64,000 bases of DNA from an uncultured Acidobacteriota bacterium. Lineage in GTDB: Bacteria; Acidobacteriota; Blastocatellia; Pyrinomonadales; Pyrinomonadaceae. Position numbers and translations under genes: made by a program. Position 1 is the first letter of the stretch. Each line of letters starts with the position of its first letter. Shown here piece by piece: positions 1 through 64,000 of this stretch. The notes beneath the pieces were generated by a model. The model did not search any database, had not been told where the DNA came from, and saw only the letters and a program-made list of their open reading frames with translations. The stretch is taken from the NCBI GenBank assembly GCA_902826795.1, contig CADEGD010000004.1, positions 94,155 through 158,154 of the forward strand. The letters are read 5' to 3'.

Positions 1-1
1 T

Positions 2-121
2 CGTATGACATCTGACGAATGGATCGGTTCGTTGAAGTCTTGGGCGACCGGCATGCGCCTTGAATCACGAATTTCGAATGAAGACCTTAGGCGTGAAAAC
101 CTTTACGAAGACCGCACTTAA
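2..121 (+). CDS. type II antitoxin, C-terminal fragment (5' end outside the window)
   Basis: Frame is open from the window edge. Stop TAA 119-121 overlaps the ATG of the PIN gene by 1 nt (TAATG). Tail reads ...ISNEDLRRENLYEDRT. Sits directly upstream of a PIN toxin. Confidence 0.4.
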   Translation, partial: RMTSDEWIGSLKSWATGMRLESRISNEDLRRENLYEDRT

Positions 122-564
122 TGAGTTGGCTCATAGACACGAGCGTTCTTGTAAGAACGCTAGACGCAAATAGTTCTCAGCAATCAACTGCCATTGACGC
201 CCTCGCCCGGCTCCGTTCTCAGGACGAAACACTTTGCGTATTCGCCCAAAACTTGATCGAGTTTTGGGCAGTAGCGACCCGCCCGAAAGAAAGCAATGGC
301 CTGGGACTTTCAGTTAAAGAGGCCCGGTCCAGGCTTGATCAGATAAAGATCTTTTTCGTTTTAAAGAGTGACGACGAAACCGTTTTCGAGAATTGGGAAC
401 GAATCGTAGATAATTACGGCGTGCATGGAAAGACGGTTCACGATGCGCGTATCGTAGCCGCAGTGCAGACTAATGGCATCATCAATATCCTAACTTTCAA
501 CACCTCGGATTTCGCCCGATACTCAGAAATTATTCAAGCTGTTTCTCCGCAAGACATTAAATGA
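121..564 (+). CDS. vapC: PIN-domain toxin (VapC-like ribonuclease)
   Basis: 147 aa with an LIDTSVLV start typical of PIN domains and the expected size. Translationally coupled to the upstream antitoxin-like ORF. Confidence 0.8.
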   Translation: MSWLIDTSVLVRTLDANSSQQSTAIDALARLRSQDETLCVFAQNLIEFWAVATRPKESNGLGLSVKEARSRLDQIKIFFVLKSDDETVFENWERIVDNYGVHGKTVHDARIVAAVQTNGIINILTFNTSDFARYSEIIQAVSPQDIK

Positions 565-1739
565 CCACCAAACGCACACGCCTCGGCATTGAGGTACTTA
601 AGGAAGAAAAGACAAACATTCTCGCTGGCCAGCGGATCGGCTTGGTATGCAATCCCGCGTCCGTCATTCCGGACTTTCGTCACGCCGCAGACGTCTTCTT
701 CGAGCATCCCGACATCAACCTCACGGCGCTATTCGGCCCTCAGCATGGCATCCGCGGCGACGTGCAGTACAACATGATCGAGACGCCGCACGTGCGCGAT
801 TCGCGTACCGGCCTTATGGTCTATTCGCTCTACAGCGAGACGCGCGTGCCGACCGAAGAAATGTGCGATGAGATCGACACGTTCGTCGTCGATCTGCAAG
901 ACGTCGGCTGCCGCATCTATACTTACACTTACACGATGGCGTATTGCATGCAGGCCGCGGCAAAGTACGGCAAGCGCGTCGTCGTATGCGACCGACCGAA
1001 TCCGATCAACGGCGTTACGGTCGAGGGCAACGTAACCGAGAAAGAGTTCACGTCGTTCGTCGGCCAGTTCGAATTGCCGACCCGCCCCGGTATGACGATC
1101 GGAGAGATGGCGAAGATGTTCAACGAGCATTGGAACATCGGCTGCGATCTCGAGATCGTTGAGATGACGGGATGGCGCCGCGAGATGTGGCATGAAGACA
1201 CGGGCCTTCCGTGGATCCTCCCGTCGCCGAACATCCCGACGATCGACACCTGCGCCGTCTTCCCCGCAACCGTACATCTCGAAGGAACCGAATTGAGCGA
1301 AGGCCGCGGCACCACGATGCCGTTCGAGCTAAACGGCGCGCCGTATATCGACCCGTACGTGTGGGCGGCCGAGCTTCGCAAGTTCGACTTTCCCGGCGTC
1401 GCTTTTCGCGAATGTTATTTTCAACCCACGTTCTCTGAGTTCAAGGGCGAGACCTGCGGCGGCGTCGCTCTCCACGTCACCGACCGAACCGCCTTCACAC
1501 CCGTCGTTGTCGGTATCGCGATGGTCAAAACCGCCTACGACCTCTACCCCAACAACTTCCAGTGGCGCCAGAACGAATACGAATACGAGTTCGGCAAAAA
1601 CCCGTTCGATGTCGTGTGTGGTACGGATAAGATCAGGAAAGCGATCGAGGCCGGCTCGATATTCTCGGAGCTGGAATCGCTTGCCAAAACTGACCTCGCA
1701 AACTTTGAGAACCTAAGGCGAAATTATTTGCTCTATTGA
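561..1739 (+). CDS. namZ: DUF1343 family protein (NamZ/YbbC-like exo-beta-N-acetylmuramidase)
   Basis: 392 aa. By-eye DUF1343 blocks: GLVCNPASV, LFGPQHG, VVDLQDVGCRIYTY, CDRPNPING, LPSPNIPT. Its ATG overlaps the vapC stop (ATGA). Confidence 0.85.
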   Translation: MTTKRTRLGIEVLKEEKTNILAGQRIGLVCNPASVIPDFRHAADVFFEHPDINLTALFGPQHGIRGDVQYNMIETPHVRDSRTGLMVYSLYSETRVPTEEMCDEIDTFVVDLQDVGCRIYTYTYTMAYCMQAAAKYGKRVVVCDRPNPINGVTVEGNVTEKEFTSFVGQFELPTRPGMTIGEMAKMFNEHWNIGCDLEIVEMTGWRREMWHEDTGLPWILPSPNIPTIDTCAVFPATVHLEGTELSEGRGTTMPFELNGAPYIDPYVWAAELRKFDFPGVAFRECYFQPTFSEFKGETCGGVALHVTDRTAFTPVVVGIAMVKTAYDLYPNNFQWRQNEYEYEFGKNPFDVVCGTDKIRKAIEAGSIFSELESLAKTDLANFENLRRNYLLY

Positions 1740-1741
1740 TC

Positions 1742-1775
1742 TTGACGTAATAGTATTACTTATTGAGGTATTACT
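1742..1775 (+). promoter_or_regulatory. candidate vapBC promoter/operator
   Basis: TTGACG at 1742-1747. Inverted repeat GTAATA-G-TATTAC at 1747-1759. A third GTATTAC half-site at 1768-1774, one nt before ATG 1776. Confidence 0.3.
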
Positions 1776-2042
1776 ATGAAGCTAACCTCCAAATGTCAGG
1801 TTACTGTACCGCTTGCAGTTCGCGAGAAGCTCGGGCTCTTCCCAGGCTCCGAGGTTGAATTCGTGGTTGATGGAAAGTCCGCAAAGCTCGTTAAGTCGAA
1901 GAAAAAAAAAGGCGCCATGAGTCGCGGCGAGCGGATAGTCGCTCGTGCTATGGCCAATCCGGGAACGGCCAACTGGGACCTAACAACCGATCAGATAATG
2001 GCCTGGACGCGCGGATGGGGCGAAGATGATTTTGATCGATAG
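1776..2042 (+). CDS. vapB: AbrB/MazE/SpoVT-family antitoxin (VapB-like)
   Basis: 88 aa with the looped-hinge-helix-type start KCQVTVPLAVREKLGL..GSEVEF. Overlaps the downstream PIN gene by 17 nt. Confidence 0.85.
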   Translation: MKLTSKCQVTVPLAVREKLGLFPGSEVEFVVDGKSAKLVKSKKKKGAMSRGERIVARAMANPGTANWDLTTDQIMAWTRGWGEDDFDR

Positions 2043-2424
2043 CAACGTGCTGCTCGATCTTTACGACGAGAGATCAGAATGGCACGAATGGTCAACCTCG
2101 GCCCTGGCGTCTGTGGCTAACGAGACGACACTTGTGATCAACCCGATCATATACGCTGAGGTTTCCATTAAATTTAAGACGCCCGCTGAGTTCGATGCTG
2201 CATTCCCACCTGACGATTTTCTTCGGCGGGCTCTCCCATTTGCGGCCGCTTTCATCGCGGGAAAGGCACACATGGAATATCGGCGTCGCGGCGGCGTTCG
2301 AGCGGCGACGCTGCCCGACTTTTTTATCGGAGCTCACGCGTTGGTTGCAGGCTGTAGAATACTTACCCGCGATCCACGTCGCTTCCGCCGATACTTTCCA
2401 ACTGTGGAACTGATCGCACCATAG
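2026..2424 (+). CDS. vapC: PIN-domain toxin (VapC)
   Basis: 132 aa with an MILIDSNVLLD start, C-terminal ILTRDPRRF, and pairing with an AbrB-type antitoxin. Confidence 0.85.
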   Translation: MILIDSNVLLDLYDERSEWHEWSTSALASVANETTLVINPIIYAEVSIKFKTPAEFDAAFPPDDFLRRALPFAAAFIAGKAHMEYRRRGGVRAATLPDFFIGAHALVAGCRILTRDPRRFRRYFPTVELIAP

Positions 2425-2426
2425 AC

Positions 2427-3632
2427 TCACCTTCGAAACCTAAAAAACTCATCCAACGAATGCTTCTTTCCTTTTAGCATTCGGGACACCATTTCCATTC
2501 CAATTACTGAGAACGTGATGCCGTTGCCGCCGAAGCCGAGGACGAAATAGGCGCTGGGGAAGTTTGGATGTTTGCCAATGTAGGGCAGACCGTCTTTTGT
2601 TTCGCCGAAGGTTCCGGCCCATGCGAAATCGGTTCGGAAGGGTGTTTCGGGGAAGAGTTTCACGATCTGCTTTTCGAGCTTCGCGGCTTTTTCCGACAGC
2701 ATGGCGTCGCGCTTTTCCGCGTCGATAAATTCTTCATCTTCACCGCCGATCAGCATTCGGCCGTCGTCCGTTGTGCGCAGATAAATGTAAGGGTCAGCGG
2801 TATTCCAGAACAGCATGTCGTCGAGTTTGGAAGGCCGATCGCGCGACACCTCGCCGACTATCGCATACGTCGAAAGCAGGTCGACAAATTTATCCTTAAC
2901 TACCTCTACACTCTCGAAACCGTTGCAATAAATGATCCGTCGGGCGTAAATCTTGTTGCCGTGTTCGGTCAACGCGGTAACGCCGGACGGTCGATGATCG
3001 ACCTCTTCGACCTCCGTTTTGTCATAGATCTTAAGGCCGCGTTTCGCGTTGTAGGCGAGCAGGTCGTGCGTAAATTGAAACGCGTCCATGCTTCCGCCCT
3101 GCTCCGACAAGATCCCGCCGTGGGCACCGCGAAGGCCGTATTCAGCTTCGATCTCGTCCGCCTCGATCCACTTGACCGGAAACCCATGTTTCTCACGCGC
3201 GGCAAACTCATGTTTTAGATCAGCGACATCTTTTTTCAGCGCGGCAAAGTAAAGCGATCTCTTTTTCTTGAACCCGCACTTCGACCTGATGCGCTTTATC
3301 AAACGGCCGAGCGTATCGATAGAATCGAAACAAGCACGATAGCTGGCCACCGCGCCTTCTTCACCGATCATCTCGATCAGTTCATATAGCGGCTTATCTA
3401 TCTCGTATTGCAGCATAGAGGTCGTCGCCGAAGAGCTCCCGTGAGCGATCTCACGACGATCGACCAACATCGTGTCAAACCCATCTTCCACACATTGATG
3501 CGCGATCAGGCTGCCCGTTATACCGCCGCCAACAATCAGCACGTCGGCACGAACATCGTCGCGCAGCGATGGATATGAATTGATCAGGCCGTTCTTTACC
3601 AGCCAGAAAGGTTCGTTCGAGCGAAGTTTCAT
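2427..3632 (-). CDS. FAD-dependent oxidoreductase (DAO family)
   Basis: 401 aa with dinucleotide-binding VLIVGGGITGS near the N-terminus and a C-terminal GFGGNG. Confidence 0.85.
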   Translation of the reverse strand: MKLRSNEPFWLVKNGLINSYPSLRDDVRADVLIVGGGITGSLIAHQCVEDGFDTMLVDRREIAHGSSSATTSMLQYEIDKPLYELIEMIGEEGAVASYRACFDSIDTLGRLIKRIRSKCGFKKKRSLYFAALKKDVADLKHEFAAREKHGFPVKWIEADEIEAEYGLRGAHGGILSEQGGSMDAFQFTHDLLAYNAKRGLKIYDKTEVEEVDHRPSGVTALTEHGNKIYARRIIYCNGFESVEVVKDKFVDLLSTYAIVGEVSRDRPSKLDDMLFWNTADPYIYLRTTDDGRMLIGGEDEEFIDAEKRDAMLSEKAAKLEKQIVKLFPETPFRTDFAWAGTFGETKDGLPYIGKHPNFPSAYFVLGFGGNGITFSVIGMEMVSRMLKGKKHSLDEFFRFRR

Positions 3633-3660
3633 CAGGGAAAATGCCAGCTCTTTTCAAAAA

Positions 3661-4808
3661 CTAATCAAATAGCCGGACGTATGGATCGAAAACAAAGACT
3701 TGACGCCTTTCGTTACCGGTGATTTCCTTCAAATAACCATGCTCACTCAGAATATTCACCAAATTGCCGGCAGCCATTTTGCCTAACCCGCACAGTTCCG
3801 CAACCTCGGCCCTCGTTACAACAGGGTCTTTGAAAAGATGCCTGAAAAGAGCAATCGCAGATGTGCTTCGTCGCCCGAGCCTGTCACCTAGTTCGGTTTC
3901 GAGTGTAGTTTTCAGCTCTAGGACTTTGCGAAGCGTCTCCACAGCCTGATTTGCAGTTTGTTCGACTCCGACTAGGAAATACTTGATCCAGCCGGTCATG
4001 TCATTTTTATCTCGAACCTTCGTCAAATTGTCGTAGTAAAGAGTCTTGTTCTTTTCAAAGAAAGTCGATAGATACAGCAGGGGACTTTCAAGGATATTTT
4101 CACTCACCAAGTAGAGGGTAATAAGTAAACGGCCGATTCGTCCATTTCCATCAAGGAACGGATGTATGGTTTCGAACTGATAGTGGGCTATCGCGATACG
4201 CACCAATGCGGGCACGTGAACACCCCGATTGTGGAGAAACTTTTCAAGGTCGCTCATCAGGTCGCCTACATACTGATGAGCGGGCGGTATAAATGCCGCG
4301 TCAGCTAATGACGCTCCCCCGATCCAGTTCTGACTTGAGCGAAACTCACCAGGCAGTTTTTGCTCCCCCTAACACCGTCCAATAGATCCGCGTGTGCCTC
4401 GCGTAACAGTCTCGACGATAGCGGGAGTTTGTCTAACTTTGCGGTGGCATTATTGAGCGCACTTGTATAATTTTGTACCTCGCGCCAATCGTCCCTATTT
4501 TCCGGCTTGATTTCGGATTCGGGAAGCAATGCTTCATTCATAGTCGTTTGGGTTCCCTCGATCCGACTGGAAACGACTGCTTCTTTTGTGACGTGTAGGT
4601 GGATGAAAAGATCGATGTTAGGAACTAGTTTCGCAAACGAGTTGAGTTCGCCGAGCTTAATCGAAGCGCGTTCGAGAAGTTCATTCAGTGTGCCGTCGTT
4701 CCATTGCCACTGAAGGTTGATCCTGGTAGGAACGAAATATTGGTAGTCATAGCCCTTCTCCAGATGCCCCGAAACAAAGTCTTCCAGTTGTAATCCTTCT
4801 TGATTCAT
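3661..4808 (-). pseudogene. class II Fic-family protein with C-terminal wHTH, interrupted by one frameshift
   Basis: ORFs 4305..4808 and 3661..4257 are the two halves. The inhibitory motif SSRIEG is in the first half. The shifted frame reads GEQKLPGEFRSSQNWIGG..IPPAHQYVGDLMSDLEKFL and runs into the second half, which holds the active site HPFLDGNGRIGR. The frames switch in a C5 run at 4365-4369. Confidence 0.8.
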
Positions 4809-4809
4809 A

Positions 4810-4879
4810 AAGTATACTTAATTTGGTCGAAGTATACTTTAACTGCCTAAAGTATACCTAGCAGGTAATAAGTATATCT
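4810..4879. promoter_or_regulatory. operator-like array of four phased 10-bp palindromes AAGTATACTT
   Basis: Boxes at 4810-4819 and 4830-4839 (both perfect), 4850-4859 (AAGTATACCT) and 4870-4879 (AAGTATATCT). Spacing is exactly 20 bp. The array fills the 71-bp gap upstream of the fic ATG (4808). Confidence 0.55.
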
Positions 4880-5464
4880 TTACTTTCGCTGGTCCAACGC
4901 CTTCAGTACCCGCTCGCCTCTGGGCGACAGGCGATAACCGACTTCGAGACTCTCGGTCAATCCGAGGGCTTTTAGTTTACGGACCCACGGCTTGAAATCG
5001 GCCTGCGAGATGCCGAGGTAGTTGGCGAGCAGGCCGGAGTAGGTCGCGGGCATTGAGTCGATCACTTCGAGATACGAACGCGTCCACGCACCGCGTTTGC
5101 TGGTGCGGTCCATCTTGTGGAGCTTGGCGATGATCTCCGCAAGTTCTTCCTCACTCAGATCGTCGCTCAACCGCAGTGCGATCCGCGGATCTTCGCCGAT
5201 CCATCTAACGCCGATGCGGTATATCGGATCTTCGCGGTAATTGAGGTTTTCGATCAACACGTCACGAGACTCATAGCCCGCGGCAGCCGCATCTTCTGAA
5301 GTGATCTCGTCCTCCAAAACGACCGCGACCGAATCGACACCGACCACGCCACCCTGCGTCATCTGCGTTCCGCCGGCTTTCGCACCCGGCCGCGACCAGC
5401 GCCGAAAAAGGACGGTGATCTCTCCCGTCCTAATCCGTTCTATGACCTCGTCTTTAATTAACAT
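4880..5464 (-). CDS. ASCH/PUA-like domain protein with winged-helix-like C-terminus
   Basis: 194 aa from ATG 5462-5464. The longer track ORF to 5599 overlaps the upstream gene. The ATG overlaps the upstream stop (TAATG). The family call is from memory of actinobacterial ASCH proteins (ITVLFRRWSRP..). Confidence 0.55.
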   Translation of the reverse strand: MLIKDEVIERIRTGEITVLFRRWSRPGAKAGGTQMTQGGVVGVDSVAVVLEDEITSEDAAAAGYESRDVLIENLNYREDPIYRIGVRWIGEDPRIALRLSDDLSEEELAEIIAKLHKMDRTSKRGAWTRSYLEVIDSMPATYSGLLANYLGISQADFKPWVRKLKALGLTESLEVGYRLSPRGERVLKALDQRK

Positions 5465-6414
5465 TACTCTTTGCCGAGCGTCCAGAGGTCGTTCGAGTAG
5501 ATGAATTCGACCTGATCCGGCGTGCCGCCGTACTTGCCGCCGGTCATGTAGATCTTGTTGTCGAACACGACAGCGGCAATTCCACCTCGCGGCGACCACG
5601 GAGCCCGCTCAGCCGTCCAGGTTTTGCCGTCGCCGCTGGCAAGTACCTCACTTGCGAATCGTCCATTGCGATTGCAGCCGAGCAGCCAGATCTTGCCGTC
5701 GAAAACAATGGCCGTGTAGCCGAAGATTTCTTCACCCTTGACGATCTCATTCGTCACGAGCTTCCAATCGAGACCATCGGTCGACGACCACACGTCATTG
5801 TTCAACAGATAAAGAGTGCCGTTCAACTCAACGATCTGACTGCCGCTCCGCTTCCCGAAACCGGCCGCCTCTCGCCGCTTGGTCCAGGTAATACCGTCGG
5901 CAGAATTCCATATGTCGCCGAATTTTGTCGCCTTATCCTCGCCGCCGATGATCCAGATCTTGTCCTTGAAAACGAACGGCCGATAGAAGAATCGTTTCGG
6001 CAGATTGCTGCTCGTTGAGATCGTTTCCCACTTCTGAAAGTCGCTCGTCCGAAAGATGTCAGGCCGAAAGGTGAACTGCTCGATATTGCCGTCAAAGTAT
6101 CCTAGCCCGTAGACAGCACCTTTAAACTGAACGTAGTCGAGAAAGGCGTGATTGTTGATCGCATTCGAGAGCGGCATTTTGACCCATGCTTTTCCGGTGG
6201 AACTCTGCCATGTACCGTCCGGATGGAACATGAGAAGTCGTCCGTCTATCGAGAATATCTGGAAGTTATAGCTCTTAGCCCACGGCCCCTCGTCCAGAAG
6301 CTTCGTCCAGACCATACCTCCACTGACTGCCGGTGTTGGATCGCGTAAAACTTGAGCTTGAGAACAGGCTGTCACGGTGAAGGCGATTACAACCAGGAAA
6401 ACGTACCTTCTCAT
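5464..6414 (-). CDS. Kelch-type beta-propeller lipoprotein
   Basis: 316 aa. Signal peptide with lipobox VTAC. Repeated blade motifs IWIIGGED, LYLLNND, IWLLGCN and IYMTGGKYG. Confidence 0.75.
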   Translation of the reverse strand: MRRYVFLVVIAFTVTACSQAQVLRDPTPAVSGGMVWTKLLDEGPWAKSYNFQIFSIDGRLLMFHPDGTWQSSTGKAWVKMPLSNAINNHAFLDYVQFKGAVYGLGYFDGNIEQFTFRPDIFRTSDFQKWETISTSSNLPKRFFYRPFVFKDKIWIIGGEDKATKFGDIWNSADGITWTKRREAAGFGKRSGSQIVELNGTLYLLNNDVWSSTDGLDWKLVTNEIVKGEEIFGYTAIVFDGKIWLLGCNRNGRFASEVLASGDGKTWTAERAPWSPRGGIAAVVFDNKIYMTGGKYGGTPDQVEFIYSNDLWTLGKE

Positions 6415-6479
6415 ATGAAAACTACCTCCAGAGAATAGTTCGTCAAGCTAGGGTCGTTCGGGTATCAGCCAGGCTCCTA

Positions 6480-7859
6480 TCAACCGCAGCCGCCTATCTT
6501 CAGCAACCCGCCGCCTTTCATCAGCGTGATCTTTTCCGAATCACCGTCCGCCTTGATATCGACAAACTTTTCGATCCGGTTAGCGTGCCCCACGTTGTAA
6601 TCGTAATCTTCGTAATAGTTCGTCGTAGTCAGCACGCCGTTGACCATCTCTGTTGTCGAGCCGCGGTCGGCTCGGCCGCTGTGCCGCGAGGTGAAATTGT
6701 GAAAGACCTGAACGAAATATCGGCCCGGCTTCAGGTCCTGAAAATAGAACCGTCCCTCGCCGTTCGCGATAAGGTCGATCCGATAGCTTACCGCTTCGTT
6801 CGACATAAATATCCCAGTGTTTTTGCCTTCCTTCTTTTCCCGCAACTGATACCAGGTTTCGAGATAAGGCGTGACGGGAAACAAACTTACTCGCGCTCCG
6901 CTCGCTCTGAAGATTCCACCCTTATACTTCGTGCAGACGATGCCCTCGATGGCCGAGTTTCCACGAGCGAAAGCCGCCCGAGCAGTATCAGGGTTAAATG
7001 AGGCAGTCGAATAGAACCCACGACGCGGCTGCGGTGTCGGCTTCGTTCCGCCGAGCTGCGTATACGTTCTGCGATCGGTCTTCGCCTTCTCAAAATCCAT
7101 GACCGCCTCGTAAGCGTTCGCTCGCTCGAAATAAACGTTCACCATGGTCTTCGGATCACCGTTGATCGCAGACGTAAAATCGTTGATCGCCATCGAATAC
7201 TCTTCGAGATTTGCGTACGCGATACCGCGATTGAAGTAGGCGTCGAGATTCTTCGGCGACTGGTTAACGTCCAGCGTGTAGGCCGCGATCGCTCGTCGAT
7301 AGTCAGCAAAAGCATCCAACGTGCGGCCTGCCTTATACTGCGCGACGCCGCGATTTAGATACACACCCGATTGCCGCGGGTCGAGCGAGATAGCCGCCGT
7401 ATAATCTGCCACCGCCAACACGGCCTGACCGGCCTCGCCCCTCATGTCGCCGCGGCGGACGTAATACTTCGGGTCTTTGGGTGTAAGCTCGATCGCCCGC
7501 GTATAGTCGACGTCGGCCGTCAAATAATCTTTCTGAAGCCAGTAAATGCTCGCCCGGTTCGCGTAAAGATCGGCGTCTTTAGGGGCCAGCGAAATGCCCT
7601 TGGTAAAGTCAGCGATGGCAAGTTCGTATCGAGACGTTCTTTTGTAGACGATGCCCCGATTATTGTAGGCGTCAACGTAACGCGGGTTTAGCTCGATCGC
7701 CCTTGTATACTCGACGACCGCATCGTCATACCGGGCCGCCGTCAAATGATCGTTGCCTCTGTCGTAATGTGTTTCGGCAGCGCCGGGCTTAGACTGAGCT
7801 ACGACCGACAGAAGTGCAAAAGCGGTAAAAAACGCCGCGAGAAGAGATCTTTGAAACAT
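6480..7859 (-). CDS. secreted TPR-repeat protein with C-terminal beta-sandwich domain
   Basis: 459 aa from ATG 7859, with signal peptide MFQRSLLAAFFTAFALLSVVAQS. At least six TPR units (AYNNRG, LYANRA, VYLNRG, AYFNRG). Confidence 0.8.
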   Translation of the reverse strand: MFQRSLLAAFFTAFALLSVVAQSKPGAAETHYDRGNDHLTAARYDDAVVEYTRAIELNPRYVDAYNNRGIVYKRTSRYELAIADFTKGISLAPKDADLYANRASIYWLQKDYLTADVDYTRAIELTPKDPKYYVRRGDMRGEAGQAVLAVADYTAAISLDPRQSGVYLNRGVAQYKAGRTLDAFADYRRAIAAYTLDVNQSPKNLDAYFNRGIAYANLEEYSMAINDFTSAINGDPKTMVNVYFERANAYEAVMDFEKAKTDRRTYTQLGGTKPTPQPRRGFYSTASFNPDTARAAFARGNSAIEGIVCTKYKGGIFRASGARVSLFPVTPYLETWYQLREKKEGKNTGIFMSNEAVSYRIDLIANGEGRFYFQDLKPGRYFVQVFHNFTSRHSGRADRGSTTEMVNGVLTTTNYYEDYDYNVGHANRIEKFVDIKADGDSEKITLMKGGGLLKIGGCG

Positions 7860-7961
7860 AGGTAAAACTTGATGAATCCCGAAGTTATGAACGAAGCCCT
7901 GATTTGAAGACGTTGGCGGGACAATAGGATGTGCCGCCAACAAATATAACATCGCGGTTTT

Positions 7962-9479
7962 CTAAAACCAACTACTTTTCGACTTCGACTTGCCGCCGAA
8001 GATGCTGCCCAGCACGCCGCGAACGATCGTATTCCCGATCTGTCGGCCTATCGATGAAGACGCCGACCGAGCTACGCTTTTCGTGATCGATTCAACCATC
8101 GTGTCCGGTGCTCGGGCAGCCGCACGTTCCGCCTTTTCGGCTTCCTTCTGGGCCTTCGCTTCGGCCTTGGCTTGTTCTGCCGCGGCAGCTTCGGCCGCTG
8201 ATGCTTCGGCCTTGGCCGACAATATCTCGAATGCCGACTCGCGATCTACGGCCGTCTCGTATTGCCCCGCTACGAGCGATCCGGTAAGCAATCCCGCACG
8301 CTGCTCCGGCGTGATCGGGCCGAGGTGGCTCAGCGGCGGAACGATGAATCCGCGATTCACGACCGTCGGCGTGCCCTTTTCGTCGAGCATCGATATGAGC
8401 GCTTCGCCTACGCCGAGTTCCGTTATTACCTGAACGGTGTCGAGATCGGGATTTGCACGAAAACTTTTCGCCGCGATCTTTACCGCCTCCTGCTCTTTCG
8501 GCGTGTACGCGCGAAGCGCGTGCTGAACGCGATTGCCGAGCTGTGCGAGCACCTTGTCCGGAATGTCGGCCGGGCTTTGTGTGATGAAATAAACGCCGAC
8601 GCCCTTTGAGCGTATCAGCCTGACGACCTGTTCGATCTTGTCGATCAAAGCCGTTGGCGTATCGTTAAATAGAAGATGTGCTTCGTCGAAAAAGAATACG
8701 AACTTCGGCTTCTCGACATCGCCAACCTCAGGCAGGTTCTCGAAGAGTTCCGACAATATCCAGAGCAGGAAAGTTGAATAGATCTTCGGCGCGTTTATCA
8801 GATCGTCTGCCGCAAGCAGGTTGACCACACCTTTGCCCGAAAGCGACTGCATGAAATCGTCCAGCTTCACGGCCGGCTCGCCAAAGAAATTGTCGCCGCC
8901 CTGCGTCTCAAGCTGCAGCAACCCGCGGCGGATCGCTCCGACTGAAGCGCCCGAGACGTTGCCGTAGGTCTTCGAGAGTTCGTCCTTATTTTCGTCCACC
9001 CACGACAGCAAGGCGTTCAGATCTTTCAAGTCGAGCAGCAGCCAGCCGTTCTCGTCTGCCGCCTTAAAGGCGATCGTGAGCACGCCTTCCTGCGTTTCGT
9101 TGAGCTGTAGCAGCCGCGAGATCATCAGCGGGCCCATCTCCGATATCGTCGACCGCAGCGGATGGCCCTGCTTTTGGAACACGTCCCACAGCGTCACTGG
9201 CAAACCCTCGAATACCGGATTCTCGATGCCGAGCGCTTTGTTCCGGTCGTCGACCTTCGCGTTCCCGCCGCCGGCTTGGCTGATGCCGGTCAGGTCGCCC
9301 TTGATGTCGGCCATAAACACTGGCACGCCGATCCGCGAAAAACCCTCTGCCAGCTTCTGCAGCGTCACGGTCTTGCCGGTACCGGTCGCGCCCGTTATTA
9401 CGCCGTGTCTGTTCGCCATCTGCGGCAGCAGGTAAAACTCCGCCGCATCCTTTTTTGCTACGAGAATTGGATCTGCCAT
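7962..9479 (-). CDS. HerA-like / DUF853 P-loop NTPase (YjgR family)
   Basis: 505 aa from ATG 9479. Walker A GATGTGKT, Walker B-like FVFFFDEAH, and an Ala/Glu/Lys-rich tail. Confidence 0.85.
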   Translation of the reverse strand: MADPILVAKKDAAEFYLLPQMANRHGVITGATGTGKTVTLQKLAEGFSRIGVPVFMADIKGDLTGISQAGGGNAKVDDRNKALGIENPVFEGLPVTLWDVFQKQGHPLRSTISEMGPLMISRLLQLNETQEGVLTIAFKAADENGWLLLDLKDLNALLSWVDENKDELSKTYGNVSGASVGAIRRGLLQLETQGGDNFFGEPAVKLDDFMQSLSGKGVVNLLAADDLINAPKIYSTFLLWILSELFENLPEVGDVEKPKFVFFFDEAHLLFNDTPTALIDKIEQVVRLIRSKGVGVYFITQSPADIPDKVLAQLGNRVQHALRAYTPKEQEAVKIAAKSFRANPDLDTVQVITELGVGEALISMLDEKGTPTVVNRGFIVPPLSHLGPITPEQRAGLLTGSLVAGQYETAVDRESAFEILSAKAEASAAEAAAAEQAKAEAKAQKEAEKAERAAARAPDTMVESITKSVARSASSSIGRQIGNTIVRGVLGSIFGGKSKSKSSWF

Positions 9480-9494
9480 ATGCAAAATAATACC

Positions 9495-9577
9495 TTTGCC
9501 CGCGAATAACGCGAATCACCGCGAATAGAAATCAAGACCTGTCTTATTCGCGAACATTCGCGTTATTCGCGGGCAAA
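9495..9577. repeat. nested palindromic intergenic element (22-bp perfect inverted repeat made of CGCGAAT words)
   Basis: TTTGCCCGCGAATAACGCGAAT at 9495-9516 pairs with ATTCGCGTTATTCGCGGGCAAA at 9556-9577. The loop holds a further CGCGAATAGA / TCTTATTCGCG pair. It fills the gap between two minus-strand genes. Confidence 0.7.
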
Positions 9578-9581
9578 CTCT

Positions 9582-10016
9582 CTAAGCCGCCGCCGATTTA
9601 TCCGCCTCGTGCGGAGCGTCGCAGTTGATCATCCAGTTGATGCCGAATTTATCGGTCAACATGCCGAACGCCTCGGCCCAGAACGTCTTATCCAGCGGCA
9701 TCGTAACGGTTCCGCCGTCCGACAAGTTGGCGAAATATTCTTTCGCCTTGTCTACGTCGTCCAGCCCGATCGCCAGCGAGATGTTCCCGCCGGTCGAAAA
9801 ATTCGGCGAATGAAAATCGTCGCAAAACATTATGTTCGACCCGCCGATATTCATGGTCGCATGCATTATCGCGTCCGGGCTGCCCATGTTCTCCATCGGC
9901 GAATCGCCGTATGTCTGCGCGTAAACCTCGGTCGCGCCCAGGGCCTGTTTATAAAAATCCAGAGCCTCACGACAATTGCCCCTAAACGCCACGTATGGAC
10001 TCACACCTATACTCAT
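9582..10016 (-). CDS. VOC/glyoxalase-fold protein (PhnB-like)
   Basis: 144 aa. YVAFRGNCREALDFYKQALGA start and GINWMI near the C-terminus are typical of PhnB-like proteins. Confidence 0.8.
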   Translation of the reverse strand: MSIGVSPYVAFRGNCREALDFYKQALGATEVYAQTYGDSPMENMGSPDAIMHATMNIGGSNIMFCDDFHSPNFSTGGNISLAIGLDDVDKAKEYFANLSDGGTVTMPLDKTFWAEAFGMLTDKFGINWMINCDAPHEADKSAAA

Positions 10017-10017
10017 A

Positions 10018-10635
10018 TCATTTCTCCTTTTCGGCCTTAGGCCTTTCGTATTTCCAATTTCGTGACTTCCCCTCGCTCAGCCATTCGATCGCCGTTGCGA
10101 TCCGCTTATCCCGCGTCGCATCGGTCTTCGCCTCGGCGATCCATTCCGAATATTCCCGCCTGTGAGACGGGCTAAATTTATCGAACGCGGCCTTAGCTAT
10201 TTTGTTCTTAGATAATGCGGATGTTAGTTCTTTCGGAACGACGATCTCGCCTTTCGGGGACATCGTTCTCGGAACGTTGACGCCTTTCTCGTTCAGCTCC
10301 ATCGCCTGTTGGATCAGTGGAACGAGCTCTTTATCTTTCGGAAGGTCCTTGACCGATGCGATCCGCGCTAGCCCCTCAAGCATCGCTTTGTTACCGGATA
10401 GTTCGCCGGTTTTCAAAAGAGCCTCTTTCCAGAACATGAATTTCACATGCTCCTTGAACGCCGCGAATCCGCACAAAATGCCCTTGTGTTCGAAAGCAGG
10501 CATGCTCCACTTCAGCGACTCCTTCACGTCTGGACACGTCTTGTGAACCAGCTTCCGCAGGTGTTCAAGTATCGGGCGTGCAAAATCTCGCGACTTCTCA
10601 ATGTAAGCGTCGATTCTCTTGTCGAACTCAGGCAT
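10018..10635 (-). CDS. DUF1801 + YdeI/OmpD-associated family protein
   Basis: 205 aa. The N-terminal half is YdhG/DUF1801-like. The C-terminal half (FDKFSPSHRREYSEWIAEAKTDATRDKRI) is YdeI-like. Confidence 0.75.
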   Translation of the reverse strand: MPEFDKRIDAYIEKSRDFARPILEHLRKLVHKTCPDVKESLKWSMPAFEHKGILCGFAAFKEHVKFMFWKEALLKTGELSGNKAMLEGLARIASVKDLPKDKELVPLIQQAMELNEKGVNVPRTMSPKGEIVVPKELTSALSKNKIAKAAFDKFSPSHRREYSEWIAEAKTDATRDKRIATAIEWLSEGKSRNWKYERPKAEKEK

Positions 10636-10718
10636 GATCTCCGGCTCGCGTCGTCAAAGGGCGGACTATTTAGATCGGCGCAGATTATATCCGATTTTGA
10701 CCAGAGCTTCCTCTTCTG

Positions 10719-10793
10719 TTCGTGAATTTTTTCGTGCGTTTCGTGTTTTTCGTGGATCCTGTTTCTGTGCTTTGTGGTTCGTGTCTCCGGTTC
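10719..10793. repeat. five direct TTCGTG words in a T/G-rich intergenic tract
   Basis: TTCGTG at 10719, 10731, 10740, 10749 and 10788. The tract lies between two minus-strand genes. Confidence 0.5.
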
Positions 10794-10819
10794 CGTGTTG
10801 TGCGATCGTCAGCCGACGA

Positions 10820-11299
10820 TTACTTCCGAAGTTCCTTCCTGATCACCAGCTTCAACCCCGACCACTGCTCATCAACCGCGCAAACCTTCACATCCACCAG
10901 CCCGAGCGGCAACGCACCCTCGCGGATCGTATCTTCGGTGATCTCGGTCGGCAGCTTGGCCGCCTTCTTATACCACGAAACCCAGATCATCCCGTCCGGC
11001 TTGATCACGGTTCGAGCCTCGTCCAAAACCCGAAACAACTCATCCCGCGAATTGGTGAAAATATGAAGCAGATCAACCGCCGAGGCAGAAACACGATCGT
11101 CAGGGAGTGTGTCCAAAGCGGCCGAGGCAGAAACACGACCGTCTGTGAGCGTGTCCAACGCCGCCATACTGAGACCGTCCGGCAGCGGCTCGACCAGCCC
11201 GGCATAATCACCCGGATAACCCATCACCACGACCTTCATACCAGGCTTTATCCCCAGCTTCTTCGCCAACGGCGTCCCCGAATATCCTGCTGTTTTCAT
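10820..11299 (-). CDS. DUF3052 family protein with internal 14-aa duplication
   Basis: 159 aa with the AGYSGTPLAKKLGIKPGMKV start typical of DUF3052. Contains the in-frame 42-bp tandem duplication. Confidence 0.7.
   Translation of the reverse strand: MKTAGYSGTPLAKKLGIKPGMKVVVMGYPGDYAGLVEPLPDGLSMAALDTLTDGRVSASAALDTLPDDRVSASAVDLLHIFTNSRDELFRVLDEARTVIKPDGMIWVSWYKKAAKLPTEITEDTIREGALPLGLVDVKVCAVDEQWSGLKLVIRKELRK
11079..11162 (-). repeat. 42-bp tandem duplication (2 copies, in frame)
   Basis: Copy 1 (11079-11120) and copy 2 (11121-11162) are near identical. Both begin GCCGAGGCAGAAACACGA. They encode ALDTLTDGRVSASA / ALDTLPDDRVSASA. Confidence 0.9.
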
Positions 11300-11337
11300 A
11301 GGTCGTAAAATGCAGAAGCCCGCACGTTAGTAAGGGC

Positions 11338-11763
11338 TTAACGTTCAACCAAGCCATAAGGCGTCGGTTGGCTCAAAACTCGAACAAAGCCGAGTTCGGT
11401 TATTGATGAGGTTGCAAGCTGGGTCTTGCCTTTCGCGAGTGTTGCCTGATAGGAGTTCACGCGATATCCGACCGCAATGATTGCATCGAGGTTATAGAAA
11501 TCAATTTCTCGTTCAACGTCCCGATTTCCCTCGCGTTGAACTATTCGAATTTTTCGAATAGTTGAATCGGACCGTAATTCTTCAGAGGCAAAGATTTCTT
11601 TCAGATGATAATTGACGGTGTTAACTTCGACGCCGAAAAGCTCGGAGATCAGCTTTTGTTGAAGCCAAAACGTTTCTTCCTCGTAGCGAAGCGACACCTT
11701 CGTTTGCCCGTCCGGTGAGTTATATAGAATGAGGTCGAAATCTTGCTTCCCGGTTTCGTTCAT
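11338..11763 (-). pseudogene. RhuM-family protein, N-terminal fragment fused to a short PIN-like segment
   Basis: 141 aa. RhuM-like up to ..FYNLDAIIAVGYRVNSYQAT. It then diverges to LATSSITELGFVRVLSQPTPYG and stops. Full-length RhuM proteins are roughly twice as long. Confidence 0.6.
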
Positions 11764-11804
11764 CTCCTTACCTTTCCACTCTTATCGCGATCATCTGTTC
11801 CCAC

Positions 11805-14609
11805 TTAGCAGAGCGCGTTCTTAATTCTTTCATATGTCCGTTTTACCAGATACATGATCGAAAGCCGTGGCAGCGCGTTCTTGATCTTGAATAATATCCA
11901 TCGATACGCGGCTTGCAGGTAATCCATGAAGGAAAGGACCGGAGAGCTCGTAGCCGCAGCATGAATCGCGGAGCGATTTCCCCACACGATCAATCCCGAA
12001 AATGCCGCGAACCACATTGCAAGATGAGCCTTCAGATAAAAGCCTAGTTCTCCGATCAACCACCACATCGCGGCGACCGGCCGGGGCGAATATTCGCCGT
12101 ACCACCGAGACAGCTTGCGAGATACGCGCTCGCCGAACGATAGCGGAGGCTTTTTCTTCGGCAGCGGCTCGTACGCCGGACCGCCGCTAACTGTCCGGGT
12201 CGATGCTTCCCATCCTTCTTTCGACTTCGGCCACCGAAACTTCGGGTACATTCGGCGAATGTCGGCCCATGCGTATTCGCGCGTTCCGACGAAAAAGCCG
12301 TTGCCGTATATCTCGCGCCAATAGTAATTCATGTCGCCAAGTTTTTCTTGTGCGACCAACAGTGAATACAAGGCGTCGCTGCCGGCTTTTGTATGCGGAT
12401 ATTTTTCTACTATTTCTTGATAGACCAGAATCGCCAGTGCGAGCGTATCGTGATGTTTCGAATAGTCGAACATTATCTGCGACTCGTTCGGCTGTCGTCC
12501 ATTTTTCCCGACTGACAGGTCGTAAAGATGATATATGCGCACACCGCCCCAAAGGCTCGGGTTGTAGAAAAGAAGCGTGTCCGCGTCGTAAAAATAGCTC
12601 GCATATTGATACATCGCCTCAGCCTTCGCTTCATCCCCTTGGGCAGCGGCTACCTTTTTTTCAAGTTGCTCAAGGATATCTATGGTCTGCAGGTCCTGCA
12701 TCACCCAGCCCGATCTGATCGCCGAATCGTCGTCGTACGAGGGTTCCTTAGAGTACCTTCGGCTTCGTCCGTAAATGTCGTTGCTTTCGACGGGCCTGTA
12801 TTCGGTACGGACGCGATTAAGCGTTTGCCGTGCCTCGCTCCAGCGTTTTTCACGCATGTATCTTAGCCCAAGCGAATACAACAGCATTTCCCGTTGAGGC
12901 AAAACTTGATGATCATCAATGAACTTTGCAAGGCGGTCGGTTGGCATCAACACATCTAGGAAGTAAGCAATGTCTTCCCTGTATTCCAGCAACAGATACT
13001 GTTCCAATGCTCCTTCAAGATCACCTTCGTCTTCCGCCGTGATAGCGAGCAATCGCCGGGCGCCACGGGTTAGCTTAGATTTTGGGAACTCAATGACAAG
13101 TTTAGTGAAAGTAAGCCTGGCGCCCTTCAGATTGCCGGAAGCATGCTGAGCGGAACCCACGATCCACGTTGCCTGTGCTCGCACTTCGCCGTCAATGCCC
13201 AACGCCAAAGCCTTTTTGCCATTAAATTCAGCCTGTTTCCAGTTCTGCAGTTCCAGGTTTGCCTGAGCTATTCTCAAAACGAACCCGCCGCTTATTCGGG
13301 TTGCTGGATAACGCTTCATCATTGCCGAAGCAAACCGGACCGTTCGTTCAAGCTCATGTTTCCCGCGGCTTGTCGCATTTGCTACTTCCGTTTCTCGAGA
13401 TCGCTTCGACTCTGAATCAGACCCGTACCATGACTCTACCTCTCGATACGTAAGGTCGATCGCGTAGTTGTAAATGCGGTGGTACGCGTAAGCCAGCGCA
13501 GCATTCGCGTCCGATTCGATTAGCGCCTCGGTTCGGTCTAGAACATCGTCAGAATAGCTGTGGCCGATCAACTGAAGCGACTTCTTTGCTTCCAGCCGCG
13601 CATTTCGGTCAGCGGGATCGCCAAGCATTCTGTAATATTCCGAGAGAGCTTCGGCTCGCTCGCCGCCTTGTGCAAGCATGAATGCCAGCCAGCCGCGCAC
13701 ATCAGTTCTGTAGCGGCCGTTTGGAAAGTCTCGCTGCAGGTCGCGAAGGGCCTTTACTGAACGCGTCCACATTTCATCTCGGCATCGTTCCGCGGACTCG
13801 GGTTGTTGCAGATCGAAAGCCTCGCCGAAATTATCGACCGGATAATCCCCGCAACCCGCATGCTCGAATGCGTAGCTTTGCCCCATCAATATTCGCGCGG
13901 CCATGAATTTTGCCGCCTCATTCTTCTCGCTTTTTGGAAAGCTCCTAACATGATCGACGAAAGCGGCCAGCGCTTCTTCGGTCTTCTTATCCTTATACAG
14001 TCCGGCAGCATGCAAATAAGCCCAGTTGTCGGCAAGTCGGGGGTCGGATCGCGCCGATTCTGCAGTTTGCTCGGGTCGGCTTTCATCATGGGCGATTCGG
14101 CTGGCAACATAGTCCTTCACGGATTCAAGCTTGGCTCCGCGGTCGAGTTCTTTCATTGCATCGACGAGGTCGTACGCGGAGTTTCGACGCTCCTGCCGGT
14201 CACCATCTTCGTCGATCGAACGGCTAGCCGTGAGCGATAGATATTCTTCAAGCCCGACTCTCGCGGCGCGCATCTCACCTTTGCCGATAAGCTCGGTTGC
14301 CTGTTCCCATACAAGCGAAGACTTTGAAGGCTGATCACTGCTTGAACCCGAGGGTTCGGTCGACCATTCGTTCCAAGTTGACTCGCCGTTGGCGATCTCT
14401 CTGTCTTTCTCTGCGTCGTAGCTGATAGGCAGCGGTGGAAGTCGATAGAATCCGCGTCCGTAACGCTCACTGTTAAATCGGACCGATTCGTCCGACGAAA
14501 AGTACCATCCACACGCCATTGCGGCGGCGGTAAAGGCGGTCAAAACTCCGGCCGCCAGAAGCAAATTACGCAGTCGAATTTTTACCCAGCTTTTGGCAAC
14601 GCGAGTCAT
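11805..14609 (-). CDS. large membrane-anchored helical-repeat (TPR-like) protein
   Basis: 934 aa with an N-terminal TM anchor and C-terminal hydrophobic helices. The middle is helical and TPR-like. Starts 4 nt after the upstream gene. Confidence 0.65.
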   Translation of the reverse strand: MTRVAKSWVKIRLRNLLLAAGVLTAFTAAAMACGWYFSSDESVRFNSERYGRGFYRLPPLPISYDAEKDREIANGESTWNEWSTEPSGSSSDQPSKSSLVWEQATELIGKGEMRAARVGLEEYLSLTASRSIDEDGDRQERRNSAYDLVDAMKELDRGAKLESVKDYVASRIAHDESRPEQTAESARSDPRLADNWAYLHAAGLYKDKKTEEALAAFVDHVRSFPKSEKNEAAKFMAARILMGQSYAFEHAGCGDYPVDNFGEAFDLQQPESAERCRDEMWTRSVKALRDLQRDFPNGRYRTDVRGWLAFMLAQGGERAEALSEYYRMLGDPADRNARLEAKKSLQLIGHSYSDDVLDRTEALIESDANAALAYAYHRIYNYAIDLTYREVESWYGSDSESKRSRETEVANATSRGKHELERTVRFASAMMKRYPATRISGGFVLRIAQANLELQNWKQAEFNGKKALALGIDGEVRAQATWIVGSAQHASGNLKGARLTFTKLVIEFPKSKLTRGARRLLAITAEDEGDLEGALEQYLLLEYREDIAYFLDVLMPTDRLAKFIDDHQVLPQREMLLYSLGLRYMREKRWSEARQTLNRVRTEYRPVESNDIYGRSRRYSKEPSYDDDSAIRSGWVMQDLQTIDILEQLEKKVAAAQGDEAKAEAMYQYASYFYDADTLLFYNPSLWGGVRIYHLYDLSVGKNGRQPNESQIMFDYSKHHDTLALAILVYQEIVEKYPHTKAGSDALYSLLVAQEKLGDMNYYWREIYGNGFFVGTREYAWADIRRMYPKFRWPKSKEGWEASTRTVSGGPAYEPLPKKKPPLSFGERVSRKLSRWYGEYSPRPVAAMWWLIGELGFYLKAHLAMWFAAFSGLIVWGNRSAIHAAATSSPVLSFMDYLQAAYRWILFKIKNALPRLSIMYLVKRTYERIKNALC

Positions 14610-14613
14610 GATT

Positions 14614-16092
14614 CTACTCTCCCGTGAATTTAGTGATATCGATACTCTTTCGAACGAGCTGTCCGCTGTCCAAGCGCATAGAAACCGTCGCTTGTAACGG
14701 CGCGAGGCGAGCCGTAATGCTTGTGGTCGCTATGTCGCCTGCTATCCAAGAACGACTGCGAAAGCGAAGGGTGTTTGCCCGCTTTCTTGAGCACGGCGTG
14801 ACGTCCTCTCCATGAGTGCAGAGCCATTCAAAACTCGTGAATCCTTGGCCGAGCCCAACACCTTTTATGCTTTCGGGTTGCACCGCGAGATCAAGCATGA
14901 ATGCTTCATCGTTGAGTTCAGAACGGGTTGTTCCGGTGTTCTCGGCGATAAGCCGGAAACTCCCGCCTTCTTCCATCCGAACGGCCACTTCCGTTGACGG
15001 GATAGCCGGCTCGTCTTTCAAAGCACTCGCGATCTCACGAATTTTGAGGGCGGTTCGATCCCCGTCAGTGGGTAGGCGAAAGATCGTGATTCCTTTTAGA
15101 TATTTCCCCCCGTTATCTCGAACCGCTGCCGCACTTGCGCGAAGCGACGCATGACTCGGTATTTCGAGCATGAGTGTCTCGCCGCTCCTTATGATCGTGC
15201 CATCGATGACAGCATCTTGTTTGGATCGGTAGAGGTAGAAGGTTTCGCGTGATGAACCGGCATTGGTCGTCACGAGCTCAAGCTGATCGGACGACGCCGC
15301 CAAAGAGGGATCGAAGTCGCCACGGATCTCGACAAGTTCGCCATCGGTATCGAACAGTGCCGCGTAGCCATAAGCCGATAACCCGGCATTAAACGGACGA
15401 CCAAGCCGGGCGGCTCCTGAAACAATTGCCGCGACCTCCTTAGACGTCGAGACAGCCGAACGTTCTCCTAACTGTTTCGGCCGTGTGAGTCCATAGCATT
15501 GCGGTATCCAAAGATCCACCTGCTCAAGTACGGACGGCAGCGACGCAGACCCGATCCACGTGGGAAGCCCCGTGATAGAAAGAATTGTTCCTTCAGGAAG
15601 TTTCGTTCGGAGTGTCGAAAGCAACTCCGCGTAGCTCAACAGCCTGCCCGTCGGTACATCAAGATCGAGTTGAATTCCACCGACTTTTGAGCCTCGGCTC
15701 TCAGCTTCGATTTTGTCCCGTCGGTAAACTTCAGCAATAAAGGCGGCTGTTGCTCCGGGATCCAGATCCTTCCAGTTCTCGAGCAAACCGCGCGTCGCGT
15801 TGTATGCCAGGTGTGTTTCGATTCCCGTCGGGGTATCGCCGAGCGGAGCCCTTATCCTGACGGTTGAGCCTTGAGCAAGGTCCAATTGTCCGGCCCGCAA
15901 GTAGATAGTGTTCGCTTGTAGTGAGTCTTTCGCGGCTCGTACCGCATCGCTGGAGGGGTTTTGATTTCGCCAAGCCCAAAAGGAAATAGGGATTTCTTCC
16001 GGCTTCCACGCCGCCGGACGATCAAGTTGCCCAAAGTAGAAGAGTGCCGCCACGAACAGCCCGGCAGCGAGAGCGAGGATACTTGTTTTCAA
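14614..16092 (-). CDS. membrane-anchored DUF3142-like protein (putative glycoside-hydrolase-like barrel)
   Basis: 492 aa with a TTG start and an N-terminal TM. FWAWRNQ.. and GIQLDLDVPTGRLLSYAELLSTLRTKLPEGTILSITGLPTW resemble DUF3142 from memory. Confidence 0.55.
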   Translation of the reverse strand: MKTSILALAAGLFVAALFYFGQLDRPAAWKPEEIPISFWAWRNQNPSSDAVRAAKDSLQANTIYLRAGQLDLAQGSTVRIRAPLGDTPTGIETHLAYNATRGLLENWKDLDPGATAAFIAEVYRRDKIEAESRGSKVGGIQLDLDVPTGRLLSYAELLSTLRTKLPEGTILSITGLPTWIGSASLPSVLEQVDLWIPQCYGLTRPKQLGERSAVSTSKEVAAIVSGAARLGRPFNAGLSAYGYAALFDTDGELVEIRGDFDPSLAASSDQLELVTTNAGSSRETFYLYRSKQDAVIDGTIIRSGETLMLEIPSHASLRASAAAVRDNGGKYLKGITIFRLPTDGDRTALKIREIASALKDEPAIPSTEVAVRMEEGGSFRLIAENTGTTRSELNDEAFMLDLAVQPESIKGVGLGQGFTSFEWLCTHGEDVTPCSRKRANTLRFRSRSWIAGDIATTSITARLAPLQATVSMRLDSGQLVRKSIDITKFTGE

Positions 16093-16284
16093 TGACTACG
16101 ACCCGATACCTTGATAAATCGTGATGAGATTGTACGCCCAACTTTTGTAAAGTCAATAACTATTTTCAATCGAATAGACAAATTTTTCTTAAGGCTAATT
16201 TCAGACGGCGCCCGAACTTAAAATGCTAGCCATAGCCCACGAGTTTTACCGATAGCGGTGGCTCACAAAGCTTGAAGCCGAAGA

Positions 16285-16779
16285 TCAATCGTCCTTCCTT
16301 TTTCGAAGGCGTTTGGGGCCGGAGACGTTGATGGTTTCGGAGAGTTTTAGGTAGAGGTTGCCGATTGCGTCGGTGCTGGGGGTGAGGAATTTTACGGTGC
16401 CGGGGACGCGGATGTTGAAGTGTTTGCAGAATGGTCCGGCCCAGAGGGTGCGGGACGAGTGTTGAGTGTCTTTGAATACGAACGCGTTGGTGGAAGTTAT
16501 GGCGTCGGTCTTTTCAAGGATGATCATGTCCTTTGCCCGGTTGTAGTAGAGATAAACCCCGAACGGCCGGCCCATCATCTTATGTGCTTTCGCATTCAGG
16601 AAGATCCGTCCCTTGCGGTCGATCGTAACGTGGACTCGTTCTTTGTAAGACAGCGTCGGCCCGCCCATGAATTTTTCACATTGTCTGTCTATCGTATGCA
16701 TATTTTTTGGTCGAGTGCCGTAGCAGCACGTATGTTGCATAAATAGCACGCCTTGTTTTATGAAGTCAAGCTTTTTCAT
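16285..16779 (-). CDS. hypothetical protein with AbrB/MraZ-like segment
   Basis: 164 aa, start uncertain (several internal Met). VTIDRKGRIFLNAKAHKMMG resembles swapped-hairpin DNA binders. Basic tail KRLRKRK. Confidence 0.4.
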   Translation of the reverse strand: MKKLDFIKQGVLFMQHTCCYGTRPKNMHTIDRQCEKFMGGPTLSYKERVHVTIDRKGRIFLNAKAHKMMGRPFGVYLYYNRAKDMIILEKTDAITSTNAFVFKDTQHSSRTLWAGPFCKHFNIRVPGTVKFLTPSTDAIGNLYLKLSETINVSGPKRLRKRKDD

Positions 16780-16864
16780 CTGGACTCATTCCTGTTCTGT
16801 AGTGAAAAGATCCTGACGAACGAACCACAGATCAAGAAGACGAAGAAGAACAGATCTGATCCGG

Positions 16865-16928
16865 AACCAAAGACAAAAGACCAAAGATCGGAAACCAAAG
16901 ACCAAAGATCAAAGATCAAAAACCAAAG
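16865..16928 (+). repeat. A/C-rich microsatellite-like tract (ACCAAAGA / GATCAAA words)
   Basis: Sequence is AACCAAAGACAAAAGACCAAAGATCGGAAACCAAAGACCAAAGATCAAAGATCAAAAACCAAAG. Confidence 0.6.
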
Positions 16929-17007
16929 CGAATATCACCGATCACTTTCGCCGCCATCGGATTATCCATCACATCCATGGGCACTTTCGGCACTATCGTG
17001 AAAAACG

Positions 17008-17062
17008 GGTCGAAAACGGTCGAAAAAAATGCTGCGCCAAACGTAAAAAAGCTGCGCCAAAC
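17008..17062 (+). repeat. short tandem word pairs
   Basis: GGTCGAAAA at 17008 and 17018 (period 10). GCTGCGCCAAAC at 17031 and 17051 (period 20). Confidence 0.6.
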
Positions 17063-17339
17063 AATCAAAACTTGTGCGCTGGAGATAGTTCGGCCATTTT
17101 CCGGAGTCGCTTTACGCGCAATTATCCGGTACGCGCCCGGTTGATAAATCATTCCTATTGCCGGATAATCGAGAGTTTTGATATCCCGCCCCGACAAGGC
17201 CTTGTTATCGTTCGTGTAAATTCGTGATCGCTGGTGTTTATTGGTGGATAAGCCGAAGATGTTTATCCACGAAATACGCGAAACACGATGATAGATCGCA
17301 CGGATAAAGGCATCGTCGAGGCTAATTTAAGACAACAAT

Positions 17340-19460
17340 ATGAACAGTTACGTGATCTATCTTGTGCCCGCGTTGGGCTTGGTCGGGCTGGCGGTAATGG
17401 CTTGGAAATCGGCTTGGGTGGGCAAGCAGGACGCCGGCGACGACAAGATGCGGGAGCTCTCAGGCTATATCGCCGACGGAGCGATGGCGTTCTTAAAGGC
17501 CGAGTGGAAGGTGCTGAGCATCTTTGTGCTGATAACTGCGGCTCTGCTCGCATATTCGGGCACGGTCCATGAGATCGGCGGACGCCAGATCCATTCGCAC
17601 TGGATAATCGCAGTTGCGTTCATCGTAGGAGCAGTCTTTTCAGCGACAGCTGGATACATCGGGATGAAGGTCGCGACGAAGGCCAACGTCCGTACGACGC
17701 AGGCGGCTCGGACGAGCTTGAAGCAGGCGTTAAAAGTTTCGTTCACGGGCGGTACGGTGATGGGATTGGGCGTCGCGGGGTTGGCGGTGCTGGGCCTCGG
17801 CGGGCTGTTCATTTTGTTCCTCACGATGTTTGCGGGCCTGGGAGCGAATCAGGTTCGAACCGCGATCGAGGTGCTGACCGGATTCTCGCTCGGAGCCGAA
17901 TCTATCGCCCTGTTCTCACGAGTAGGCGGCGGCATCTACACGAAAGCCGCTGACGTAGGAGCGGATCTTGTAGGTAAAGTAGAAGCGGGCATTCCCGAGG
18001 ACGACGTCCGGAATCCGGCGACCATCGCGGACAACGTGGGCGATAACGTCGGAGACGTTGCCGGCATGGGCGCGGACCTGTTCGGATCGTATGTTGCGAC
18101 CATCCTCGCGACGATGGTTCTCGGCCAGGAGATCAGGGTTACAGACAGCTTCGGCGGGCTTTCGCCTATCCTTCTGCCGATGGTCATCTGCGGCCTGGGC
18201 ATTGTTTTCTCGATCATCGGCACGTTCTTCGTACGCATCAGCGACGAGAAATCCAACGTCCAAACGGCTCTCAATCTCGGCAACTGGTCTTCGATGATCC
18301 TGACGGTCGTCGCGTCGTACTTTGTTGTCCAGTGGCTGCTGCCCGAAGGGACGCTGACGCTCCGTGGAGTTCCGTTCACGAAAAATGGCGTGTTTATGGC
18401 GATCGTAGTGGGAACGATAGTCGGGGCAATTATGTCCGCGGCCACCGAATACTACACCGCCATGGGCAAGAAACCCGTCAATTCGATCATCCAGCAATCC
18501 ATCACCGGCCACGCCACCAACATCATCGGCGGCCTCTCAGTCGGCATGAAATCAACGGTCATCCCGATCCTAACGCTGGCTGCAGGTATCGTTGCCTCAT
18601 ACTACTTTGCGGGGCTATACGGGGTGGCAGTGGCGGCAGCGGGAATGATGGCAACGACGGCAATGCAGTTAGCAATTGATGCCTTTGGCCCCATCGCCGA
18701 CAATGCCGGTGGCATCGCCGAGATGTCCCAACTGCCCCCGGAAGTCCGCGAACGCACCGACAACCTCGACGCCGTCGGCAACACCACCGCCGCAACCGGA
18801 AAAGGTTTCGCCATCGCGTCGGCAGCCCTAACATCCCTAGCGCTGTTCGCAGCCTTTGTAGGAATGGCAGGAATCGATCGGATCGATATCTACAAGGCGA
18901 ACGTGCTTGCGGGCTTGTTTGTGGGCGGGATGATCCCGTTTATCTTTTCGGCCCTGTGTATCCAGGCGGTAGGTAAAGCTGCGATGGATATGGTGCAGGA
19001 AGTGCGCCGTCAGTTTCGCGACATTCCTGGAATTATGGAATATCAGGCAAAGCCGGAATACGATAAATGCGTCGCCATTTCGACCCAAGCGTCGATCCGG
19101 GAAATGATGCTGCCGGGGGCGATCGCTTTGATCACGCCGGTCATCGTTGGTTTTGCTTTTGGGCCTGAAGTTCTGGGCGGCTTGCTTGCGGGTGTTACGG
19201 TGTCGGGCGTACTGATGGGAATCTTCCAAAACAATGCCGGCGGTGCTTGGGACAACGCTAAGAAGTCGTTCGAGAAAGGCGTCGATATCAACGGCGAGAT
19301 GTACTATAAGAAGTCCGAACCGCACAAGGCTTCGGTTACGGGCGATACCGTCGGTGATCCCTTCAAAGATACTTCGGGACCGTCGATGAACATACTTATC
19401 AAGCTAATGTCTATCGTAAGCTTGGTCATCGCTCCTTATATTTACGGGATCGGCGGTTAG
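17340..19460 (+). CDS. hppA: membrane-integral pyrophosphatase, K+-dependent type
   Basis: 706 aa and polytopic. Motifs [29 protein letters not shown] and [14 protein letters not shown] are present. [10 protein letters not shown] carries Ala at the K+-dependence position. Confidence 0.95.
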
Positions 19461-19482
19461 GTCTTAGGTTTAGATCGACTTA

Positions 19483-19517
19483 GGGCTGCGAAGATGAATT
19501 CCTCGCGGCCCTTTTAT
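19483..19517 (+). terminator. intrinsic terminator of hppA
   Basis: GGGCTGCGA (19483-19491) pairs with TCGCGGCCC (19503-19511), with one G-U pair. Followed by TTTTAT. Confidence 0.6.
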
Positions 19518-20590
19518 ATTCGACCGGTTAGTTTTTCGATCACCAAAATTACACCGTACGTTAGTGCAGCGATCAAAGCGGCCATCGGGATAGTCAGGAC
19601 CCAAGCCCAAACGATTCGACCGGCAACGCCCCACTTGACAGCCGAGAACCGCTTCGCCGATCCGACACCGACGATCGACCCGGTGATCGTGTGAGTTGTC
19701 GAGACGGGAATACCCGCTGCGGTCGCACCAAAAAGGGTGATCGCCCCAGCCGTTTCAGCACAAAATCCGCCGACCGGCTGAAGCTTGACGATCTTCGTAC
19801 CCATCGTTTTTACGATCCGCCAACCGCCGGAAAGCGTTCCTAATCCAATGGCCGCATGGGCCGAAAGAACTACCCACAAAGGGACATCCGGGAGTTTACC
19901 GCCCGCTTCCATCTGCAGATATCCGCCTGCGACTAAGGCGATCGTGATCACTCCCATGGTCTTTTGAGCGTCGTTTCCACCGTGGCCAAGCGAATAAGCT
20001 CCGGCTGAAAAGAGCTGGCCGATGCGGAATGCTCTATCGACCTTGTTGACCGACACCTTATGGAAGATCCAATAAACGGCGACCATCAAAGTAAAACCCA
20101 GAGTCATACCGATCAAAGGCGATAGAACGATAAATGTTAGCGTTTTGATCCAGCCCGCGGCCTTCAGAACTAACAGCGGGTTGTCGAAACCCGATTGATA
20201 TATGAATGCAGTCATCGCCGCTCCGGCATAAGCGCCGACAAGCGCGTGTGAGCTTGAGGTAGGTAAGCCGAGATACCAGGTGATCAGGTTCCAGATCGTA
20301 GCGCCGAGAACGCCGGCCAAGAGAACGAAGAGTTGATCGCCACCCTGGATCTTTGTTATGTCGACCATGTCACCGCCGATCGTTTTTGCTACGGCAGTGC
20401 CAAAGACGAGAAATGCGATGAAGTTGAAGAATGCGGCCCAAGCCACGGCGACGCCGGGCGACAAAACACGAGTCGCTACAACGGTGGCGATCGAGTTAGC
20501 GGCGTCGTGAAAGCCGTTGACGTAGTCGAAAATAAGCGCGACTACGATGATCAGAACGACCAAGCTGAAGGCTGCAGATTGTCCATCCAT
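19514..20590 (-). CDS. inorganic phosphate transporter, PiT family
   Basis: 358 aa and polytopic. PiT signatures GFHDAANSIAT and GHGGNDAQKTMG are present. Confidence 0.9.
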   Translation of the reverse strand: MDGQSAAFSLVVLIIVVALIFDYVNGFHDAANSIATVVATRVLSPGVAVAWAAFFNFIAFLVFGTAVAKTIGGDMVDITKIQGGDQLFVLLAGVLGATIWNLITWYLGLPTSSSHALVGAYAGAAMTAFIYQSGFDNPLLVLKAAGWIKTLTFIVLSPLIGMTLGFTLMVAVYWIFHKVSVNKVDRAFRIGQLFSAGAYSLGHGGNDAQKTMGVITIALVAGGYLQMEAGGKLPDVPLWVVLSAHAAIGLGTLSGGWRIVKTMGTKIVKLQPVGGFCAETAGAITLFGATAAGIPVSTTHTITGSIVGVGSAKRFSAVKWGVAGRIVWAWVLTIPMAALIAALTYGVILVIEKLTGRI

Positions 20591-20598
20591 ATCGGTCG

Positions 20599-21219
20599 TT
20601 AGTTGTGCTTAAGTACAATGCTCTCGATGATGTTTGCGACGCTTTCCGCACGGTCAGTAGCGTTTTCAAGGATCTCGTAAAGCTCTTTCAGTTTGATCAC
20701 CCTGATCGGATCGCTTGCATCCTTAAAGAGTTTGCCGATGGCCTGAAAATACACGTCGTCCGCTTCGTTCTCGAGCCGATGGATCTCGACGAAGTGTTGA
20801 CTAATACCCGTCGGCTTATTGAGGATGGCCACGGCGCTCTTTATCTGGACGCCCAGATCGCGAATTATTCTCGCAAGCTGCTTGGCTTCGTCGCTGTATT
20901 CGCGAATGTCGTACATTACGATCGCCCGAGCCCCTGCGTCGATATAATCGCAAATATCATCGAGCGCGACGGCGAGCGTATATATGTCTTCGCGATCGAA
21001 TGGCGTGATGAACGACTTGTTCAGTTTGGTGGTGATCTCATGCGTAAGCGAGTCGCACGCGTGTTCAACGTCCTTTATACGCTTCGTAAATGACGTTAGA
21101 TCGGAGCCATCAGCGGCCAGCATCTCCATCAGGATAGTCGATGCCTCTTCGATCTTTCCGGCGATCTCGGTAAAAAGAGTGAAATATGCGTCTTCACGCG
21201 GCAATAAGCTGAAAGCCAT
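20599..21219 (-). CDS. DUF47 (PhoU-like) PiT accessory protein
   Basis: 206 aa, helical, located immediately upstream of pit as is usual for this family. Confidence 0.85.
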   Translation of the reverse strand: MAFSLLPREDAYFTLFTEIAGKIEEASTILMEMLAADGSDLTSFTKRIKDVEHACDSLTHEITTKLNKSFITPFDREDIYTLAVALDDICDYIDAGARAIVMYDIREYSDEAKQLARIIRDLGVQIKSAVAILNKPTGISQHFVEIHRLENEADDVYFQAIGKLFKDASDPIRVIKLKELYEILENATDRAESVANIIESIVLKHN

Positions 21220-21349
21220 GTGTTATGTGCGGTATCTCAGAAAGAATTGGAACGAAACTGCAATAGCATAATGCGGAAAGCCGCCCGATGTCCAACACGA
21301 GCGGCCCGGCATTTTACACGAATTGTGTTACGGAAAAGTTAGCAGAGCA

Positions 21350-22012
21350 TTAAATCAAGCGGCTGTGCTTAATAAACGCGGCCTCGCGAAGATAGACATT
21401 CAGTTCGCAGATATCTTTAACATAGTCGCCGATGCGTTCAAGATGTTTTGCGACGAACAACAGATGCGCGGCTCCGGTCGTTGCCGATGGATTGTCGACC
21501 ATCATCTCCAACAGTTCGTTAAAAACACGCTTGTAGCTTTTGTCTATCTCTTTATCACGTTCGATGATGTCCCGCGATAGTTGAGAATCTTCGTTGGTAA
21601 ACGCATCGAGCGCTGATCGTAGCATCTCTGTCGCCGTCTGAGCCATGATCGGGAAGTCGACGTAATTTTTAACGAGCGGCTCGATGTTGATGATCAAGGC
21701 GGCCTCGGCGATGCTTCCGGCGTGATCGGCGATGCGTTCCAAGATCGGGGTGATCTTCGCTACAGAGATCACGAATCGCAGGTCGTGTGCGGCCGGATGC
21801 TGAAGAGCCAGAATCTCGATTGACAGCCGATCGATCTCAAGCTCCATCTGGTCGATAATCTTGTCTTCTTCTAAAACCTGTTTCGCGAGAACGCTGTCGC
21901 GCTCGACCAGCGACTGCATCGCACGCTGAACCGCCGATTCGGTCGCGCCGCCGAGCAGCAAGATCTTATCCCGCAGTACATCTAATTGTTGATCTATGAT
22001 CCGATGATCCAT
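21350..22012 (-). CDS. phoU: phosphate signalling complex protein PhoU
   Basis: 220 aa with duplicated LERIADHAGSIAE / LERIGDYVKDICE motifs. Lies downstream of pstB. Confidence 0.9.
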   Translation of the reverse strand: MDHRIIDQQLDVLRDKILLLGGATESAVQRAMQSLVERDSVLAKQVLEEDKIIDQMELEIDRLSIEILALQHPAAHDLRFVISVAKITPILERIADHAGSIAEAALIINIEPLVKNYVDFPIMAQTATEMLRSALDAFTNEDSQLSRDIIERDKEIDKSYKRVFNELLEMMVDNPSATTGAAHLLFVAKHLERIGDYVKDICELNVYLREAAFIKHSRLI

Positions 22013-22068
22013 TTTTACCTATCCAATAAAGACTATAAACGCAAAGCTCCCTACGATAACAGCAAACT

Positions 22069-22827
22069 TTAACCGAATCTACCGGTTATATAATCTTCCG
22101 TCATTCTATCGTCCGGATTCTGAAACATTTTCTCGGTCTTGTTGTATTCGATGAGCTTGCCGAGCATAAAGAACGCTGTTCGGTCAGAAACGCGTGACGC
22201 CTGATGCATATTGTGGGTAACGATTACTATCGTGTAGTCGCGCTTGAGCTCGACGACAAGTTCCTCGATCTTCTGCGTGGCGATCGGGTCGAGCGCCGAC
22301 GCGGGTTCGTCCATCAAGATCACCTCAGGCTGAACCGCTAATGCCCGAGCTATACACAATCGCTGCTGCTGTCCGCCAGACAGCCCGAACGCCGAAGTAT
22401 TCAAACGGTCTTTAACCTCGTTCCACAATGCGGCGTCGTGAAGGGCCTTTTCCACTCGCTCGTTCAGATCCGTCTTGCTGGTATGAATACCGTTGATGCG
22501 AATGCCGTAGGCGACATTTTCGAATATTGACTTCGGGAAAGGATTCGATTTCTGGAAAACCATTCCGACCTTTCGTCGAAGCGCTACAACGTCCGTGCCC
22601 GGCGCGTAGATGTTCTCGCCGTCGATGATCACGTCTCCCGCAACGCGTGCGATCGGGATCGTGTCGTTCATTCGATTAAGCGTACGAAGAAAGGTTGATT
22701 TACCGCAGCCTGACGGTCCGATGAACGCGATCACCTCACGCTCGGGCACCTCAAGCGAGATGTCGTACAAAGCCTGCGCTTTTCCGTAGAAGAAATTCAG
22801 ATTTGAAACTCTGATCTTATTTTCCAT
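22069..22827 (-). CDS. pstB: phosphate ABC transporter ATP-binding protein
   Basis: 252 aa. Walker [10 protein letters not shown], signature LSGGQQQR, Walker B ILMDEP. Confidence 0.95.
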
Positions 22828-22846
22828 CGATCCATTTAACGAGCGG

Positions 22847-23692
22847 CTAGTATCTCCGCTTCGTCACGGTTCTCACCAAAACATTAATAATTAAGATAGT
22901 GCCGACCAGAATAAGCGTCGCGGCCCAAGCCATTGCGTGCTCAACCTCGAAAGGCCCGGTCGCGTAATTGAATATCTGCACGGTCAGCGACGACATCGGC
23001 TGGTCGAGATAGTAATTGTAAAATCTACTGTTCAGCGCCGTGAACAGCAGCGGAGCCGTTTCGCCGGTAACGCGGGCGATGGCAAGCATTGCCCCAGTTG
23101 CTATCCCCGACGCAGCGGCCGGCAGCACAATATTCCACGAAACGCGCCATTGCGGAGCTCCGAGAGCCAAAGCCCCTTCGCGCATCGAACTCGGCACGAG
23201 CTTGATCATTTCCTCGGTGGTACGTGCGACGATCGGTATCATTATGACCGCCAGTGCTAATCCGCCCGCTAGTCCAGACTGTCTGCCCATCGGCAATACC
23301 ACCAGCGTGTAGATAAAGATGCCGATGATGATCGAAGGGATCCCGATAAGCGTATCCGCGACGAACCGGATCGTGTTTCCGTACCAGTTCCTTCCGTATT
23401 CGGCCAGGTAAACGCCCGCAGCGATACCGACAGGAAGTCCGATCACGGCGGCAAGCAGCGTCATCATCGCCGAACCTAGTATTGAGTTGCCGATCCCACC
23501 GCCCTCTCCCACTGGTTTCGGCGTATCGGTCAAAAACTGGAAATTGATCGACGAAAAGCCGCGTATCGCAATGTAGCCGATAATGAGAAGCAGAAGCCCG
23601 GTGACGAACGCAGCACAGATCGCCGTAAGGCTCGTCATTAAAGTATTGACGAGCCGCCGTGTTCGATCTTTTGGAGTTGCGGTTATTGCCAT
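22847..23692 (-). CDS. pstA: phosphate ABC transporter permease PstA
   Basis: 281 aa polytopic permease. Identified by its position in the pst operon. Confidence 0.9.
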
Positions 23693-23695
23693 TGC

Positions 23696-24619
23696 CTAAG
23701 CCGCTTTCCCGTTTCGGCTTGCCACTCCCATCACAAGAATTTTTGCGAACGCATTAACAACGAATGTTACGAGGAAAAGCACCAGACCGATCTCGATAAG
23801 TGCGCTCAGATAAGTTCTGTCGGTAGCCTCGGCAAAGTTTGCCGCAAGCAGAGATGCGATGGTATTGGCCGGTTCGAATAGTGAAGCCGAGATCTGCGGT
23901 GAGTTGCCGATCACCATCGTGACTGCCATCGTTTCTCCGATCGCCCGACCGAGGCCGAGCACGACAGCACCCGCGATTCCAGATGCCGCGTTGCCGAGCA
24001 CGATCGTTGTCGTTTCCCACTTGGTCGCACCGAGTGCAAGAGCCGCTTCACGCTGCGTCGTCGGCACGGCTTCAAGAACGTCGCGAACGACAGCCGTGAT
24101 GATCGGAGTGATCATCAGGGCGAGGATGATCCCGCCCGTAAGCATACCGATACCCGTGACGCGTCCCTGAAATAAGGGAATGAATCCGAGATAACCTTGA
24201 AGCACCGGCCCAAGATACTCGCGAATAAACGGCGCCAGTACAAAGATTCCCCATAGGCCATAAACCACTGATGGGATCGCCGCGAGCAGTTCGACCATGA
24301 ACGCGATCGGCTTGGCTATGCCTTTCGGCGCCTGCTCAACCAGAAAAATGGCAATGCCAAGCGAGATCGGGACGGAGATTATCAGTGCCAGAACAGACGA
24401 TACTAGCGTGCCGTAAATGAACGGTAATGCACCAAACTCCTCCTGAGCAGGTTTCCACTCGCTGCCGAAGAGAAAGCCGATTCCGAAGCGTCCGATCGTC
24501 GGCATCGCGTTCTGCACCATCATCACGAAGATGCCCGCGACGATCAGCAGTATGCTGGTCGCCGCGAGTAGCAGAACGGCTCGAAATATTTTGTCGCCCA
24601 GGGCGCCGGTCTGTGCCAA
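23696..24619 (-). CDS. pstC: phosphate ABC transporter permease PstC
   Basis: 307 aa with a TTG start, 1 nt after the pstS stop. Polytopic permease. Confidence 0.9.
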   Translation of the reverse strand: MAQTGALGDKIFRAVLLLAATSILLIVAGIFVMMVQNAMPTIGRFGIGFLFGSEWKPAQEEFGALPFIYGTLVSSVLALIISVPISLGIAIFLVEQAPKGIAKPIAFMVELLAAIPSVVYGLWGIFVLAPFIREYLGPVLQGYLGFIPLFQGRVTGIGMLTGGIILALMITPIITAVVRDVLEAVPTTQREAALALGATKWETTTIVLGNAASGIAGAVVLGLGRAIGETMAVTMVIGNSPQISASLFEPANTIASLLAANFAEATDRTYLSALIEIGLVLFLVTFVVNAFAKILVMGVASRNGKAA

Positions 24620-24620
24620 C

Positions 24621-25727
24621 TTATTGCCTCAGTGCTTTGCCGCCGGCGGTCATCGAGTTGATCTTCGACTCAACCTTCTTTACTACCTCGGCCGGAAGAG
24701 GTGCGTAATGCAGGTCTTTGGCAAACTTTTCGCCTTCGTGAGTTGCCCACCACAAGAAATCGACGATCGCTTTACCTTTGGCAGCATCAGCCTGCTCTTT
24801 GTAGACAAGAATGTACGTATAGCTTGCGATCGGATACGCCGCGGCTCCGTCAGCGTCGGTTATCTGCGTACGAAGGTCGTCGGGCATGGACGCAACTGAG
24901 CCCGCGGCTGCGGCAGCGACGCTTTCAAGGGATGCTTCAACAAACTGCCCTGCTTTGTTTTTTACCAAAGCTGTCGGAAGCGAGTTTGCCTTCGCGAATG
25001 TAAGCTCGACGTAGCCGATAGCATTCGGGGTCTGCTTCACCTGGCCCATCACGCCATCGTTACCTTTTGCGCCAACTCCGACGCCGGTTATCCAACTCGG
25101 CTGCTTGTTCATTCCGACCTTTGTTTTCCAGTCCGGCGATGTCTTAGACAGAAAGTCAGTGAACACCGCCGAAGTGCCGCTGGAATCAGCCCGATAAACC
25201 GGAAGAATATCAGCATCAGGTAGTGTTAGGTTCGGGTTATCTTTCTTCAATCTTTCGTCGTTCCACTTTTTGATATTGCCGAGATAGATGTCCGAGATCG
25301 TTTGACCGGTGAGCTTGAGCGGTTCTTTCACACCTTCTAAATTGTAGGTAAGCACGACGGCGCCGAGGACGGTTGGAATATGCAGTACCTCGCCGCCCGC
25401 CGACTTCAAATCTTCGTCGCTCATCGGATCGTCAGACGCGCCAAAGTCGGCGGTTTTGGCTAGCAAGGCCTTCTGCCCGGCTCCGGATCCCGTCGCCTGA
25501 TAGTCAATACGAATGTTCGGATTTGCCTTACCGAATTCGCTGACCCATTTCTCATAAATAGGCTTAGGAAAGCTTGCTCCCGAACCCTGCAGTTGCAGCG
25601 ATCCGCCGGGAGCAGTAGTTCCCGGGCCTTCGCCCAGCTTCTGCCCGCTGCAGCCGAAAGAAAGGATCACCGAAGCGATCAAAAACAAAGCTATTAAATT
25701 CTGACTTCTAAACATTGTCCCATTCAT
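24621..25727 (-). CDS. pstS: phosphate-binding lipoprotein PstS
   Basis: 368 aa with lipobox LSFGC and GSGASFP plus TGSGAG blocks. First gene of the operon. Confidence 0.9.
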   Translation of the reverse strand: MNGTMFRSQNLIALFLIASVILSFGCSGQKLGEGPGTTAPGGSLQLQGSGASFPKPIYEKWVSEFGKANPNIRIDYQATGSGAGQKALLAKTADFGASDDPMSDEDLKSAGGEVLHIPTVLGAVVLTYNLEGVKEPLKLTGQTISDIYLGNIKKWNDERLKKDNPNLTLPDADILPVYRADSSGTSAVFTDFLSKTSPDWKTKVGMNKQPSWITGVGVGAKGNDGVMGQVKQTPNAIGYVELTFAKANSLPTALVKNKAGQFVEASLESVAAAAAGSVASMPDDLRTQITDADGAAAYPIASYTYILVYKEQADAAKGKAIVDFLWWATHEGEKFAKDLHYAPLPAEVVKKVESKINSMTAGGKALRQ

Positions 25728-25837
25728 TAAGTTATCTCCGATAAAGGCTTTCGAAGCCTGATTATAGGGAATCCCAGCCTTGAAAAAGTTAAATTACAAT
25801 TAAATTAGCGCTCACCTGAAATCGGCTCGGCCAAGAT

Positions 25838-25876
25838 TTAACATCCCGTTAACACCGAAGTAACACGCGAGTAATA
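25838..25876. promoter_or_regulatory. Pho-box-like array: four direct repeats at exact 11-bp period
   Basis: TTAACA at 25838 and 25849, GTAACA at 25860, GTAATA at 25871. Lies 110-150 bp upstream of the pstS ATG, in the divergent region. Confidence 0.45.
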
Positions 25877-25908
25877 GGATTTTCGGTTCAACTGCCAATT
25901 ATCCTCAT

Positions 25909-26097
25909 ATGGACCTTGTAAATGATCTAAGCAGCGACGTTGCGATGGCAGTTTTTGTCGAGGGCCGACTTCGTCAAAAGCTGGAAGCACGAGATGCGAA
26001 ATCGTTTATTGCTCTCCTCGAAGCGGAGTTGACACGTATCTCCGGTGAAAACACTCAACCGGAACCCTCGACGCTGCCCGCAGCTGTATCGCACTGA
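25909..26097 (+). CDS. small hypothetical protein (62 aa), possibly leaderless
   Basis: ORF with no SD. AATTAT at 25897-25902 sits about 7 nt before the ATG. Downstream of the Pho-box-like array in sense orientation. Confidence 0.25.
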   Translation: MDLVNDLSSDVAMAVFVEGRLRQKLEARDAKSFIALLEAELTRISGENTQPEPSTLPAAVSH

Positions 26098-26241
26098 CTG
26101 GCCTAGAGTTATTCCTGCCATATCTGACCGTTCCGCAAATCAGCAAATGGTGTTATTCTAAGGCTCCCATAACTGGTCTCAGTTTTGCTGTACATCTTGC
26201 AAAGCGAGGTGAAATTCGCCTCGACATCTAGGAGGGTTGTA

Positions 26242-27648
26242 ATGAATCAATACGCTATCCGCAGACGGCTCACAGTTGCTTTTACCCTGTGGGCGATTCT
26301 TCTGCTTCCGCTCTCGGCGATCGCTCAAACGAACGTCAAGATGCCAAAGAACAAGTATAAGATCCAGGACGACGTAAAAATCGGGGCAGACGCTTCGCGC
26401 CAAGTTGAACAGCAGTTTCCGATCTTGAACGACAGACAGACTCAAGCTTACGTAGAGAGGGTCGGCGAACGTCTCGTTGACGCGATTCCGGCCGAGTTTC
26501 GCCAGCCCGCTTTCGACTATCGATTTCAGGTAGTGAATGCTCGGGATATTAACGCGTTCGCATTGCCCGGCGGGCCAATGTATGTCAACCGCGGCATGAT
26601 AGAGGCGGCAAAGAACGAAGGTGAGATGGCGGGCGTGATGGCCCATGAGATCAGTCACGTTGCCCTTCGCCACGCGACCGCTCAGCAAACAAAACTTAAC
26701 AGTCCGTTGAACCAGATCCTCGGTATCGGAGCGGTGCTGGGCGGAGCGATCCTCGGCGGCGGCACGGGAGCCCAGATCGGCCAGATGATCGCGGCGGGTA
26801 GCTTTTTGCGTTACAGCCGAGACTATGAGACCCAGGCGGATATTCTCGGAGCACGGATAATGGCCGATGCGGGATACGATCCTCGAGACCTTGCAAACAT
26901 GTTTCGCACGATCGCCGGCGAAGGCGGTGGACGCGGCCCCGAATGGCTTAGCAGTCACCCTGACCCGGGTAACCGTTTCCAAAAGATCAACCAAGAAGCT
27001 CAGTATCTCAATGTTTCGCCGAACCCGATCAAGGTCACGCAGGAATTCTCGCGAACCCAAGAGCGGCTTCGTGCATTGCCGCGGGCAAGATCGATGGCCG
27101 AGATCGAGAAGGACGTTAAGTCAGGCAGCACTACTAGCAATCCCACCGCTAACGGACGCTATACGAACAACGTTCCCTATCCTTCGACGAGATATCGCAG
27201 CTATCAGAGCGGAAACTGGATAAGAATGAATGTTCCGAGCAACTGGGAAGAGTTTTCAGGACAAAGCGATGTCACATTCGCTCCGCAAGGCGCCTACGGC
27301 AATCAGGGCATCACTCACGGAGCAATGGTCGGTATCTATCGCGCCCGGGGCGGATCGCTCGACCAAGCTACGCAGGATTATGTAGATGGATTAGTGCAGG
27401 CGAATCCCTATCTAAGGCAGCAGGGCGGTTTTTCACGAGCAACAGTTGCGGGGCGACAGTCTTACGCGACTACGCTTGCGGGCCGTTCGCCGGTAACAAA
27501 TCGAAACGAGACCGTTACCCTCTACACCGTCCCGATGAGTAGCGGCGACCTTCTTTACATCGCGGCTGTCGCACCGTCGGATGAAGCTTCCCGTTATAAT
27601 TCGGCCTTCCGGTCGATGATAGGTTCGGTTCGTTTGAACGACCAGTAA
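26242..27648 (+). CDS. M48 family zinc metallopeptidase (secreted)
   Basis: 468 aa from ATG 26242, with AGGAGG 6 nt upstream. Signal peptide, HEISHV zinc motif, and downstream GYDP. Confidence 0.85.
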   Translation: MNQYAIRRRLTVAFTLWAILLLPLSAIAQTNVKMPKNKYKIQDDVKIGADASRQVEQQFPILNDRQTQAYVERVGERLVDAIPAEFRQPAFDYRFQVVNARDINAFALPGGPMYVNRGMIEAAKNEGEMAGVMAHEISHVALRHATAQQTKLNSPLNQILGIGAVLGGAILGGGTGAQIGQMIAAGSFLRYSRDYETQADILGARIMADAGYDPRDLANMFRTIAGEGGGRGPEWLSSHPDPGNRFQKINQEAQYLNVSPNPIKVTQEFSRTQERLRALPRARSMAEIEKDVKSGSTTSNPTANGRYTNNVPYPSTRYRSYQSGNWIRMNVPSNWEEFSGQSDVTFAPQGAYGNQGITHGAMVGIYRARGGSLDQATQDYVDGLVQANPYLRQQGGFSRATVAGRQSYATTLAGRSPVTNRNETVTLYTVPMSSGDLLYIAAVAPSDEASRYNSAFRSMIGSVRLNDQ

Positions 27649-28688
27649 TGTCTAACTTCCTAATTTATGGAGCCAACGGCTACACGGGTGAACTGATCAC
27701 TCGCGTAGCCGTTGAGCGCGGATTCAGGCCGATCATCGCCGGCCGCAATGAAGCGTCGATCAAGGCTCTTGCAGAAAAGCACGGGCTTGAATATCGAGTA
27801 TTCTCACTTGATGAAACCGAAAAACTGGACGCGGCCCTAAACGAGGTTGCAACCGTTATTCACTGCGCCGGACCGTTCTCGCTAACCTCGCGTAAGATGG
27901 GCGAAGCTTGCCTTCGAACCAAGACTCACTATACGGATATCACGGGTGAGATCGCCGTCTTCGAAGCCTGTGCGTTGGCCGATAAAAAAGCTAAAGAAGC
28001 CGGCATAATGGTGATGCCGGGCGTCGGGTTCGATGTCGTACCGAGCGACTGCCTCGCGATGCATCTGAAAGACCGCCTGCCGTCAGCTACAAATTTGACG
28101 CTTGCTTTTTATGGAATGGGCCGGATCTCACACGGAACGCAAGCCACGATGACGATGAATGTGGGAAACGGCGGGGCGGTTAGGCGAGACGGCAAGATAA
28201 TGCCTGTGCCCGCCGCTTGGCGGACGCGCGAGATAGACTTCGGCAATGGCGTCGTAAAGACCGGAGTTACGATCCCATGGGGCGATGTCTCGACAGCTTA
28301 TCACTCAACTGGTATTCCAAACATCGAGGTTTTTACGGTCGCGCCACCATCCGCGCTAAAAGCGATGAAACTTTCACGTTACGTCGGCTGGCTTATGGCA
28401 ACCGGACCGGTGCAAAGATATCTCCAATCTAAGATCAAGCCCGGCGGCCCGTCGGACGAAGAACGGGCGAAAGGAAAAACGCTCCTGTGGGGTGAAGCGT
28501 CAGATGACGACGGCAATCAGATTGAAGCGCGATTGCAGTGCCCCGAGGGCTACACAACGACCGCGCTCACTGCTCTAAACATTACTGAAAAGATCTTAGC
28601 CGGCAACTTCACCACCGGTTTCCAAACCCCCGCGAAAGCCTACGGTGCAGATCTGATTCTTGAGATCGACGGAACAAATCGGACGTAG
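27648..28688 (+). CDS. saccharopine dehydrogenase NADP-binding domain protein
   Basis: 346 aa with Rossmann start LIYGANGYTG. Its ATG overlaps the upstream stop (TAATG). Confidence 0.85.
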   Translation: MSNFLIYGANGYTGELITRVAVERGFRPIIAGRNEASIKALAEKHGLEYRVFSLDETEKLDAALNEVATVIHCAGPFSLTSRKMGEACLRTKTHYTDITGEIAVFEACALADKKAKEAGIMVMPGVGFDVVPSDCLAMHLKDRLPSATNLTLAFYGMGRISHGTQATMTMNVGNGGAVRRDGKIMPVPAAWRTREIDFGNGVVKTGVTIPWGDVSTAYHSTGIPNIEVFTVAPPSALKAMKLSRYVGWLMATGPVQRYLQSKIKPGGPSDEERAKGKTLLWGEASDDDGNQIEARLQCPEGYTTTALTALNITEKILAGNFTTGFQTPAKAYGADLILEIDGTNRT

Positions 28689-28721
28689 AACTCACCGGAG
28701 TCGGCCAAAACTGCAAATCTG

Positions 28722-30074
28722 TCATTGCGAAAAGAGACTGCTTACGATCTTGTCGAAGTCCGGATCGCCGCGAAGTGCGTCGAAACGAGGATCTCCCGCA
28801 ATCCACATGATCCACGGGTCTTCCGATTCGAAAGACATTTTAATATAGGCCACAGCCTTGCCGAGTTCGCCGAGCGCCGCACAAGTAGCCGCGTTGTGCG
28901 TGGGCGAAATGCTCATCTGCGGTCCTGCAGCATCGAGAAACGCGATCGTTTCAAGTGCCTTTTGGTGTTCGCCTGCAACCGCGTAAGCGTACCCGATCCA
29001 CCGCATTGCCGGAGCACCCTGCGGAACTCGCAGTATCTTGTCGTATGCCGCGATAGCCTCGCGTAACCTCCCCGTTTGTTCCAAGGCCCAGCATCTCGTC
29101 CAAACCGGAATCACGAATCGCGGATAGAGGGCAAACATCTGATCGCAGTGATCAATCGTTCCCGCAAAATCGCGTGCTAAAAATCGGCTGATCGCAAGAC
29201 AGCCTGCGTTCACCATTGCGGTCAGTTCGTCGGTATTCGCTCGTCGCAGATACGTCGAGGCTTCTTCGTGAAGGCATCGAAACATATATGTTTCGCCTAG
29301 CATTCGATTGGCTGAGCTGTGATGAGGGTTGATCGCTAAAGCCTTTTTAAGATTTTCCTCTGCAGCGACAAAGTTTCTGTTACCGATGAATTCAACGTAA
29401 CCCCTGGCGGCGTAGTAGTCGGCGGTGTCGGCTCCGAGTTCGTACGCGCGTGTTATAGCGGATCGTGCCTTGGCAAATCCCTCGGCCGGCGGTTTTAGTC
29501 CCATCACTACTTCAAGCGTTAGGAGTTCTGCCGTAAGCGAATATGCGGGAGCGAAGCTTGGATCAAGCCGCAAGGTCTCTTCGATCAGTTCCCAAGCTTC
29601 CAAGGCGGCCATCTGGTAATAGCTGACCCGGGCAAGCTGGTAGGCCTCAAACGCCGTCCGTGATTTTACTCGAGTGAGCACGTCAGACGTGGATTGCCTT
29701 GAGTCAGTTGGCTCGCCGTTGTTGTGGCCTTCGGAGTTACTGAGCGTTGTTAACTCGGCTACAAAGCGATAGCCGTGCTTGCGCACCGTCTCGATGTATC
29801 TTTGTTCGCCGGGCCTTTCGCCCAGAGCGCTGCGTATGGTGTGAACTGCCTTGTCTAAATTATTTTCCTCGACGTTCGTGTCGGGCCAGATCGCGCTTAG
29901 AAGTGCCCGTTTGCTTACTAAACTTCCAGCGTTGCGAACCAGATGAACCAAGGTTTGGAAGGCTTTCTCAGGCAGGGAGCCGATTTTCCGACCGTCACAG
30001 CGCTCTAAACGATGCTCCCTTACATCTAGCCGGAAGCCTTCGAATTCAAATATCTCCTTTGCTTCCTGCGACAT
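28722..30074 (-). CDS. CadC/OmpR-type winged-helix regulator fused to TPR domain
   Basis: 450 aa. N-terminal wHTH (LPEKAFQTLVHLVRNAGSLVSKRALLSAIWP..YIETVRKHGYRF) followed by TPR-like repeats. Confidence 0.8.
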   Translation of the reverse strand: MSQEAKEIFEFEGFRLDVREHRLERCDGRKIGSLPEKAFQTLVHLVRNAGSLVSKRALLSAIWPDTNVEENNLDKAVHTIRSALGERPGEQRYIETVRKHGYRFVAELTTLSNSEGHNNGEPTDSRQSTSDVLTRVKSRTAFEAYQLARVSYYQMAALEAWELIEETLRLDPSFAPAYSLTAELLTLEVVMGLKPPAEGFAKARSAITRAYELGADTADYYAARGYVEFIGNRNFVAAEENLKKALAINPHHSSANRMLGETYMFRCLHEEASTYLRRANTDELTAMVNAGCLAISRFLARDFAGTIDHCDQMFALYPRFVIPVWTRCWALEQTGRLREAIAAYDKILRVPQGAPAMRWIGYAYAVAGEHQKALETIAFLDAAGPQMSISPTHNAATCAALGELGKAVAYIKMSFESEDPWIMWIAGDPRFDALRGDPDFDKIVSSLFSQ

Positions 30075-30322
30075 ATGAGACCGCCTTGGGCTCGGAAGGA
30101 AAAAGGAAGAAAACTTTCAGGTAATCAGAAAGACCAAATCTGTCCGGGTTGGCTACTATTCGAGCGTCTTAGAATCCAGACTTTTCGGTCGTAACCTTGT
30201 CGGATCGCTGACGAGTGTAGCGCTGAACTTTTGTAAAGACAACAGCTTTGTTGATTAGTCGAGGTGTGCGGTTGGGCGCGGCATTTTACTGACAGCAAAC
30301 ACAACCCCTTGGAGGTTAACAA

Positions 30323-31615
30323 ATGAAATTCACCCGAACATTCATGTTTATTGTGATAGCGATGTCGGCCGCACTCGTCACGACGGTGCGAGCTGACGCG
30401 GTTACTGATTGGAACGCGATCGCGGTTCAGGCGAGTCTAACGGCAGGTGGCCCTCCGGGGCCGGCGGCAAGAGTTGGCCCAACTTCGGTCGGCGATATTG
30501 CAATGGTGTCTGCCGCGGTTTACGACGCGGTTCAGGCTATCGAGGGCGAGTATCAGCCCTATTATGTCGACATTCCGGGAGCTACAGGATCGCCAGTCGG
30601 CGCTACGGCTCGAGCCGCGCATGATGTTTTGGCTCATCACTATCCGGCCCAAGCCGCGGCTCTTGGCGTGACATATCAGAATTACCTGATAAGCAATGGA
30701 ATTCTTATCACCGATCCCGGCATCGAGGTCGGTGCCAGAGCGGCGGCGGGAATTATCAGACTGCGTGCCTGCGACGGACGATTTCCCGATCCGCCACCGC
30801 CGCCGTTCGTCGGAAGCACCGACATCGGCAAATGGCGGCCGACTCCGCCGGCCAATGCGCCGATGCTCGGTGTGTGGATGGCAAGCGCATCTCCCTTCCT
30901 TCTGCTGCGTCCTACTCAGTTTCGAGCAGACGAACCGCCATCTTTGGATAGCCGCCGATACTCGCGCGATTACAATGAGGTCAAACGTCTCGGAAGCCTG
31001 AACAACTCGGACAGAACTCCCGAGCAAACCGACATGGCGCAGTTTTGGGCGGGCAACTTTGGCGTGATGATGAATAAGCTTTTGCGGGATATTTCGCTTG
31101 CAGAGGTCGACAACATTGCAGATAGTTCACGGCTTTTCGCCCTAGCCAACATGGCTCAGGCAGACGCCATTTACACGGCATGGAACGACAAGCTCCACTA
31201 CAACATGTGGCGGCCGATCACCGCGATCCAAAACGGCGATGCGGACGGAAATCCGCGTACCGTCGGTGATCCGGCGTGGAATTCTCTGATCGCAAGCCCG
31301 CCCTATCCGGACTACATTTCCGGAGCTAACTCGATCACCGCGGCTACCGTTTATTCGCTTGCGCATTTTTTTGGCAAAGATAAGATGGCGTTCAGCGTGA
31401 CAACCACAAATACCGGTCCGACGAATCAAGACACGAGAGAATACACGAGATTTTCGGAGGTTGCAGATGAGGTTGTCGAAGCCCGTATTTTGTTAGGAAT
31501 ACACTTTAGGTTTGCCGATACGGCTGCCCGAGACCTTGGTCGAAACGTAGCTGCTTTCGGCCACCGAAACTATTTTCGCCCAGTCCGTGCGGGACACTAC
31601 AGGGATGAGTGGTAA
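30323..31615 (+). CDS. PAP2 / vanadium-haloperoxidase-like secreted protein
   Basis: 430 aa with a signal peptide. K-x6-RP (KLHYNMWRP) and RILLGIHFRFAD blocks are present. The central block reads ISGAN rather than PSGH. Confidence 0.7.
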   Translation: MKFTRTFMFIVIAMSAALVTTVRADAVTDWNAIAVQASLTAGGPPGPAARVGPTSVGDIAMVSAAVYDAVQAIEGEYQPYYVDIPGATGSPVGATARAAHDVLAHHYPAQAAALGVTYQNYLISNGILITDPGIEVGARAAAGIIRLRACDGRFPDPPPPPFVGSTDIGKWRPTPPANAPMLGVWMASASPFLLLRPTQFRADEPPSLDSRRYSRDYNEVKRLGSLNNSDRTPEQTDMAQFWAGNFGVMMNKLLRDISLAEVDNIADSSRLFALANMAQADAIYTAWNDKLHYNMWRPITAIQNGDADGNPRTVGDPAWNSLIASPPYPDYISGANSITAATVYSLAHFFGKDKMAFSVTTTNTGPTNQDTREYTRFSEVADEVVEARILLGIHFRFADTAARDLGRNVAAFGHRNYFRPVRAGHYRDEW

Positions 31616-31759
31616 CCGTTGAAGGTGAGCGACTCCCACGTTTGCCTTTCCGGTATTCCAAGATCGACCACTAATGGATTACTCACCCGGTTCCGACGGT
31701 CGCTCACGCGAACCTTCAGAATCGGGGTTACTAAGATATTCAAGCCATCGATAAAAAAA

Positions 31760-31787
31760 TTGACAAACAAGAAGCCTTCGTGATAAT
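31760..31787 (+). promoter_or_regulatory. near-consensus sigma70-type promoter
   Basis: TTGACA at 31760-31765, 16-nt spacer, GATAAT at 31782-31787. About 220 nt upstream of ATG 32009. Confidence 0.45.
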
Positions 31788-32008
31788 TTCCGCCTACTAG
31801 TTCAGCAAATTCTTCAGAATAACGCCTGTTGTTCCCCCTTCCTCAGGTGCGGCTTTTGATGGAGGTCCGGTCGTGTCGATCAAGCTCCGCGACGGTCGCT
31901 CTCATGTCCACCTCTTCGTGCGGTCATCTTTCGTGATCGCGTGTCAAAGATCCGTACCGGCTCTCGCTTTTCAAGCCTGACCGCGAATAAAAAAGTAGGA
32001 GAAGTTCA

Positions 32009-32713
32009 ATGTTTAGATCTCGATATAAAACATTCGGAGTTCTGGCTTTCGTCTTTATGTCTCTGACCGGCTTGCTGCTGGTCGGGAACAGAGCCCAGAA
32101 TCCGGCCGCTGCTGTTCGCCCTGCGGACACCGTACGTCGGGGCATGCTGCAAACCGATCTAAAACCTTTCGATCTGCCCGAACTGGTCGGTTCGGCGGAC
32201 AAGATCTATCGTGGAACCGTCATTTCGTCTACGCCTAGCTCGGTAGAGGTTGGCGGAGGAAGACTGTCGGTCGTTACCTATCAATTTAAGGTCGAGGAAA
32301 GTTTTCAGGGAAGCTTCAGCACCGTTAAGGGAATGCAGATCGCCGAGATGACGATGCTTGGCAAAGCCAAGGCAAAGTCAGTTGGCGGGGCCGAGCAGGC
32401 AAAGCTACTACCTGACATGCCGGATTTCACAATCGGCGAGACATACCTGATCTTCGCCACGCGGCCGAGCTCCGCTGGGCTTTCTACGACTGTAGGCCTG
32501 GGACAAGGCAGCTTCCGCGTAGGCATGATCGGCAAGGACGAGACAGCGATAAATAGATTCGGTAATCGCGGACTATTCGAGAGCGGGTCGGGTGCTGTGC
32601 AGAATCGGTCGGCAGCTCCTGCGGCCGCCGCGGACGATGTAGTTACCTCTTACACTGATCTTGCCAGTCGCATCCGCGCTGAGGTTCAAAAACTAGGGAG
32701 GTCACAGAAATGA
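32009..32713 (+). CDS. secreted hypothetical protein
   Basis: 234 aa with AGGAGA SD and an N-terminal signal/anchor. Its stop overlaps the next ATG (ATGA). Confidence 0.6.
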   Translation: MFRSRYKTFGVLAFVFMSLTGLLLVGNRAQNPAAAVRPADTVRRGMLQTDLKPFDLPELVGSADKIYRGTVISSTPSSVEVGGGRLSVVTYQFKVEESFQGSFSTVKGMQIAEMTMLGKAKAKSVGGAEQAKLLPDMPDFTIGETYLIFATRPSSAGLSTTVGLGQGSFRVGMIGKDETAINRFGNRGLFESGSGAVQNRSAAPAAAADDVVTSYTDLASRIRAEVQKLGRSQK

Positions 32714-35382
32714 GAATTAGTTTCAGTGTCCTAACCCTTCTCGGCGTCTTGTTCGTGAACGCATTCGCTGCTGGTCCGTTGATCTTACGGGCTCCGGGCG
32801 AGCCTTTTCGCTGGCCGAATGGAGGTCAGAACATTCCTTTCAATCCCGATCAAGGCGGCCTCGGACCGCTGACAAACGCGCAAGCCGTAAGCGAAACTAC
32901 CGACGCATTTGGAAGATGGGCGGCTATACCGACGTCGACCGTAACGCATGTGAACGCGGGAGCGCTAGCCATTGATGTGGACGAGACGAACTTTGTCCCG
33001 TTTTTTGATCCGGCCGCTCCCGATGGCCTCAGCGCAATCGTCTACGACGAAGATGGAGCGATCTTCGATCTGCTATTCGGACCAAATTCTGGAGTGCTTG
33101 GCTTTGCCGGACCGGAGTGGGTCAACCCCACGACCGGCGAGATCCTCGAAGGCTCCGGATTTATGAACGGCGGAGCTTTCATCGGCGTAGATCCGTTCCC
33201 GATCTCCGAATTGGGATCGCTGCTATTTCACGAGTTTGGCCATTATCACAACCTTGCCCATACGGTAATTAACGGCCAGATAGTGTTGGGCGATTTCTCA
33301 GGTCCCGCACCAAATGACACTTTCCCGATTCCTTCTCTGGTAGATAGGATCGAGACGATGTATCCGTTCTTGTTCATCGGCGGCGGGCAGGCGACGCCGC
33401 ATAAAGACGATGTATCGAGCATTTCAACGATCTATCCGGAACCCACGTTCGCGGCGAATACCGGAACAATAACCGGCCAGATAATTTCGCCAAACAACAC
33501 GACACTCGAAACGGGCGTGAACGTGATCGCTCGCAATACGGCCGATCCTTTCGATGACGCGGTGTCGGCAATTTCGAGCGATTTCACCGATAACTTCACT
33601 CAGGGACAGCCATTTGTCGGGGTTTACACACTTCGCGGCCTGACGCCGGGAGCAAATTATGCGATCTATGTCGATGGCATTCTCGCCGGCGGATTTAGTA
33701 CGCCGCCCCGAGCCCTTTTGCCGGGACCGGAAGAGTTTTACAACGGTGCTTCCGAATCAAGCAGTCCGGCAACCGATGACCCGAGCATTTTCACGCCCGT
33801 CGCGGCTGCGGCCGGAGCCACTCAGACCGGCATTGACATAGTTTTCAACCGCTTCGCTCCGGGTCCGATTCCGGTAAGCGACGACGGAAGTGTCGAGCTT
33901 TTCCCGCAGTTCCCAATCGAACTATGCGGGCAGCGATATGAATCGCTGTTCGTCAACGGCAACGGGAACATCACTTTCGGAGCTCCGAGCGCCTCGTTCG
34001 CCGAGAGTCAGGGAGTAATGCTCACAGGTCCGCCGCGTATCGCCGGAGTTTGGGACGATCTCGATCCCTCATCGGGAGGCGTTGTGAGTTTTTCTGAATC
34101 GTCTAACACATTCACCGTGAGATTCGAGAATGTACCGCAGTTCTTCGAGACGGATTCGAACACATTCGAGATCAAGATCAATCGCAAAGTTTTGGGATTC
34201 GTCGGCAACGCCTTCAAGCTCTCCTATGGCGACCTTGGAGCGACGGACGGACTGACCGGTTACAGTTGCGGTGGCCGCGTTACGTCGGGCTTCGAGACGG
34301 AGCGAAATTTCTCGTCGTTCCGGAACACGAATTTTTCGAGTCTTTTCGAGACGGCAGTGTTCGAACAATTCACCGCCGAGGATAACGATCTCGACAACAG
34401 CTCGGTGCAATTCGTGGGTACGATCGAACCGGAAGATCCACTCGAACGAAACAACACTATCTCGCGCGCAAGGAACGTTTCGCTTCCGTTCGACAGCAGC
34501 AGCCGTTTGCTTCACACCGAGATCGAGCCAACCGGAAACGACGTGGATTACTATAAGTTCCGCGGCCGGACGGGTGAAATATTCGTCGCGGAGACGGTTC
34601 CTGGCTTGACGACGATGGATACGATCATCGGGCTGTTCGACCGCACTGGAACACTCATCGCGGCGGATGACGACGGCGGTGCGGGTGTTCTATCGCGGGT
34701 TGTCTTCACGTTGCCGGCGAATGGAGATTACTACGTCGCGGTTTCGACATTTGGCGATGACAGCTTCACCGGCGCGGGAACCGACTTCGGCCGATACGTG
34801 CTGACGTTGAATTCCTACCGTGGAACGGTCCTGCCTGTCGGAGACGACAGCTCGGTTCAGGTGCCGCTCGGCACGTTCTCTTTCCCCTACCAGGGAACTA
34901 ATTGGACTAGTGTTTATGTGAACGGCAACGGCAACCTCACGTTCGGTGCCGGTGATGAGGACTTCAGCGAGACTCCGGCCGAATTCCTCGCCGGACCGCC
35001 GCGTATCTCGCCGCTGTGGGATGATCTGAGCCCAGCGAACCTGTTCACTGGTTTGCCGCAAGGATTGGTGATCGCGGAGGAGAAGAATCGGACGTTGACG
35101 ATCCACTACGTCAGTATTCCGGAATTCATTCAGACGGGCACCAACTACTTAAGCGTCACACTCGATCGCCATGGCGGCGTCGAGTTCGATTACGGAGCCA
35201 CCAATCGCAGCAACGCGTTGGTCGGTATAACCCAGGGCAACGGGGCGGCTGATCCCGGCCCGGTAGATCTGTCTCGTTCATCACACCTGTCGAAAACGGG
35301 AACGACCTACGAGCAGTTCCTTGGCTCATTCACGACTTATACCGGAAACGACCTTTCTTTTAAGAAAGTACGGTTCAGGTAG
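32710..35382 (+). CDS. secreted multidomain MMP-like metzincin with PPC domain and two NIDO-like modules
   Basis: 890 aa with a signal peptide. HEFGHYHNLAH at residues 174-184 and Met-turn ETMYPF. PPC-like block DVDYYKF..GDYYVAVS. Duplicated VNGNGN(I/L)TFG...GPPRI...WDDL modules. Confidence 0.75.
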   Translation: MRISFSVLTLLGVLFVNAFAAGPLILRAPGEPFRWPNGGQNIPFNPDQGGLGPLTNAQAVSETTDAFGRWAAIPTSTVTHVNAGALAIDVDETNFVPFFDPAAPDGLSAIVYDEDGAIFDLLFGPNSGVLGFAGPEWVNPTTGEILEGSGFMNGGAFIGVDPFPISELGSLLFHEFGHYHNLAHTVINGQIVLGDFSGPAPNDTFPIPSLVDRIETMYPFLFIGGGQATPHKDDVSSISTIYPEPTFAANTGTITGQIISPNNTTLETGVNVIARNTADPFDDAVSAISSDFTDNFTQGQPFVGVYTLRGLTPGANYAIYVDGILAGGFSTPPRALLPGPEEFYNGASESSSPATDDPSIFTPVAAAAGATQTGIDIVFNRFAPGPIPVSDDGSVELFPQFPIELCGQRYESLFVNGNGNITFGAPSASFAESQGVMLTGPPRIAGVWDDLDPSSGGVVSFSESSNTFTVRFENVPQFFETDSNTFEIKINRKVLGFVGNAFKLSYGDLGATDGLTGYSCGGRVTSGFETERNFSSFRNTNFSSLFETAVFEQFTAEDNDLDNSSVQFVGTIEPEDPLERNNTISRARNVSLPFDSSSRLLHTEIEPTGNDVDYYKFRGRTGEIFVAETVPGLTTMDTIIGLFDRTGTLIAADDDGGAGVLSRVVFTLPANGDYYVAVSTFGDDSFTGAGTDFGRYVLTLNSYRGTVLPVGDDSSVQVPLGTFSFPYQGTNWTSVYVNGNGNLTFGAGDEDFSETPAEFLAGPPRISPLWDDLSPANLFTGLPQGLVIAEEKNRTLTIHYVSIPEFIQTGTNYLSVTLDRHGGVEFDYGATNRSNALVGITQGNGAADPGPVDLSRSSHLSKTGTTYEQFLGSFTTYTGNDLSFKKVRFR

Positions 35383-35404
35383 GTAACCGTTAGTCCGATA
35401 GAAT

Positions 35405-35433
35405 CCCGGCCGAGACTTACTGTCACGGCCGGG
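35405..35433. terminator. bidirectional hairpin between convergent genes
   Basis: CCCGGCCG (35405-35412) pairs with CGGCCGGG (35426-35433). Confidence 0.55.
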
Positions 35434-35453
35434 GTTATTCATGTAGTTCGAAT

Positions 35454-36350
35454 TTAATCAGCCAGATATCCGAACTTACCTTGCTGATAATCGTCGATCG
35501 CTTGTGCGATCTCGGCGTTCGTGTTCATCAAGAACGGACCGTATTGGGCGATCGGTTCGTTGAGCGGTTCGCCGGCCATCACGAGAAAGACCGAATCTTC
35601 CTCGGCTCGCACCACGATCTCCTCGCCGTCCGTTTCGAATAGTGCGAGGTTATCGGTCGGCAATTTCTTCTCACCGTTGAGAGTCGCCGAACCTTCGATC
35701 GCGACGACGGCAACCGTGTAGTGAGATGGAAAATTCAGCTTGATCTCCGAGCCAGCCTTCGGTTTCAGGTTGAAAAGATTTACCGGAGAGAACGTCGCCG
35801 CCGGTCCATTCACACCTTCGTACTCACCAGCGATCACCTCTACATAACCGCCTTCAGGTAATTCGTATCGGCCCATCTCGCCGTTCGTTATCGCCTGATA
35901 TTTTGGCTCGGTCATCTTGTCTTTCGCCGGAAGATTCACCCAGAGCTGCACCATCTGAAATTCACCGCCTTCGCGGTTGAACTTCTCTTCGTGATACTCC
36001 TTGTGCAGTAAACCACTTCCCGCCGTCATCCACTGCACGTCGCCCTCGCCGATAACTCCACCGCCTCCGCGGCTATCGTGATGCGCGACCCTTCCGTGAT
36101 AAGCGATCGTTACCGTTTCGAACCCGCGGTGCGGATGCGGCCCAACGCCCAAAAGATTCGTGCTCGGCGGAAAGTTGTACTTCGCGTTGTAGTCGAGCAG
36201 AAAAAACGGGCTCATCCGCTCTGCATGAAGCGGCCCGTGAGGCAAAAATCCGTGAACACGAAATCCGTCTCCTACCCAATGCACCGGCGGCGGCGGCACG
36301 ATCTTCTCGATCGACCGTAAGGAATTCTCTCGCTTAGTTTCTGTCTTCAT
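35454..36350 (-). CDS. pirin family protein
   Basis: 298 aa bicupin with the HPHRGFETVT motif. Confidence 0.9.
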   Translation of the reverse strand: MKTETKRENSLRSIEKIVPPPPVHWVGDGFRVHGFLPHGPLHAERMSPFFLLDYNAKYNFPPSTNLLGVGPHPHRGFETVTIAYHGRVAHHDSRGGGGVIGEGDVQWMTAGSGLLHKEYHEEKFNREGGEFQMVQLWVNLPAKDKMTEPKYQAITNGEMGRYELPEGGYVEVIAGEYEGVNGPAATFSPVNLFNLKPKAGSEIKLNFPSHYTVAVVAIEGSATLNGEKKLPTDNLALFETDGEEIVVRAEEDSVFLVMAGEPLNEPIAQYGPFLMNTNAEIAQAIDDYQQGKFGYLAD

Positions 36351-36828
36351 GGAATTAGTCTAGACGTTTTACCCGGAGAGCGAACCGTCAAATGTGGTGG
36401 ATAACGTCTAGTACTTTCAGGTGAGAGCCTTTTTGGTTCCCTTGAATCGCGGACTGTGGCTTTATACAACCTTTTGACGCGTAGCGCCGTCAACGAACTG
36501 TTTGTTTCGTTTCATTCTGCGGCACACAGTTTTTGTTTCTTTTGAAACACGATCAACTATTTACACGAATTTTCAACAACTTACGAACGTCTGCCGTTCC
36601 GTAGTCGCGACTTTTCGTGTTGCCGGTGACGGCGTAGAACAAGACGTCATATGTCAAAGATCTGCTCGGCCTGAAACCAAGCGGACCTCAAGTTAGCATC
36701 TGTGCCGTCGATTGTCAAGAGTTGTATGTATGGCACGCTTCCGCTTCAGGCTTTCTCATGCCGTTGGAATCGAAAAGACTTTGTGAAATGTTCGATCACT
36801 GTTTCCAGCGTCCTCTTGATTTCGGCGG

Positions 36829-37461
36829 CTAGATTTTGGAGACGGCCATCAGCCCATCTCGTACAGGCAGGAGCACATTACACACGCGAGAGTCCGCTTG
36901 CACCTTCTGATTAAACTCGTGTAGCGCTTTTGTGTTCTCGTCTTTGTCGTCGTCGAGCACGCGGCCGCTCCACAGGACGTTGTCGGCGATGATAAAGCCG
37001 CCTGGCCGCACTTTGTCGAAGACCAGATCGTAATAGTTGGAATAGTTGGGTTTATCGGCGCCGATGAATACGAGATCAAACGTTTCCGGCAATGTCGGAA
37101 TGATCTCTGTCGCGTAACCGAGATGAAACTCGATACGGTCCTTGTACTTCGTTCGCTCTACGAACGCCGTGGCGACTCTGTTTGTGTCTTCTTGTATATC
37201 CAGCGTAATTACTTTGCCGCCTTCAGCCAATCCTTCGGCAAAGCAAAGTGCGGAATATCCTAGATATGTGCCGATCTCGAGTACGACCTTTGGCCGTATC
37301 ATTTTCGAAAACATTGAGAGAATCCTGCCTTGCACAAGTCCCGATAACATCGACCTATCTTCGTAATTACTTTCGCACTCCTCACGAAGCTCTCGTAGCA
37401 CGTCGCTTTCATCAGAAGTAAATGATTCCGCGTAGTTTATGATATTTTGAGTAAATTCCAT
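36829..37461 (-). CDS. class I SAM-dependent O-methyltransferase (caffeoyl-CoA OMT-like)
   Basis: 210 aa from ATG 37461. SAM-binding VLEIGTYLGYSAL. FIGADKPNY and ADNVLW blocks. Confidence 0.85.
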   Translation of the reverse strand: MEFTQNIINYAESFTSDESDVLRELREECESNYEDRSMLSGLVQGRILSMFSKMIRPKVVLEIGTYLGYSALCFAEGLAEGGKVITLDIQEDTNRVATAFVERTKYKDRIEFHLGYATEIIPTLPETFDLVFIGADKPNYSNYYDLVFDKVRPGGFIIADNVLWSGRVLDDDKDENTKALHEFNQKVQADSRVCNVLLPVRDGLMAVSKI

Positions 37462-37503
37462 TGGATTTGTGTGTGCGAACCGGCCGCCGCTCACGCAGGC
37501 AGA

Positions 37504-38133
37504 TCAGAGGTCGACTCGAACTAGGCCGCGTTTGATCGCGGTCGTTGCGGCCGATGTTCGATCGGAAACGCCGATCTTGCCGAAAATGTTTTGATTGTGA
37601 GTTTTAACGGTATTCTCTGAGACGTCGAGAGCAAACGCGATCTCCTTGTTCGACATTCCGCCGACTATCATGCGGAGAACAGTCTCTTCGGTTTGTGTTA
37701 ATTCTTCTTTGCCGATGTTCTCGCTCAAGATCTGAGCAATGTCGGCAGGAATGTATTTCTTTCCGGTGGCAACTGTTCTTATCGCTTTAAGCAATTCATC
37801 CCGTTCTACATCCTTGCAAATGTATCCCGCCGCACCTTTCTTCAACGCCCGTGAGATCTCCGCGTCACCTGCATGTTCGGCGAGGACGATGATCTTTGCC
37901 TTCGGATCGGCTTTGAAATAGTTCTCTAGGTCGTCGATCGAACAGGAATCGGGAAATCGCAATCCGAGGATCGTTACGTCGGGGCGAAGTTCAAGAAATC
38001 GGGAGAAACCTTCGGAGGCATTGTCGGCCTCGCCGACAAGCTCGATGTCGCTCTCGCCGGCGATCACGGTTCGCACGCCAATTCGTGTGAGCGGCTGGTT
38101 TTCGATGAGCAGGACTTTGGCGAAATCGGGCAT
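37504..38133 (-). CDS. LuxR/NarL-family response regulator with degenerate receiver
   Basis: 209 aa with C-terminal LuxR HTH (LTQTEETVLRMIVGGMSNKEIAFALDVSENTVKTH). The receiver has EN in place of the DD pair and G at the phospho-Asp position (TILGLRFP). Confidence 0.85.
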   Translation of the reverse strand: MPDFAKVLLIENQPLTRIGVRTVIAGESDIELVGEADNASEGFSRFLELRPDVTILGLRFPDSCSIDDLENYFKADPKAKIIVLAEHAGDAEISRALKKGAAGYICKDVERDELLKAIRTVATGKKYIPADIAQILSENIGKEELTQTEETVLRMIVGGMSNKEIAFALDVSENTVKTHNQNIFGKIGVSDRTSAATTAIKRGLVRVDL

Positions 38134-38136
38134 CTT

Positions 38137-38499
38137 TTACCTGCGTTCCATACGCCATCGCAAAAGCCCGCCAACGAACGACAGCGGTCCAAAAAGGAAC
38201 GTGGCAGCAAGCTGGGTGTAATGATTCCCAGGCGATTTGAGCAGCGAAAATGCAGCAAATGACATGGTTATAAACAACACGGCGTAGTTGGCGGTCAGGT
38301 TACCCTTCGGCGCGATCAACTTTGCAACATAGCCACCTATGAAAGCGAAGATCGCTCCGCAAACGATGACCAGAGCGATAGTTTCCGGACCCGCGTCGGC
38401 GTGCGGGTCAATACCGCTAAAATGAAACAGTAAGATCGAGCCGATGGCAAATATAGCGTATCCCGCGATTCCGCCTAAAAAAATCCTTAAAAAAATCAT
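38137..38499 (-). CDS. small integral membrane protein
   Basis: 120 aa with four predicted hydrophobic helices. Its ATG lies 1 nt after the alaS-fragment stop. Confidence 0.6.
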   Translation of the reverse strand: MIFLRIFLGGIAGYAIFAIGSILLFHFSGIDPHADAGPETIALVIVCGAIFAFIGGYVAKLIAPKGNLTANYAVLFITMSFAAFSLLKSPGNHYTQLAATFLFGPLSFVGGLLRWRMERR

Positions 38500-38500
38500 T

Positions 38501-39325
38501 TTACTTTCCCGACAAACCCGCGGCGAACTCGACCAACGGCTTGATCAAGTCGGTTTCGTAATTCGTTTTTACGTGCTGCATTACGGCTGCCATTCTTTCC
38601 AGGCCCATGCCGGTGTCTACCGACGGAGCCGGCAGCGGCGTCAGCTTAAAGGTGCCATCGGCCTCAAGTGTACGGTTGTATTGCATGAAAACGAGGTTCC
38701 AAATCTCCATCGTGGTATCACCCGGTCCGTTCACCCAATGCGGCGAATTCTTCCCGGGATCTTCAGGGTTCTCACCCATGTAGTAATGGATCTCGGAACA
38801 CGGCCCGCAAGGTCCGGTGTCGCCCATCTGCCAGAAATTATCCTTCCGGCCAAAGCCGAGAACGCGCTCAGGATTGGCTCCGACCTTTACCCAAAGTTCC
38901 CGCGCCTCATCGTCAGGCCCGACTTCGCCGTCACCTTCGAATACCGAAAACCACAACCGCTCCGTGTCGAGCTTAAATTCGTTTACGAGCAGATCCCAGG
39001 CATACTTGATCGCGTCTTCCTTAAAGTAATCGCCGAACGAAAAATTACCTAACATTTCAAAGAACGTGTGGTGCCGAGCCGTCTTTCCTACCTCGTCGAG
39101 ATCGTTGTGCTTGCCACCCGCCCTGATGCATTTTTGCGACGTAGCCGCGCGCCTATAATCACGTTTCTCGATGCCCAAAAACACGTCTTTGAACTGGTTC
39201 ATTCCCGCGTTCGTGAATAGCAAAGTAGGGTCGTTTGCGGGCAATAGCGGCGAAGAATGAACGATCTTGTGTCCGTTACGTTCAAAATACTTTAAGAAGG
39301 TTTCCCTGATCTCGTTACCGGTCAT
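38501..39325 (-). CDS. alaS: alanine--tRNA ligase, catalytic-core-only ORF (truncated after motif 3)
   Basis: 274 aa from ATG 39325. Canonical AlaRS N-terminus: [72 protein letters not shown]. It stops about 20 aa later. Full-length AlaRS is about 870-900 aa. Confidence 0.85.
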
Positions 39326-39403
39326 AAAGTGCGATTTTATCACAGCGAGACACAAAAAAAGGACGGCCGATCACGACCGTCCTCAAAGGAGAAACACGTA
39401 AAA

Positions 39404-39967
39404 CTACTTCGATGGACGAAACTTTAGTGAAACCGAGTTGATGCAGTATCGAAGTCCCGTTGGTTCAGGGCCGTCGTCAAACACATGTCCAAGATGCCCG
39501 CCGCATCGGTTGCAGTGAACTTCGGTCCGCACATCGGACGGGATGCTTTTGTCCTCCATCTCGCCAACGTGCTTCTTATCAATCGGCTGATAAAACGAAG
39601 GCCAGCCTGTTTCCGAATCGTACTTGTGCTTTGAGCTGAATACGGCGAGCCCGCAAGCGTTGCAGTAGTAAGTACCCTCAGCCTTGTTATCAGTTAACTC
39701 TCCTGTGTAAGCCTGCTGCGTGCCTTGTTTGCGGAGAACGTAGAACTCAAGCTCGGTTAGCTCCGTTTTCCAGATCGCGTCCGTCTTATTTATTTTCGCG
39801 CCGTCCCATGTATCGATAAAACTCAAGTTCCTCTTTGCCGAAGCAGCTTTCGGCGTGGGCAAAGCGGCTACTGAGTCCGCTCTCTCCGCTAAAACCCGAC
39901 CGCTACTGCCAGCAATGATCGACAAACTAATGATCCCTAAAAGAGCTAATGCAAGGTTCAATTTCAT
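39404..39967 (-). CDS. msrB: peptide-methionine (R)-S-oxide reductase, secreted form
   Basis: 187 aa from ATG 39967, with a signal peptide. SelR motifs YYCNACG, HCNRCGGHLGHVF and RYCINS. Confidence 0.9.
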   Translation of the reverse strand: MKLNLALALLGIISLSIIAGSSGRVLAERADSVAALPTPKAASAKRNLSFIDTWDGAKINKTDAIWKTELTELEFYVLRKQGTQQAYTGELTDNKAEGTYYCNACGLAVFSSKHKYDSETGWPSFYQPIDKKHVGEMEDKSIPSDVRTEVHCNRCGGHLGHVFDDGPEPTGLRYCINSVSLKFRPSK

Positions 39968-40091
39968 GACAATCTCCGACGGCGATATGCCGCATTTATC
40001 TAAAATTATTCCAAAGAAGAAGGGCTGGCGATCGAACGGGCTTACGCCAATGCAGTTCGATCTCTCCAAGCCCTCTTTATGACCAGTTAAC

Positions 40092-40658
40092 TTAGTTGGG
40101 AAGCAGGACTGAGTCAACTACGTGAATAACGCCGTTCGACTGTTTTACGTCGGCGATCGTAACCATCGACTTGCCGCCCTTCTCATCCATCACTACTACC
40201 TTGTCGCCTTCGAGCATCGCGGTGAGCTTTCCGCCCGCTACTGTCGTGAATTCGGCCTTCCCGTTACCCTTCTTGATGGCCTTTACGATATCCTTCGCCC
40301 CGTTGTTGCCGGCTACGACGTGATACGTAAGGATCTTGGTGAGCGTTGCTTTGTTTTCCGGCTTGAGAAGCGTTTCGACCGTGCCCGCGGGCAGTTTATC
40401 GAATGCACTGTTTACCGGGGCAAATACCGTAAACGGACCCTTGCCCGAAAGCGTTTCGACCAAACCAGCGGCTTTTACGGCTGCTACCAACGTCGTATGG
40501 TCTGCCGAGTTGACGGCATTCTCGACAATGTTCTTGTTCTTATACATCGCAGCGCCGCCAACCATAGGGTTGTCACCACCGCTCATTTGAGCTGAAACCG
40601 TTGAAGAAGCGGTCGCAAGTAACGCGAACGCAAAGAAACTAAAGAGTACTTTTTTCAT
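40092..40658 (-). CDS. fasciclin (FAS1) domain protein
   Basis: 188 aa with a signal peptide. TVFAPVNSAF, LTYHVV and VIHVVDSVLLP motifs. Confidence 0.85.
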   Translation of the reverse strand: MKKVLFSFFAFALLATASSTVSAQMSGGDNPMVGGAAMYKNKNIVENAVNSADHTTLVAAVKAAGLVETLSGKGPFTVFAPVNSAFDKLPAGTVETLLKPENKATLTKILTYHVVAGNNGAKDIVKAIKKGNGKAEFTTVAGGKLTAMLEGDKVVVMDEKGGKSMVTIADVKQSNGVIHVVDSVLLPN

Positions 40659-40752
40659 AACATCTCCCGTAGATCGTTCAAAATTTTCTTAACGAAGGAC
40701 GTTTTGCCCTATGTTTTAGGTTTCGCGGAGGGTTTTGGTTCGGATTCAGAAA

Positions 40753-41103
40753 TTATTGGTCCACTAACTCTTCGATAACTGAATAACCGGAGGAATTGTC
40801 CCCGCACGTCCACTGCCACTCCTCGTTCAGTCTTAGGCGGCCATCGGGAAGCCGTTCGGGAAAAGACCTGCAAATGCCGGTCATCAGTTGGCCTCCGCGA
40901 TTGATGTGCTGGTAACGCATGTCAAGAGAATCGTCAGGCAGCACGTTGGCGATCAGCGTTCCGCGGACGATCTCGCCGCCCGAATACTCGGCCCACACGA
41001 CGTTGTCGTCTTGATGATAGTGAAAGACCGTGTCACCGCCGACCTCGCCGTTATCGGAATTTGATATGGAACGAAAATTTCTACCGTCGTATGAAACGCT
41101 CAT
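40753..41103 (-). CDS. conserved small hypothetical protein
   Basis: 116 aa. Resembles a widespread ~115-aa family (..FRSISNSDNGEV..F.Y.Q....AEYSGG..) that is often mis-annotated. Confidence 0.5.
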   Translation of the reverse strand: MSVSYDGRNFRSISNSDNGEVGGDTVFHYHQDDNVVWAEYSGGEIVRGTLIANVLPDDSLDMRYQHINRGGQLMTGICRSFPERLPDGRLRLNEEWQWTCGDNSSGYSVIEELVDQ

Positions 41104-41142
41104 CGCCTCAAATTTTTTGGAGAAATGCGGCTTGTGCAGCCG

Positions 41143-42373
41143 TCACTTTTCTACCTCAAATTTGCCGTCTTTCCAAACAAGGGCGTAAAGCCGCGGACCG
41201 TACTCGCTTTCTTGCTCAGCGTTGGTTTTCTTTCCTCGAACCTCAATCGTGGTGTCATACCTGCCAGGCTCGTAGTTGTTCTCAGGGTCAAACTTCGGCA
41301 CGACCGTACCAGAAATATCTACCCATTTTCCGTCCCTCTTTTCCAGAAATCTGATCGCTTCGTCAGCCTCCTTTAGCGAAGAAACCGAGACCACATGCGT
41401 GCCGCCGTAGCGGCGGTAAAGGTTGAGTCGAATAATAGGATCGCGTCCACCATCACCAACGCTGAAGTGAGTCGGCTCATCGACGACGGCATACTCTTTC
41501 AGATATTGAGCACGATACTTAAGGCATTCGGCGTCGTCTTGGCTGCCGGGTTCACATCCTTCGAAGCGCAGATATTTTGCGGGCACGGTCATATAAGCAT
41601 CCATCAGAAGACTGCGGTTTTGATCCTGCCGATCAACGTAATTGACCGAGTTCTGCCACCGGCGTTTAACCAGCCTCTTGGTCGTCACTTTAACTTTGCT
41701 TTCGCCGGTTGAATCGACTTCTTCGGAAATGATCTTTACAGGCTTTCCGTCAACCACCTCGTATTCATCCGTGACGTGGAAACAGCATCCGCTTTTGTCA
41801 AAAACACGCAATCGCTTTGCGGCCCGATCTACCTCAAATCCGAGGTGCCTGCCCAGCTCCGTAAACGCCTCGCTGAATACGAATTTTTTTCGGCTCGCGA
41901 CGATAAATACATTCGATATGAAGGAGTGCCGTATGAGCCGTTTTGCCCGTCCGAAACGGAAACATCCTCCATACCGTCAAAATTCAAGTCGTCGATAACG
42001 ACAATTCGATACCGATCTCGTGAGGTATCCTCATGAATGTACGGACTGCCGTCGCTTGTGAGATCGAAGTATGAGTCTTCGTGCTCAATCGTCTGGTAAG
42101 GGGCCGTCTCTCCTTTCCTAAAAAATCGAACTATGCCTTGCCTGAGCATTTTGACCCATCGCACGCCGCGACAGTTATTCGAACGTCAAAATACTTCGAT
42201 GCGTCGTTAACCTCGAAAACCTCCCCGCTGGGGTTTGAAGGGGTTTCCGATGATGTATGTGAGCCACTGCTGTTCGGGGCGATCTCATTTACTGATGCTC
42301 GATCCGTCGAGCAAGAGCTCAACAATAAGATCGAGAAGGATAAAATGACGGTAAAGAATAACAAGTCTTTCAT
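41143..42373 (-). pseudogene. FG-GAP / XAC2610-like lipoprotein gene broken by two frameshifts
   Basis: Three consecutive minus-strand ORFs read as one protein. The first has lipobox LLLSSC. The second has the Ca-loop DLNFDGMED. The third has ..FVFSEAFTELGRHLGFEVDRAAKRLRVFDKSGCCFH.. Frames switch at a T7 run (41884-41890) and near 42131-42140. Confidence 0.5.
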
Positions 42374-42520
42374 GTCCAAGCTCCTGTTTACCCGATGGGT
42401 GTTGTGCGAAATGGCATTCGCCGCAATTAAGCTGTGCTTGGGGGGAGCAGACCGAGGACGACCGAATAAAATTATGACGAAACGGAGGCGTTTCTTTGCG
42501 ATCCAACTCGAAAAGTCTAG

Positions 42521-43105
42521 CTAACTCTCATGCTCCATTCTCACCGAGAGTGACCTCATTCGCTGTCCGATCAACTCGTAATCGAAGCCCTGCCGGAGTA
42601 AATGATCGAAGAACTTTTTCTTATCCGCGAGTGTTTCCGGTTTACCTTTCGATCGTAACCGCTTCTCGATCGCCCGGTCGATAAGCTCGGACTCGGGTAA
42701 CTTCTCAAACGCCGATTTGATCGCAGTGTCTACATTTTCCTTGCTCAGCTTCTTTTGCGACAACGACTGCAAAAGGCGGCGCTTGCCTTGAGGTTTTTGA
42801 CGCAACTTCGAAACCGCAAGATCGGCGGCGAACTGTTGATCGTCCAGATACTTATACTCTTCCAGTTTTCCGATCACTCGATCGACGATCTCCGCGTTGG
42901 TCCAGTTCTTTTCAAGCAGCCGCTCTCGAAGTTCGCCGACCGACCGCGGCTTTGCGGCGAGCAGTTTGACGGCGCGGTTCATGGTCCGCTCGCGTGCTCT
43001 TTCGACGTCAACTATGACCCGTTCTTCTTCTGGCTTCGATACCAACCGTTTCCGCCACATTACTTTCAATTCTACATTGGTCAATGCCTGCTTCTCCCGA
43101 TTCAA
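42521..43105 (-). CDS. recX: recombination regulator RecX
   Basis: 194 aa, start uncertain (TTG 43105, or ATG 43060). RecX-like helical repeats (RSVGELRERLLEK..., LDDQQFA, FDHLLRQGFDYELI). Confidence 0.75.
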   Translation of the reverse strand: MNREKQALTNVELKVMWRKRLVSKPEEERVIVDVERARERTMNRAVKLLAAKPRSVGELRERLLEKNWTNAEIVDRVIGKLEEYKYLDDQQFAADLAVSKLRQKPQGKRRLLQSLSQKKLSKENVDTAIKSAFEKLPESELIDRAIEKRLRSKGKPETLADKKKFFDHLLRQGFDYELIGQRMRSLSVRMEHES

Positions 43106-43143
43106 TTAAGAATTGAGAATGTAGAATGTAGAATTACGATCCA

Positions 43144-44031
43144 ATGGACGGACTTTTAATCATCGATAAGCCCGCCGGCATCACTTCTCACGACGTTGTC
43201 GCTTGGGTTCGCCGCGCATTAAAGACTAAACGCGTCGGGCACACCGGAACGCTCGATCCGTTCGCAACCGGCGTGATGGTTGTGCTTGTGGGCAAGGCAA
43301 CGCGGCTGGCGCAGTTTCTGGATAAAGATGAAAAGGAGTATGAGGCCCTTTGTCAGTTCGGGTTTGAAACCGACACAGGTGACAAGTCCGGTAAGCAGAA
43401 GGCAGAAGGGGGAATGGGGAACGAAAAGATCGCCGAAACGCTTGAAAACACTGATTGGGAAGCAATACTTCAAGGGTTTCGCGGTGAGATTCAGCAAACG
43501 CCGCCGATGTATTCGGCAAAGAAGGTGGAAGGTAAGAAGCTCTACGAGCTCGCGCGTCAAGGAATCGAAATCGAGAGGAAAGTCGTAACCATAAACGTTC
43601 GAGAGCTGGAGATCATTGCGTCCGGATGTGTACCCACGTCTAATCGCCGAATTAGAGTTGTGTGTTCGGCGGGTACATACATTCGCACGCTTGCCGAGGA
43701 CATCGGCCGCGAGATCGGTGTTGGCGCCCATCTTACCGAACTTCGACGCATTCGATCGGGTCGTTTTGGTATCGACGAAGCTGTCAGCTTAGACGCAATT
43801 ACCGATAACGACCTGAGGCCGATGGAGCTAGCCGTAGATCACTTGCCGCATTTCGTCCTTCGCGAAGATCGTGTGGCGAAGACGCTTAACGGAATGTCTA
43901 CGCGAGACCTATCGGGAGCTTTCACCGACGGCCAGCAGATCAGAATGAATTCGCCGGACGGTGACCTGATCGCGATCGGCGTTTTTGACGACACCGAGAA
44001 AGTGGTGCAGCCAAAAGTTGTTTTGGGCTAG
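43144..44031 (+). CDS. truB: tRNA pseudouridine(55) synthase
   Basis: 295 aa. GLLIIDKPAGITSHDVV, catalytic GHTGTLDPFATG, and YSAKKVEGKKLYELAR. Confidence 0.95.
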   Translation: MDGLLIIDKPAGITSHDVVAWVRRALKTKRVGHTGTLDPFATGVMVVLVGKATRLAQFLDKDEKEYEALCQFGFETDTGDKSGKQKAEGGMGNEKIAETLENTDWEAILQGFRGEIQQTPPMYSAKKVEGKKLYELARQGIEIERKVVTINVRELEIIASGCVPTSNRRIRVVCSAGTYIRTLAEDIGREIGVGAHLTELRRIRSGRFGIDEAVSLDAITDNDLRPMELAVDHLPHFVLREDRVAKTLNGMSTRDLSGAFTDGQQIRMNSPDGDLIAIGVFDDTEKVVQPKVVLG

Positions 44032-44046
44032 AATAGGCGGGAAACG

Positions 44047-45048
44047 ATGAAGCTTAGAAATCTTGCATTAGGTTTAACCGGAGCTGTCGGCGCAGCCGTC
44101 GCCGTTAGGATGCTCACCCGGGCGGCGAGCGTCGATTGGGATGCCGTGTCGGACTCGGTTCATCACGCCGCCAACTCACATTTTGTCAGCGTTGACGGAG
44201 CCCGAATACATTTTCAGGAATTCGGAAGCGTAGGCGATCCGCCGCTTGTGCTTATCCACGGTTACACGGCTTCGACATACGCCTGGCGGTCGGTAGCACC
44301 GATGCTCGCAGACGCGGGTTTTCACGTAGTCGCACTCGATCTGCTCGGTTTCGGCTTTTCCGAAAAACCGCGTTGGTTCGATTATTCGATCGATTCGCAG
44401 GCACGAATGGTTTCGCGATTTCTTGATCGAATCGGAATAGGATGGGCGGTCGTGATCGGCAGTTCGTACGGTGGTGCCGTGGCCGCAACGCTCGCGTTGG
44501 ATTACAGCGAACGCGTTGAGAAGCTCATTCTCGTAAACGCCGTCGCAAACGATAACGTAAAAAATCATCCGATCCTTCGCATTTGCTCTGTGCCCGTTGT
44601 CGGTGAAGCTGTCGCGCCTTTCCTTGCCGACACGAAAGCGTTTCATCGACATAGAATGCATAAGACTCTGTCGCCCGCGAACTACGGCCTGATCTCGCGA
44701 GATCGTGTCGATGCGATCGTGCGTCCGCTTGCGGCAGCTGATGCACATCGGGCGTTGCTGGCGACATCACGCAACTGGCACGCGAACCGGATCACGTATG
44801 ATGCGAACCTGATCAACCAGCCGACTCTGATCATCTGGGGCGAAGACGATAAGGTTATTCCACTGACCGATGGATACACGCTGCACGACCGCATCCTCCA
44901 TTCACGACTCGTGATCCTCAAACATTGCGGCCACGTACCGATGGAAGAAAAGAGCGAGCTGTTTACCGAATTGGTCACCGAATTTTGTCGCGATCGGAAA
45001 GGGCGGATCGGCGATTCCCACGGTGGCGAAGCTCGCATAGAGAATTAA
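44047..45048 (+). CDS. alpha/beta hydrolase
   Basis: 333 aa. HGYTAS oxyanion region, nucleophile elbow GSSYGG, and C-terminal CGHVPMEE. Confidence 0.85.
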   Translation: MKLRNLALGLTGAVGAAVAVRMLTRAASVDWDAVSDSVHHAANSHFVSVDGARIHFQEFGSVGDPPLVLIHGYTASTYAWRSVAPMLADAGFHVVALDLLGFGFSEKPRWFDYSIDSQARMVSRFLDRIGIGWAVVIGSSYGGAVAATLALDYSERVEKLILVNAVANDNVKNHPILRICSVPVVGEAVAPFLADTKAFHRHRMHKTLSPANYGLISRDRVDAIVRPLAAADAHRALLATSRNWHANRITYDANLINQPTLIIWGEDDKVIPLTDGYTLHDRILHSRLVILKHCGHVPMEEKSELFTELVTEFCRDRKGRIGDSHGGEARIEN

Positions 45049-45803
45049 TGCCAAGTCGTGACATTAGTTCTTCGACGCTGTACGGCAAGGGGGTATTCAC
45101 GACGATCACAGTTCGTGAAGGCCAGCCGGTTTTTTGGGATAAACATTGGAGAAGGCTTGAAGGGAACGCCGATGCATTAGGCATAGACCTTACCGGCCAT
45201 ACCGACGGTTCAACGTTCCAAGTTCTCGAAGGCGAAATTGACGCCGTCGGAATAGTTGACGGCAGGGCCCGCGTTACGTTCTCTGATGAATCTTCGAGCC
45301 GCATCTGGTCGAACGAAACTGGGAGGACAAAAACGAGTATCTCGATCGTCGCCGCGCCGAGCCGATCGGTTCCCGAAAACTTCAAACTTACGATATCGCC
45401 GCACCGCGTAAATACAACCTCGCCGCTAGTCGGGATAAAGTCTTGCAACTATCTCGAACATCTGCTGGCACACGAAGAGGCAATGAAACGCGGTTTTCAC
45501 GAGGCTGTCAGGCTTAACGAAGACGGTATGATAGTTTCAGCATGTATGGCCAATTTATTCTGGGAGAAGGGTGGCAACCTCTATACTCCTAGCGTCAGAA
45601 CCGGCTGCATGCCGGGAACGACTCGGGAACACATTCTTGAAAATATTGTTTGCGATGAAGTCGAATCGGGTCTGAAAAGTCTCGAGAATGCTGACTGGAT
45701 ATTTCTCACATCAGCCGGTATCGGCATCGTGTCCGTCGCTGAATTCAACGGCCGACCGCTCGCCACCGCGAGCCATCCGCTGTCAAGACCGCTGCCGTTC
45801 TGA
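45048..45803 (+). CDS. class IV aminotransferase / aminodeoxychorismate-lyase-like
   Basis: 251 aa from ATG 45048, which overlaps the upstream stop (TAATG). LYGKGVFTTITV...HWRRL start. Confidence 0.75.
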   Translation: MPSRDISSSTLYGKGVFTTITVREGQPVFWDKHWRRLEGNADALGIDLTGHTDGSTFQVLEGEIDAVGIVDGRARVTFSDESSSRIWSNETGRTKTSISIVAAPSRSVPENFKLTISPHRVNTTSPLVGIKSCNYLEHLLAHEEAMKRGFHEAVRLNEDGMIVSACMANLFWEKGGNLYTPSVRTGCMPGTTREHILENIVCDEVESGLKSLENADWIFLTSAGIGIVSVAEFNGRPLATASHPLSRPLPF

Positions 45804-45924
45804 CTATCCACTTGTCGCTACCCGCTACTCACCGAAGATAACCACCTGATCCATTTCGTTGGGTAGTAAAAAGGGCGCAAAAAACACGAACGCCCAGCGG
45901 CATTCGTGCCATTAAACCTGAACT

Positions 45925-45942
45925 GCGGACAGGAATGTCCGC
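45925..45942. terminator. hairpin between convergent genes
   Basis: GCGGACA-GGAA-TGTCCGC. Confidence 0.45.
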
Positions 45943-45948
45943 GATCCA

Positions 45949-46143
45949 CTAGGCTGCGGTTTCGAAAAGGGCGAGTATCTGTTTACCTTCGTTAGAGCGG
46001 GGATCGATAGTACGCAGGTGCTTTTGACCCTGCATTTCCCAGATCGCCGTGACGCTGCCGTCTTTCTCTACTGCCTGATAATGTATCTCGTCGTGGCCTG
46101 ACTCTTCCGGAGCTTCAGCCGCTTTCACTGCTTCTTCTGACAT
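45949..46143 (-). CDS. small acidic hypothetical protein (64 aa)
   Basis: ATG start, GGAGA about 16 nt upstream, terminator hairpin just downstream. Confidence 0.4.
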   Translation of the reverse strand: MSEEAVKAAEAPEESGHDEIHYQAVEKDGSVTAIWEMQGQKHLRTIDPRSNEGKQILALFETAA

Positions 46144-46243
46144 CTAACTGGTTGTTAATTCTCCTGTGGCTCTATTTTGATAGTAAAGTGTTAAAGAAAC
46201 AAGAATTCTTGCACACCTCACGGAAAATTGTCGAGCCTTAAGT

Positions 46244-47779
46244 TCAATTTCTCCGCTTGGGAGATAACTCATAAAACCAGAAGTCGTTGTTCGGCTGGTC
46301 GATCTTTAGTTCATCGGTCTTGCCGTTCTTGTCGATCGTGAAGGTCACGAAGCCTCGCGGAAAGTTATATGACACGGACGGACGCCATTTGATCACCCAC
46401 GTATCGTAGTGCCAGTGTTCGAGATCGGCTACGAAATTCGGCGATGGCAGGAAGCGCATAACAAGTTTCCCGTTCTCTTCCGAGACGCTGATATCGCCGT
46501 ACATCTTATCGGCGTAAGTTCCGGCGTACGACGAGATTGTGAGCGTCGGTTTCGCGTTTGCGATCCGTGTCGCATCGATCTTCTTGATCTCTTCTTCGGC
46601 GGTCGCCTTACTTCGCTTGATATTCTCGGCGGCCTCCGCGTTCCAGTCACGTTTAGGAGCATTCACGAGTACGTCACGGATCTTGTTCATCATCACGACA
46701 AAGGCCGGGGATTCGCTGTTAGTGAGCACAACAAAGCCTGCGTTCTCTTCCGGGATCAACACCGTGTAAGACAGCATTCCGTCGAGCCCGCCGCTATGGT
46801 TGACGATCTTGTGACCTTGGTAATCGTAAACGAACCAGCCCATTGCTACGCCCGAAAAGTGACGCGTCGGGCTGGCTTTCCAGCCTGGCTCCGAGATCTG
46901 TTGAGACAGATATGGCTGATGCATCTGCCATGCCTGCGCCTCGCTGAATATCTGCTTGCCCTCGAATTTACCCCTTCCGAGCTGAGTTCTCACCCATCTG
47001 GACAAGTCCGCAACCGACGAATTCAACGCCGCTGCCGAATCCGCTCCGTCGACGTTACCTTTCGGCAAAACACGAAGTTTGCCGCCGGATTCATTGTGAG
47101 GAAATGCTGCATTGGTCGATACGTCCTTGACGCTGCAAGTCGTCCGTCCCATTCCAAGCGGATCGAGGATCCGCTGCTTTACGAACGAGCACCATGACTG
47201 ACCCGAAACCTTCTCGATCACGCGTCCGGCGGCGACAAACATCAGATTCTGGTAGCCGTATCGCGTTCGAAAGCTCGACACCGGTTTGAGGAATTTAACC
47301 CGGTCAAGCATTTCGTTCGCCGAATAGGTCGTTTCGTACCAAAGAAGATCGCCGCTGAAAGTATCGAGCCCAACGCGATGCGTCACGAGGTCACGAATCG
47401 TGAGTTCGCTGGTAACCCATAGGTCGTACATCTGAAACGCCGGAAGATATTTTGACACCTTGTCGTCCCACGCGATCTTTTTTTCATCGACGAGGATCGC
47501 AAGTGAGGCTGTCGTGAACGCTTTCGTGTTCGACGCGATCGCGAAAACGGTGTTCTCATCTACTGGCAAGGTCTTGCCCAGCTCTCGCGTTCCGTAGCCC
47601 TTCGCAAACACGACCTTGTCGTCTTTCACAACCGCGATCGCCATTCCCGGCCCGCCGTGTGTCGCGAGTACCGCCTTCGCGTATTCATCGATCTCCGCAA
47701 TCTTTGCGTCGATAGTTTGAGCAGTTGCAGAAACTGCCAGAGCAAGAATAAGCCCGACAAGGTATAAATTCCTTTTCAT
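46244..47779 (-). CDS. beta-lactamase-fold serine hydrolase (class C/PBP4*-like) with C-terminal beta domain
   Basis: 511 aa from ATG 47779. Signal peptide and S-x-x-K motif (SNTK). Starts 2 nt after the upstream stop. Confidence 0.85.
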   Translation of the reverse strand: MKRNLYLVGLILALAVSATAQTIDAKIAEIDEYAKAVLATHGGPGMAIAVVKDDKVVFAKGYGTRELGKTLPVDENTVFAIASNTKAFTTASLAILVDEKKIAWDDKVSKYLPAFQMYDLWVTSELTIRDLVTHRVGLDTFSGDLLWYETTYSANEMLDRVKFLKPVSSFRTRYGYQNLMFVAAGRVIEKVSGQSWCSFVKQRILDPLGMGRTTCSVKDVSTNAAFPHNESGGKLRVLPKGNVDGADSAAALNSSVADLSRWVRTQLGRGKFEGKQIFSEAQAWQMHQPYLSQQISEPGWKASPTRHFSGVAMGWFVYDYQGHKIVNHSGGLDGMLSYTVLIPEENAGFVVLTNSESPAFVVMMNKIRDVLVNAPKRDWNAEAAENIKRSKATAEEEIKKIDATRIANAKPTLTISSYAGTYADKMYGDISVSEENGKLVMRFLPSPNFVADLEHWHYDTWVIKWRPSVSYNFPRGFVTFTIDKNGKTDELKIDQPNNDFWFYELSPKRRN

Positions 47780-47781
47780 AA

Positions 47782-49509
47782 CTATTTGACTTCGAATAAT
47801 CGCCATCGCCCGTCGGCGAGGTCGAACTGGCGCGTGCCGAGTTCAACAAACTCCAAACCCGAGCCGGCAACGAGGTCTTTTACAGTTCGAGACACAAGTA
47901 TCTTCCCGACCTCAGATTCTTCCGCGATCAGCTTTGCGAGCTCCACGGCAAAACCGCTGTACCGATCACTGGCGACGTCACATTCCCCTGTATGCAAACC
48001 GGTCTTTACACCGATGCTATTGGCCGCTGCCGATTCCACGATCTCGGCCGCACAACGTATTGCCCTCGCAGGGCCGTCAAAGGTCGCCAGAACCTGACCG
48101 TTCGCGTAGTCAACCTCGCGACCGCGGAAAAGTTCCAGTTTGCGGCGTATGAATTCGCGTGTCTGCTGTTTAAGTTCGGGGTTCTGCCGAAAAGAATCGA
48201 TATCGACAAGCCGAATACTCAACACGGTAGCAAGCACACGATCGGTTTCGCCGCCGAACTGCAGACCCTTCACAAACTCTTCGATCTCGGCAAGTACTCT
48301 TTCCTGATCGCCAACGAAAGGCAGGTGGTCGGGCCCCTCAAGCTCTACGTATTTTGATTCCGGTATCCGGTCGGCAACGTAACGCCCTTCCTCTACCCTT
48401 AGGCACATATCGTCGCGGCGATGCATCACGAGCGTCGGCACCCGGACGAGCGGCAAAACGTCACGAACGTCTATCTCGGCGTTCATTCTTGTCAATGCGA
48501 CCGCCGCTCCCGGGCTGGCTCCCATTCTCAAATACTCCGCCCACCACTCGCGAAATTCCGGATCGCCAGCCATCGAAGGTGCGCGTTCCTCGATACCGAC
48601 CGGCTTGCCCCAATCGCGCTTCACCACGTCGAAAAAGGCGTTTCTCTGCTCGACGGTCGGCGCCCATGGATAGTCGTCATCGCGGATTCGTTTGGCGTAC
48701 GTCCCGAACATCACTACGCCGCTTGTGCGTTCCGGATACGTCGCCGCAAACAATGCACACATAGGTCCGCCTTCCGACACGCCGACGAGCACCGCACGTT
48801 CCGCGCCGACGGCGTCCATCACCGCGTGAACGTCCTCCATCCGTTGTTCAAGCGTCGGCAGGCGATCGTTAGGAACGCGGTCCGACAAGCCAGTACCTCG
48901 TTTGTCGAAAAGTATCAGCCGCGAGAAAGATGCCAGCCGCTCAAGAAATGACGCAAAAAGATGGTGCTTCCAGAAATACTCAAGATGCGAAACCCAGCCC
49001 ATCACAAACACGATGTCGATCGGGCCGTCGCCCAAGACCTGATAAGCAATGTTCACATCGCCATTCTGTACATAGCTGGTTGCGGGCCGCAGCGGCGAGA
49101 CGTGTAGTGGAACTCCCGCTGTCCGAGTTTCTACCGGATCGCCGTCTGAAATATAAATTCTTCCGCGAACCGTCTCGACCACGTCGTCGGCAGTATCGAT
49201 CTCGCCGGCGACTTCGGTCACAAAGCGGTAGCCGAACTTCGGAACTGTTTCTATGAACTTAAGGTCACGAGTTTCGCCAAGCGTCCGTCGCAAGATCGAG
49301 ATATTTTGGGCGAGGTTGTTTTCCTCAACGAAGGCATCTTGCCAAACCTCGGCCATAAGACGCTCTTTGCTGAGGATCTTGCCGCCGTTTTGCACGAGCA
49401 ATACGAGTGTGTCGAACGCCTTTGGAGCAAGCGGCAATACGCCGCCGTCTGCGTCGCGCAGCGAACGTTCCTGAGAATCGAGGACGAATTGTGCAAACCT
49501 GAATTTCAC
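47782..49509 (-). CDS. three-domain protein: CadC-type wHTH + alpha/beta hydrolase + class III cyclase-like domain
   Basis: 575 aa with a GTG start. N-terminal wHTH (LAPKAFDTLVLLVQNGGKILSKERL..). Hydrolase elbow GVSEGG. C-terminal cyclase-homology block (ATVLSIRLVDIDSF...LATFDGPARAIRCA...GLHTGE). Confidence 0.8.
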   Translation of the reverse strand: MKFRFAQFVLDSQERSLRDADGGVLPLAPKAFDTLVLLVQNGGKILSKERLMAEVWQDAFVEENNLAQNISILRRTLGETRDLKFIETVPKFGYRFVTEVAGEIDTADDVVETVRGRIYISDGDPVETRTAGVPLHVSPLRPATSYVQNGDVNIAYQVLGDGPIDIVFVMGWVSHLEYFWKHHLFASFLERLASFSRLILFDKRGTGLSDRVPNDRLPTLEQRMEDVHAVMDAVGAERAVLVGVSEGGPMCALFAATYPERTSGVVMFGTYAKRIRDDDYPWAPTVEQRNAFFDVVKRDWGKPVGIEERAPSMAGDPEFREWWAEYLRMGASPGAAVALTRMNAEIDVRDVLPLVRVPTLVMHRRDDMCLRVEEGRYVADRIPESKYVELEGPDHLPFVGDQERVLAEIEEFVKGLQFGGETDRVLATVLSIRLVDIDSFRQNPELKQQTREFIRRKLELFRGREVDYANGQVLATFDGPARAIRCAAEIVESAAANSIGVKTGLHTGECDVASDRYSGFAVELAKLIAEESEVGKILVSRTVKDLVAGSGLEFVELGTRQFDLADGRWRLFEVK

Positions 49510-49590
49510 CGCTCTCAGAAATTACTCAGAGTTTTCTCAATCAAGCCTAAAGAAACGTCCTTCGCCGATTGATAAACCAATTAATGGAGT

Positions 49591-49950
49591 ATGCACGATT
49601 TTATCTTATCAGCAGTCGCCCGGGAAAATGATTCGGATCATGAAGGCGACACGAGGCCTATCAAGCGGCCCGCCATAGTGTCGTTTGCGACACACCGAAC
49701 TGAGGTTTTCTGTCCGGTCTGCCAGGAGATCGTCTTGGCGATCAGCCCGGCGGAAGCTGCCAGACTCTTCAAGACAGACTTGCAAGACGTTCAGTTTCTA
49801 CTGAAAAACAATATGATCCATGCCGTGAGGGAAGATCAGGCGGTTGTCTCGATCTGCCGTACATCTCTCGAAAATTGCTTCGAGCGTCGTCGAACACGGC
49901 TTCTCGATTCGCATTTCGAACTCGCGATTCGGCGTGGTCGCGGACGATGA
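49591..49950 (+). CDS. small CxxC protein, paralogue 1
   Basis: 119 aa with core VFCPVCQEIVLAISPAEAARLF...IHAV...VVSICRTSL. Its stop overlaps the ATG of paralogue 2 (ATGA). Confidence 0.5.
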   Translation: MHDFILSAVARENDSDHEGDTRPIKRPAIVSFATHRTEVFCPVCQEIVLAISPAEAARLFKTDLQDVQFLLKNNMIHAVREDQAVVSICRTSLENCFERRRTRLLDSHFELAIRRGRGR

Positions 49951-50267
49951 GAGACCTAATCCTTGAAATCGAAAGAGTGCAGACGATCCGGCGACGCGTG
50001 CCGACGCTCCGTGGCGACTGCCCGGGTTGCCGCCGTCAGGTCGATCTGGTAAACATTGCCGACCTCGCACGGGTTTTCGACGTGTCCGTCGCCGACGCAG
50101 TTCTGCAATTGCGGGAGCGAAACGTTCACATGCAGCATGTCGAGGGTGATGCGATCCTCGTCTGCTCCGAATCTCTCCTCGACCGTTCCGACACCCAATC
50201 TACGCTGCTCAGCAAAAGCCTGCCGCCGGCTTCCACGTCCCTGCATTCGACTGGTTCATCCGAGTAG
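49947..50267 (+). CDS. small CxxC protein, paralogue 2
   Basis: 106 aa from ATG 49947. The core GDCPGCRRQVDLVNIADLARVF...VHMQ...AILVCSESL aligns with paralogue 1. Confidence 0.5.
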   Translation: MRDLILEIERVQTIRRRVPTLRGDCPGCRRQVDLVNIADLARVFDVSVADAVLQLRERNVHMQHVEGDAILVCSESLLDRSDTQSTLLSKSLPPASTSLHSTGSSE

Positions 50268-50333
50268 CTGGGCTCTTAAATACAACCTTCCTTCTTTCCA
50301 AATGCGGTTGATTCTATTATTCTTTGCAAACCG

Positions 50334-52127
50334 ATGGACCCCGTCACCACGACTCTCCTGCTGCTCGTTCTCGCGATCGCTCTATTCGCGACCGAGAAAC
50401 TGCCGGTCGACGTCATCGGGATCATCCTCGTCATTGCCCTAGTACTCACCAACGTACTAACAGTTCAAGAAGCAGTCGCGGGATTCGGCAACGATGTGGT
50501 CATCACTATAGGCGGATTGTTCCTGCTGGTCGGCGGACTCGTTCGCACCGGTATCGTCGACCTGATCGGGCGGCGTATGCACCGCCTAGCTGGCGACAAT
50601 GTCTTCGTGCTGACAGCTCTGATAATGACGACGGCGGCCGTGTCTGCTTCAGTTCTAAAGAATACGACGACAACCGCGATGTTCCTGCCCGTCATTCTCG
50701 GGCTCGCCGCGAAAGCGAAGATCGCCCCGTCGAAACTTCTGATGCCGCTTGCCTTCGGCGCGATACTCGGCGGAAGCTGCACGCTGATCGGCACCTCGAC
50801 CAATCTCGCTGTCAGCGGTCAGATCGTTCGTTATGGACAAGAGCCATTCTCGATGTTCGAACTCACGACTGTCGGGGTGATCACGTTCGCAGCGGGCATG
50901 ATCTACATGCTCTTCTTCGGCCGGCTCCTTCTACCGAATCGCGGCGGCGAAGAATCGCTTACCGAGCAGTATCACATGCGCGAATATGTGTCTGAGTTGC
51001 TCGTGCTGCCTGAATCGCCGCTTGTCGGTAGGACACTTGGCGAAGCAAACATCGGCACTGAACTCGAACTCAGTGTGCTTGGCATCATCCGGGACGACTT
51101 GCGGATCGCTAACCCGTCGGCTGGCGAACGCATTCAACGCCGCGACCGCTTAATAGTCGAAGGAACGATCACAGACCTGCTTCGCGTAAAGGAGGAAAGC
51201 GGCTTGGAGATCAAGCCGGACTTCACCCTAAACGACGTCGTTTTGGAAGGTGGCGAGGTAGAGCTGTTCGAGGTGATGGTTCAACGCGATTCCAACCTTG
51301 TCGGGCAAACCCTGAAGACGTTGCGCTTTCGCCAGAACTACGACCTTACCGTGCTCGCCATCAACCGCCACGGCGATACGTTCATAAACAAACTTAGCAA
51401 CGTGATGCTTCGCTTTGGTGACGTGCTTCTGGTTCAGGGAAAGCGAAACGACGTCGAAATGCTCGTTGCCGAACGCGAAGTGATACTTCTTGAAGATCTT
51501 TCGCAGTCAAGCTTCCGCATCGAGAAACGCAAGTGGGCGATCACCGCGTTCCTTACTTTTCTCGGCCTTTCGCTTGCGAAAATCACGGTCGGCGTTGATA
51601 TCCCGCTGGCGATCTGTGTGCTGATAGGCGTTATGGTTCTGCTCGCCACCAAGACGATCCGTTATGCAGAGATGTACCCGCTGATCGATTTCCGCCTACT
51701 TGTGCTGATCGCCTGTATGATGAGCTTCGGCGTGGCGATGGAGAAGACTGGGGCCGATCAATATCTCGCCGGGCTTATCCTCAATTACTTCAGCAATTAC
51801 GGTGATCTTGCTATTCTCGCCGGATTCTTCGCCTTGACTGTCTTACTTACCCAACCTATGTCGAATCAGGCGGCCGCTTTAGTAGTTCTGCCGGTCGCCG
51901 TCAAAGCCGCGGTCGCGCTCGACCTAAATCCCAGAACCTTCATCGTTGCAATCACTTACGCTGCTTCATTCTCGTTTATCACTCCGCTTGAACCCGCCTG
52001 CGTACTAGTCTACACGCCCGGCCGCTACCGATTTATGGATTTCGTCAAGATCGGCTCGATCCTAACCATAATCGTCTTCGTCGTCGCCATGCTCCTAGTC
52101 CCCATTTTCTGGCCCTTTCATAAGTAA
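50334..52127 (+). CDS. SLC13/DASS family permease with two central TrkA-C domains
   Basis: 597 aa. Polytopic halves flank two RCK_C-like segments (..LVGRTLGEANIG.., ..LVGQTLKTLRFRQ..). Confidence 0.9.
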   Translation: MDPVTTTLLLLVLAIALFATEKLPVDVIGIILVIALVLTNVLTVQEAVAGFGNDVVITIGGLFLLVGGLVRTGIVDLIGRRMHRLAGDNVFVLTALIMTTAAVSASVLKNTTTTAMFLPVILGLAAKAKIAPSKLLMPLAFGAILGGSCTLIGTSTNLAVSGQIVRYGQEPFSMFELTTVGVITFAAGMIYMLFFGRLLLPNRGGEESLTEQYHMREYVSELLVLPESPLVGRTLGEANIGTELELSVLGIIRDDLRIANPSAGERIQRRDRLIVEGTITDLLRVKEESGLEIKPDFTLNDVVLEGGEVELFEVMVQRDSNLVGQTLKTLRFRQNYDLTVLAINRHGDTFINKLSNVMLRFGDVLLVQGKRNDVEMLVAEREVILLEDLSQSSFRIEKRKWAITAFLTFLGLSLAKITVGVDIPLAICVLIGVMVLLATKTIRYAEMYPLIDFRLLVLIACMMSFGVAMEKTGADQYLAGLILNYFSNYGDLAILAGFFALTVLLTQPMSNQAAALVVLPVAVKAAVALDLNPRTFIVAITYAASFSFITPLEPACVLVYTPGRYRFMDFVKIGSILTIIVFVVAMLLVPIFWPFHK

Positions 52128-52177
52128 ATTTCGCTCGAAAAATGACTCGCTGCGCATTCGGAGAATAGCGGCCAAAA

Positions 52178-52186
52178 TGCTATAAT
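52178..52186 (+). promoter_or_regulatory. extended -10 promoter element upstream of gyrB
   Basis: TGcTATAAT at 52178-52186, about 95 nt upstream of the gyrB TTG start. Confidence 0.45.
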
Positions 52187-52267
52187 CATCTTTTGATCGA
52201 ACAGGCAAATCCCTGCCCTATGAAGGTCTCCTAAATATCAGACATTTCAACTGTTTAGAGTTCTTGA

Positions 52268-54694
<2,427 letters not shown>

Positions 54695-54722
54695 TTTCAC
54701 CTGATAGAGTTGTCAAAGATCA

Positions 54723-54755
54723 GAAAACCTCGGAAGTTCCGAGGTTTTCTTTATT
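54723..54755. terminator. bidirectional intrinsic terminator
   Basis: 12-bp perfect stem GAAAACCTCGGA / TCCGAGGTTTTC with a 3-nt loop. T-tract on the plus side, A-tract on the minus side. Confidence 0.8.
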
Positions 54756-54779
54756 AAATGTGCGTAATATTCAATTGTA

Positions 54780-55295
54780 TTAAAGTGGAGTTACCGAGAT
54801 GGTGCGGCGGCCGAATCTACGAGCTTCGGCACAGCTTGCCATCCAGATATCTATCTTGCGGCCTTTGATCCTGCCTCCGGTATCGGAAACCAAATATTGT
54901 CCGCTGTGTGCCCCGGCACCGATGTTCACGCGGCTCCCGAGCCTAAGTACTCTCGGGTCGGCTGCGATCAAGCCTTTACGAACGCTGTGTCCCATTGCCG
55001 TTCTGCCGCGAAGGCAGTAAGCGGTAGCAGTAAAACTTCCCGCAGACGTCGGCCGGACTGATCCGGTTTTTGCAACTTTTCCTTTGGCTTTCGAGCCATC
55101 GTCCTGCTGCTGCGTCTGCTGAAATTCGGTCGTAACTTCCGGTGCGATAACTGTTTCAGAATCTACGTTTTCAAATAACTCTTGCGAAATGTTCGCTGAG
55201 CCGAGGACTTCCGTGTTGTTTGAGCTTGCGTAAATAAACACGACACACATGCTCAAAACCGTCAGGATCATTCCTCCTCTGACGAATTTATTCAT
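54780..55295 (-). CDS. 3D-domain (MltA/RlpA-like double-psi barrel) cell-wall protein
   Basis: 171 aa from ATG 55295, with an N-terminal anchor. 3D block: TATAYCLRGRTAMG..IAADPRVLRLGSRV..VSDTGGRIKGRKIDIW. Confidence 0.8.
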   Translation of the reverse strand: MNKFVRGGMILTVLSMCVVFIYASSNNTEVLGSANISQELFENVDSETVIAPEVTTEFQQTQQQDDGSKAKGKVAKTGSVRPTSAGSFTATAYCLRGRTAMGHSVRKGLIAADPRVLRLGSRVNIGAGAHSGQYLVSDTGGRIKGRKIDIWMASCAEARRFGRRTISVTPL

Positions 55296-55654
55296 TATTG
55301 ATCTCCTGTCAAAAACGTTACCCGCACATACCGTCAAGTTTCGAACGAGAAACCGTTCCGTTCGAATTTGCCCGACAGCGTGGAAGAAATGTTCGGTTAA
55401 CAGTGGTGGCGGCGAATTCCGCCAGTCGCGAACGACAGTGTTCGAGACAATTTGAAAGGCTATCATCGTTTTTAAGGCGGTGTCCACCCTCGAAACGGGT
55501 CGAAAAGTGCCCCTCTGGAGACAAATGTTGTGTCCTAAGGCGCTTACCGATAGCATTTTTTTTAGATTTTGATACACTTTACTCCCAAGTCAGGCCGCAT
55601 ATCAGCCGATTTTCGCCGAAATCCAAAGTTCTCGATACTTCCGAGGTCAACACT

Positions 55655-56020
55655 ATGCAGGAACGCCGAGGTGGCAGCAGATACGTAGTTTCGTTCCCGA
55701 TTAGGGCCAGATGGAAAGACGAGAACGGGGCCGAGGTGCGCGAAGAGGGGCTGACCGAAAACGTCGGCCTTATGGGAACGCTTGCGTATTTTCCGCGAAA
55801 GCTGCCTAACGTCGGCACGAAGGTCGAGCTTACCGTGATCGAAAATCCGGACGACGAAGTGACGGTGTCTGCCGAGGTCATCCGGCTCGAACGCAACGCC
55901 GCCCATCCGCAGGTCGCCCTCAACCTTGTCGAGGGAATGCGAACCTGGAAGAAGAAAGTTTACGACCTCGCCGAATCGATCGTCTCGAATCAAGAACCAG
56001 ACGGCGACGACGACTGGTAA
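55655..56020 (+). CDS. PilZ-like domain protein
   Basis: 121 aa from ATG 55655. RRGGSR (RxxxR) is present, and NVGLMG sits in the D/NxSxxG position. Confidence 0.6.
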   Translation: MQERRGGSRYVVSFPIRARWKDENGAEVREEGLTENVGLMGTLAYFPRKLPNVGTKVELTVIENPDDEVTVSAEVIRLERNAAHPQVALNLVEGMRTWKKKVYDLAESIVSNQEPDGDDDW

Positions 56021-56027
56021 ACAAAGC

Positions 56028-56101
56028 GTCCAAAGTCCAATGTTCAAAGTCCAAGGCCTTGATGGCGGCAGACCCTGGACATTGGACTTTAGACTTTGGA
56101 C
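56028..56101. repeat. palindromic intergenic element built from AAAGTCCAA words
   Basis: Left arm 56028-56056 (GTCCAAAGTCCAATGTTCAAAGTCCAAGG). Right arm 56074-56101 (CCTGGACATTGGACTTTAGACTTTGGAC). Two words per arm, inverted. Confidence 0.6.
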
Positions 56102-56110
56102 CAAAACAGC

Positions 56111-57271
56111 ATGAAAGTACTTGTACTCGGTGCCGGCCGTATGGGATACGGTGCGGCTTTCGACCTTATTCACAATTCGCCGGACGTCACGTCGGTAACG
56201 ATCGCCGACTTTCACGGCGAGCTTGCTTCGAACGCGGCGGCGAAGATAGGTACGGACCGCATTACCGCAAAGCAGATCGACGCGGGAAACTATGCGGCTG
56301 TGGTCGAGCTTTTTCGCGGGCACGATTCGGTGATTTCGTGCGTTAACTATTGGTATAACGAATCGCTTTCGAAGGCCGCTATCGAGACCAAGGCCAACTT
56401 CTGCGATCTCGGCGGGAATAACTATGTTGTCGATTCGCAACTTGCGCTTGATGCCGAGGCGAAGGCAGCGGGAATCAGCATCATTCCCGACTGCGGGCTT
56501 GCTCCGGGAATGGTTTCGGTGCTTGCGATGCACGGTGCGAAGCAATTCGAAACGCTTGACGAGATCCACATTCGTGTCGGCGGACTCCCGCAGCAGCCTC
56601 AGCCGCCGCTCGATTACCAACTCGTCTTCTCGGTCGAAGGCCTTATTAATGAATACATCGAAGTCGCCCGCGTCATCCGCGACGGACAGATCGTCGAAGT
56701 TCCTTCGATGACCGAGCTCGAAAGCCTCGCTTTCGAAGGCTTCCCGCCGCTCGAAGCTTTCCAGACCTCGGGCGGGACGTCGACCTTGCCGGACAGCTTC
56801 AAGGGGAAGATCAAGAATCTCGACTACAAGACCATCCGATACGCCGGCCATTGCGACAAGTTCAAGACGATGATCGACCTCGGCCTTTGTTCGAGCGAGC
56901 AAATGGTGGTCGATTATCAAAATGTAAAGCCTCGCAAACTCTTCGGCGACCTGCTCCAAAAACATCTCCCAGCCGACGGCCCCGACTACGTCCTCGTCCG
57001 ATTGGAGTTTGTAGGGAAGCGAAAGTCCGAGGACTCCGCACTTCAGACTCCCGACTCCAGACTCGTTTACGACATCGTCGACCGCCTCGACGAATCCACC
57101 GGCCTTTCCGCCATGATGCGGACCACGGCTTTCCCGGCCTCGATCATCGCCCAGATGATGGCCCGCGGCGACGTTCTTGAAAAAGGAGCGACCCCGCAAG
57201 AGATCGCCATAGACCCCGACAAGTTCGTCGCCGAACTTGGGGAAAGGAACATCGACATCAAGATCTACTGA
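56111..57271 (+). CDS. saccharopine dehydrogenase family protein (NADP-binding + C-terminal domain)
   Basis: 386 aa from ATG 56111 with Rossmann start MKVLVLGAGRMG. DCGLAPG block. Confidence 0.85.
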   Translation: MKVLVLGAGRMGYGAAFDLIHNSPDVTSVTIADFHGELASNAAAKIGTDRITAKQIDAGNYAAVVELFRGHDSVISCVNYWYNESLSKAAIETKANFCDLGGNNYVVDSQLALDAEAKAAGISIIPDCGLAPGMVSVLAMHGAKQFETLDEIHIRVGGLPQQPQPPLDYQLVFSVEGLINEYIEVARVIRDGQIVEVPSMTELESLAFEGFPPLEAFQTSGGTSTLPDSFKGKIKNLDYKTIRYAGHCDKFKTMIDLGLCSSEQMVVDYQNVKPRKLFGDLLQKHLPADGPDYVLVRLEFVGKRKSEDSALQTPDSRLVYDIVDRLDESTGLSAMMRTTAFPASIIAQMMARGDVLEKGATPQEIAIDPDKFVAELGERNIDIKIY

Positions 57272-57336
57272 TAAATACGGGATGTTATTGTTCCGCTCCA
57301 TTTCGTGGTGTGCCAATTTGTTCCATTCGGAACAGA

Positions 57337-58008
57337 TCACAGGCTCTTTGCGACCTCCTTTTGCCTCAACGCTTTCAGGCAGCGATTGACCGTCGTCGGC
57401 CCGACGCCAAGTTCTTTGGCGATAGCACGCTGCGTCATCTTTTCTTTCGCAAGCTGCTCGACTCGTTCGGCAAACTCCGCTTGGAGCGCGTGGCCGTAGC
57501 TCCAGCCGATGTGAGAGCGTTCGTCGGTCAGGGTTTCGAACCCAAACCCTAGAAAATTCTTTTCCTTGCCGATTCGGACCGAAGCGACCTCAGTCTCGGC
57601 GTCACGGTCGGGCGTGTAACGGTGCTTGAGCGGTTTTATGTACCGTATGTTCTTGCCGCGGCGTGAAGCTCCGATCGCGAACATGCTCTCGACGAAAACC
57701 GACAGCATTTTCGAGCCGTTGATATGCGCCAGTTCGATCGGCTGATATGGCGGACGCTTTTTCGTGTGGGCCAGCACAAGGATCGAGATTTTCAGTTCTT
57801 TCTTTAATTGAACAAGTGTTTTCATCAAGCGCTGGGCGTTAGGCGAGCTTTCAACCCGCGTCTTATCAAGCATCGCCTGCTGCTCCGCGTTCAGCTTTAT
57901 CGGCGGCGGCTCATACGGCTTTTCATTCCCGCCGTACAGATGCGGGTACGACTCTCGTAACTCTTCCTCGGTATCTAGCGAATCAAAATCGTCCATATCA
58001 TTCGTCAC
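57337..58008 (-). pseudogene. AAA_25/RepA-like RecA-fold ATPase remnant (C-terminal half) + resolvase-type HTH
   Basis: 223 aa with a GTG start. Retains ..LKISILVLAHTKK.. and later strands but has no Walker A or B. C-terminal HTH: MTQRAIAKELGVGPTTVNRCLK. Confidence 0.5.
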
Positions 58009-58142
58009 ACGATCTAAAACGATCGGACGACTATGATGTCATATGTTGTAAGGATTGTAAAGCGTTTGGTGCATGGGACGCGGACGTTTGCACGGAATCA
58101 GCGTGTTTACGAACGCTCGAAACCATTCCTGCAATGACTATG

Positions 58143-58178
58143 GTTGAGTTAAGAGGTTTAGTTGAGTTATGAGGTTTA
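58143..58178. repeat. 18-bp tandem direct repeat x2
   Basis: GTTGAGTTAAGAGGTTTA at 58143-58160 and GTTGAGTTATGAGGTTTA at 58161-58178. The second copy overlaps the stop codon of 58176..58988. Confidence 0.85.
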
Positions 58179-58988
58179 AATGTTAGGGGTTGCCGCTTCT
58201 GTCTCTACCATTTCAACTCTAAACTTCTCGTATGATCGTCTGCCGCCAGTGTCAGGAGCACAATTGAGACTTGTCATGGCGTCAATAATGAAAACTCGGT
58301 CGACGGTTTTGATGTAGTTTCTGCTGTGGACATCTCTAATTAGGTGGTTCGAACTGGTGAATTTTTCTGGATCGGGGGTAGCGAAAAGACCACCTTCTTT
58401 CATTCTTGCAGTCAAAGCCTTTGGATCGTCATGTCCTAGCTCTCCAATTATAAACGGCTGTCTCAGCACAAAACGGAAACTCCCGATAGAATCTCGGGTG
58501 AACCCCACCAACTCGTACGCTGTCTCGGGAAATAGAGCGTTGAAGAGCGAAACTCGGTCGTCGAGGGTTTGAAGTGGTGAAGAGTCGGCAAAACGCGCTG
58601 ATTTAAGAACAAAATCGGGGTTCGAGTCTTCGTAAACGATGGCCTCAAACCCCTCAGCTATTTGCGGATATTCCGTATCTAGATCTTCGAACCAAATCCC
58701 TTCATGTTTGGCATATGCTTCTAACGCTTCTTCGGATCGCTGTACCGTACTCCGTCGGGATTCCCCTTCTGGACTTGAGATCTCTTCTGCTCCAGCGATA
58801 AGGGACGCTTCGACATTTCGACAACCGCCAAGAAGGCGCCCTCGTTCTTCAAAGTCATTAAGCCGGACGATTCGGCACGCGCCAGATAGGATCCAGTCTG
58901 CAATTTCTTTGACACGGTCATAGTCAACCCCTCCATCAAAAGTATACAGACAAGTCAAAGAAAAGTGAATACCTGAGTCCATAAGCAT
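58176..58988 (-). CDS. hypothetical protein with cryptic protein-kinase-like fold motifs
   Basis: 270 aa. Ordered motifs: EGFEAIVYE (G-loop-like), FVLK129 (beta3 Lys), LFPE (alphaC Glu), D219-VHSR-N224 (DxxxxN), IID236. Confidence 0.5.
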   Translation of the reverse strand: MLMDSGIHFSLTCLYTFDGGVDYDRVKEIADWILSGACRIVRLNDFEERGRLLGGCRNVEASLIAGAEEISSPEGESRRSTVQRSEEALEAYAKHEGIWFEDLDTEYPQIAEGFEAIVYEDSNPDFVLKSARFADSSPLQTLDDRVSLFNALFPETAYELVGFTRDSIGSFRFVLRQPFIIGELGHDDPKALTARMKEGGLFATPDPEKFTSSNHLIRDVHSRNYIKTVDRVFIIDAMTSLNCAPDTGGRRSYEKFRVEMVETEAATPNI

Positions 58989-59012
58989 CCGTTATGAGGG
59001 CGACTCGGTCTA

Positions 59013-60239
59013 TTACCAAATGAGGTCAGGAGCATCCTCCAAATGCCGAAGAACGAACTTGCCAAACATCGGTACGGCGAAACAATACTTTCCGTGTCGA
59101 GTCCGGAAAATCAGTCCAAGTCTGGTGAGAGAGGTTAAAATAGCCGAAACGCGACTGCTTGCGAACGGCTTGATCAAGTACGTTTCTGACGCGGCAACGA
59201 TCTCGCTAACCGTGAACTCACCATCGTTAATACCCATCTGAGCTATTACCTTTAGGACGTCGCGTTGACGATCCGTTACCAGTCCCCAACGCCCCTGAAA
59301 AAAGTCCGAGTCGAGTTTTCGCAGTATCTCCTCGACCGGAATCGCACTGAGCTCGCCTTCATTTTCATGCTGCTGTACCCAAGTGTCGTATGCTTCTTTA
59401 CAAATAAACTGGATGAAGAATGGATATCCACCCGATATCTCGCAAACGGTATTAATTGATTTCTCGGAGAACGGAAACGGACATTGGGTAAGTTGAAGAG
59501 GTACCTCGATTGCCTCGCGAGTCTCTTTGGCAGATAGGCGATCGAGGAAGATGACATGAAACATCCGCTCCGTGTAAGTTCGAGCCTCCGTTAACCTAGT
59601 CTGTATCGTCGGCAATCCGGTCAAAGCAAGCATGAATGGCACTCCTTTTCTCTGAATCGACTGGAACACATCGAGCAAAAGTGACATCGGATATCGATCC
59701 TTTGAAGCGTTATCGGCCAAGTTCTGCGCTTCATCATAGGCAAAGACGATCCCTTTTTTGTTCAAATGTCGAACGGCAACTGCAACCGCCTCAAGTACCG
59801 CTTTAAGCTTGTCCGAATGGAGACCTGGAGTCTCCTGATAGAGGTGCATTAGCCTGTTATAACTCCACACCACGTTCTTAGGTTGACTCCCGGAAAAGCC
59901 AGCCGATTCTTCCACCACCGTTTGGGTGATCCCAGAGGTGACAATAGATAGATCTGCCAGGAGCCGGATCACCAAGTTGTCCTCACTCACGCTGACAGAT
60001 TCGGAAAGCTCGGTCCCGCCGACCCATAACCAACCCTCCCGAATTGCTATGGGTTTCAGCGTTTCCAACAGAACCGTCTTGCCGACTCCCCGCAATCCCG
60101 TAATCAGAGGATTACTAAGTATCGTCTCCTGATTCAAAAGAGCCTTGAACTTGGCAATATCGTCCTCACGCCCCGCGAGGTGAAGTGGCATGTGTCCTGC
60201 ACCGGGACGATACGGATTCTTAAAGACTAGCTGTGTCAT
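59013..60239 (-). CDS. ORC/Cdc6- or Arch_ATPase-like P-loop NTPase with C-terminal winged helix
   Basis: 408 aa. NPYRPGAG..LAGRE lead-in, Walker A GLRGVGKT, Walker B-like IVFAYDEAQ. C-terminal wHTH-like tail (FTVSEIVAAS...LTSLTRLGLIFRTRHGKY). Confidence 0.75.
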   Translation of the reverse strand: MTQLVFKNPYRPGAGHMPLHLAGREDDIAKFKALLNQETILSNPLITGLRGVGKTVLLETLKPIAIREGWLWVGGTELSESVSVSEDNLVIRLLADLSIVTSGITQTVVEESAGFSGSQPKNVVWSYNRLMHLYQETPGLHSDKLKAVLEAVAVAVRHLNKKGIVFAYDEAQNLADNASKDRYPMSLLLDVFQSIQRKGVPFMLALTGLPTIQTRLTEARTYTERMFHVIFLDRLSAKETREAIEVPLQLTQCPFPFSEKSINTVCEISGGYPFFIQFICKEAYDTWVQQHENEGELSAIPVEEILRKLDSDFFQGRWGLVTDRQRDVLKVIAQMGINDGEFTVSEIVAASETYLIKPFASSRVSAILTSLTRLGLIFRTRHGKYCFAVPMFGKFVLRHLEDAPDLIW

Positions 60240-60438
60240 CGTAACAGTTCGTTAGGAGCATCTATGATTTCACATCGGCACGTGAAATAATAGCAAACTA
60301 TAATTTCATAGTCAACTGTTACGAGATGTGAGTTTGTGGCTCAATAATCGCTTCTCTGTTGTCCTTGCATTCAACTTGACTTGAATAGGTTGTGGAATGA
60401 ACGAGCCAAGACTTTCTGATTGAAAGGCGACGCAACAA

Positions 60439-60462
60439 AAGGCTGCCGGTTAGGGCAGCCTT
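60439..60462 (-). terminator. intrinsic terminator of the ECF sigma gene
   Basis: AAGGCTGCC pairs with GGCAGCCTT. On the minus strand it is followed by TTTTGTTG. Confidence 0.7.
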
Positions 60463-60495
60463 GGGCTTGATGCTTGAGTTGAACGAGTGTGGTAC

Positions 60496-61152
60496 TTAGT
60501 AACCGGCTGGGAGAAGACGTGGGTTGGCCTTCTTTTTGAGAAGCTTTCGCAACTTGAGCCGGGCTTTGTGAAGCTGCGATTTTGATGTGCCGACGGAGCA
60601 ACCGAGGATGCGGGCGACTTCTTCGTGTTCGAAGCCTTCGACATCGTGCAGGACGAAGACGTTCTTGTAGCCGTCCGGCAGTTGGTCGATCGCGTTTTCG
60701 AGTGCGATCTTGTCGACGATGGGCATCTTTTCAGGGTTCGCCGTGCCCGCGACAACCTGATCAGGGGTTTCGCCTTCTTCGGTCGTTTTTTCGAACTTCA
60801 CGTTACGTTTGCGGAAGTGCATGAGCACCTGATTCACCGTCATGCGGTGGAGCCACGTCGTGAAGGCCGAATCTCCACGGAAACTGCCGATCTTCCGGTA
60901 AAGCTGGATGAAGACGTCCTGCGTCAGATCTTCCGCCTCGTGGGCGTTCTGCAGCATTCGAAGACAGATCGAATAAACCCGTCTGTGATGCCGCTGATAA
61001 ACTTCTTCAAAGGCTCCCATGTCACCGCCGGCCGCGGCCTGCGTTAAGTCGAAATCTTTCGCTTTTGCGTAAGAAACGACCGCGGCTGCCGTAACGCCGA
61101 AAATGCCGCCTTCGCTGCTGATTACCGGGAAGTTTAATGTATCTGCTGTCAT
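60496..61152 (-). CDS. ECF (sigma-70 family group 4) sigma factor
   Basis: 218 aa. Region 2: [34 protein letters not shown]. Region 4: [24 protein letters not shown]. Confidence 0.9.
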
Positions 61153-61226
61153 TTTCCTTGTTCCCCCTTGCTACCAAACTTCAAGCGCCGTGCCAAAGCG
61201 GCGTTGGGTTGTCCGGGATATTTATT

Positions 61227-61252
61227 AGACGCTGAAATGTCCAATTTGTTCC
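61227..61252 (-). promoter_or_regulatory. ECF-type promoter GGAAC-N16-CGTCT
   Basis: Read on the minus strand: GGAAC (61252-61248), 16-nt spacer, CGTCT (61231-61227). About 75 nt upstream of the sigma ATG. Confidence 0.5.
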
Positions 61253-61449
61253 TTATTTATGGGCATACCTTTCAATTCGCCCAACATCAAAACGAGGATT
61301 CAATGTCTGTTGCGTGTATGCGTTGCTCCATATGCTGCACGAAATGGTATACGTATCGAATTGATACGGATTGTTGAGTATTGTGCATGGTGTTACGATT
61401 ATCATTCCCATTTGAGAACGGTATATTCCGGTGCTAATTGCACCATTAT

Positions 61450-62148
61450 ATGAAGAAGCTTCCCCTTCAAATTCTTCTCCTATTCGTAGTAGTTTTTCCC
61501 GCTTTTGGTCAATATCAAAGCCAGGAAGTATCGGACGTTGACGGCGTTCCGGTGCTGCTGAAGCACTTGCCGGATTGGGAGTCGGTGAAGGGTCAGGCGA
61601 AGATTACGAACAGTATCGAAGAGGTTCGGAGCGAATTTGGAAATCCGGCAGTGCTGAGCGAGATCGATCTCGACGGCGGCGCGGAGGCCGCGTATGCGAG
61701 CTACGGAGATTCGCGGCTGCTGCTGATCGAATATCCGACGCCGCAAGGTTCTTCGTCGGCAGATGCGGCGATCCAGTCTGCGATGGGTGGTTCGGCGGGC
61801 GTGGTCTATAAGCGCATCGGCAACTACAACGCCTTTGTTTTCGGTATGGCAGATCCGGTTGCGGCGGACGCTCTGCTCGGCAAGATCGAGTATGGGAAGT
61901 CCGTGCAGTGGCTGGGTGACGATCCTTTCTATCTCGAGAAGTTCGAGCGATACATCGCCCTCACGGGGCGCGACGTCGCTTTTTCGACGATCTTCTTCAT
62001 CCTCGGAATATTTGGCACCGCGATCCTGATCGGCGTCGGTGTCGGCTATGTCTACTTTCGGTTCCGCGAAAATGAGCGTGCCCATCGCACAGCCTTCTCG
62101 GATGCAGGCGGCCTCACACGGCTCAATCTTGACGAGTTGTCTGAGTAG
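61450..62148 (+). CDS. single-pass membrane protein (signal peptide, C-terminal TM, short cytoplasmic tail)
   Basis: 232 aa from ATG 61450. Divergent from the ECF sigma gene. Confidence 0.6.
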   Translation: MKKLPLQILLLFVVVFPAFGQYQSQEVSDVDGVPVLLKHLPDWESVKGQAKITNSIEEVRSEFGNPAVLSEIDLDGGAEAAYASYGDSRLLLIEYPTPQGSSSADAAIQSAMGGSAGVVYKRIGNYNAFVFGMADPVAADALLGKIEYGKSVQWLGDDPFYLEKFERYIALTGRDVAFSTIFFILGIFGTAILIGVGVGYVYFRFRENERAHRTAFSDAGGLTRLNLDELSE

Positions 62149-62161
62149 CTGTTTTTGTTAT

Positions 62162-63286
62162 CTACGGCAGGTGCTCTACTAACCGCTCGATATCTTCAAC
62201 GTTGTTGTAAAAATGCGGCGCGATGCGAAGGCGGTCGTTTCGCGGGCTCACGATGATGTTTGCTTCTCGCAGAGCTTTTGCGATGTCACTGCAATGCATC
62301 CCGCCGCGATGTTTTATGCAAACGATCGCGGACTTTTCGCCGGGAGTGCGTGAGCTAACGATCTCGTAATCCTTGCCCGCAAGTAATTCGCACAGATGAT
62401 TGCTGAGGCCGTCGAGATACGATTCGATGTTTGATAGTCCGGCTTCGGTCAGAAGTTTCAGGCTCTGCTCAAGTCCGTAAAAAAGCGAAGAGCATCCGGT
62501 GCCGCTTTCCCAAGCGAGCGCGTCTGCTTTCCACGGCTGTTCGCGGTGTTCGAAATCCCAAGGCGTTTCGACCGAAATCCAGCCAGTGAGAGTCGGCTTG
62601 ACGCGATTGCGTGCATCATCCGAAAGATACAGAAATCCGCAGCCCTCTGGAGCACACAGCCACTTGTGACTGGCGCTCGATGCGATGTCGACGCCGAGCG
62701 CGGGAAGATCGAACCCGCGTGCACCGAGCGCCTGAATGATATCTGCCGCAAAGAGTGCGTCGACGGCGTGTGCGGCTTCGGCAATCCGGGCGAGGTCGGC
62801 CTGAAAGCCGCTCGCAAACTGGATCGCGCTGATTGCGACGAGCCTGGTATTGCCGTCGATGAGCGAGCAGAATTCGTCGAGGTCGATGCGGCCGTCGTGT
62901 TCAGCGGCGAGCCGGAGTTCGACGCCAAACTCGTCTCGTACGCGTCGCCAGGGGTAGAAGTTTGACGGGAATTCGCCGGCAAAGCTGACGATGTTGTCGC
63001 CCTCGGCCCAGTCGATACCGGCGGCGACGGACGCGAATCCGTCAGAGGTGTTTCGCATGAACGCGATCTGCTCGGGCTTCACGTTCAACATCAATCCCAG
63101 AAGATCGCGGGCGCGATTCTTTGTCGCTATCCAGTCGGTGTAGTGTTCGGAGCCGTGGTTTGCGACGTCGATTAGCTGAGAGTTTACGGCATCGATAGCG
63201 GTCGTCGACACGGGCGAAACGGCGGCACTGTTGAGATATGTATAGTTGGTTGCGGCGGGAAAAAGCGATCTGATGCGTTCGTTCAT
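62162..63286 (-). CDS. class V aminotransferase (cysteine desulfurase/IscS-like fold)
   Basis: 374 aa with PLP-lysine block SSASHKWLCAPEGCGFLY. Confidence 0.85.
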   Translation of the reverse strand: MNERIRSLFPAATNYTYLNSAAVSPVSTTAIDAVNSQLIDVANHGSEHYTDWIATKNRARDLLGLMLNVKPEQIAFMRNTSDGFASVAAGIDWAEGDNIVSFAGEFPSNFYPWRRVRDEFGVELRLAAEHDGRIDLDEFCSLIDGNTRLVAISAIQFASGFQADLARIAEAAHAVDALFAADIIQALGARGFDLPALGVDIASSASHKWLCAPEGCGFLYLSDDARNRVKPTLTGWISVETPWDFEHREQPWKADALAWESGTGCSSLFYGLEQSLKLLTEAGLSNIESYLDGLSNHLCELLAGKDYEIVSSRTPGEKSAIVCIKHRGGMHCSDIAKALREANIIVSPRNDRLRIAPHFYNNVEDIERLVEHLP

Positions 63287-63412
63287 TACAAGAATGATGG
63301 AACGCGCGGGCCGCGTCCGTCAATACGGGCGACGCCTGTGTGTATAATCTACACCGTCAGGGAGCCAGGCTTCCTGATTCCTTGACAATCTGAAGAAGGA
63401 GGTACGAAACGT

Positions 63413-63547
63413 ATGTCGAAAGATGACGTTTTGGAGCTCCTCAGATGGCTCTTAACAGGATGGCAACTGGTTCGCCTGTTGCTTGACTGGAAAGAGAAAC
63501 GACTTCGACCCCTGTCACCAAACGAAAGGTCGAAGCCGTCAATCTGA
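63413..63547 (+). CDS. candidate small protein (44 aa, amphipathic helix)
   Basis: Below the ORF-track cutoff. AAGGAGG at 63396-63402, 10 nt before the ATG. TATAAT at 63343-63348. 8-bp hairpin at 63583-63608 downstream. Confidence 0.3.
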   Translation: MSKDDVLELLRWLLTGWQLVRLLLDWKEKRLRPLSPNERSKPSI

Positions 63548-63648
63548 GGATAAGTCTCTTGGTAAAAAACCTTGAGACCTCCGTGTGAGGGGCTAATGCT
63601 CCTCACACTTCAGATATTAATCGAACGGTTCGCGCTTAGCAAGAAATT

Positions 63649-63677
63649 TTGACAAAAGCGGACGCGAGAGTTAACTT
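63649..63677 (+). promoter_or_regulatory. candidate lepB promoter
   Basis: TTGACA at 63649-63654, 17-nt spacer, TAACTT at 63672-63677. Followed by the GCAATGC-TTT-GCATTGC palindrome. Confidence 0.4.
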
Positions 63678-63724
63678 CTAGCGTAGCAATGCTTTGCATT
63701 GCCCCATCTAATCTGCCCGCAGTT

Positions 63725-64000
63725 ATGGCCCTTTTCTTTAACAAAGACCAATACGACTTCGGACCGGTGTCTTCAGCCGACGACATCGGCATCGAATCGC
63801 GCGATCTGCGGAAAGAGGCTTCGCAAAACTTCTTCTGGGAAACACTCAGGCTCGTTAGAGACGTATTCCTGATCATCGTTACGTTCATACTTTTCGGCGT
63901 GTTTTTCGTTCAGCCGGTCGTGGTTGATGGCAGTTCGATGCTGCCGCAGCTTCGCGATGGCGAAAGGCTGCTCGTAAACAAATTCATCTATTACGACATC
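63725..64000 (+). CDS. lepB: signal peptidase I, N-terminal part (3' end outside the window)
   Basis: Open frame to the window edge. A TM helix is followed by the catalytic-Ser block VVVDGSSMLPQLRDGERLLVNKF. Confidence 0.8.
   Translation, partial: MALFFNKDQYDFGPVSSADDIGIESRDLRKEASQNFFWETLRLVRDVFLIIVTFILFGVFFVQPVVVDGSSMLPQLRDGERLLVNKFIYYDI

Follow-up and report, generated by a model that had tools for sequence, protein, structure and literature searches.

The alaS locus in the window

The window, as we call the whole 64-kb stretch of DNA analysed here, carries on its minus strand (38501..39325) an open reading frame whose 274-residue product is the class II catalytic core of alanyl-tRNA synthetase (AlaRS), with motifs 1-3 and the alanine and ATP site. 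This assignment comes from Pfam, from alignment with the E. coli enzyme and from conservation within the family; we refer to the gene and its product as the N-piece. Its start is the ATG used by the homologues (MTGNEIR...), the TTG at 39355 given by the ORF finder having been rejected for want of conservation. The Pfam profile PF01411 (tRNA-synt_2c) matches with E=2.6e-113, over profile positions 1-259 of 552 only. The protein is 60% identical to E. coli AlaRS over residues 7-272 of the latter, and residues 5-271 of the solved E. coli fragment (PDB 3HXU) align with it. In the alignment, the equivalents of R69, K73/K74, W170, D235 and G237 (E. coli numbering) are all kept. The numbering of the E. 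coli sequence used for comparison agrees with that of N303 and D400 in PMC11392972. The polypeptide is devoid of the tRNA-recognition domain (Asn303/Asp400), the editing domain (HxxxH, CxxxH) and C-Ala, and scores 366 bits against TIGR00344, below the equivalog cut-off of 457 bits. The reading frame is free of internal lesions and closes with a TAA at 38501-38503. Thus, the preliminary description of this DNA, which had recognised an AlaRS N-terminus with motifs 1-3, free of lesions and ending at residue 274, is borne out by Pfam and by the alignment.

E. coli AlaRS and the C-terminal part of the enzyme from Pyrinomonadaceae (the C-piece, see below), used as tblastn queries, revealed no further AlaRS part in the 64-kb window. 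The weak matches of E. coli AlaRS at 3174-3578 and 46979-47234 fall in genes for a DAO oxidoreductase and a member of the beta-lactamase family. A reading of the gene as part of a split intein was rejected as well: the N-piece ends 1-10 residues past the last AlaRS core helix, the C-piece opens with AlaRS sequence and Pfam detects no other domain.

One nucleotide past the stop of the N-piece lies the ATG of a predicted membrane protein of 120 residues (38137..38499, minus strand) that matches no family. This ORF is lineage-specific, being missing at the same position in all five related loci examined (5/5); in a metagenome run (X1, see below), a second contig with an N-piece passes from 38526 straight to 37953, leaving the membrane ORF out. 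Three nucleotides after it comes a LuxR/NarL-type response regulator with a degenerate receiver (37504..38133, minus strand), which follows the N-piece at every window-type locus seen (all six genomes). In the receiver, EN replaces the acidic DD pair and a Gly the phospho-acceptor Asp (..TILGLRFP..), and the regulator is probably phosphorylation-independent. A class I SAM-dependent O-methyltransferase (OMT; PF01596; 36829..37494, minus strand) begins 9-42 nt further on and is syntenic with the N-piece and the response regulator, and a pirin gene (35454..36350, minus strand) is the last of the conserved downstream block.

On the upstream side, msrB (SelR domain) and a fasciclin-domain gene, both assigned by Pfam and synteny (39404..40658, minus strand), lie between the N-piece and recX (42521-43105, minus strand). 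truB (43144-44031, plus strand) diverges from recX, and these two genes serve as markers of the ancestral alaS locus. Three successive ORFs without family matches occupy 41143-42373 (minus strand), between the fasciclin gene and recX; this stretch is missing from two related loci (L003 and L004). The small membrane ORF 1 nt past the stop, the degenerate response regulator and the O-methyltransferase after it, and recX 3.2 kb upstream on the same strand are all as initially described.

A terminator-like hairpin of 11 pairs (7 of them G-C) followed by a T run stands between msrB and the N-piece (39359..39384, minus strand); although it is a consensus match only, a new transcription unit plausibly begins after it. 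In the interval 39326-39358 (minus strand), a -10-like GATAAAAT is present 8 nt upstream of the N-piece ATG and no Shine-Dalgarno sequence is visible, and the N-piece transcript may be leaderless or carry a very short leader. The N-piece had been proposed to head an operon. The upstream hairpin and the tight downstream spacing make this plausible, the transcription unit itself being something that we infer. None of the RNA-seq runs searched for the N-piece gene holds it.

Conservation of the N-piece and of its surroundings

The gene order truB|recX-fasciclin-(msrB)-N-piece-response regulator-OMT-pirin is found in six genomes: that of the window, L003 (GCA_016711345.1), L004 (GCA_019639115.1), L091 (the closed chromosome CP070897.1), L092 and L093. 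A fasciclin gene occupies the position between recX and the N-piece in all related window-type loci whose upstream flank was read, and msrB is found there in L003, L004, L094 and L107, not in L091 and L092. Since fasciclin and msrB are shared with other members of the clade, they are old. Read as a recent event, the insertion of lower-GC genes between recX and alaS that had been suggested earlier is thus right only in part: it retains some force for the 41.1-42.4 kb stretch and the 120-residue membrane ORF, the only lineage-specific parts here. In at least 12 related genomes (L007-L019, L096-L098), an unsplit alaS gene of 900-940 codons is found directly downstream of truB|recX. Judged by gene order, the N-piece sits at the ancestral alaS locus, as had been surmised.

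One of the six genomes deserves a comment. L091 (6.99 Mb), which is labelled Leptolyngbya sp. 7M, carries the Pyrinomonadaceae-type truB/recX/fasciclin/N-piece/response regulator/OMT synteny, and its proteins are 55-85% identical to those of the window; the cyanobacterial organism label is probably wrong.

An error of assembly or binning, by which the 5' end of alaS would have been joined to unrelated DNA, was among the explanations first offered. Logan contigs from four wastewater metagenome runs cover 37400-39500 with 0 differences, no indels and no joints. These runs (X1-X4) are four samples of one study, one of which may be the source sample of the window, while the other three are not. 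In addition, two wastewater runs have Logan contigs, assembled independently, that carry the exact window protein together with the same downstream genes. Since the stop and the downstream genes are spanned without differences in four runs, the junction is not a misassembly. The same gene order in five other assemblies, one of them a closed chromosome, speaks against an artefact too, and the idea can be dismissed with near certainty.

The absence of the C-terminal 600 residues from this locus would also be compatible with a recent truncation, the N-piece then being a decaying alaS remnant, a pseudogene in the making after a rearrangement. Several features of the family argue otherwise. A length-restricted search retrieved more than 120 protein clusters of 272-284 residues, 82-92% identical to the window protein, originating from Pyrinomonadaceae, Blastocatellia and 'Chloracidobacterium sp.' MAGs. 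The N-pieces are conserved up to ..VEF(T/A)AxL, after which a variable tail of 1-10 residues leads to the stop, as is expected of a true C-terminus. Among the six genomes compared, dN is 0.08-0.15 and dS is saturated, with omega (dN/dS) of 0.03-0.07. In trees of the N-domain, the N-pieces form a single clade whose stem is not lengthened (FastTree support 96, IQ-TREE SH-aLRT 91). The N-piece gene is intact, strongly conserved, under strong purifying selection and monophyletic; neither relaxed selection, nor lesions, nor the patchy, length-variable occurrence of a pseudogene was found. A length-conserved family of a single origin, with low omega and without lesions, is not the product of a recent truncation, and this reading, which had also been put forward at the outset, is rejected as most improbable.

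An apparent exception among database proteins has a trivial origin. P0121, the nearest relative whose sequence seemed to run beyond residue 274, comes from an unsplit alaS on a long-read contig (L006, ENA contig_73840). Frameshift errors break many genes on this contig, alaS included, and its gene calls mimic truncated AlaRS proteins in the protein databases.

The missing part of AlaRS as a separate gene

A search seeded with the C-terminal part of a related unsplit alaS (that of L006) recovered many proteins of 610-690 residues, encoded on long contigs and beginning with MSxY(E/D)xLxExxxFAC-RVIADH. Unlinked C-piece genes of this kind, encoding 632-644 residues, are present in L033 (JADJWM01, 'Chloracidobacterium sp.'), L039 (DAOLDE01, Pyrinomonadaceae), L089 and L090, that is in two species-representative genomes and two further assemblies. 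Their locus has a conserved order (beta-lactamase-like gene, small membrane protein, C-piece, Ser/Thr kinase), and no catalytic domain is encoded upstream of the C-piece in any of these four.

The C-piece covers PF01411 positions 265-551 plus the tRNA_SAD and DHHA1 domains, and the N-piece covers positions 1-259. Aligned at the junction, the two abut: the last N-piece position matches E. coli residue 273, and the head of the C-piece, MSSYEE..QFAC-RVIADH, takes over at the next. At the level of the family, that is with the two pieces taken from separate related genomes, they are complementary, without loss or duplication. The equivalents of N303 and D400, which read the G3:U70 pair, and of the editing residues H564, H568, C666 and H670 are kept in the C-piece. 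A protein that keeps the tRNA-recognition residues in the absence of an active site needs a catalytic partner.

Evidence that both genes belong to the same organisms is indirect and of three kinds, this need of the C-piece for a catalytic partner being one of them. Another comes from phylogeny. The C-piece clade (support 100) groups with the unsplit genes of L013, L014, L015, L017 and L019 (support 100), and the N-piece clade joins the same five in the FastTree analysis (support 96). In the IQ-TREE N-domain tree, the N-piece clade falls in a polytomy with these five, outside the other Pyrinomonadaceae clade, the decisive node being poorly resolved. The two clades show compatible positions in the sequence trees. 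The third kind of evidence is co-abundance, measured at low depths (3-9x) in complex metagenomes. In X1, X2, X3 and X4, respectively, the contig bearing the N-piece has a depth of 7, 4.6, 6.4-7.8 and 3-4.6, and the contig bearing the C-piece, which is colinear with L039 and L033 and in X3 extends into the kinase gene, has a depth of 8.6, 3.8-4.3, 7.6 and 3.7-7.2. X1 contains a second pair, in which the N-piece without the membrane ORF and its presumed partner have depths of 3.3 and 3.0. Compatible tree positions and matched contig depths lend indirect support to both genes being present in the window genome, where presumably no full-length alaS exists beside them.

Three further searches bear on linkage. 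A fused N- plus C-piece query run on genome contigs returned, among the matches listed, two C-piece loci and unsplit relatives, the unsplit alaS genes of all bacteria outscoring the N-pieces. At two further complete window-type loci, on metagenome contigs among the matches listed, no C-piece was present within 10 kb of the N-piece. Pairing of N- and C-pieces through neighbouring protein accession numbers gave no match.

A probable two-gene AlaRS

Of the explanations listed in the preliminary description, a split AlaRS whose remainder is encoded elsewhere is the one best supported, by the separate C-piece genes, the exact complementarity, the trees and the matched depths. We consider it likely, on these comparisons of genes, that the N-piece is the catalytic subunit of a naturally split, two-gene AlaRS in a clade of Pyrinomonadaceae. 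Alanine activation and the transfer of alanine to the 3' end of the tRNA would be the task of the N-piece, in which the class II active site is complete. The C-piece, a protein of ~630-645 residues encoded elsewhere in the genome, would contribute the helical tRNA-recognition domain, with the Asn and Asp that read G3:U70, the editing domain and C-Ala. Joined non-covalently, N- and C-piece would together restore the enzyme in its usual form; presumably they assemble and are active. A cut at this position appears to be tolerated, to judge from genes split in place at the same position (L087, L088, L172 and L173, see below) and, by analogy, from the active alpha plus beta pair of Nanoarchaeum equitans.

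A different possibility is that the N-piece is an extra, repurposed alanine-activating paralogue, coexisting with a normal full-length alaS and acting without tRNA-recognition and editing domains. Its role might be that of a tRNA-independent enzyme forming alanyl-adenylate or transferring the acyl group, or a regulatory one exerted together with the response regulator and the methyltransferase encoded alongside. Stand-alone paralogues of aminoacyl-tRNA synthetase cores do exist (HisZ, AsnA, PoxA and YadB), and the synteny of the N-piece, the response regulator, OMT and pirin in six genomes might reflect a function connected with these neighbours. Such a paralogue would nevertheless leave the C-piece genes of the clade, which have no catalytic domain and keep the G3:U70 and editing residues, in need of a catalytic partner. 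Moreover, the N-piece sits at the ancestral alaS locus on a branch that is not accelerated, and both its 60% identity to the E. coli enzyme and its full set of active-site residues fit an unchanged job. Carrier-protein and biosynthetic genes are absent nearby. For these reasons we hold a repurposed paralogue to be unlikely and favour the two-gene synthetase.

Annotation pipelines call the C-piece 'alanine--tRNA ligase'; the N-piece goes, at NCBI, under 'hypothetical' or 'alanine--tRNA ligase-related protein'. Because the pipelines name the two pieces in this manner, the split is invisible in databases. Marker sets based on alaS may misjudge genomes in which the gene is split.

Genes split in place and a possible origin of the fission

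Members of the other Pyrinomonadaceae clade often have, at the recX locus, an alaS split in place, the cut falling where the window-type split does. Three such loci (L087:6560-9953, L088:6616-9896 and L173:3623-6908, all on JGI metagenome contigs, that of L087 being 2.77 Mb long) have the order N-piece (283-302 residues), 75-residue antitoxin-like gene, PemK/MazF toxin (PF02452), C-piece. The start of the antitoxin-like gene overlaps the stop of the N-piece, the C-piece begins 3-40 nt after the toxin, and both pieces are intact at all three loci. In L088, the 3' end of the toxin gene is frameshifted. A fourth locus (L172:3548-6914) has the same split point and another two-gene cargo, made of a 152-residue ORF and a 43-residue basic ORF; the former shows a weak, sub-threshold similarity to nucleotidyltransferases. 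No remnant of a toxin-antitoxin pair was detected next to the window N-piece or next to the unlinked C-pieces.

The head of the C-piece is the same in genes split in place and in unlinked ones: it is one residue longer than the ..NYEAETQEGFAM of unsplit genes, with FAC replacing FAM. This shared derived head is an argument that the split alleles have one origin in common. On the tree, the C-pieces of genes split in place are scattered among unsplit genes, and well-supported branches force at least 14 changes. The split alleles do not cluster even when the 150 junction-adjacent residues alone are used, 20 changes still being needed, as opposed to the clustering near the junction that long recombination tracts would produce. 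The scatter may reflect short-tract recombination or repeated loss.

A protein of 943 residues (P0404, on a JGI contig of 6674 nt) consists of a catalytic domain, a 40-residue insert (..MSSAAVTARLEATGRL..) and a C-piece-type head, IDEQKKFAC-RVIADH. The insert resembles an antitoxin N-terminus, and the gene looks like an alaS that was re-fused with a scar. Another sequence peculiarity concerns motif 2, where the near-universal RHHTFFEM is RHQTFFEM in 78 of the 81 unsplit P-series database proteins sampled, nearly all from the P0391 clade. RHQTFFEM is also found in L010, L012 and both sampled N-pieces of genes split in place, while most window-type N-pieces keep RHH.

A route can be imagined from these alleles. 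Fission would have occurred in place, in the linker between two domains, possibly caused by insertion of a toxin-antitoxin cassette as in the sister clade, and a later rearrangement would have separated the halves. The window would represent a derived, fixed state, with the cargo gone, the C-piece elsewhere and the response regulator, OMT and pirin genes downstream. More broadly, and as a tentative proposal to which we give rather less than even credence, the split allele would have acquired its own new stop and tail and its own new start and head (MSxYExLxExxxFAC), would often have moved among, or been lost from, Pyrinomonadaceae lineages, leaving at least one re-fusion scar (P0404), and would have become fixed, without cargo and with its halves apart, in the window clade. 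If this is true, the lineage has long depended on a heteromeric AlaRS in which one polypeptide bears the active site and another reads G3:U70. The intermediates split in place around toxin-antitoxin cargo suggest a concrete route to the fission of an essential gene.

Comparison with known systems

In T4-like phages, the essential genes nrdA and gp43 are split in place by free-standing homing endonuclease genes. The sister-clade alaS genes are similar in that the two halves flank a small selfish cassette (PemK/MazF and its antitoxin) and stay intact. They differ in that the cargo is a toxin-antitoxin or other two-gene module instead of an endonuclease, and that the host is cellular; the window itself, again in contrast to the phage genes, carries no cargo and its halves are unlinked.

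The leucyl-tRNA synthetase of Aquifex aeolicus, made of alpha and beta subunits, is a naturally heterodimeric version of a synthetase that is usually a single chain. It resembles the enzyme proposed here as a bacterial aminoacyl-tRNA synthetase split into two genes whose products reassemble, the differences being the class of the enzyme and the position of the split.

Among the synthetases, AlaRS alone has been described as retaining a prototype single-chain architecture across all of life, Nanoarchaeota excepted (PMC10036535). A full-text search of the literature yielded no bacterial example of a split AlaRS, all cases published there being from Nanoarchaeota. Shortened forms of AlaRS that begin with the same catalytic core as the N-piece include the mini-AlaRS encoded by Tupanvirus (PMC10036535) and the minimal active fragment of the E. 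coli enzyme, residues 1-441/442 (PMC11392972). These keep the whole tRNA-recognition domain and charge tRNA alone, whereas the N-piece is without that domain. With 274 residues, the latter is even shorter than the E. coli fragment 368N, which cannot alanylate tRNA (PMC11392972).

In N. equitans, AlaRS is encoded by two distant genes, NEQ547 (alpha) and NEQ211 (beta), and alpha plus beta are active (PMC11392972). The alpha subunit spans the equivalent of E. coli residues 1-368; the tRNA-recognition domain is thus itself divided by the cut, with Asn303 left on the alpha side (PMC11392972). Alpha alone charges minihelices without G3:U70 specificity (PMC11392972), and G3:U70-specific charging requires both subunits (PMC11392972; PMC10036535). 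The arrangement proposed for Pyrinomonadaceae is alike in that AlaRS is borne by two distant genes, with the catalytic part on one and the editing domain and C-Ala on the other. It differs in the position of the break, which falls at E. coli residue ~273, on a domain border and ~95 residues earlier than ~368; both G3:U70-reading residues are therefore on the C-piece. It differs also in its hosts: these are bacteria that live freely in soil and wastewater and have genomes of 3-7 Mb, as against reduced archaeal symbionts. With the active site and the G3:U70 readers on separate proteins, the coupling between acceptor-stem recognition and catalysis becomes directly testable, and so does a possible non-specific charging of minihelices by the isolated core, of the kind reported for the N. 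equitans alpha subunit. By analogy, the split AlaRS of Pyrinomonadaceae would work like that of Nanoarchaeota and would have arisen by an independent fission.

What the first reader, a model, noticed from the sequence alone, without database searches (positions are those of the whole stretch)
57272..60495. Low-GC islet pairing an ORC/Cdc6-like ATPase-wHTH gene with a kinase-fold gene beside a decayed RepA-like gene: candidate undescribed conflict/defence module
A ~3.2-kb block lies between the 3' end of a saccharopine-dehydrogenase gene and the terminator of an ECF sigma gene. By hand count it drops to about 40-50% GC, against about 58-68% in the flanks. All three genes are on the minus strand.

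- **59013..60239** encodes a 408-aa P-loop NTPase with Walker A GLRGVGKT, DEAQ in the Walker B position, and a C-terminal winged helix.
- **58176..58988** starts only 24 nt downstream. It encodes a 270-aa protein whose motif order fits a protein-kinase-like fold.
- **57337..58008** follows a 167-nt spacer that carries an 18-bp tandem repeat. It is the C-terminal half of a RecA-fold RepA/AAA_25 ATPase plus a resolvase-type HTH.

A sensor-like NTPase tightly coupled to a signalling or effector enzyme, in an AT-rich islet next to plasmid/phage debris, is the usual footprint of anti-phage systems. I do not recognise this pair as a named system.
Basis: partly seen in the sequence, partly recalled or inferred. 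Interest (0 to 1): 0.72.

Follow-up and report, generated by a model that had tools for sequence, protein, structure and literature searches.

The report
Mobile ORC-like ATPase plus kinase cassette
A 3.2-kb piece of foreign DNA in a soil acidobacterium carries a DNA-binding ATPase gene tightly coupled to a stripped-down protein kinase of a type normally found in phage and plasmid "weapon" proteins; the pair is real, mobile and conserved, matches no named system, and its function is untested.

Summary
All three ORFs, the 24-nt and 167-nt spacers and the 18-bp x2 repeat are where stated. The GC contrast is real but overstated: 0.49 in the insert against 0.53 in the rest of the window.

A syntenic relative has an empty site, so window 57273-60436 is an insertion between the saccharopine dehydrogenase (SDH) stop codon and a shared terminator.

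- **Gene 1** is an ORC/Cdc6-like AAA+ ATPase with a winged helix (AF2 pLDDT 84; best Foldseek hits archaeal Orc1/Cdc6 and SSO1545).
- **Gene 2** is a stand-alone Kinase-PolyVal protein (PF18762, E 9.5e-24) with all catalytic residues intact.
- **Gene 3** is the C-terminal part of an AAA_25/RepA-like protein plus an HTH.

The pair recurs with 1-24-nt gaps in at least five Pyrinomonadaceae/Acidobacteriota loci, four of them seen in full and in different contexts. It shares a promoter/operator and is under purifying selection. No PADLOC model hits it.

The "sensor plus effector in a defence island" picture is only partly supported. The ATPase belongs to a huge cross-phylum family (>7,200 hits, phrog_6841) that is almost always a solo gene next to housekeeping genes. 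That family carries its own conserved palindromic operator pair (CTAAATTTAG, 18-nt spacing). Only this one clade has the kinase.

Best reading: an autoregulated, mobile conflict module. It is a new combination of known parts.

The parts
57273..60436 (.). 3,164-bp inserted islet (gene 3 + kinase + ATPase + promoter region), absent from the syntenic site of a relative
   Evidence: blastn of the window against L200: homology stops at 57272 and resumes at 60437. L200 has SDH and ECF sigma ~75 nt apart. Lowest-GC 3.16-kb segment of the window.
59013..60239 (-). ORC/Cdc6-like AAA+ ATPase with C-terminal winged helix-turn-helix (408 aa); Walker A 48-55, Walker B D169-E170
   Evidence: Pfam AAA_16 at 35.8 bits, above the gathering score. 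phrog_6841 E 7e-54. AF2 pLDDT 83.6. Foldseek top hits 2qby_A Orc1/Cdc6 E 6e-11 and 2fna_A SSO1545 TMq 0.55. More than 7,200 homologues.
58176..58988 (-). Stand-alone Kinase-PolyVal protein (270 aa): conserved N-terminal ~85-aa extension plus a minimal kinase core with E115, K129, Q177, D219, N224, D236
   Evidence: PF18762 E 9.5e-24. The listed residues are invariant across 31 divergent stand-alone members and present here. The profile finds 1,275 representative clusters, many inside 1,000-7,500-aa proteins. The weak model retrieves only protein kinases. dN/dS 0.15-0.22.
57337..58008 (-). Remnant of an AAA_25/RepA-like gene (C-terminal part, no Walker A or B) with a C-terminal HTH
   Evidence: 40% identity, E 2e-33, to residues 102-265 of an AAA_25 protein at L113:4002-4940. 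Weak phrog_239 primase/helicase hit. HTH hits at residues 179-221. No N-terminal remnant in the 167-nt spacer.
60287..60315 (-). Sigma-70-type promoter of the cassette (TTGACT - 17 nt - TATTAT, TG-extended)
   Evidence: Best promoter-like site in the region, 10 of 12 matches. Conserved in four pair loci.
60298..60311 (-). Operator repeat 1 (CTATGAAATTATAG) inside the promoter spacer
   Evidence: The motif RAAATYATAG occurs only twice in 64 kb, both here and 36 nt apart. Conserved in L001, L003 and L111. It is the clade's variant of the family-wide CTAAATTTAG pair.
60262..60271 (-). Operator repeat 2 (GAAATCATAG), 36 nt downstream of repeat 1, between the -10 and the start codon
58143..58178 (.). 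18-bp x2 tandem repeat overlapping the kinase stop codon; function unknown
   Evidence: TRF 94% match, score 65. Unique in the window and absent from other pair loci.
60441..60460 (.). Host terminator hairpin (GGCTGCC-N6-GGCAGCC) shared by SDH and ECF sigma; marks the right edge of the insertion
   Evidence: Present in L200 directly after SDH; sequence read.

Best explanation
**What it is.** The islet is a horizontally acquired insertion. Its functional core is a self-contained, autoregulated two-gene operon.

**Gene 1.** This is an ORC/Cdc6-type AAA+ ATPase whose winged helix binds a pair of palindrome-like repeats overlapping its own promoter. That makes it an ATP-dependent DNA-binding switch.

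**Gene 2.** This is translationally coupled to gene 1. It encodes a catalytically intact minimal protein kinase of the Kinase-PolyVal family, a domain otherwise used in phage and conjugative-element polyvalent proteins.

**Proposed mechanism (inferred).** In the resting state the ATPase represses the operon and holds or fails to activate the kinase. A trigger such as foreign or damaged DNA, or a phage protein, changes its nucleotide or oligomeric state. The kinase is then expressed or activated and phosphorylates host or invader proteins, arresting growth or blocking the invader. This would be a conflict module of the abortive-infection or addiction type, similar in logic to HipBA-like kinase systems.

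**Shown:** the insertion; both folds; intact catalytic residues; conservation of the pair with 1-24-nt gaps in different contexts; the shared promoter and operator; purifying selection; decay of kinase copies that lack the ATPase.

**Inferred:** DNA binding to the repeats; control of the kinase by the ATPase; the trigger; the targets; a defensive role.
For: - **Insertion.** Empty site in a relative, and anomalous GC3.
- **Folds.** ATPase; kinase.
- **Pair conserved.** Gaps of 24, 1, 13 and 2 nt in the window, L001/L007, L003/L008 and L111, each between different genes, plus L114.
- **Shared promoter and operator.** The TTGACT-17-TATAAT promoter and two repeats are shared while the flanks differ.
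- **Autoregulation is family-wide.** 89 of 96 ATPase loci have CTAAATTTAG upstream and 54 have a pair at exactly 18 nt. Density is 12/kb against 0.14/kb, and the core is 85-100% conserved in genomes of 35-72% GC.
- **Selection.** Kinase dN/dS 0.15-0.22; ATPase dN 0.14-0.19 with saturated dS.
- **Dependence.** Both kinase copies without an ATPase (L112, L113) are frameshifted, whereas ATPase-only genes are abundant and intact.
- **Clade signature.** QTRLT replaces [LF]PKLV next to invariant R220 in kinase-linked ATPases.
- **Mobile-element neighbours.** RepA-like remnant, IS1-like and IS200-like transposases, and BrnT and PIN genes in some loci.
- **Prophage carriage.** The ATPase lies in prophages at an accessory-gene position.
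- **Precedents.** Orc1/Cdc6 homologues as damage-activated regulators (PMC10123103); a kinase plus DNA-binding partner acting in defence (DS-6, PMC13092281).
Against: - No experimental data exist.
- No PADLOC model hits either protein.
- The pair loci are not in defence islands.
- The ATPase works as a solo gene in thousands of genomes with no effector beside it, so it need not be a sensor for an effector.
- The pairing is confined to one bacterial family. 84 other kinase loci and 75 other ATPase loci lack it.
- Kinase-PolyVal domains are described as weapons of invading elements rather than of hosts (PMC5512222).
- The kinase structure model is poor (pLDDT 47).
- Operator binding by the winged helix is inferred from sequence conservation only.
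Confidence: 0.45

Rival explanations
1. Regulatory add-on. The kinase's substrate is the ATPase itself. Phosphorylation, for example at the clade-specific Thr214/Thr217 next to R220, tunes the ATPase's oligomerisation or DNA binding. The pair is then simply a phospho-regulated version of whatever the solo ATPase does, and has no separate effector function.
For: - The ATPase is complete and functional without a kinase in thousands of genomes.
- Kinase-linked ATPases share a unique QTRLT patch that introduces two Thr residues.
- Their operator also diverged, with a 36-nt instead of 18-nt spacing and a longer palindrome.
- An Orc1/Cdc6 homologue is reported to be activated, possibly by post-translational modification (PMC10123103).
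- Minimal kinases such as OspG depend on a bound partner (structural neighbour).
Against: - No direct evidence of phosphorylation.
- The Thr residues could equally form a docking surface.
- Kinase-PolyVal domains elsewhere are effector modules in multi-effector proteins (PMC5512222).
- This does not explain why the module is mobile and compositionally foreign.
Confidence: 0.2
2. Offensive or selfish cargo of a mobile element. The cassette belongs to, or is left over from, an integrated plasmid- or phage-like element (RepA-like gene, IS elements). It serves that element, for example through host takeover, anti-defence by broad phosphorylation as with the T7 kinase, or post-segregational killing, rather than serving the host.
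For: - Kinase-PolyVal is typical of phage and conjugative-element polyvalent proteins. All five viral-contig hits lie in 1,106-3,757-aa proteins (PMC5512222).
- The ATPase family is phrog_6841 and occurs in 20 IMG/VR contigs.
- AAA_25/RepA-like genes lie beside the cassette in two independent loci.
- Transposases are adjacent in L111 and L113.
- The T7 kinase disarms defences by phosphorylation (PMC13645617).
Against: - In four pair loci no intact mobile element surrounds the cassette, yet both genes remain intact and under purifying selection.
- The RepA-like gene is truncated and has host-like GC3, unlike the cassette.
- No match to the kinase in 72,556 plasmids, and only one distant ATPase match in 50,697 phage records.
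Confidence: 0.2
3. Chance adjacency or non-functional debris. The two genes are unrelated passengers that happen to lie together and are decaying.
For: The neighbouring gene 3 is a truncated remnant. Two kinase copies elsewhere are frameshifted.
Against: - The same order and 1-24-nt spacing appear in at least five loci, four of them seen in full and in different contexts, with a shared promoter.
- Reading frames and catalytic residues are intact.
- dN/dS is about 0.15-0.2.
Confidence: 0.04

Closest known systems
Kinase-PolyVal (Pfam PF18762; Iyer, Burroughs, Anand, de Souza & Aravind 2017, PMC5512222)
   Same: - Gene 2 matches the model at E 9.5e-24, well above the cut-off.
- It has the described hallmarks: Glu before strand 2 (E115), Gln in the last N-lobe strand (Q177), intact Lys/Asp/Asn/Asp catalytic residues, and no C-lobe.
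- Stand-alone versions were already noted by those authors.
   Different: - Described mainly inside giant polyvalent proteins of phages and conjugative elements in Verrucomicrobia-Chlamydiae and Bacteroidetes.
- Here it is a 270-aa chromosomal gene in Acidobacteriota.
- It is coupled to an ORC-like ATPase, a partnership not seen in 84 other kinase loci.
Archaeal Orc1/Cdc6 and the archaeal ATPase_2/SSO1545 family (PDB 2qby, 2v1u, 1fnn, 2fna)
   Same: Same overall architecture (AAA+ base, lid and C-terminal winged helix) over the full length in Foldseek. It binds, by inference, short dyad-symmetric repeats located next to its own gene, as Orc1/Cdc6 binds ORB elements (general knowledge).
   Different: - Only 13-16% sequence identity.
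- No Pfam Cdc6 or ORC family match; it reaches only the generic AAA_16.
- The repeats overlap a promoter rather than flanking an AT-rich unwinding element.
- There is no evidence of a replication role.
- The family is bacterial and prophage-borne and horizontally mobile.
HipBA-type kinase toxin-antitoxin and defence pairs (e.g. DS-6 in DefensePredictor, PMC13092281)
   Same: A two-gene operon with the DNA-binding partner first and a Ser/Thr-type kinase second, putative autoregulation at an operator in the promoter, and a mobile, patchy distribution.
   Different: - The kinase fold family differs: HipA is PF07804-like, not Kinase-PolyVal.
- The partner is a 408-aa AAA+ ATPase rather than a small HTH antitoxin.
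- That partner exists on its own in thousands of genomes.
- No toxicity data exist.
SNJ2 Orf8 / Sulfolobus Orc1-2: Orc1/Cdc6 homologues acting as DNA-damage-activated transcription regulators (PMC10123103)
   Same: An ORC-like ATPase with a winged helix used as a signal-responsive regulator on a mobile element, with activation proposed to involve post-translational modification.
   Different: Those are archaeal and part of a three-gene lysogeny switch with no kinase encoded alongside. No sequence-level relationship was tested beyond the fold.
STAND/AAA_16 defence NTPases (Avs, nSTAND families)
   Same: N-terminal AAA_16-type P-loop domain. There is a weak nSTAND6 hit (E 9e-4) and Avs4 appears among distant Foldseek hits.
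   Different: - The nSTAND6 hit is below the gathering score.
- There is no C-terminal repeat or sensor domain and no fused effector.
- The best structural matches are ORC/Cdc6 proteins, not STAND proteins.
- No PADLOC hit.

Membership tests
Kinase-PolyVal (PF18762) | Match to the Pfam model above the gathering score (27 bits) | tested here: met
   84.6 bits, E 9.5e-24, residues 85-241 against model positions 4-158 of 160.
Kinase-PolyVal (PF18762) | Intact ATP-binding and phosphotransfer residues, with Glu before strand 2 and Gln in the last N-lobe strand (PMC5512222) | tested here: met
   E115, K129, Q177, D219, N224 and D236 are invariant in 31 divergent members and present in the window protein. 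The catalytic-loop/DFG stretch aligns to the PI3K DRHxxN...IDFG motif, though weakly at E 0.2.
Kinase-PolyVal (PF18762) | Loss of the canonical kinase C-terminal subdomain | tested here: inconclusive
   Only ~35 residues follow D236, so by length there is no room for a C-lobe. However, the AF2 model is poor there (pLDDT below 50). Minimal kinase OspG is among the structural neighbours.
Kinase-PolyVal (PF18762) | Protein kinase activity | not testable with these tools
   Requires a biochemical assay.
ORC/Cdc6-like AAA+ ATPases | AAA+ core with Walker A, Walker B and a lid, followed by a C-terminal winged helix | tested here: met
   GLRGVGKT at 48-55 and DE at 169-170. AF2 secondary structure shows the alpha/beta core, a helical lid, and H-T-H plus a beta-hairpin at 344-387. 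Full-length Foldseek alignments to 2qby_A, 2v1u_A and 1fnn_A.
ORC/Cdc6-like AAA+ ATPases | Sequence membership of a Cdc6/Orc1 family model | tested here: not met
   Only the generic AAA_16 passes its cut-off. The MCM_C winged-helix hit is E 0.031. No NCBIfam Orc1/Cdc6 model hits. PDB profile search gives nothing below E 0.1. It therefore works and folds like ORC/Cdc6 but is not a member by sequence.
ORC/Cdc6-like AAA+ ATPases | Replication-origin function | not tested
   The repeats lie in the promoter and no AT-rich unwinding element was identified.
Known anti-phage defence systems (PADLOC-DB v2.0) | Significant match of any component to a system model | tested here: not met
   Best E-values are 0.013 (ATPase) and 0.044 (kinase); only HTH-level hits for gene 3. 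DefenseFinder was not available.
Known anti-phage defence systems (generic criteria) | Enrichment next to known defence genes (defence islands) | tested here: not met
   Four pair loci lie between housekeeping genes, with TA genes near one and IS elements near two. Of 20 solo-ATPase downstream neighbours, 13 matched a Pfam family: 11 ordinary cellular genes, one type I restriction R subunit and one group II intron fragment. The sample is small and no formal enrichment statistic was computed.
AAA_25 / RepA-like ATPases (gene 3) | RecA-fold core with Walker A and B | tested here: not met
   Gene 3 aligns only to the C-terminal part of an AAA_25 protein. It has no Walker motifs and no Pfam AAA_25 hit. 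It is a remnant, not a functional member.
Type II toxin-antitoxin (HipBA-like) | Kinase toxicity neutralised by the upstream DNA-binding partner | not testable with these tools
   Only indirect evidence: both kinase copies lacking the ATPase are frameshifted.

The most novel reading that the evidence does not exclude
The ORC/Cdc6-like ATPase-wHTH family (>7,200 homologues, phrog_6841) may be an undescribed, self-regulated single-gene conflict element. It is spread across most bacterial phyla and prophages together with its own CTAAATTTAG operator pair. Under this reading it is an immune sensor or a selfish DNA-binding switch. The Pyrinomonadaceae cassette would then be the first case in which it has captured an effector, a polyvalent-protein kinase, giving a new two-gene defence or abortive-infection system.
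Probability: 0.2. Interest if true: 0.75.

Novelty: new variant of a known kind. Interest (0 to 1): 0.5.

Why it matters
If the cassette is a working conflict module, it would show a host-side or element-side use of a kinase domain so far known only from bioinformatic descriptions of phage and plasmid polyvalent proteins. It would also give that domain a tractable two-gene context in which to find its substrates.

The analysis also exposes a very large, cross-phylum family of solo ORC-like DNA-binding ATPases that carry a conserved operator and have no assigned function. Knowing what they sense would annotate thousands of "ATP-binding protein" genes. It may also reveal a bacterial counterpart of the regulatory Orc1/Cdc6 proteins of archaeal viruses.

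Tried and rejected
- **Swappable effectors.** I looked for a conserved partner or alternative effectors next to 75 other ATPase homologues. Clustering of 1,974 neighbouring ORFs found none. Of 20 tightly coupled downstream ORFs scanned with Pfam, 13 matched a family (11 ordinary cellular genes, one type I restriction R subunit, one group II intron fragment) and 7 matched nothing. Idea rejected.\n- **Hidden kinases.** A narrow and a broadened kinase HMM found no divergent kinases beside those ATPases.\n- **ATPase beside other kinases.** Among 85 kinase loci only the close relative L114 has the ATPase. Stand-alone kinases elsewhere have heterogeneous neighbours.\n- **ATPase-kinase fusions.** None among the 148 best kinase representatives.\n- **Terminal repeats or target-site duplication.** Nothing convincing at the insert ends.\n- **Kinase structure.** The alignment was too shallow (pLDDT 47), so I relied on the HMM and motifs. 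The fold search on that model is only weakly supportive.\n- **PDB sequence searches.** Uninformative for both proteins.\n- **Viral structure library, phage GenBank and plasmid searches.** No annotated close relatives.\n- **CapK/CapS.** Considered as a relative and rejected because the kinase fold differs.\n- **Literature search on DUF234/SSO1545.** Returned only unrelated DUF234x papers.\n- **Wide kinase alignment A5.** Too divergent for the search for related loci; replaced by A6.\n- **tRNA genes.** None in the window.


Full report
**1. Observation**

The ATPase-kinase gap is 24 nt and the kinase-gene 3 spacer is 167 nt.

Tandem Repeats Finder reports an 18-bp unit in two copies at 58143-58178 (94% match, score 65). 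It overlaps the kinase stop codon. It is unique in the window and absent from other loci that carry the pair.

The compositional claim is right in direction but exaggerated. The insert has GC 0.492 against 0.534 for the rest of the window. Local 300-nt values are 0.44-0.54 against 0.53-0.60 in the flanks. It is still the lowest-GC 3.16-kb segment of the window (0 of 305 sliding windows lower). At third codon positions the contrast is clear: 0.44 for the kinase and 0.54 for the ATPase, against 0.66-0.70 for gyrB, the saccharopine dehydrogenase (SDH), the ECF sigma factor and the aminotransferase. Gene 3 is host-like at 0.67.

**2. The islet is an insertion**

A relative whose SDH is 83% identical (L200, a 1.78-Mb contig) has the same gene order: gyrB, 3D-domain gene, small ORF, SDH, ECF sigma, a 254-aa ORF and a class V aminotransferase. 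There, SDH and the sigma gene are only ~75 nt apart.

Nucleotide homology between the window and L200 stops at 57272, the SDH stop codon. It resumes at 60437, immediately before a terminator hairpin that both share (GGCTGCC-N6-GGCAGCC, 60441-60460). Window 57273-60436 (3,164 bp) is therefore inserted DNA.

I found no terminal inverted repeats or target-site duplication. The window contains no tRNA gene.

**3. Gene 1: ORC/Cdc6-like ATPase with a winged helix**

- **Sequence.** Pfam gives AAA_16 above its cut-off, with sub-threshold hits to AAA_22, nSTAND6, ATPase_2 and the MCM C-terminal winged helix. Walker A is GLRGVGKT (48-55) and Walker B is ...VFAYDEAQ.
- **Structure.** An AlphaFold2 model built on 31 homologues is confident (pLDDT 83.6, pTM 0.78). 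It shows an alpha/beta core, a helical lid and a C-terminal helix-turn-helix with a beta-hairpin wing.
- **Fold search.** Foldseek against the PDB puts archaeal Orc1/Cdc6 (2qby_A, E 6e-11; 2v1u, 1fnn, 1w5s) and the archaeal ATPase SSO1545 (2fna_A, TMq 0.55) on top, with full-length alignments. Eukaryotic ORC/Cdc6 follows, and TnsC, RFC and Avs4 are more distant.

By sequence, however, the protein is not a member of any Cdc6/Orc1 family model.

**4. The ATPase family is huge, mobile and normally solo**

- **Size and spread.** The word-indexed search returned 7,204 significant hits, many at ~56% identity from unrelated bacteria. A scan of one genome per species found at least 554 loci. The best 80 span Acidobacteriota, Nitrospirota, Planctomycetota, Verrucomicrobiota, Actinomycetota, Chloroflexota, Pseudomonadota, Bacteroidota, Gemmatimonadota and others at 51-58% identity.
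- **Phage carriage.** The family is phrog_6841 (unknown function, E 7e-54) and occurs in 20 IMG/VR contigs. In one prophage it is a solo gene between the primosomal and Holliday-junction-resolvase genes and the terminase and portal genes.
- **Neighbours.** Outside the query's clade nothing is conserved next to it. Clustering 1,974 neighbouring ORFs gave no recurrent partner. I scanned the 20 most tightly coupled downstream ORFs with Pfam. Thirteen matched a family, and eleven of those are ordinary cellular genes: lipoamide-dehydrogenase-like, OMP decarboxylase, MutS, a proteasome subunit, AIR-synthase-related, serine dehydratase, HAD, an ABC ATPase and others. The other two are a type I restriction R subunit and a group II intron fragment. 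Seven matched nothing.

The "sensor NTPase with swappable effectors" pattern typical of many defence systems is therefore absent.

**5. A family-wide operator (found in passing)**

In 89 of 96 non-redundant loci, the 150 nt upstream of the ATPase start codon contain the palindrome CTAAATTTAG (two mismatches or fewer). In 54 loci there are two copies exactly 18 nt apart. The density is 12 per kb upstream against 0.14 per kb elsewhere in the same loci.

The core TAAATTTA is 85-100% conserved at both sites, while the 8-nt spacer is not (27-42%). This holds in genomes whose local GC ranges from 0.35 to 0.72. In 25 of the 54 loci a TTGACA-like -35 ends 15-18 nt before the first palindrome, so that palindrome overlaps the -10.

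The simplest reading is that this is the cognate operator of the winged helix and that it travels with the gene, giving autorepression. That is an inference.

**6. Gene 2: a stand-alone Kinase-PolyVal protein**

- **Family match.** Pfam PF18762 matches at E 9.5e-24 (residues 85-241).
- **Defining features.** Iyer et al. 2017 (PMC5512222) describe a monophyletic kinase group from polyvalent proteins of phages and conjugative elements. It has lost the C-lobe but keeps the active site, with a Glu before strand 2 and a Gln in the last N-lobe strand. They also noted stand-alone versions.
- **Catalytic residues.** In an alignment of 31 divergent stand-alone members, E115, K129, Q177, D219, N224 and D236 are invariant, and the window protein has all of them.
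- **Distribution.** An exhaustive profile search found 1,275 representative clusters. Of the best 148, 60 are 400 aa or shorter and 65 are longer than 1,000 aa, up to 7,495 aa.
- **N-terminal extension.** The profile match covers the whole protein. It includes an N-terminal ~85-residue segment (EExGRxxGGxRNVEAS) that Pfam does not model.
- **Structure.** The AlphaFold2 model is poor (pLDDT 47). Even so, all 50 of its best PDB neighbours are protein kinases, including the minimal effector kinase OspG. Scores are weak (E 4e-3 or worse).
- **PDB sequence hits.** The only hits align DxHxxN...IDx to the PI3K catalytic loop and DFG motif, and they are not significant (E 0.2).

**7. The pairing is real but confined to one clade**

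| Locus | Source | Gap between ATPase and kinase | Flanking genes |
|---|---|---|---|
| Window | this contig | 24 nt | SDH / ECF sigma |
| L001 = L007 | Pyrinomonadaceae MAG | 1 nt | phosphoglucomutase / ribosomal S21-SurE |
| L003 = L008 | Acidobacteriota MAG, 4.5-Mb contig | 13 nt | iPGM / GNAT-PIN, with BrnT nearby |
| L111 | Pyrinomonadaceae MAG | 2 nt | IS1-like transposase / HflX |
| L114 | short contig starting in the ATPase 3' end | not measured | contig too short to show |

Two further pairs are implied by matching contig lengths.

- **Extent of homology.** Nucleotide homology among these loci covers only the two genes plus ~90 nt upstream.
- **Shared promoter and operator.** That upstream stretch holds a conserved TTGACT-17-TATAAT promoter with a repeated TAT(A/G)A(A/C)AT(T/C)ATAG element, once in the spacer and once 36 nt downstream. 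In the window, RAAATYATAG occurs only at these two places in 64 kb. This is a diverged, longer version of the family operator.
- **Selection.** Kinase dN/dS is 0.15-0.22. ATPase dN is 0.14-0.19 with saturated dS.
- **Absence elsewhere.** 75 other ATPase loci have no kinase, even when searched with a broadened HMM. 84 other kinase loci have no ATPase.
- **Decay without the ATPase.** The two kinase copies of this clade that lack an ATPase (L112, L113) are frameshifted.
- **Clade signature.** Kinase-linked ATPases share QTRLT in place of [LF]PKLV at residues 213-217, next to invariant R220.

**8. Gene 3**

Only HTH models hit it, at residues 179-221, with resolvase HTH_7 among many. There is a weak match to a phage primase/helicase family.

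Residues 53-211 are 40% identical (E 2e-33) to residues 102-265 of an AAA_25 protein that lies ~2 kb from the decayed kinase in L113. Gene 3 has neither Walker motif, and the 167-nt spacer holds no N-terminal remnant.

"Decayed RepA-like gene plus HTH" is therefore correct. Its recurrence near the cassette in two independent loci hints at a shared carrier element, but n = 2.

**9. Known systems**

PADLOC-DB v2 gives nothing significant. NCBIfam gives nothing specific. The name "Kinase-PolyVal" does not occur in the searchable literature, and the defining paper describes no ATPase partner.

Conceptual neighbours are:
- HipBA-like kinase toxin-antitoxin and defence pairs such as DS-6;
- Orc1/Cdc6 homologues acting as damage-activated regulators in archaeal viruses;
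- broad anti-defence phosphorylation by the T7 kinase.

CapK/CapS uses a different kinase fold.

**10. Interpretation**

I commit, at about 0.45, to a mobile, autoregulated conflict module. The ORC-like ATPase is a DNA-binding, nucleotide-dependent switch that represses its own operon. It controls a minimal protein kinase that acts as effector, giving growth arrest or invader blocking, or addiction.

Rivals and my confidence in each:
- The kinase merely phospho-regulates the ATPase (0.2).
- The cassette is offensive or selfish cargo of a mobile element (0.2).
- The two genes are non-functional debris (about 0.04).

The defence-island framing is not. The combination is undescribed but built from known parts and restricted to one bacterial family, so I rate it a new variant of a known kind with interest 0.5.

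The more general lead is the solo ATPase family with its universal operator.

Noticed in passing
L004-L110 (upstream of ATPase homologues); variant at window 60262-60311: Across phyla, the solo ORC-like ATPase gene is preceded by the palindrome CTAAATTTAG, usually twice at exactly 18-nt spacing and overlapping a TTGACA-type promoter. 89 of 96 loci have it and 54 of 96 have the pair, at 12/kb against 0.14/kb background. The core is 85-100% conserved even in 70%-GC genomes. It is probably the family's own operator.
   Followed up: yes
window 59013-60239, residues 213-217: Kinase-linked ATPases share QTRLT where solo homologues have [LF]PKLV. This introduces two threonines next to invariant R220. 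They could be phospho-acceptors or a kinase-docking patch.
   Followed up: partly
window 58734-58988 (kinase residues 1-85); L159-L193: The N-terminal ~85 residues of the kinase protein (motif EExGRxxGGxRNVEAS) have no Pfam model. They accompany the kinase inside polyvalent proteins and also occur alone in many 66-140-aa ORFs in metagenomes.
   Followed up: partly
L120:137-583, L121:29-475, L124:87-599: In a different lineage, stand-alone Kinase-PolyVal genes (43-46% identical) are directly preceded by an abutting S24 (LexA/UmuD-like) peptidase ORF. This may be another two-gene kinase module.
   Followed up: partly
L113:4002-7800 and L112:7001-7800: These are decayed copies of the cassette: a frameshifted kinase with no ATPase. 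In L113 it lies next to an IS200-like Y1 transposase and an AAA_25 gene 40% identical to window gene 3.
   Followed up: partly
window 60239-60249 and 60314-60324: A perfect 11-bp inverted repeat (TCGTAACAGTT / AACTGTTACGA) brackets the cassette promoter, from the -35 to the start codon. It is not conserved in L001, L003 or L111.
   Followed up: partly
window 57337-58008 versus 58176-60239: Gene 3 has host-like GC3 (0.67), whereas the kinase (0.44) and ATPase (0.54) do not. The RepA-like remnant and the cassette may therefore have different histories, even though both are absent from the empty site in L200.
   Followed up: partly
L098:2949-14295: In a ~44-kb IMG/VR prophage the ATPase homologue sits between the replication/recombination genes and the terminase and portal genes, a typical accessory-gene slot.
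   Followed up: partly
L143:4363-5703: An AAA_14-DUF4143 ATPase (another ATPase plus winged-helix family) lies divergently 223 nt from a stand-alone kinase relative. This is a single case and may be coincidence.
   Followed up: no
L047 and L067: One Planctomycetaceae MAG carries two copies of the solo ATPase on different contigs, so the family can be multi-copy within a genome.
   Followed up: no
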